In this document: one piece after another, positions 1 through 6,244 of the stretch
Layout: the number at the start of each line of letters is the position of its first letter
Position numbering within the stretch: the first letter of the stretch is position 1
Source: a virus
DNA: 6,244 nt
Strand: one strand, 5' to 3'
IMG/VR virus record: IMGVR_UViG_3300049737_000693
Coordinates: 1 to 6,244 of that record
Notes under the pieces: model-generated
Seen by the model: only the letters and a program-made list of their open reading frames with translations
Databases searched by the model: none
What the model was told of the DNA's origin: nothing
Translations under genes and position numbers: made by a program

Positions 1-127
1 TTGCAATTTTTCTATAGTGTGCTTAACCTCATTACCTTTTCCATAGACCTTAGAGCGCACCAAGCGAGAAGTCGCACCGCCATAATAAGCAGTATTAATA
101 AAGTCGCGCTTTTTAGTGTCGTTTTTT
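1..127. repeat. Terminal overlap copy A, identical to 6118-6244. It marks circular permutation or an assembly overlap, not a biological repeat.
   Basis: I compared 1-127 with 6118-6244 base by base and they are identical. The sequence lies inside the gII coding region. Confidence 0.95.
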
Positions 128-627
128 CTTTGGCCATTACTGACAGAAGATAGAAAACGAATAGCAGGCGTTATCATATTGGCAGAGGGTAAAGAAGCGG
201 AGTAAGTAGCATCTAGCTGCCTAACATCGGTTTTCCATAAATCAAGACATTCAGAAACGAACCAAGGATAAACCGACTCAAGAATGGCGAACATCTCAGC
301 AGCGCCATTAAAGATACTCTCACCGCCATAAACATTATGACCCTGAAGAAGCTTTGCAGGGCTTGCTTTTAATTCCATGTAAGGCGGAGTTAATCGACAA
401 GTATCATAAAATTTTATAGCAAGCGAAGAAAAGGAAGAGGGCAAAGACTCATAAGGGTGATATAACTCGCCATGTGTGACGACCCTAGTAACAGGGTCAC
501 GAGATATATGACGAGTAGAAGAAGCTAGGCCATAATCAGCAACATCACCTTTAATAGTCCAAAGATCACCACGTTTATCATAAAACTCAGGACGCATAGG
601 AACGCGAAGAACTAACATATCTAGCAT
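1..627 (-). CDS. gII: Replication initiation protein, Ff gene II family, N-terminal 209 codons. The full gene is complement(join(5488..6117,1..627)), 418 aa.
   Basis: The ATG at 627 follows AAGGAG by 6 nt, and I translated it without stops down to position 1. The product begins MLDMLVLRVPM, then HPYESLPSSFSSLAIKFYD, ELKASPAKLLQGHNVYG, QLDATYSASLP and SSVSNGQRK. These parallel f1/M13 pII MIDMLVLRLPF, HPFESLPTHYSGIAFKIYE, EIKASPAKVLQGHNVFG, RIDATFSARAP and RNVSNGQTK (from recall). Confidence 0.9.
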   Translation of the reverse strand, partial: MLDMLVLRVPMRPEFYDKRGDLWTIKGDVADYGLASSTRHISRDPVTRVVTHGELYHPYESLPSSFSSLAIKFYDTCRLTPPYMELKASPAKLLQGHNVYGGESIFNGAAEMFAILESVYPWFVSECLDLWKTDVRQLDATYSASLPSANMITPAIRFLSSVSNGQRKNDTKKRDFINTAYYGGATSRLVRSKVYGKGNEVKHTIEKLQ

Positions 628-782
628 TGGCCACTCCTTACACGCTTGGCACGGCCAGCCTGATAAGCAGTAAGCATAAGAAGCAAGCAAACGACAAATA
701 AATTAAAGAGCGTATAAAAAAGAAAGGCTACACCCTCATTAGTAAGCAAAACGTGCATATTTAAAAAAGGTTGATAATTCAT
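621..782 (-). CDS. 53-aa small membrane peptide of unknown function (MNYQPFLNMHVLLTNEGVAFLFYTLFNLFVVCLLLMLTAYQAGRAKRVRSGQC).
   Basis: The ATG at 782 follows GGGGGT by 5 nt and lies 2 nt after the TAG of the upstream ORF. The peptide has one hydrophobic helix and a basic C-terminal tail. Its stop TAG (623..621) lies inside ATGCTAG, which is the gII start. The TTG at 806 and ATG at 800 have no SD. Confidence 0.5.
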   Translation of the reverse strand: MNYQPFLNMHVLLTNEGVAFLFYTLFNLFVVCLLLMLTAYQAGRAKRVRSGQC

Positions 783-784
783 AA

Positions 785-1108
785 CTAACCCCCAACGCAT
801 TGACAAGAATATAAAACAGGCAAATCAATTTGGGCTAATTCGCAAAATTCACAAAAAGGAACATCAGGGTCAACATGAATTTCGGTAAAAAAGATGCCCT
901 CGACCACCGCAGAAGCGGTTTCAGAGGGACGAGGGCAAAGGGAGGTTTTTAAAATATCTTTTAATCGTTCGTTGTTTTCTAAGACATAATTTAAGTCAAT
1001 AGAGGGCAAAGAAAGGTTTTTATGATAAACATCTGACGCAGCCAAAGACTTTATAAGACTACAAATATCAGTATGACTTAAAGTTAAAGTATATAATTGA
1101 TCTGACAT
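785..1108 (-). CDS. 107-aa hypothetical protein with a C-terminal CxxC...CxC cluster, possibly a zinc-binding regulator. It is the first gene of the leftward operon.
   Basis: The ATG at 1108 follows AGAGGTG by 5 nt, whereas the ORF-track start at 1177 lies upstream of the predicted promoter -10. Cys86/Cys89 (CEFC) and Cys102/Cys104 (CQC) form a Cys4 pattern. I recognise no family. Confidence 0.55.
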   Translation of the reverse strand: MSDQLYTLTLSHTDICSLIKSLAASDVYHKNLSLPSIDLNYVLENNERLKDILKTSLCPRPSETASAVVEGIFFTEIHVDPDVPFCEFCELAQIDLPVLYSCQCVGG

Positions 1109-1119
1109 AATAACACCTC

Positions 1120-1147
1120 TGAATGTGCAAATAGTAGATTTGAATGT
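1120..1147. promoter_or_regulatory. Candidate operator: direct repeats of TGAATGT that bracket the -10 box.
   Basis: TGAATGT occurs at 1120-1126 and 1141-1147, 21 nt apart, which is about two helical turns. One copy lies in the -35/-10 spacer and the other at the predicted transcript start. GTCAA also repeats at 1154-1158 and 1161-1165. Confidence 0.35.
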
Positions 1148-1158
1148 AAACTTGTCAA
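1131..1158 (-). promoter_or_regulatory. Candidate sigma70 promoter for the minus-strand operon (107-aa ORF, 53-aa ORF, gII and downstream genes).
   Basis: On the minus strand there is a perfect -35 TTGACA (1158..1153), a 16-nt spacer and a -10 TACTAT (1136..1131). The first ATG is at 1108. The plus-strand TTGTCA (1152-1157) overlaps back to back and could be the -35 of the divergent promoter, with a weak -10 CATAAC at 1175-1180. Confidence 0.5.
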
Positions 1159-1239
1159 CAGTCAAGGTTACAAACATAACTTATCACGATAAAAACAATA
1201 TAGCAACGTATTTTTAATTATATTATTAGAGGGCTAAAA

Positions 1240-1458
1240 ATGACACGATCAATAAGACTAAACGAGATAGAAAGGAAGTTAATTAAAAAGAAATCAAGAG
1301 AAATAAATAAAAAGCTGGTTATGTCAGGCAGAGAACCGATGAAAGAAAGCGAAATACTACACGAAATATTAGAAAAAACAATAGAAAGGGCAGAGTTAAA
1401 CGGTCAAGGAAATATTGAAATAAGCCTAAATTTAGGCCAAGAGTCCACAACTAAATAA
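1240..1458 (+). CDS. 72-aa ribbon-helix-helix-like DNA-binding protein, a candidate phage repressor/regulator and the only plus-strand gene.
   Basis: AGAGGG lies 6 nt upstream of the ATG. The N-terminus TRSIRLNEIERKLIKKKS fits an RHH beta-strand plus helix A, and MKESEILHEILEKTIERA fits helix B. The gene is transcribed divergently from the main operon, as rstR is in CTXphi. Caveat: it is antisense to a T-rich region that corresponds to Ff origin domain B, and its last codons overlap the origin hairpin. Confidence 0.5.
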   Translation: MTRSIRLNEIERKLIKKKSREINKKLVMSGREPMKESEILHEILEKTIERAELNGQGNIEISLNLGQESTTK

Positions 1459-1467
1459 CGTGGACGA
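1424..1467 (-). promoter_or_regulatory. Ff-type (+)-strand origin core: a nick-site hairpin plus an adjacent palindrome that is the putative Rep binding site.
   Basis: Minus strand 1467->1424 reads TCGTCCAC GTTATTTAGTT GTGGACTC TTG GCCTAAATTTAGGC. The f1 origin as I recall it reads GAGTCCAC GTTCTTTAATA GTGGACTC TTG TTCCAAACTGGAA. That gives 22/27 identity over the hairpin, the same 11-nt loop, the same TTG spacer and a palindrome in the same place. The stem pairs 1465..1460 with 1448..1443. The nick predicted by analogy is GTTATTT^AGTT, between 1453 and 1452. Confidence 0.8.
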
Positions 1468-1519
1468 AAAGAAAAGATAATCTACTGACAGTTAATAACT
1501 GACCTAATGCCTAACGCTT

Positions 1520-1545
1520 GCCCCCAGCAAAAAGACGCTGGGCGC
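1520..1545. other. GC-rich hairpin in the convergent intergenic region, a candidate packaging-signal, (-) origin or terminator element.
   Basis: GCCCCCAGC (1520-1528) pairs with GCTGGGCGC (1537-1545): 8 of 9 positions pair (one C-C mismatch) around an 8-nt loop. No T-run follows on either strand. It is flanked by direct repeats CTAACGCTTG (1511-1520) and CTAACGGCTG (1547-1556). Confidence 0.4.
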
Positions 1546-1615
1546 GCTAACGGCTGTTAATTGAGGGGTCTCTATCGTTGATTATCGAAAAGAAGTTAAC
1601 TGGAGAAAAAGAAGT

Positions 1616-2935
1616 TTAACTTGATGCAGGATTGGGCGCAGTAGATGCCAGTGCAGGAGGTGCAGAGCTTTTAACTTTTGGGAGCATACCTTTTTTTGAT
1701 AAGTAGGCCTTGCAATCAGTATCAGAGATATGAGAGAGCAAAGCACCGTTACTATTATACAAAGAACACTCACCGTACATCTGCATACCAGAGACAGGAA
1801 CAAGGTTTATATCTTCGATATAGCCACCGCTTAAAGGGTCATAAATACCAGATGGCACAGCATCAGCATCAGCATCAGGAAGCGGAGCAGGGGCAACAGT
1901 AGGCGGAACAGCTTTATCCTGAGCTTTTGGAGCATCAAAAGGATTTTTAGTCATATCAGCAGTTGGAACATCAAAAGCAGGGTCTTTACCCATCATGCCA
2001 TTAACCAAAGTAGAGTCTTTTGAACCACTAGCAGCCCACACAAACATAGCTATAGCAAAGAAAATAACGAAAGCAAAACCTATCAACGCCTTAAACGGTA
2101 TGCGCTTTTGATGCGTGTTGATGGTTGTCGATTTATAGAGCTTAAAAAGCCTATCTGGTGGGCTAAAATTGAATTTACGCTCTGCACTCATTTTAATAGA
2201 TACAGCATTGGGATTTTGACGGTATGATCCGTATTGATAAACCTTTGACACCCAGCCCCACGGAACAGTAATATGCCAATGCAGCCCAATCAAATCCTTA
2301 ATCTGAACATGAAGCAAGTTAGCCGACTGAGTGATTAAATAAAAATCAAAACCTCTATGGCGGTGAATAGTCAAATCTTGAATGATAGGCTCATCTTTAT
2401 TCTTTGATTGCTTATAAGGCTCGACAAGCTGAACCTCGTCAATAACGATGATTGACCCATCAGGAGCCTTGCGCCAGTCAATATATTCTCTATCATCAAG
2501 CAAATCATATAGCGAGCGCACAAAGTCGATTTTCAAGGCGTTAATATTGGCGTATATCGTCCGCACTGGTAGCAGATACTTAAAACCAGTGATATTATCA
2601 GTTTCGACAATACGATTAATAATACTATTATAAATAGTAGCAACTTTATAATAGTCATCTGGGCGCAAGTCGTCATACTCGACAGATAACATATCAAAGT
2701 AATCATCTGGCAATATGGTTATTTCTTGCTTAAGCAAATGACCAGAGCCAACATCTTCATAGTAATAGGTCATCTGATTTTGCAAATCATAATCTTTGAT
2801 GATTTTTTGGTTATGCTGATAGTAAGCAATATTTTTAACCAGATTGACTTTGTTCTCCGACTCTGTTTTGTCTAATTTTGAGACGACAAAAACCGTTTTC
2901 TTTGCGCCTGGTACGCCAGTAACTAAGCCTAACAT
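1616..2935 (-). CDS. gI: Assembly/export NTPase of the pI / Zot family, 439 aa, with a cytoplasmic P-loop domain, one TM helix and a periplasmic C-terminal domain.
   Basis: GGAGG lies 9 nt upstream of the ATG at 2935. The Walker A-like GVPGAKKT matches the Zot-type G-x-P-G-x-x-K-T (CTXphi Zot GAPGSYKT, from recall). The Walker B is SIIVIDEVQ. The TM helix is FKALIGFAFVIFFAIAMFVWAA (about residues 281-302), followed by a Pro/Ala-rich linker. The gene follows gVI as in Ff. Confidence 0.85.
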   Translation of the reverse strand: MLGLVTGVPGAKKTVFVVSKLDKTESENKVNLVKNIAYYQHNQKIIKDYDLQNQMTYYYEDVGSGHLLKQEITILPDDYFDMLSVEYDDLRPDDYYKVATIYNSIINRIVETDNITGFKYLLPVRTIYANINALKIDFVRSLYDLLDDREYIDWRKAPDGSIIVIDEVQLVEPYKQSKNKDEPIIQDLTIHRHRGFDFYLITQSANLLHVQIKDLIGLHWHITVPWGWVSKVYQYGSYRQNPNAVSIKMSAERKFNFSPPDRLFKLYKSTTINTHQKRIPFKALIGFAFVIFFAIAMFVWAASGSKDSTLVNGMMGKDPAFDVPTADMTKNPFDAPKAQDKAVPPTVAPAPLPDADADAVPSGIYDPLSGGYIEDINLVPVSGMQMYGECSLYNSNGALLSHISDTDCKAYLSKKGMLPKVKSSAPPALASTAPNPASS

Positions 2936-2956
2936 TTATAAATTCCTCCGTTTTTC

Positions 2957-3006
2957 ATCGTCGTCAATCGTCGTCCCTCCTCTTCCTCCTCCTCAAAACG
3001 TCGTCA
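2957..3006 (-). promoter_or_regulatory. gVI-gI intergenic element: a 21-nt polypurine array of overlapping SD motifs flanked by phased CGTCGTC repeats.
   Basis: The minus strand reads TGACGACG TTTT GAGGAGGAGGAAGAGGAGGGA CGACGAT TGACGACGATG. On the plus strand ATCGTCGTC occurs at 2957-2965 and 2967-2975, and CGTCGTCA at 2999-3006 (starts at 2959, 2969 and 2999). The pyrimidine run spans 2974-2994. Confidence 0.3.
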
Positions 3007-3279
3007 TTTTTTACGTAGTGAGAGTTTAGAAGCGCCCAATGTTGCAGCAGTAACGATTGCGCCCAAAATAATACTAATTGCATAATCAAAACCAGCAATA
3101 TGAGCTAGACTTAAAATATCGGCAGGAATACCACCAGTATTAGCCCTAAACCTATCAATGAATTGATTTATCAAAAACATTGATGCGCCAGCAGTGCCAA
3201 GAGTAAGCCCAGCACCAGTTAAAATATCTTTTAACCAACCTTTATTTAATGACTTTAGTAACGCAGCTAGACTACCCAT
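3004..3279 (-). CDS. gVI: 91-aa hydrophobic minor virion protein, the pVI / Ace positional analogue.
   Basis: It lies between gIII and gI as in Ff and CTXphi. The protein has hydrophobic Gly/Ala-rich segments and a basic C-terminus (LRKK). Its start overlaps the gIII stop in ATGGGTAG (3279..3272), and GGAGGT lies upstream. Confidence 0.65.
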   Translation of the reverse strand: MGSLAALLKSLNKGWLKDILTGAGLTLGTAGASMFLINQFIDRFRANTGGIPADILSLAHIAGFDYAISIILGAIVTAATLGASKLSLRKK

Positions 3280-4564
3280 TTTCTTTACGACCTCCGACTA
3301 TATAAATTGCGAACAAACTTGAAGCAGCATAAACAGGCCATTTAACGTAAGTAGATAGAAAATCACAAAGCATGACAGTATCTAACATCGTGAACTCGAT
3401 AGACTGACCAAAAATAGAGCCATTAAAGACGATAGGCGCAGGGCATGAGCCGCCAAAGTTGAAGTTAGTATCTGTCGGCTGTTCGTCAGGCTCTTGCAAG
3501 TCGATCTCAGTATCTGTCTGCTCAGGCTCAGCCTTAACCCAATCAATAAAATCACAAACAGGCGTAGCCCAATCACAAAACGCTGGCCATTCTGTCGGCA
3601 TAGGGTCAGGGTTTGGGTTTGGGTTTGGATTGTCAGGGTCAGTGTCAGTGTCAGGGTCAGTGTCAGGGTCAGTGCCAGTGTCAGGGTCAGTGCCAGTGTC
3701 AGGCTCAGTGCCGGGCTCATACTCATTCGGGCCGTACTGTTTTGGCTCTGCTTTAGACTCTAGTTGATCGTCTAATTGACCAGATTCTAGCTCGTCTAGT
3801 GCGCTATCTCTGATAACTTCCATGGCTGGAGCTTGACCTTCGTCAGCATATTCGATAACTTTTTGAGCGACTGTGTTAATGGGAATAGATTTCTCTTGAG
3901 GATTGGTATCAGAACCAGAACCAGTGGCATCGCTACCAGTTATCCTAACAGAACCCCAGTTACCACCATCAGCATACTTACAGCCAAACTCAGATTTATA
4001 ATAATCATAAATACCGCCATAAATACCAGATAACCTTACAGGGTCAAAATCAGGGTCTTGAGAGAGCTTAAGAGCTTTACAAAATGCAGTAGGGTTATAA
4101 TAACGCGCACCCTCAAAATCAACATAAGCACCACGTCCGCCAGTATCAGACGGAGAGCCGACAACATCACCATCATCAGTATAAGTGACACTATTGTTAG
4201 CAGGGTCAAGCACCCAATCTACAGTCTTACCTAATATGTCATAGACAGCAGCACCAATAACGCCACCGACACCACCCCTTAGCAATCTTTTGCCAACCTT
4301 AGCAGCATTAGCAGGGATTTTGATTGTTGATTTTTGATTTTTGGTTATTGTGTCTTTTGCGTCAGTTTGTGGGTCAACTACTGTCACCGGATAATTGCGA
4401 TTTGCTTTGACTTCGACTGTACTTTTAACGGTTGGATCATTAACGATTGAGTCATGAAACCATTTAGAGTGTTTAGGGTTTGGGTCATAGACAGCAAAAG
4501 ACGGAACAATGACAAGAGTAAAAGATAGCGCGAACGCTATAAAACGCTTAATTATGATATTCAT
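3272..4564 (-). CDS. gIII: 430-aa pIII-like adsorption/minor coat protein with a signal peptide, an N-terminal receptor domain, a low-complexity linker and a C-terminal anchor domain.
   Basis: AGGGG lies 5 nt upstream of the ATG at 4564. The signal peptide is MNIIIKRFIAFALSFTLVIVPSFA and the linker is EPGTEPDTGTDPDTGTDPDTDPDTDTDPDNPNPNPNPDP. The C-terminal FNFGGSCP...SIEF...LCDF followed by the hydrophobic anchor VYAASSLFAIYIVGGRKENG mirrors the Ff pIII C-domain layout. It is the largest gene after gVIII. Confidence 0.8.
   Translation of the reverse strand: MNIIIKRFIAFALSFTLVIVPSFAVYDPNPKHSKWFHDSIVNDPTVKSTVEVKANRNYPVTVVDPQTDAKDTITKNQKSTIKIPANAAKVGKRLLRGGVGGVIGAAVYDILGKTVDWVLDPANNSVTYTDDGDVVGSPSDTGGRGAYVDFEGARYYNPTAFCKALKLSQDPDFDPVRLSGIYGGIYDYYKSEFGCKYADGGNWGSVRITGSDATGSGSDTNPQEKSIPINTVAQKVIEYADEGQAPAMEVIRDSALDELESGQLDDQLESKAEPKQYGPNEYEPGTEPDTGTDPDTGTDPDTDPDTDTDPDNPNPNPNPDPMPTEWPAFCDWATPVCDFIDWVKAEPEQTDTEIDLQEPDEQPTDTNFNFGGSCPAPIVFNGSIFGQSIEFTMLDTVMLCDFLSTYVKWPVYAASSLFAIYIVGGRKENG
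3609..3715. repeat. Hexanucleotide tandem repeats inside gIII that encode the TD/PD/TG/PN dipeptide linker.
   Basis: GGGTTT x3 occupies 3609-3626. About 14 consecutive GTCAGG/GTCAGT/GCCAGT hexamers follow at 3632-3715, including the 18-nt unit GTCAGGGTCAGTGCCAGT twice in tandem. Confidence 0.9.
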
Positions 4565-4572
4565 ATCAACCC

Positions 4573-4659
4573 CTATCTAAATGACCATGTAACCAAGACA
4601 AGAGCAAAAGCAATCATCGCGTAAGGGAGTAAATTTAGTATGCTAGGGGCATCTGTCAT
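4573..4659 (-). CDS. 28-aa small hydrophobic protein (MTDAPSILNLLPYAMIAFALVLVTWSFR), pVII/pIX-like in architecture. An alternative start at 4665 gives 30 aa.
   Basis: It is absent from the ORF track because it is under 60 aa. AAGGA lies 7 nt upstream of the ATG at 4659. The protein has an acidic N-terminus, one hydrophobic helix and a terminal Arg, as Ff pVII does. Its stop TAG at 4575..4573 lies 8 nt before the gIII ATG, and the gIII SD AGGGG overlaps that stop, so the ORF fills an otherwise empty gap. Confidence 0.5.
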   Translation of the reverse strand: MTDAPSILNLLPYAMIAFALVLVTWSFR

Positions 4660-4671
4660 ATCCATATCCTT

Positions 4672-4709
4672 AAAAAAAAGATAGCCCTACTTTTTAGGGT
4701 AGAGCTATC
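4672..4709 (-). terminator. Rho-independent terminator immediately downstream of the major coat gene.
   Basis: The minus strand reads GATAGCUCUAC ccuaaaaa GUAGGGCUAUC UUUUUUUU. This is an 11-bp stem with one G-U pair (4709..4699 pairing with 4690..4680), an 8-nt loop and a U8 tract (4679..4672). It occupies the same position as the Ff terminator after gVIII. Confidence 0.8.
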
Positions 4710-4730
4710 ATTTAAACGCTATAGAACAAA

Positions 4731-4985
4731 TTAGGCTTTGTTAACGCCTGATTTGAGGTATTGATAGCCTTTAAATGTACCCAGAATACCAACACCAATG
4801 GCGAAAATACCTAAAGCAACCGCTAAAGCAGCGCTGATATTTTCAGTTACACCCGTACCCAAAGCAGTAATATTATCTTCTGCCAGTGCTGCATTAGTAG
4901 CACCAATAACGGCAAATGCTACGGCAGCTTGTGCTAGGGTATTGCGCTTTTTAGTTGGCGCGGCAACAACTTGATTTTCTGACAT
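4731..4985 (-). CDS. gVIII: Major coat protein precursor (pVIII-like), 84 aa, with a predicted 35-aa signal peptide and a 49-aa mature protein.
   Basis: AAGGAAAG lies upstream of the ATG at 4985. The signal sequence ends in ALA, followed by mature EDNITALGTGVTENISAALAVALGIFAIGVGILGTFKGYQYLKSGVNKA. That mature protein has an acidic N-terminus, a hydrophobic core and a Lys-rich C-terminus, which is the canonical inovirus coat layout. The ORF-track start at 5069 overlaps the upstream gene and has no SD. Confidence 0.85.
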   Translation of the reverse strand: MSENQVVAAPTKKRNTLAQAAVAFAVIGATNAALAEDNITALGTGVTENISAALAVALGIFAIGVGILGTFKGYQYLKSGVNKA

Positions 4986-4999
4986 GACAGCTTTCCTTT

Positions 5000-5182
5000 T
5001 TAAGCTAGTTTTATTGCCTTTGCTATGATTGCGTAAGATGCACACATAGCAAAGAATGATATGACCCATTGCCCAACCAGATAAGCATCAGCTTGAGATA
5101 AGGCTAAGGTCTGTGGGGCGTTATAAACGACCCATTCCATGCACGTATTAGAAACTTGATCAAGAGTCTGGCAGACGTACAT
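5000..5182 (-). CDS. 60-aa small protein with a C-terminal TM helix, at the position of Ff gVII/gIX.
   Basis: AAGGAA lies 4 nt upstream of the ATG at 5182. The hydrophobic segment is LVGQWVISFFAMCASYAIIAKAI. It sits between the gV-position ORF and gVIII, and its stop is 15 nt before the gVIII ATG. Confidence 0.55.
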   Translation of the reverse strand: MYVCQTLDQVSNTCMEWVVYNAPQTLALSQADAYLVGQWVISFFAMCASYAIIAKAIKLA

Positions 5183-5190
5183 AAAATTCC

Positions 5191-5478
5191 TTACATTTCA
5201 GTGAGTATTGAAGTCGGATCAAGAATATCGGATTGAGTCAAAAACCAAACACCACCGCCCTTTTTCTTTGGAGTAGCTGTCACAGATATTTGTACCGTTT
5301 CATTAATATGTTTTTGATAATTAGGCATAAAATGGGCACACTCGTCAGTAATGATAACTTGCTCAGAGCATGGTACATTCTTATTAAGACCGCGATCATA
5401 ACGCTCAGACTCAAACGTTATAGTCTTAAAACCATCATTATTTTCAACTTTTAAAATCTCACCCATATAAATAATCAT
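5191..5478 (-). CDS. 95-aa protein at the gV position, a candidate ssDNA-binding protein.
   Basis: It follows gII immediately (a 9-nt gap), with AGGA 7 nt upstream of the ATG at 5478. Its size falls in the pV range. The call is positional only, since I see no sequence similarity to Ff pV. An alternative ATG lies at 5466. Confidence 0.45.
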   Translation of the reverse strand: MIIYMGEILKVENNDGFKTITFESERYDRGLNKNVPCSEQVIITDECAHFMPNYQKHINETVQISVTATPKKKGGGVWFLTQSDILDPTSILTEM

Positions 5479-5487
5479 AATAATTTC

Positions 5488-5871
5488 CTAAGCGACTAAG
5501 CGCGGTTTATTGTAGCGGTTGAAGTAGTGGTCATAATCAGGACGATGTAAAGAGTTTGGCGGAACGTAACCATCAGGAGCTTGTTTAGAAAAATCAATTT
5601 TTACAATATCAACCATAGGCAAAACACGGGCATGAGTGCCAAGATTTTGCAAATGGGCTTTAGGAATACCAATATCAACAAGGCATTTAACAAGGTTGTT
5701 AAACTGAGAAGAACTATAGCGACCTTTAATAGCATCATAGCCATTAATTTTTAACAACTGAAAAAAGTTAAAAGCATTGTTCGCTTTTGTGTAACTGATA
5801 TTACCTTTAGCGGTATAGCTAACTAGCTTTGATCTACATAACTTTTGAATTTCTTTATCACTAATATCCAT
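5488..5871 (-). CDS. gX: Candidate nested gene X: an in-frame internal start within gII giving a 127-aa C-terminal product.
   Basis: The internal ATG at 5871 (EGEV-MDISDKEIQ) aligns with the Ff pX start (EGDS-MNIYDDSAV). GAAGGTGA lies 4 nt upstream of it. Confidence 0.45.
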   Translation of the reverse strand: MDISDKEIQKLCRSKLVSYTAKGNISYTKANNAFNFFQLLKINGYDAIKGRYSSSQFNNLVKCLVDIGIPKAHLQNLGTHARVLPMVDIVKIDFSKQAPDGYVPPNSLHRPDYDHYFNRYNKPRLVA

Positions 5872-6244
5872 GACTTCACCTTCGAGAGCTTTGAGAATAG
5901 GCGCGAACCCTTCAAGCCATAATTTTTGTAGTAAATTTGGGTGTCTGTATTGGTACTCTATCAAACGCCATAAATTAGTAGGTAAACCGGAACGCTCAAG
6001 CTTACGAGCCATGACGCTATGTTCGAAACGCAGCAAGCAAGATGAGAATTTTATTAATTCGGGTGTGTAAACCTTTAAAGCGTCACGAGAATGTAAACAA
6101 CCTTTATCAGATTTTTTTTGCAATTTTTCTATAGTGTGCTTAACCTCATTACCTTTTCCATAGACCTTAGAGCGCACCAAGCGAGAAGTCGCACCGCCAT
6201 AATAAGCAGTATTAATAAAGTCGCGCTTTTTAGTGTCGTTTTTT
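5488..6244 (-). CDS. gII: Replication initiation protein, Ff gene II family, C-terminal part. The 5' end runs off the window, and 6118-6244 duplicates 1-127.
   Basis: It is in frame with the 1..627 fragment (627-63 is divisible by 3). LLRFEHSVMARKLERSGLPTNLW, GIPKAHLQNLGT and VLPMVDIVKIDFSKQAPDGY parallel f1 pII LVRFEARIKTRYLKSFGLPLNLF, GIPKSQLMNLST and VVPLVRFINVDFSSQRPDWY (from recall). The ORF-track start at 6180 is only the first TTG inside the window. Confidence 0.9.
   Translation of the reverse strand, partial: KNDTKKRDFINTAYYGGATSRLVRSKVYGKGNEVKHTIEKLQKKSDKGCLHSRDALKVYTPELIKFSSCLLRFEHSVMARKLERSGLPTNLWRLIEYQYRHPNLLQKLWLEGFAPILKALEGEVMDISDKEIQKLCRSKLVSYTAKGNISYTKANNAFNFFQLLKINGYDAIKGRYSSSQFNNLVKCLVDIGIPKAHLQNLGTHARVLPMVDIVKIDFSKQAPDGYVPPNSLHRPDYDHYFNRYNKPRLVA
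6118..6244. repeat. Terminal overlap copy B, identical to 1-127.
   Basis: Same comparison as copy A. A length of exactly 127 nt is what a k=127 de Bruijn assembler leaves on a circular contig. Confidence 0.95.

Follow-up and report, generated by a model that had tools for sequence, protein, structure and literature searches.

Inoviruses are pervasive, and small accessory genes often decide their effects on the host, such as exclusion, virulence, and biofilm traits. In the Pf inoviruses of Pseudomonas, the inner-membrane peptide PfsE (PA0721; orf30 of Pf1) blocks superinfection by binding to PilC, the platform protein of the type IV pilus (PMC8764522). PfsE consists of 30 aa, is encoded after the ssDNA-binding gene, and is dispensable for the virion. 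In the Ff phages and IKe, the promoter region leads straight into gII, the gene of a pII-family Rep, and neighboring genes are joined by compact stop/start junctions with a Shine-Dalgarno (SD) sequence embedded in the upstream gene, as in gV-gVII-gIX-gVIII of Ff. The same direct arrangement is seen in Dulem virus 65 and Acinetobacter phage M02, the nearest named relatives of the phage described here, in which a divergent RHH-like gene is followed by gII with no leader ORF. RstC and Cro-type proteins, the switch proteins of temperate inoviruses and lambdoid phages, are encoded by the first gene facing a repressor gene. The protein h2 of UPphi is a small acidic four-Cys inovirus accessory protein of unproven role (PMC7307601).

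The window, that is, the whole stretch of DNA that was analyzed (an IMG/VR contig of 6244 nt), is a complete circular inovirus with a 127-nt terminal repeat, which corresponds to a genome of 6117 nt. This filamentous phage of 6.1 kb shares with Ff and IKe the pII-family Rep and the compact junctions with embedded SDs. In contrast to Ff, IKe, Dulem virus 65, and M02, its leader contains two extra coding genes, and the order ahead of Rep on the minus strand is ORF1 (107 aa), ORF2 (53 aa), and gII (Table 1). Since Dulem virus 65 and M02 go straight into gII, the ORF1-ORF2 pair is an accessory insertion, and the accessory slot that a preliminary description of this DNA had assumed is borne out.

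The two products resemble the described systems in part. Like PfsE, the ORF2 product is a small membrane peptide of an inovirus, with a single helix and a gene in an accessory position. However, the ORF2 family peptides have 53-71 aa, belong to an early regulatory operon, and carry a basic tail, and hhalign of the peptide alignment against Pf1 orf30 gave a probability of 0.09%, with no sequence similarity. The ORF1 product shares two invariant short Cys pairs and a module of about 30 residues with the Zn_ribbon proteins of Pfam, but its second knuckle is CxC instead of CxxC, the module has no basic residues, and the matches stay below the gathering threshold. ORF1 and UPphi h2 are alike in size, acidity, and four-Cys content; they have no demonstrated relationship, and their genomic positions differ, with ORF1 standing ahead of Rep. 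ORF1 also occupies the position of RstC and Cro-type genes. Unlike these, its product is acidic, matches no DNA-binding fold, is dispensable in relatives that carry the same repressor family, and has an N-terminal domain that does not covary with the repressor.

Layout of the region ahead of gII

The two ORFs lie on the minus strand between a promoter-like site and gII, each with an SD of its own, as the preliminary description had noted. Its two junctions, TAG-tt-ATG and ATGCTAG (627..621), were confirmed to the letter. The promoter-like site is located upstream of the ATG at 1108 and falls within a longer, 130-aa reading of ORF1, which favors the 107-aa start. The context of SD and start codon of ORF1, TTCAGAGGTGT-N4-ATG, is kept in the relatives L003 and L019. 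gII encodes a pII-family Rep (Pfam Phage_CRI and G2P_X_C; phrog_702) with 33-42% identity to the pII proteins of Dulem, Ff, and IKe by tblastn. The gII start is correct because all of these alignments begin at residue 1.

Homologues of the divergent RHH-like gene are found in L003, L019, L013, Dulem 62, Dulem 65, and M02. A 47-aa Cys-rich ORF of Dulem virus 62 was also considered as a homologue of ORF1, and this was not supported. The phage genome lacks an integrase, and a search of the window for a dif-like site gave none, so the phage is probably episomal. Scans of genome contigs with the Cys profile and with gII, which were performed to search for the host, gave no match.

Table 1. Features of the pre-gII region in window coordinates, listed in the direction of the minus strand after the divergent gene.
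Feature	Position	Strand	Basis or remark
Divergent RHH-like putative repressor, 72 aa (context, outside the cassette)	1240..1458	+	phrog_5642, E 9e-20
Promoter-like TTGACA-16 nt-TACTAT, putative early promoter of the ORF1-ORF2-gII transcript	1131..1158	-	Consensus scan 10/12; consensus match only
SD GAGGTG of ORF1	1114..1119	-	Sequence
ORF1, 107 aa; ATG 1108-1106, stop TAG 787-785	785..1108	-	Translation
Linker motif C58-P-R-P (family CP[CAR]P)	926..937	-	P59 invariant, C58 nearly so
C-terminal module EIHVDPDVPFCEFCELAQIDLPVLYSCQC (CxxC-x12-CxC), putative zinc-ribbon-like metal site	797..883	-	Alignment of 16 sequences
SD GGGGG of ORF2, from the last codons of ORF1 (V-G-G)	789..793	-	Sequence
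ORF2, 53 aa; ATG 782-780, stop TAG 623-621	621..782	-	Translation
Predicted transmembrane segment VAFLFYTLFNLFVVCLLLMLTAY of ORF2	663..731	-	Kyte-Doolittle scan
SD AAGGAG of gII, within the ORF2 coding sequence	634..639	-	Sequence
ATGCTAG, overlap of the start of gII with the stop of ORF2	621..627	-	Sequence
gII 5' part; ATG 627-625; the gene resumes beyond the circle junction (6117..5488), 418 aa in total	1..627	-	Joined translation

Two conserved gene families at an accessory site

A word search yielded eight homologues of ORF1, and a full HMM search that covered 1.84 billion proteins yielded only nine representatives and no large family. The Cys family of ORF1 comprises some 16 clusters, and profile searching brought the MNY[QE]PF peptide family of ORF2 to about 31. 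The members found of both families are metagenomic inoviruses without exception (individual relatives are given by handles such as L003). Independent relatives conserve both ORFs under purifying selection, and both are real genes. When the window was compared with L004, L005, L007, and L009, the C-terminal module of ORF1 had a pS of 0.66-0.97 and a pN of 0.08-0.22. These differences are mostly synonymous, and conservation of the module as DNA instead of protein is therefore ruled out. Between ORF2 and its counterpart in L003 there are 13 synonymous and 2 non-synonymous changes. The ORF2 homologue in the TARA phage L007 has the same length of 53 aa.

Neither product gave anything above threshold in Pfam, PHROGs, NCBIfam, or PADLOC. 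A profile search of the PDB returned a chance match only (E 1.3), and tblastn against plasmids likewise gave only chance matches (E 0.8). tblastn of 50,697 phage records found no match, and neither product matched any named phage. The literature search found nothing on these motifs or on acidic zinc-ribbon proteins of inoviruses. The two products represent two previously unnamed protein families that fall in no described family and whose roles are unproven.

In every context examined, the ORF1 family gene belongs to an inovirus and leads an operon transcribed away from a repressor-like gene. The peptide gene is located downstream of an ORF with the CP(C)PPE linker at every locus examined. The two are adjacent except in L026, where a 78-aa membrane ORF stands between them. 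Each gene also occurs without its usual partner: ORF1 is found without the peptide in L004, L005, and L012-L017, and the peptide is found with an upstream ORF that has no Cys module in L023, L026, L027, and L028. The pair is not confined to pII-type phages. It also accompanies Reps of the Rep_trans type, 0.25-1.1 kb upstream of rep, and the peptide is present in integrated prophages that carry integrases. In L018, a DUF2726/DUF559 endonuclease-like gene is present in the slot as well, and this identifies the slot as a place for accessory genes.

The two gene products

The ORF1 product has a pI of 4.43 and a net charge of -9. The Cys family is acidic throughout, with a pI of 4.0-4.8 in 16/16 members. 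Three segments can be distinguished in the ORF1 product, namely a helical N-terminal domain, the CPRP linker, and a four-Cys C-terminal module. The preliminary description had called it a Cys4 protein. The CxxC-x12-CxC cluster is indeed present (C86-xx-C89-x12-C102-x-C104), but the protein contains six Cys in total, including C16 and C58. The family signature is VDxDxPFCxxCELAQ-x6-YxCQC, and D82, C86, C89, E90, L91, Q93, C102, and C104 are invariant in all 16 aligned sequences. The conserved module has a net charge of -6 to -7 and contains neither Lys nor Arg. A metal, probably zinc, is most likely bound by this module. The invariance of its four Cys in the 16 members is consistent with the zinc binding that had been suggested from the cluster, and sub-threshold matches to Zn_ribbon_3 of Pfam were obtained for three of the 16 members (best E 0.0057). 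The pattern PFC..C.L.DL of the module resembles the motif CPxC...PFCSxRCxxIDLGxW of the gyrase inhibitor YacG (PF03884), but YacG was rejected as a relative: hhalign against E. coli YacG (sequence checked against 4tma_I) gave a probability of 0.75% over 10 columns, and there was no Pfam YacG match.

AlphaFold (AF2) modeling of the whole ORF1 product from a 9-sequence alignment gave an overall pLDDT of 62. Helices were predicted at residues 12-32, 39-44, and 47-56 with a pLDDT of about 75-81, and the C-terminus was of low confidence. The C-terminal half modeled from 10 sequences had a pLDDT of 48. Foldseek searches of the PDB and BFVD with these poor models gave no match below E 0.3, and nothing usable came from the structural route.

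Alignments show ORF1 to be a mosaic of three parts that meet at sharp recombination junctions, with the N-terminal domain and the C-terminal module exchanged independently among phages. Between the window and L003, pS/pN is 0.56/0.30 in the N-terminal half and 0.03/0.02 in the C-terminal half. An intragenic recombination junction lies just downstream of the linker, at ..EGI/DGGI. In L009, L027, L028, and L002, the DNA has a sharp breakpoint after GGACGGGGGCATC. That the non-zinc tails of L023, L027, and L028 arose by frameshifting was ruled out because the DNA beyond the sharp junction is unrelated and L002 differs from L027 by a clean in-frame insertion of 171 nt. The extreme C-terminus varies as well, and the alternative tails EDF and KEVF of relatives encode GAGGA and AGAGG at the position of the ORF2 SD. 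An SSB-tail-like function of such C-termini (EDF, EVF, and EVW; DDDIP in P0017) was rejected generally, as the codons are the SD of the next gene. The tail of ORF1 in the window, VGG, is not SSB-tail-like.

ORF2 is built of the conserved N-terminus MNYQPF, one TM helix, and a basic tail, in agreement with the single-pass peptide of 53 aa that had been described. It has a single hydrophobic 19-mer, at residues 18-36, with a mean Kyte-Doolittle value of 2.49. The net charge is -1 in the N-terminal flank and +4 in the C-terminal flank, and all seven peptides of the family that were compared have similar flanks (N-terminal -1 or -2, C-terminal +2 to +5). The topology predicted from these charges is N-out/C-in at the inner membrane, with the conserved N-terminus probably in the periplasm and the basic tail probably in the cytoplasm.

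Possible roles of the pair

We give about an even chance to the reading that the pair is a cassette for interaction with the host or with other phages, in which a zinc-ribbon-like protein binder and a membrane peptide, possibly acting in exclusion, are compactly coupled to gII. According to this reading, a mobile mosaic cassette would have entered at the place where related phages have a short untranslated leader before the replication gene. The early promoter facing the RHH-like repressor gene would drive ORF1, ORF2, and gII as one transcript. The ORF1 product would be a cytoplasmic, strongly acidic protein with a metal-bound C-terminal module, and it would most likely act by binding a host or phage protein and not nucleic acid. 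The target of the ORF2 peptide would most likely be the machinery of entry or assembly at the envelope. Its role may be superinfection exclusion in the style of the non-homologous PfsE, perhaps jointly with the ORF1 product. Exclusion genes are often expressed along with the repressor and not from a repressor-controlled promoter, which counts against the exclusion role. At the end of the leader, ribosomes that finish ORF2 could re-initiate on gII, which retains a strong SD of its own; such re-initiation is possible because the compact insertion overlaps the ORF2 stop with the gII start.

A different role would be that of a switch regulator, in which ORF1 is paired with the divergent repressor as its Cro-like counterpart or antirepressor, decides between the repressed and the productive state, and carries immunity specificity in its N-terminal domain. 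We consider this unlikely. ORF1 does hold the classical cro position at all loci, as the first gene diverging from the repressor. However, a Cro-like DNA binder, as envisaged in the preliminary description, is disfavored because the product is acidic and its conserved module has no basic residues. In addition, no HTH or RHH match was obtained in Pfam or PHROGs at E<=1, which together with the acidity makes DNA binding by the ORF1 product unlikely. Antirepressors already described, RstC among them, are small proteins that act by protein binding, and this counts for a regulatory role. Furthermore, the window and L003/L019 differ in both the N-terminal domain and the operator region, which have diverged in step, and are near-identical in the C-terminal half. 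The antirepressor idea, which had also been proposed, is nevertheless weakened in its simple cognate form, since HTH_3 repressors that are about 85% identical (L005 versus L016/L017) adjoin unrelated N-terminal domains. The same HTH repressor is also found beside a long form (L018) and a short form (L009). Dulem virus 65 and M02 have the same RHH-like repressor family without ORF1. Finally, the most conserved part of ORF1 is the C-terminal module, which is common to phages with RHH, HTH_3, and other repressors.

No significant match to a toxin, antitoxin, or defense profile was found in PADLOC, Pfam, or NCBIfam for ORF1, ORF2, or their relatives. This makes it doubtful that the locus is a toxin-antitoxin-like pair, in which the ORF2 peptide would be a toxin, neutralized or controlled by the acidic ORF1 product, and the pair would stabilize the episomal replicative form. 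The succession of an acidic protein and a small hydrophobic peptide with a basic tail, in tight coupling, does resemble a toxin-antitoxin operon. The constant company of the peptide and an upstream CP(C)PPE ORF, as well as the probably episomal state of the window phage, also favor such a pair. However, the peptide is intact at the four loci where the upstream ORF lacks the zinc module, an extra ORF separates the two genes in L026, and the integrase-bearing integrated prophages carry the peptide as well.

The ORF1 product is small, very acidic, and encoded first in an early operon, as might be expected of an early inhibitor that acts as a nucleic-acid mimic, or inhibits a defense or DNA-processing enzyme, and so protects incoming or replicating phage DNA. 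We regard such an anti-defense function as rather improbable, given that the conserved module is under strong purifying and not diversifying selection and that there was no match to known anti-defense proteins in the libraries searched. The patchy distribution and the rapid shuffling of modules, as in arms-race genes, speak for it, and so does the endonuclease-like gene in the slot of L018.

Judged from the junction, ORF2 and gII are likely to be translationally coupled in the window. The overlap ATG[C/T]TAG is kept in the window, L003, L011, and L007. Where the Cys ORF abuts gII directly, as in L004, L005, and L012, the junction is TAAGTG, and L018 has a gap of 1-7 nt. Of the earlier proposal that Rep is coupled to the leader ORFs, the tight junction with gII proved to be conserved, but gII has its own AAGGAG, and the pairs in Rep_trans phages are uncoupled. 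RNA structure occluding the gII SD or around the junctions was not significant (z-scores of +0.25 and +1.0). Since gII has its own SD, no sequestering structure was found, and Rep_trans phages are uncoupled, coupling looks like a by-product of the compact insertion and not what the ORFs are for. A pure cis-acting leader, whose ORFs would only set the translation rate of gII and whose products would be functionless, is very improbable: although every pII-type locus has a stop codon that overlaps or abuts the start of gII and the C-terminal codons of each ORF serve as the SD of the next gene, the amino-acid constraint is strong while synonymous sites are saturated, the four Cys never vary, Rep_trans phages encode these proteins at a distance from rep, and gII has a strong SD with no significant RNA structure at the junctions.

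The interaction cassette that we prefer can be extended to a broader proposal, which is conceivable but to which we attach little confidence. The head of the early operon would be a "plug-in" site in a marine/wastewater inovirus clade. At this site, ORF1 would exchange three segments at fixed junctions, namely a variable N-terminal domain, the linker CP(C)PPE..DGGI, and an acidic zinc module that is optional. The module would represent a new class of protein-binding phage inhibitor, and together with the MNYQPF peptide it would form a membrane-tethered two-component system that blocks the entry of rival filamentous phages or disarms a host defense or envelope machine.

As it stands, the locus provides a well-documented pair of ORFan families that will not surprise specialists. 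Both families are under selection and travel together across two Rep types, and exchange of modules at sharp junctions remodels the upstream gene. If the peptide is an exclusion factor, or if the acidic zinc module is an inhibitor of a host protein, the pair would represent a new mechanism in inovirus-host biology.

Genome and leader anatomy

The first and last 127 nt of the 6244-nt window are identical, and IMG/VR classes the record as having direct terminal repeats and being 100% complete. The window is therefore a whole circular inovirus genome of 6117 nt. Every morphogenesis and replication gene lies on the minus strand. Since neither an integrase gene nor a dif-like XerCD site (best match with 11/28 mismatches) was found in the whole window, the phage is probably kept as an episome despite its repressor-like gene. 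Two contig scans for the host, by the Cys profile and by gII, returned nothing.

Features of the window, and the intragenic ORF1 junction in related loci
Feature	Position	Strand	Remarks
gII (Rep, pII family)	start 627, runs across circle junction	-	418 aa; SD AAGGAG 639-634; Phage_CRI + G2P_X_C; phrog_702
ORF2	start 782, stop TAG 623-621	-	53 aa; SD GGGGG 793-789
ORF1	start 1108, stop TAG 787-785	-	107 aa; SD GAGGTG 1119-1114
Promoter-like TTGACA-16-TACTAT	1158..1131	-	upstream of ORF1
72-aa gene	1240-1458	+	diverges from ORF1-ORF2-gII operon; phrog_5642, E 9e-20
60-aa gene	5000-5182	-	
gV-like gene		-	95 aa
gVIII-like coat gene		-	
30-aa gene		-	
gIII-like gene		-	430 aa
gVI		-	DUF2523
gI/Zot		-	
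Junction after GGACGGGGGCATC	L009:257-510, L027:5768-6015, L028:352-585, L002:265-680		alignment A5

The preliminary description of the two leader ORFs matches in coordinates, Shine-Dalgarno (SD) sequences and stop/start junctions. Two bases separate the ORF1 stop from the ORF2 start, and the heptamer ATGCTAG holds both the gII ATG and the ORF2 stop. The 107-aa start of ORF1 is favored over a 130-aa reading because the promoter-like sequence falls inside the latter; the SD and ATG context is kept in relatives. The assigned gII start is borne out by tblastn, whose alignments with Dulem, Ff, IKe and PEar phages open at residue 1.

In each upstream ORF, the final two to four codons also form the SD of the gene that follows (window 785-796 and 634-639; related loci L004:3420-3440 and L007:4415-4435), with VGG encoded as GGGGG, KEVF as AGAGG and EDF as GAGGA. 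This double use accounts for a conservation of acidic or aromatic C-terminal tails that would otherwise be hard to understand; the tails are thus not to be taken as functional. The proposed dependence of gII translation on the leader fared less clearly. The conserved stop/start junction makes ORF2-gII coupling structurally plausible; however, gII carries a strong SD of its own, and no significant RNA structure occluding its start region was found. Coupling is likely but secondary.

Two protein families under constraint

Eight relatives of ORF1 were found in a collection of 5.8 billion proteins, and a full HMM search, over 1.84 billion representatives, gave nine. In an alignment of 16 sequences, a CP[CAR]P linker joins a variable N-terminus to a C-terminal module that hardly changes; the invariant residues are P59, D82, C86, C89, E90, L91, Q93, C102 and C104. 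The CxxC-x12-CxC cluster described earlier is present in ORF1, but as the last four of six Cys residues (16, 58, 86, 89, 102, 104). By direct sequence reading, ORF1 has neither a signal peptide nor a hydrophobic segment, and the four invariant Cys of this cytoplasmic protein point to a putative metal site. Matches to Zn_ribbon_3 stay below threshold in 3/16 members. Acidity is common to all 16 (pI 4.0-4.8, net charge -6 to -20), and the conserved module, with a charge of -6 to -7, lacks Lys and Arg. The suggested structural check gave little: AF2 modeled a helical N-domain with moderate confidence and the C-module without confidence, and Foldseek with these models found no match.

ORF2 encodes one hydrophobic helix with flank charges of -1 (N) and +4 (C), in agreement with the single-pass peptide with a basic tail first described. 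In L007, a TARA phage more distant than L003, its homologue keeps the 53-aa length and the stop/start overlap. A profile of seven peptides retrieved 31 clusters of 53-71 aa; every peptide inspected starts with MNY[QE]PF, and the N flank is negative and the C flank positive in 7/7. By the positive-inside rule, flank charges predict membrane topology, and these predict N-out/C-in, as in small inovirus membrane proteins without a signal, for example the Pf3 coat.

Both ORFs are genuine genes, conserved in relatives. Compared with L004, L005, L007 and L009, the ORF1 C-terminal module of the window is saturated at synonymous sites (pS 0.66-0.97) but not at replacement sites (pN 0.08-0.22), so conservation acts at the protein level. 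Between ORF2 and its homologue in L003 there are 13 synonymous changes against 2 replacements.

Distribution and mosaic structure

All readable related loci are inoviruses, from marine (TARA), wastewater, JGI and Logan assemblies. In the window, L003, L011, L019/L020, L007/L008 and L018, all with pII, a divergent repressor gene is followed by ORF1, the peptide and gII. In L004, L005 and L012-L017, also with pII, ORF1 directly adjoins gII (TAAGTG) and the peptide is absent. In the Rep_trans phages L009/L010 and L002, about 1.1 kb separates rep from the Cys ORF and the peptide upstream of it; in L023-L028, also Rep_trans, the ORF before the peptide has in common with ORF1 the N-terminus and/or the linker segment (CPCPPE...DGG) alone and lacks the Cys module. 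The pair is thus independent of any one Rep family, and the two genes can occur apart, although in the loci examined the peptide always has an ORF1-lineage ORF upstream (in L026 with a 78-aa ORF between). The divergent gene is RHH-like in part of the loci, and HTH_3 or another HTH type elsewhere.

By Zot and pII, Dulem virus 65 and Acinetobacter phage M02 are the closest named phages. In both, an RHH-like gene is followed by gII with no ORF between, which marks the pair as an accessory insertion in the gII leader and bears out the earlier view of an accessory slot. An inserted DUF2726/DUF559 endonuclease-like gene (L018:354-824) separates the repressor gene from the Cys ORF, a further sign that the region gathers accessory genes. 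Dulem virus 62 (PP511609.1) has an unannotated 47-aa Cys-rich ORF (..GNFCFDCECLFTNEC.., L021:1340-1483) ending 18 nt before gII; its hhalign comparison with the Cys-module profile was not significant, and the ORF may be analogous or due to chance.

ORF1 is built of three exchangeable segments. Between the window and L003, the N half has pS 0.56 and pN 0.30 and the C half pS 0.03 and pN 0.02; L003 and L019 show the opposite pattern. Among Rep_trans phages, L009, L027, L028 and L002 have nearly identical DNA through GGACGGGGGCATC (codons D-G-G-I) and unrelated DNA beyond this sharp junction, and L002 matches L027 except for a Cys-rich insertion of 171 nt that is clean and in frame. The window counterpart of this junction, which could be a recombination hotspot, is GAGGGCATC at about 890-905. 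A frameshift origin of the non-zinc tails was rejected; the DNA past the junction is unrelated, so these tails are replacements. Where the repressor and the N-domain of ORF1 differ, so do the operators between the repressor gene and ORF1: four tandem ATGTTCAC occur in L003:4900-4960 and L019:3110-3160, and another arrangement, TTGACTGTTGACA, in the window (1125-1165).

L023 and L027, which come from two different samples, are prophages in bacterial chromosomes, with a tyrosine integrase; they have the same host neighbors (proS, queF, ABC transporter, cytochrome c). The HTH repressors of Rep_trans/integrase phages (L023:7372-7662, L026:45-335, L018:1-255) have the C-terminal sequence ...CARRESNPRPSASETDTLSN, resembling a tRNA 3' end in translation; the repressor gene probably overlaps the attachment site at its 3' end. 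The 60-aa window product (MYVCQTLDQVSNTCMEWVV..) is clearly homologous to one (MYACQTLDEVSQTCLEWVV..) of the Rep_trans-type phage L002 (L002:3486-3716), and the gIII-like proteins of both phages share ..VDWVLDPANN... Such common structural modules suggest related hosts for the two Rep types.

Possible functions of the cassette

We infer a two-part accessory cassette. The ORF1 product would be a metal-stabilized acidic protein binder, whose target could be a host factor, the ORF2 peptide or a phage protein, and the ORF2 peptide would sit in the inner membrane and act at the envelope. For ORF2, PfsE is the best precedent, a 30-aa Pf peptide that binds PilC and thereby blocks superinfection (PMC8764522); a test for homology between the two was negative. 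A toxin-antitoxin-like partnership of ORF1 and ORF2 and an anti-defense role of ORF1 are live rivals. The antirepressor role offered earlier is weakened, in its strict cognate form, because HTH_3 repressors about 85% identical (L005 versus L016/L017) lie beside unrelated ORF1 N-domains, and the same HTH repressor lies beside long and short forms (L018 versus L009). The Cro-like DNA binder proposed alongside it is unlikely, since the family is acidic, lacks a DNA-binding fold and is dispensed with in relatives that have the same repressor family. Constraint on the amino-acid sequences, and the uncoupling of the pair from rep in Rep_trans phages, contradict a role of the ORFs as a purely cis-acting leader.

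As in the preliminary description, neither product is recognized: both families are absent from Pfam, PHROGs, NCBIfam, PADLOC and PDB and were not found in the phage collection, the plasmid collection or the searched literature. Small accessory genes compactly coupled in the inovirus regulatory region are of a familiar kind; what is new is the two families, with their signature motifs, and the architecture of swapped modules.

Follow-up and report, generated by a model that had tools for sequence, protein, structure and literature searches.

A probable M13/f1-type viral-strand origin of replication in a 6.1-kb inovirus genome

The segment 1467-1424 on the minus strand of the 6,244-nt stretch of DNA analysed here (the window) is very probably the core of a viral-strand (+) origin, where a ~6.1-kb inovirus both starts and terminates rolling-circle replication, and a homologue of the Ff (f1/fd/M13) and IKe origins, as judged from its sequence. 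The element is thus a further example of the well-known M13/f1-type origin, and current understanding is not overturned. The window represents a circular inovirus genome of 6,117 nt with its genes on the minus strand. Within it, the element lies in the non-structural intergenic region (1615-628), upstream of the Rep gene and on the same strand, with the Rep start at 627, 838 nt downstream (Table 1). By homology with the known origins, we infer that the element is nicked and that its function depends on Rep. For this genome, the assignment would settle which strand is viral, where replication starts and terminates and where the unit-length junction lies, and would give the nick coordinate (1453|1452).

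Table 1. Coordinates of the origin core, its parts and neighbouring features (window numbering)
Feature	Position	Strand	Remarks
Origin core (putative)	1467-1424	minus (= viral strand)	order TCGTCCAC-GTTATTTAGTT-GTGGACTC-TTG-GCCTAAATTTAGGC
Left arm GTCCAC	1460..1465	-	all six pairs to 1443-1448 form; TCGTCCAC = 1467-1460, outer TC unpaired
11-nt loop GTTATTT^AGTT (GTTATTTAGTT)	1449..1459	-	predicted Rep nick between 1453 and 1452, viral strand
Right arm GTGGACTC	1441..1448	-	GTGGAC pairs with left arm; TC conserved in sequence though unpaired here
TTG spacer, hairpin to dyad	1438..1440	-	identical in fd, IKe, Vibrio phage and most IMG/VR instances
Perfect 14-bp palindrome GCCTAAATTTAGGC	1424..1437		predicted Rep-specific binding dyad; counterpart of Ff beta/gamma repeats, hairpin A2
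Small antisense gene, 72 aa, phrog_5642	1240..1458	+	E = 8.8e-20 over residues 1-62
T-rich tract directly 5' of hairpin	1466..1478	-	within 54-nt block 1478-1425, invariant versus L004/L111
Long imperfect hairpin (candidate)	1476..1586	-	upstream of (+) origin; z = -3.4
Rep (pII-family) gene, 5' part	1..627	-	ATG 627-625, RBS AAGGAG before ATG; runs across the circular junction
Rep gene, 3' part	5488..6117	-	YxKxxE (Y195), LxRxE (R239, E241), G2P_X_C domain; Rep total 418 aa
Probable internal pX start	ATG 5871-5869	-	M292 aligns with M13 pX start M300

The first-pass annotation had compared the minus strand at 1424-1467 with an f1 core. Both sides of this comparison proved accurate: the string in the window is exactly as claimed, and a 125-nt stretch of the f1 sequence is 100% identical to M13 (V00604.2, 5744-5868). 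The identity of 22 of 27 hairpin positions was reproduced (25/30 with the TTG, 31/44 over the whole element), as were the common loop length (11 nt in both), the identical TTG spacer and the perfect 14-nt palindrome at 1437-1424. The conserved duplex segment between nick and dyad, GTGGACTCTTG, is matched exactly at 1448-1438. A consensus pattern of 17 bases derived from f1, IKe and the Vibrio phage only (GTCCAC-N4-TTTA-N3-GTGGACTCTTG) gave one match without mismatch in the window and none in 200 dinucleotide shuffles, even with 3 mismatches allowed; a chance origin of this match is excluded. When the whole intergenic region of the window was aligned without bias to that of M13, the best local match was 1465-1431 against M13 5768-5802 (z = 6.6, 0/300 shuffles). 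Alignment to the IKe intergenic region picked the same site (z = 2.5), although as a pairwise match it was marginal (8/300 shuffles). Taken together, sequence, loop length, spacer and dyad position support homology of the element with the Ff and IKe origins.

Less specific searches returned little. Whole-genome megablast against GenBank phages gave no match, and blastn of the intergenic region against 2.3 Gb matched f1 only at E = 6, so that database-wide search was uninformative. An Rfam scan gave no matches, and no relative turned up when reference bacterial genomes were searched with Rep. Scanning with the pattern retrieved one 977-bp contig of Psychrobacter saeujeotis FBL11, a match that is only a hint to the host. 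Searching the literature for the core string returned only f1-ori cloning vectors, and no comparative study of inovirus (+) origins was found in the open-access literature.

Folding of the two hairpins as single-stranded DNA gave -7.9 kcal/mol (z = -3.9). In the nick hairpin, the stem is shorter than the 8 bp of Ff: 6 bp remain (GTCCAC/GTGGAC), and the two outermost pairs no longer form (TC versus GA). The right arm nevertheless retains ...ACTC, and such conservation beyond pairing suggests sequence-specific recognition of the duplex. Across an alignment of 20 origins, 95% of the cells were paired and 6/8 pairs showed double changes (0/500 shuffles), a result that is partly circular since variant hairpins were found through a complementarity search; pairing fell to 30-47% when the partner was slid. 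Among 20 diverse origins, conservation within the loop is highest on either side of the nick, with T-3, T-1 and T+3 invariant and A+1 nearly invariant, and the loop form nnnnTyTArTn occurs in 55/58 distinct IMG/VR cores. In the window, the T-y-T^A-r-T motif of the loop lines up with the nick mapped in fd. The cut that the first-pass annotation had placed in GTTATTT^AGTT coincides exactly in position with the annotated fd rep_origin (5782) and with the published Ff cut site TTCTTT^AATA (PMC4403547; PMC11765958), and from this we infer the nick position 1453|1452. The bases just 3' of the nick are AGTT here versus AATA in Ff; the G at +2 is also present in Dulem virus 62, L126, L127, L184 and the Psychrobacter contig.

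The palindrome is centred at +22.5 from the predicted nick, with its right end at +29. For comparison, the annotated 15-nt fd palindrome GTTCCAAACTGGAAC spans +15..+29 with its centre at +22.0 (counted by hand); the widest fd repeat detected by script has an arm of 8, takes in the TT of TCTTG and ends at +31. Perfect dyads with arms of at least 5 nt were present in 79% of a set of 68 origins versus 2.5% of shuffles, all centred at +22.0 or +22.5 and representing 23 different half-sites. Rep similarity tracked the half-site class in the C-terminal domain only (0/1000 permutations). Many relatives with a GCACAC stem carry no perfect dyad, and the dyad is not universal in the family, because with a relaxed detector most of the remaining loci selected by Rep keep the hairpin and not the perfect dyad.

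An alternative role for GCCTAAATTTAGGC has to be weighed here, in which it serves chiefly as the operator of the small antisense protein (which may be a DNA-binding regulator) and the hairpin is incidental. Palindromes are typical operators, and the conserved antisense gene adjoins the element both in the window and in Dulem viruses 62/63/65. However, the dyad sits at the 3' end of this gene and not at its promoter, and its position at +22 is kept in Ff, IKe and the Vibrio and Pseudomonas phages, none of which has this antisense gene. The covariation of the half-site class with the Rep C-terminal domain also argues against an operator, as does the pII binding site mapped at this very position (the beta/gamma repeats) in f1 (PMC11765958). 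We therefore consider an operator very unlikely and retain the dyad as a predicted Rep binding site.

Homology of Rep to pII, also claimed by the first-pass annotation, was borne out by Pfam matches to Phage_CRI (5.7e-36) and G2P_X_C (1e-15) and by 35% identity to M13 pII (E = 3e-67). The catalytic Tyr is retained, Y195 aligning with pII Y197, and D3, D139, Y195, K197, R239 and E241 are invariant. Phage_CRI proteins have the Rep_trans-like motifs N', I, III (YxKxxE) and IV, and the motifs of the window Rep (YGKGNE, LLRFE) agree with this set as defined in PMC5714925. The relationship to Rep_trans is at the motif level only. No PDB relative of Rep was found by sequence profile.

Several other identities were rejected. 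A pT181-type double-strand origin is not supported, as Rep lacks Rep_trans (PF02486) and matches only PF05144 and PF05155 in Pfam at E <= 0.01. Against an origin of the HUH-endonuclease type (phiX174, circoviruses, pC194/pMV158), Rep has no HUH-family Pfam match; the window loop is presumably unrelated to the HUH nonanucleotides. A XerCD dif-like attP was dismissed in turn, the dif core ATAATGTATATTATGTTAAAT being unmatched in the window with up to 3 mismatches. In Acinetobacter phage M02, a dif-like site is present, separate from its origin.

The survey of relatives linked the element to Rep in both directions. The origin core was found in 112 IMG/VR loci, with a pII-family Rep on the same strand in 104/112 and on the opposite strand in 0, and in 92 of them Rep lay downstream of the core, the median distance being 400 nt versus 838 nt in the window. 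Conversely, among 65 loci picked by Rep similarity alone, a strict detector demanding the hairpin plus a perfect palindrome found the architecture on the Rep strand of 20, but never on the reverse strand or in shuffled sequence; 40 further loci of these 65 have a hairpin with the same loop register and a different stem. At shorter range, the relative L004/L111 is ~18% diverged over the intergenic region and yet perfectly identical to the window over the 54 nt from 1478 to 1425, the flanks being 87% and 71% identical. This local conservation amounts essentially to one diverged relative, since L004 and L111 are near-identical.

These data also bear on the idea that the two hairpins, placed where the gI transcript and the antisense small gene converge, serve to terminate transcription and do not form an origin. 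The hairpins do lie between convergent genes, TTATTT follows the palindrome on the viral strand, and the IKe record carries the label 'pot. transcription termination' for the homologous hairpins. However, a scan of 600-1700 for intrinsic terminators found 0 terminator-like sites on either strand, and an 11-nt loop on a 6-bp stem makes a poor terminator. A terminator would moreover leave unexplained the invariant loop, the fixed dyad spacing and the strict same-strand linkage to Rep. As the sole identity of the element it is extremely unlikely, although the hairpins could conceivably have a secondary role of this kind alongside that of an origin.

The antisense gene, which was called independently in a Logan contig of SRR32281886 to which the gI protein led, encodes a Lys/Glu-rich product that is 30-35% identical to those of antisense CDSs beside the origins of Dulem viruses 62/63/65. 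It overlaps the putative origin through its non-conserved last 10 codons (residues 63-72) and its stop codon TAA (1456-1458), which sits inside the nick loop. This gene affects how the sequence 3' of the core should be read. The first-pass annotation had likened it to Ff domain B on account of its T-richness. The T-richness was confirmed (T makes up 51% of the 100 nt that follow, a value at the 98th percentile for this genome), whereas the likeness to domain B is weak, because the stretch is the antisense of the conserved Lys/Glu-rich small gene and because M13 domain B is itself A+T-rich, not T-rich. The 100 nt 3' of the core, antisense to conserved coding sequence, are 66% A+T and just 71% conserved versus L004. 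A search by eye for a delta repeat or an IHF-type enhancer found none that was clear: TTTAGGC (+23..+29) is followed by TTTCAAT (+33..+39), a weak 3/7 match that is partly conserved in L004 (TTTCTAT).

This raises the question of whether the element is a true pII-type nick site that is vestigial or serves termination only, with initiation requiring sequences elsewhere. A shortened Ff core (ori2) terminates but cannot initiate (PMC4403547), and the window has yielded neither a delta repeat nor a counterpart of domain B. On the other hand, the scan with the consensus pattern showed that this is the sole such site in the genome, it is perfectly conserved versus the diverged relative, and the full hairpin plus dyad, sufficient for Ff core function, are present. 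We regard a termination-only or vestigial site as extremely improbable and favour a (+) origin core. Upstream of it, the long hairpin at 1476-1586 shows three compensatory pairs versus L004 in its apical stem (1542-1523); by its position, as in Ff, it is possibly a packaging signal or the (-) strand origin.

By analogy with the characterized systems, Rep would first bind to the 14-bp dyad on supercoiled replicative-form DNA, with the dyad centre lying 22.5 nt 3' of the nick. As f1 and pT181 biochemistry suggests, this binding together with GTGGACTCTTG would distort or melt the inverted repeat GTCCAC-N11-GTGGAC and render the 11-nt loop single-stranded. Tyr195 would then cut between T1453 and A1452, a position predicted from the register with the mapped fd/f1 nick, and the free 3'-OH would prime synthesis by the host polymerase. 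After one round, Rep would cut the regenerated site and ligate the displaced viral strand into a circle. In such a scheme, the nick hairpin would be the catalytic substrate common to the family, and the dyad would give each phage its own address, probably recognized by the C-terminal domain present in both Rep and pX.

The Ff core appears to have been kept nearly base for base in inoviruses of Enterobacteria, Vibrio, Pseudomonas, Acinetobacter and probably Psychrobacter, despite initiators that are only ~35% identical, while the adjoining dyad, set at a constant distance from the nick, is free to vary in sequence. This offers an easy criterion for locating (+) origins when annotating the thousands of genomes of uncultured inoviruses and suggests a possible source of f1-orthogonal Rep/origin pairs for biotechnology. 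We tentatively extend this to a modular origin code, which we hold to be plausible though somewhat less probable than its opposite: a near-universal nick hairpin (GTCCAC-N4-TyT^ArT-N-GTGGACTCTTG, or covarying stems) would be combined with a private dyad 22 nt downstream, read by the Rep/pX C-terminal domain, and the pair in the window would be orthogonal to Ff. Because pX contains this same domain, it would then compete with Rep for binding to the origin. If this is true, Rep and GCCTAAATTTAGGC of the window constitute an incompatibility or specificity group that could be put to use as a phagemid or ssDNA-production system in its own right, and Rep-origin specificity becomes predictable from sequence across uncultured inoviruses.

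Among known systems, the reference is core region I/domain A of Ff (A1, A2; pII nick 5781/5782). Ff and the window have in common, in the same order, the inverted repeat, the 11-nt loop, GTGGACTCTTG and the dyad; the nick register TTT^A; a dyad ending at +29; an origin upstream of gene II on the viral strand; and an initiator that is 35% identical with the same catalytic Tyr. They differ in stem length (8 bp in Ff, 6 bp in the window) and in the AATA of Ff for AGTT 3' of the nick. The Ff dyad GTTCCA-AAC-TGGAAC is replaced by the even 14-bp GCCTAAA/TTTAGGC, of unrelated sequence, and therefore cross-recognition by Ff pII is not expected. In addition, the window has no evident delta repeat, the antisense gene fills the space of domain B, and 838 nt with two ORFs separate the origin from Rep, versus ~220 nt in M13. 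IKe (Lineavirus, X02139.1) has the same two-hairpin architecture, and its GenBank record annotates two 'viral-strand origin stem loop' features at the homologous elements (6554-6580 and 6582-6599). Its GTCCAC...GTGGACTCTTG core is identical and its Rep is 34% identical over 99% of the length; it differs in the 5' half of the loop (TATGTTT versus GTTATTT) and in the dyad (GTTGCA-TTT-TGCAAC).

The double-strand origins of pT181-family plasmids (Rep_trans RepC/RepD) follow the same logic, in that a variable C-terminal part of the initiator sets origin specificity (PMC5703833). In contrast to Ff and IKe, they show no detectable Pfam-level homology and no origin sequence similarity, and the likeness is one of how the systems work and not of membership. 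Closest in detail to the window are the origins of uncultured or poorly studied pII-family inoviruses. Those compared were Acinetobacter phage M02, Dulem viruses 52/62/63/65, Pseudomonas phage 42-1, Vibrio phage 10N.239.311.B03_PE002, IMG/VR L126 and L048, and the Psychrobacter contig. The GenBank records examined carry no annotated origin feature, and none of these origins appears to have been annotated or tested. Relatives differ from the window in their stems (TGTACAC, ATCCAC, GCACAC, or swapped GTGGAC/GTCCAC). The TTTAGT loop of the window recurs in Dulem virus 62, L126, L127 and the Psychrobacter contig, even dyads of the xxxxAAATTTxxxx type occur in L126, L048 and Dulem virus 63, and the order of origin, antisense small gene and rep is the same in Dulem viruses 62/63/65.

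In every respect testable at the sequence level, the element has the make-up of an Ff-type, pII-dependent (+) origin, a reading backed by homology, statistics, linkage to Rep, covariation and motif integrity. Bases 1-127 recur at 6118-6244, indicating a circular genome of 6,117 nt (39.6% G+C), and the large ORFs are all on the minus strand and follow the canonical inovirus order, so this is the viral (+) strand. The element sits in the 988-nt non-structural region running from gI to Rep. A Logan assembly contig of run SRR32281886 matches the window sequence and carries independent gene calls consistent with ours. No close phage was found in GenBank; a 98%-identical Rep is present in one IMG/VR contig (L004) and its second copy (L111). 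The g3-like gene encodes, at 3600-3720 (minus), a repetitive Asp/Pro/Thr/Gly-rich linker (…PDTGTDPDTGTDPDTDPDTDTDPDNPNPNPNPDP…) that is specified by tandem GTCAGGGTCAGTG-type repeats and recalls the Gly-rich linkers in Ff pIII.

Features of the window and their coordinates
Feature	Window coordinates	Strand	Remarks
Rep	627-1 + 6117-5488	minus	pII family, 418 aa; Pfam Phage_CRI 5.7e-36, G2P_X_C 1e-15
gV-like	5478-5191	minus	
Small ORF	5182-5000	minus	
Major-coat-like	about 4985-4731	minus	
g3-like	4564-3272	minus	
DUF2523/g6	3279-3004	minus	
Zot/gI	2935-1616	minus	
Long imperfect hairpin	1476-1586	minus	apical stem 1523-1542
Predicted (+) origin core	1467-1424	minus	
72-aa antisense ORF	1240-1458	plus	phrog_5642, E = 8.8e-20
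130-aa ORF	785-1177	minus	
Conserved stretch	628-784	minus	157 nt directly upstream of Rep

The reverse complement of 1424-1467 reads exactly as quoted in the first-pass annotation, TCGTCCAC-GTTATTTAGTT-GTGGACTC-TTG-GCCTAAATTTAGGC, and the f1 sequence given there is authentic: a 125-nt f1 stretch proved 100% identical to M13 V00604.2 5744-5868. The hairpin identity of 22/27 to f1/M13 that it had counted was reproduced (25/30 with the spacer); the window stem has 6 bp, having lost the two outer Ff pairs, and its right arm is still GTGGACTC. A 17-base pattern derived from f1, IKe and one Vibrio phage, with the window left out of its construction, matched the window once and with 0 mismatches, and none of 200 shuffles matched even when three mismatches were allowed. 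Local alignment of the entire intergenic region of the window with that of M13 placed window 1465-1431 against M13 5768-5802 at the top (z = 6.6; equally good shuffles, 0/300), the reverse strand giving background scores. The IKe alignment picked the same site, weakly by itself (z = 2.5). As anticipated, the single-stranded viral strand folded into both predicted hairpins (-7.9 kcal/mol, z = -3.9). The pattern scan, the M13 alignment and the folding exclude chance. Ff DNA is cut at TTCTTT^AATA (5781/5782), in an origin described as having two adjoining hairpins, A1 and A2, together with beta, gamma and delta repeats (PMC4403547, PMC11765958). In the fd record, the annotated 'origin of viral strand synthesis' is position 5782, where AATA begins, and the IKe record annotates the homologous hairpins as viral-strand origin stem-loops. 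We found no convincing delta repeat near the window origin, and no Rfam match.

Comparison with L004/L111 singled out the same site. A 54-nt perfect run (1478-1425), the longest outside the Rep and gV coding sequences, lies inside a diverged intergenic region with flanks 87% and 71% identical, and divergence starts again at the last base of the palindrome. Only the replication module is shared with these contigs (85% identity): from 1607 through the junction to 5128, the intergenic region, Rep and gV are 82-92% identical, whereas identity drops to 66-69% in the structural and assembly genes, where these align at all, which points to module exchange between inoviruses. Directly upstream of the (+) origin, the apical stem of the long imperfect hairpin changes from CCCAGC/GCTGGG to CTTGGC/GCCAAG in L004, three compensatory pair changes, and its 82-nt core folds better than any of 200 shuffles (z = -3.4). 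Its position, set against the Ff order of packaging signal, (-) origin and (+) origin, makes this hairpin a candidate for the packaging signal or the minus-strand origin. Of the 157 nt preceding Rep, 95% are conserved in L004, including uninterrupted matches of 50 and 42 nt; a Rep promoter or operator may lie here, and an ORF of 53 aa among the Logan gene calls overlaps them. The 130-aa ORF before them is 64% conserved and gave no family match.

Every catalogued relative that we examined has the same architecture, placed upstream of Rep and on its strand. The nick hairpin is GTCCAC...GTGGAC in IKe, Vibrio phage 10N.239.311.B03_PE002, Acinetobacter phage M02 and Pseudomonas phage 42-1; Dulem virus 52 has swapped arms (GTGGAC...GTCCAC), and Dulem viruses 62, 63 and 65 have TGTACAC...GTGTACA, ATCCAC...GTGGAT and GCACAC...GTGTGC, respectively. 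In an exact scan of IMG/VR, GTCCAC-N11-GTGGACTCTTG occurred at 112 loci, most of them contigs of 6-8 kb, with the loop nnnnTyTArTn in 55 of the 58 distinct cores; the three off-consensus loops fall among the eight loci lacking a Rep match. Each of the other 104 has a pII-family Rep gene on the motif strand, and none has one on the opposite strand; the gene begins downstream, at a median distance of 400 nt (838 nt for the window). To avoid selection on the motif, we also picked 80 loci by Rep similarity alone, of which 65 were usable. A strict detector, which demanded a 6-bp stem, the consensus loop and a perfect palindrome, was positive on the Rep strand in 20 of these, and never on the reverse strand or in shuffles. 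Among the other 45, 40 carry a hairpin of the GCACAC...GTGTGC or GTCCAC...GTGGAC type with an imperfect or absent dyad and keep the TCT-AAT/TCT-AGT loop register, and one (L127) has only a 5-bp version. In the last four (L129, L130, L142 and L149; Rep 42-43% identical), relaxed rules found no nick hairpin within 1.5 kb upstream of Rep, the upstream sequence being shorter than 900 nt; their origin may be of a different type or sit outside the sequence retrieved. Across 20 representative origins, 95% of stem positions pair, versus 30-47% with the partner slid, and compensatory double changes affect 6/8 stem pairs; the observed score was reached by 0/500 shuffles, in a test that is partly circular, since some variant hairpins came from a complementarity search. 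Loop T-3, T-1 and T+3 and the innermost two stem pairs (left-arm A, C; right-arm G, T) are invariant and A+1 nearly so; the conserved loop positions bracket the predicted nick.

The palindrome is conserved in place. Perfect inverted repeats with arms of 5 nt or more are present in 79% of 68 consensus-loop origins, against 2.5% of shuffled controls; their centre is always at +22.0 or +22.5 from the nick, and their half-sites take 23 different sequences. The window dyad (arm 7, centre +22.5) ends at +29, as does the annotated 15-nt palindrome of fd, GTTCCAAACTGGAAC (centre +22.0). Being fixed in position but free in sequence marks a dyad as a binding site specific to its initiator; in f1, pII binds at this position, and the window dyad is a predicted Rep-specific site. 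Its even type, xxxxAAATTTxxxx, recurs in Dulem virus 63 and the IMG/VR loci L126 and L048/L081.

Over about 400 residues, the window Rep shares 35% identity with M13 pII (E = 3e-67); its Y195 aligns with pII Y197, reportedly the catalytic residue. Eight diverse Reps all have D3, D139, Y195, K197, R239 and E241. These residues fit motifs N', I, III (YxKxxE) and IV (LxRxE), described for Rep_trans proteins and noted in Phage_CRI proteins (PMC5714925). M292 (in-frame ATG, 5871-5869, minus) falls precisely on the M13 pX start (pII M300) in the alignment, and AAGGTG lies ahead of it; a pX-like protein of residues 292-418 is therefore probably made. We then compared 48 Reps from IMG/VR loci that share the nick hairpin and have TCTCAT, TCTAAC or TGCAAT half-sites. 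Overall identity within a half-site class does not exceed that between classes (0.69 vs 0.72); the sign reverses in one C-terminal stretch alone, about window residues 287-356, peaking at 325-344 (M13 pII 339-358) with an excess of 0.14 that 0/1000 label permutations reach. This stretch sits in the G2P_X_C domain common to Rep and pX, and simple linkage is unlikely because the N-terminal domain separates it from the origin on the genome. With a permutation that ignores phylogeny, this is moderate evidence that the pX-shared domain covaries with the half-site.

The first-pass annotation had also likened the T-rich sequence downstream to Ff domain B. The T-richness holds (51% T, 98th percentile), but the likeness is a weak argument: M13 domain B is A+T-rich rather than T-rich, and the stretch is the antisense of a 72-aa Lys/Glu-rich ORF. 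Its phrog_5642 match and its 30-35% identity to antisense CDSs adjoining the origins of Dulem viruses 62, 63 and 65 identify this ORF as a real conserved gene, and the order origin, antisense small gene, rep is a conserved module. The origin overlaps only the final 10 codons of this ORF, which are not conserved, and the ORF's TAA stop at 1456-1458, which falls inside the loop. The protein gave no PDB or Pfam match; by eye, its N-terminus looks like a ribbon-helix-helix regulator. The palindrome could in principle be an operator for this protein, but its position is kept also in phages without the small gene. As for a terminator, a dedicated scan found none, and a dif-like attP site of the kind seen in M02 is absent from the window. 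Jointly, and with a vestigial site added, these alternatives to an origin are improbable. In M02 (L007) itself, a dif-like sequence, ATAATGTATATTATGTTAAAT, at ~5925-5950, apart from the origin at 4003, suggests XerCD-mediated integration.

The sole reference-genome match to the TTTAGT-loop core is a 977-bp contig of Psychrobacter saeujeotis FBL11 (L204; NZ_JBDGHN010000012.1, 885-912 minus), which reads GTCCAC-ACTCTTTAGTA-GTGGACTCTTG-TCCTATATTTAGGA and has a related CCTA...TAGG dyad. This contig, taken with the Rep relationship to M02, hints that the host of the window phage belongs to the Moraxellaceae.

Extrapolating from Ff and pT181 biochemistry, Rep would bind the dyad on the supercoiled replicative form and, with the conserved GTGGACTCTTG segment, expose the 11-nt loop by melting; Tyr195 would cut between T1453 and A1452, the 3'-OH would prime rolling-circle synthesis, and cleavage of the regenerated site, followed by ligation, would set free a viral strand of unit length. 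A specialist would expect an Ff-type origin in any pII-encoding inovirus; the near-universal conservation of the nick core across hosts, the dyad at +22 with its private sequence and its apparent covariation with the pX-shared domain are modestly interesting, easily testable by-products. The element would work like the double-strand origins (dso) of the pT181 Rep_trans class without being a member of it, and the half-site tracking by the C-terminus of pII-family Reps parallels the variable C-terminal determinant that sets dso specificity in pT181-family initiators (PMC5703833).

Follow-up and report, generated by a model that had tools for sequence, protein, structure and literature searches.

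Judged by its conservation, the 72-aa ORF at 1240..1458 on the plus strand of the window—the window being the whole stretch of 6,244 nt analyzed here—is a genuine gene, and its 3′ end overlaps the origin of replication of the phage that carries it. The gene starts with ATG and is a member of phrog_5642, an uncharacterized inovirus family. Codons 1 to 61 (1240..1422, plus strand) constitute the conserved family core, as delimited by the family alignment and AlphaFold2. Codons 62 to 72 with the TAA stop (1423..1458, plus strand) encode a lineage-specific tail, SLNLGQESTTK, and are the complement of the origin core. One DNA stretch is, hence, under two masters: where the Rep-binding palindrome begins, and still within the frame, a regulatory cassette that diverges fast gives way to the conserved Rep/origin module.

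With its direct terminal repeats, in which bases 1–127 recur at 6118–6244, the window amounts to one complete circular inovirus genome of 6,117 nt. Its replication module is of the Ff type and comprises a gII-type Rep, a nick hairpin like that of M13, and a palindrome for Rep binding. All recognizable genes are carried by the minus strand, and the 72-aa ORF is the sole plus-strand candidate. The gII-type Rep (418 aa, minus strand) has its N-terminal part at 1..627 and continues over the circle junction to 6117..5488; it matches Phage_CRI (E = 1.6e-30) and G2P_X_C (E = 5.1e-16) in Pfam and is 98% identical at the amino acid level to that of L010, the relative used for comparison throughout. The other minus-strand genes are a small ssb-like gene, coat genes, a pIII-like gene, a DUF2523/pVI gene, and a Zot/pI gene. 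The first gene of the leftward rep operon is a Cys-rich 107-aa ORF (785..1108, minus strand), which bears the motifs C..C, CxxC, and CxC, is 57% identical in amino acid sequence to its counterpart in L010 (pS 0.43, pN 0.28), and gave no match in Pfam, PHROG, or NCBIfam; it could be a second regulator in a Cro or antirepressor position. From the Zot/pI stop to the nick hairpin extends a conserved structured noncoding block (1466..1615, minus strand), which is probably the packaging signal plus the minus-strand origin. Its GC-rich hairpin at 1521–1546 shows compensatory changes—CCCAGC/GCTGGG in the window and CTTGGC/GCCAAG at 3181–3206 of L010—and such changes point to a structure that is functional as DNA or RNA, be it minus-strand origin, packaging signal, or terminator. 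In a whole-genome blastn search against phage records, the sole match was 144 nt in rep.

The 72-aa ORF is preceded by a Shine–Dalgarno sequence, GAGGG, 7 nt upstream of the ATG at 1240. It matches phrog_5642 with E = 8.8e-20, with residues 1 to 62 falling on profile positions 5 to 66 of 68. An exhaustive HMMER search yielded 70 clusters at 50% identity, every one of them aligned to residues 1 to 61, and the profile made from these clusters is matched with E = 6e-20. The profile search returned 157 proteins, all labeled hypothetical, from genomes of Pseudomonas, Azotobacter, Stutzerimonas, and Acinetobacter and from many contigs of 6 to 8 kb; a word-based protein search with the 72-aa protein matched only the protein itself, and NCBIfam gave no match for it. 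Homologues are 30 to 47% identical across genomes of very different GC content. The copy in the GC-rich Pseudomonas phage NEU2023 shares 44% amino acid identity despite the A-rich DNA of the window, and this similarity of the proteins across different DNA composition excludes conservation at the DNA level only.

The position of the gene is conserved as well. Both in seven annotated inoviruses and in prophages of Acinetobacter radioresistens, the homologue stands alone on the opposite strand and is divergent from a Phage_CRI rep; the distance to rep is about 120 nt in phages and prophages, and in the prophages no further gene separates the homologue from host DNA. At L132/L133 (A. radioresistens CP059684.1), several inovirus prophage copies are arrayed in tandem, and the family gene is terminal and adjoins host DNA; one of the copies has a Rep_trans-type initiator and neighbors copies with the gII type.

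The homologue in L010 also has 72 aa and is 67% identical. L010, L011, and L131—two IMG/VR contigs and one metagenome contig—are identical in this region and count as one independent relative; a metagenome scan for further close relatives gave only the L010-identical copy, and a genome scan gave none. Against this one independent close relative, codons 1 to 61 have a pS of 0.69 and a pN of 0.20, by which the core is under purifying selection. In the other frames, the ratio is near 1; the one exception is the complementary frame, whose third positions coincide with those of the ORF and which is interrupted by stops.

These data bear on the alternative of no gene at all, in which the frame would be open by chance within a 507-nt intergenic region that is A-rich and resembles that of Ff, and constraint on domain B DNA would account for its apparent conservation. 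Open frames of 72 or more codons do occur in 1 to 2% of composition-matched shuffles, which makes length alone weak evidence, so that the case for a gene rests on conservation; and if the gene were disregarded, the region would have the length of the Ff intergenic region. However, a chance frame would fit neither the profile match at E = 9e-20, nor homologues of 30 to 47% identity in genomes differing strongly in GC, nor the large excess of pS over pN that is confined to the ORF frame, barring the stop-containing complementary frame with shared third positions; moreover, M13 domain B has no DNA similarity to the ORF region. The probability left to a chance frame is close to nil, and we regard it as ruled out by the profile match, the homologue clusters, the synteny, and the purifying selection. 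The alternative put forward beside it by the sequence-only reading, a genuine overlap of coding sequence and origin, is upheld by the same evidence: the profile match, about 70 homologue clusters, conserved synteny, and purifying selection. The scan found neither a terminator after the ORF nor, for the plus-strand gene, an acceptable promoter of the sigma-70 type.

The overlap of gene and origin exists at the level of the DNA. The minus strand at 1465..1438 reads GTCCACGTTATTTAGTTGTGGACTCTTG and is identical to M13 5768–5795 at 25 of 28 bases; the origin-core pattern has a single occurrence in the window and none in 200 shuffles. The nick hairpin of the plus-strand origin (1443..1465, minus strand) consists of the stems 1465..1460 and 1448..1443 and the loop 1459..1449, and the TAA of the ORF (1456–1458) sits in this loop. 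In M13, the nick lies between 5780T and 5781A, the gIIp footprint spans 5774–5813, and domain A spans 5769–5819 (PMC5405960). Transferred by the M13 register, the nick site would lie between 1453 and 1452 of the window, i.e., between codons 72 and 71; the footprint maps onto 1459..1420; and the domain A equivalent onto 1464..1414, which is codons 59 to 72. The presumed Rep-binding site (1424..1442, minus strand) is composed of TCTTG (1442..1438) and the palindrome GCCTAAATTTAGGC (1437..1424). The palindrome occupies the position of the gpII-binding repeat of M13, just downstream of the nick hairpin, and both palindrome and nick hairpin fold in the single strand (z = −3.1). The loop and stem sequence of an Ff-type nick hairpin is, hence, followed by a presumed initiator-binding repeat, and the genome also encodes the cognate initiator with Phage_CRI and G2P_X_C domains. 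Both the M13 alignment and the folding bear out what had been noted from the letters, namely that codons 62 to 72 (1423–1455) are the complement of palindrome and nick hairpin and that the stop lies in the loop.

Upstream in the reading frame, the correspondence with the Ff origin is looser. The body of the ORF had been proposed to be antisense to a T-rich counterpart of Ff domain B. It does hold in composition and place—the ORF body is 51% A, which makes the viral strand T-rich, and the position is the same—but not in sequence, where similarity is lacking. In Ff phages, the whole origin region is noncoding, and domain B binds IHF (PMC5405960).

The two parts of the gene differ in predicted structure. 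With an alignment of 55 sequences, AlphaFold2 gave a monomer model with a mean pLDDT of 86, in which the core comprises an extended N-terminus, helices at residues 9–28 and 36–48, and a β-hairpin at residues 51–61; in the tail, the pLDDT goes down to 37. Most homologues terminate two to four residues past the conserved G-x-I-x-I β-hairpin, and the protein of the window is about eight residues longer. Residues 62 to 72 lie outside the family core and are predicted to be disordered. The 11-residue tail is probably dispensable for function.

The tail also differs from the core in its rate of change. Relative to L010, one of its 36 nt differs. At the rate of the gene body, so little change would hardly be expected (P = 7e-5), whereas the rep-module rate accommodates it (P = 0.27). 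By this comparison with one relative, the tail evolves with the origin/rep module and not with the gene. Its unchanged synonymous sites are not direct evidence of selection by the origin: in the whole-genome mosaic, the tail shares the low divergence of the rep/origin module, and with L010 as the single relative its constancy may reflect either origin constraint or recombination history. The proposal that the tail is dictated by origin sequence stands on its location outside the family core, its predicted disorder, and its evolution with the origin block.

A whole-genome alignment of the window and L010 alone reveals a mosaic of four blocks. The rep and ssb genes (5191–6117 and 1–784) are 91 to 95% identical at the nucleotide level, with a pS of 0.28 for Rep. 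The regulatory cassette (785–1422), made up of the 107-aa ORF, the intergenic region, and ORF codons 1 to 61, is 55 to 71% identical. Identity is 86 to 98% in the origin and cis block (1423 to about 1600) and 48 to 59% in the structural genes (1616–5190), where Zot has a pS of 0.75. The right-hand edge of the diverged cassette lies inside the ORF, between codons 61 and 62, which is the exact edge of the palindrome. The gene is arranged divergently to the rep operon, and with its candidate operators it forms a variable cassette that conserved replication sequences enclose on both sides. Rep and origin are conserved together though the diverged cassette physically separates them. This joint conservation points to an exchange of modules or, alternatively, to selection that keeps Rep and origin matched.

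The wider occurrence of such genes was surveyed with an IMG/VR scan for the pattern GTCCAC-N(9-13)-GTGGACTCTTG, which together with the loci already found gave at least 125 loci with the hairpin pattern. At 105 of the 125 listed loci, an antisense ORF of at least 45 aa ends between −30 and +150 nt from the hairpin. The phrog_5642 family is carried by 37 of the 125, in every case (37/37) on the strand opposite to the origin. About 30 of these 37 genes have their stop 25 to 53 nt short of the hairpin, just past the palindrome, and among the listed family loci only the frames of the window and L010 enter the hairpin: for this family, the overlap is lineage-specific. The palindrome following GTGGACTCTTG varies by genome yet stays self-complementary (TCTAACGGTTAGA, TGCAATGGATGCA, TCTCATGGTGAGA, and others; loci L012–L130), as expected for a determinant of Rep specificity.

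The same slot is occupied by other genes in other genomes. Proteins of the Cro/cI type (HTH_3/HTH_31) were found in it at 15 of the listed loci, with E of about 1e-10; further occupants are small families, a distant relative of the phrog_5642 family (hhalign 84%), and some possibly spurious ORFs. Twelve nonfamily ORFs at the listed loci end inside the hairpin, at least one of them representing a conserved family. An unrelated, conserved antisense family of 76 to 84 aa with a hydrophobic N-terminus, which looks like a small membrane or secreted protein, occurs at L027, L071, L084, and L089 versus L029, L031, L054, L057, and L124; one of its sub-lineages ends ahead of the hairpin (…EQKSNR), and a second continues into it as …EQKSHHETRVHH, with TRVH being the hairpin stem in another frame. 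This family is an independent second case of an origin-encoded gene tail, and frames reading into the origin are a recurrent outcome of compaction. To call a repressor notable in an Ff-type module was, therefore, an overstatement: an antisense ORF abuts the origin at 105 of the 125 listed loci, Cro/cI-type HTH genes included. M13, without a gene at this slot, is the exception among genomes with such an origin. This corrects the textbook picture drawn from M13—in most environmental phages sampled, an antisense gene lies against the M13-type origin, standing where M13 has its noncoding replication enhancer. At L101, an IMG/VR contig, the ORF beside the Ff-type hairpin is a look-alike of a clamp-loader-type AAA+ ATPase of 282 aa, which is odd for an inovirus; the contig may be of a noninovirus, or the hairpin match may be fortuitous. 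A literature search on NEU2023 and on overlap of origin and repressor in inoviruses found nothing relevant.

The fold of the 72-aa protein had been labeled RHH-like from its sequence. This label could not be substantiated: Pfam, a PDB profile search, hhalign, and Foldseek were all nonsignificant. The best Pfam hits of the protein were DUF155 (E = 0.059) and DUF6290 (E = 0.17), both nonsignificant; across 55 members of the family, DUF6290 was touched by three and a NikA-like profile by two, which is inconsistent. The best match of the PDB profile search was NikA at a nonsignificant E = 0.17. Aligned by hhalign against single sequences, the family gave probabilities of 1% for CopG and 10% for Arc; at these probabilities, strand and first helix were in correct register. 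The CopG sequence used here is 96% identical to the database CopG. Against the real CopG family alignment, hhalign gave 1.3% and was out of register. PF01402, searched in all six frames, gave no hit, and Foldseek returned nothing below E = 0.2 and no RHH match in either PDB or BFVD.

Some features of the protein recall regulators such as CopG of pMV158 and omega-type RHH proteins. These, like the 72-aa protein, are very small, basic, and encoded beside a rolling-circle rep, whose transcription they control and the 72-aa protein probably does. The predicted order of extended N-terminus (residues 1 to 8), helix, and helix would fit that of CopG, and the N-terminal residues S4-I5-R6-L7-N8 alternate between polar and hydrophobic. 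In contrast to classical RHH proteins, helix 1 is longer (about 20 residues), the loop has seven residues and is longer as well, and the AlphaFold2 monomer features an extra C-terminal β-hairpin. CopG is co-transcribed with repB and not divergent from it. An RHH fold of the protein is, hence, not established. For the Pseudomonas inovirus PMBT54, an omega-like ORF13 has been reported (PMC10534721); tblastn with the phrog_5642 family protein gave no match in this phage.

The 72-aa protein is probably a transcriptional regulator of the rep operon. This reading draws on its position, on repeats around the rep-operon promoter, on a divergent cassette resembling rstR/ig-2, and on the HTH genes in the same slot. 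The divergent promoter region with the candidate operators (1109..1239) is the segment most diverged from L010 (55% identity). It holds a sigma-70-like leftward promoter of the rep operon on the minus strand, composed of TTGACA (1158..1153), a spacer of 16 nt, and TACTAT (1136..1131). Repeats of the ATGT type are found in the window at 1122–1131 and 1143–1152 and, inverted, at 1170–1180. In every family-bearing genome, a conserved −35 element (GTCAAC on the plus strand) is flanked by repeats that are specific to the genome: four copies of TGTRAACA in L010, TGCATGCA or TGCACACA in the Pseudomonas group, and TTCTATAGAA in Dulem virus 65. In four of five AT-rich relatives, sites of the form ATGTRAAC cluster upstream of the gene; with the motif chosen post hoc, by eye, and from the same regions, this clustering is at most suggestive of operators.

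Under the transcriptional reading, the 61-residue core would be the DNA-binding part of the regulator. Its targets would be the repeats that surround the leftward promoter within 1109–1239, and through them it would control the rep operon and probably itself too, and the outcome may be copy-number control or immunity, by analogy with RstR at ig-2 in CTXphi. A role as repressor, for which we infer both DNA binding and repression, is plausible. Two counterpoints apply. The slot also holds a protein of membrane or secreted appearance, so that position alone is no proof of a regulator, and the 72-aa protein has no significant match to any DNA-binding family.

Both counterpoints lend some weight to an accessory small protein without a role in transcription or replication control, the slot then being the one place in a compact inovirus that tolerates antisense cargo genes: many unrelated ORFs stand there, among them the conserved membrane- or secreted-like family, and a DNA-binding fold is not recognizable with significance. 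Such a protein is unlikely, however, given that the family is strictly paired with rep, divergent and about 120 nt away in phages and prophages alike, that repeats surround the shared promoter region, and that relatives carry HTH repressor-type genes in the same place; the protein is, moreover, basic, and its N-terminal SIRLN alternates polar and hydrophobic residues in the manner of DNA-reading strands.

The main rival to transcriptional regulation is a modulator of replication that acts at the origin or on Rep instead of at the promoter. It might inhibit or assist nicking, or stand in for the enhancer function of IHF/domain B, and its gene would then lie next to where the protein acts. Consistent with such a role, the gene lies directly beside the origin core in all listed genomes that carry both the family and an Ff-type hairpin, and it takes the position of Ff domain B; residues R6, K18, N23, S37, and H41, which are polar or basic, do not vary within the family; and GTGGACTCTTG is the same in all these genomes. 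A partner of Rep or of the origin should stay conserved alongside them, but the core is 62% identical to that of L010 and has diverged with the promoter region (55%), while Rep is 98% identical and the origin core nearly so. This co-divergence disfavors a modulator, as does the presence of the family beside hairpins of different sequence (Dulem virus 65), and we consider such a role rather unlikely.

The family occupies a recurrent slot in such phages, where its gene is opposite in strand to every other gene, diverges from the rep operon, and ends by the origin core. In the lineage of the window, the usual spacer of 25 to 53 nt between gene and origin has probably been lost; the frame then crosses the palindrome and ends at the first in-frame TAA, in the hairpin loop, giving the tail of 11 residues with predicted disorder. 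That this geometry is itself functional, coupling the expression of the regulator to occupancy of the origin by Rep, is quite improbable. If it were, the regulator mRNA, its last 15 codons included, would cross the Rep footprint and nick site; Rep bound to or covalently engaged at the origin could block or truncate the message, resulting in nonstop or shortened transcripts; and transcription that enters the hairpin could, in turn, interfere with cruciform extrusion and with nicking. To our knowledge, no replication–transcription feedback loop of this type has been described for filamentous phages.

RstR of CTXphi, an HTH protein, offers a close parallel in arrangement, and we know of no overlap of rstR with the CTXphi origin core. 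Both genes are small, lie on the opposite strand, and diverge from the replication operon; both form a variable gene-plus-promoter cassette; and the family gene stands at the element end in prophages. The proteins, however, are unrelated in sequence, and CTXphi has an RstA-type initiator and origin (rstA, ig-1), whereas the window has a gII-type Rep and an M13-like hairpin. In CTXphi, the highly divergent cassette of gene and operator between conserved replication sequences (rstR/ig-2) is the basis of allele-specific immunity (PMC11509585). With the Ff phages (M13/f1/fd), the window shares the nick hairpin, the subsequent CTCTTG plus palindrome at the gpII-binding position, and the order of structured block, nick hairpin, palindrome, A/T-rich stretch, and gII operon. 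Unlike in Ff, a gene on the other strand covers the domain B position together with 45 nt of what corresponds to domain A, and sequence similarity does not extend beyond the core.

Rolling-circle origins inside coding sequence occur elsewhere: the origin of phiX174 lies in gene A and that of pT181 in repC. As in these, the nick site of the window lies within an open reading frame, and one DNA stretch serves both replication and coding. In phiX174 and pT181, however, the origin is in the initiator's own gene on the same strand, whereas here it is in a different gene, on the opposite strand, and in a nonconserved 3′ tail. A regulatory gene beside the origin is an already known kind of system in inoviruses. 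The novelty is modest and consists of the uncharacterized family and of an overlap of gene and origin with the module boundary inside the reading frame.

The phrog_5642 family is widespread, with members in Pseudomonas and Acinetobacter prophages, and now has a concrete, testable proposed role as the control gene of the replication operon. For annotation, small antisense ORFs beside inovirus origins should be called as genes, and the C-terminal tails of such ORFs may be origin sequence outside the functional protein. Two further features of the genome concern its other genes: the secretin gene (gIV) of Ff phages is absent despite the Ff-type replication module, and the pIII-like gene has a long TD/PD/PN repeat linker, which is encoded by hexamer repeats at about 3600–3720.
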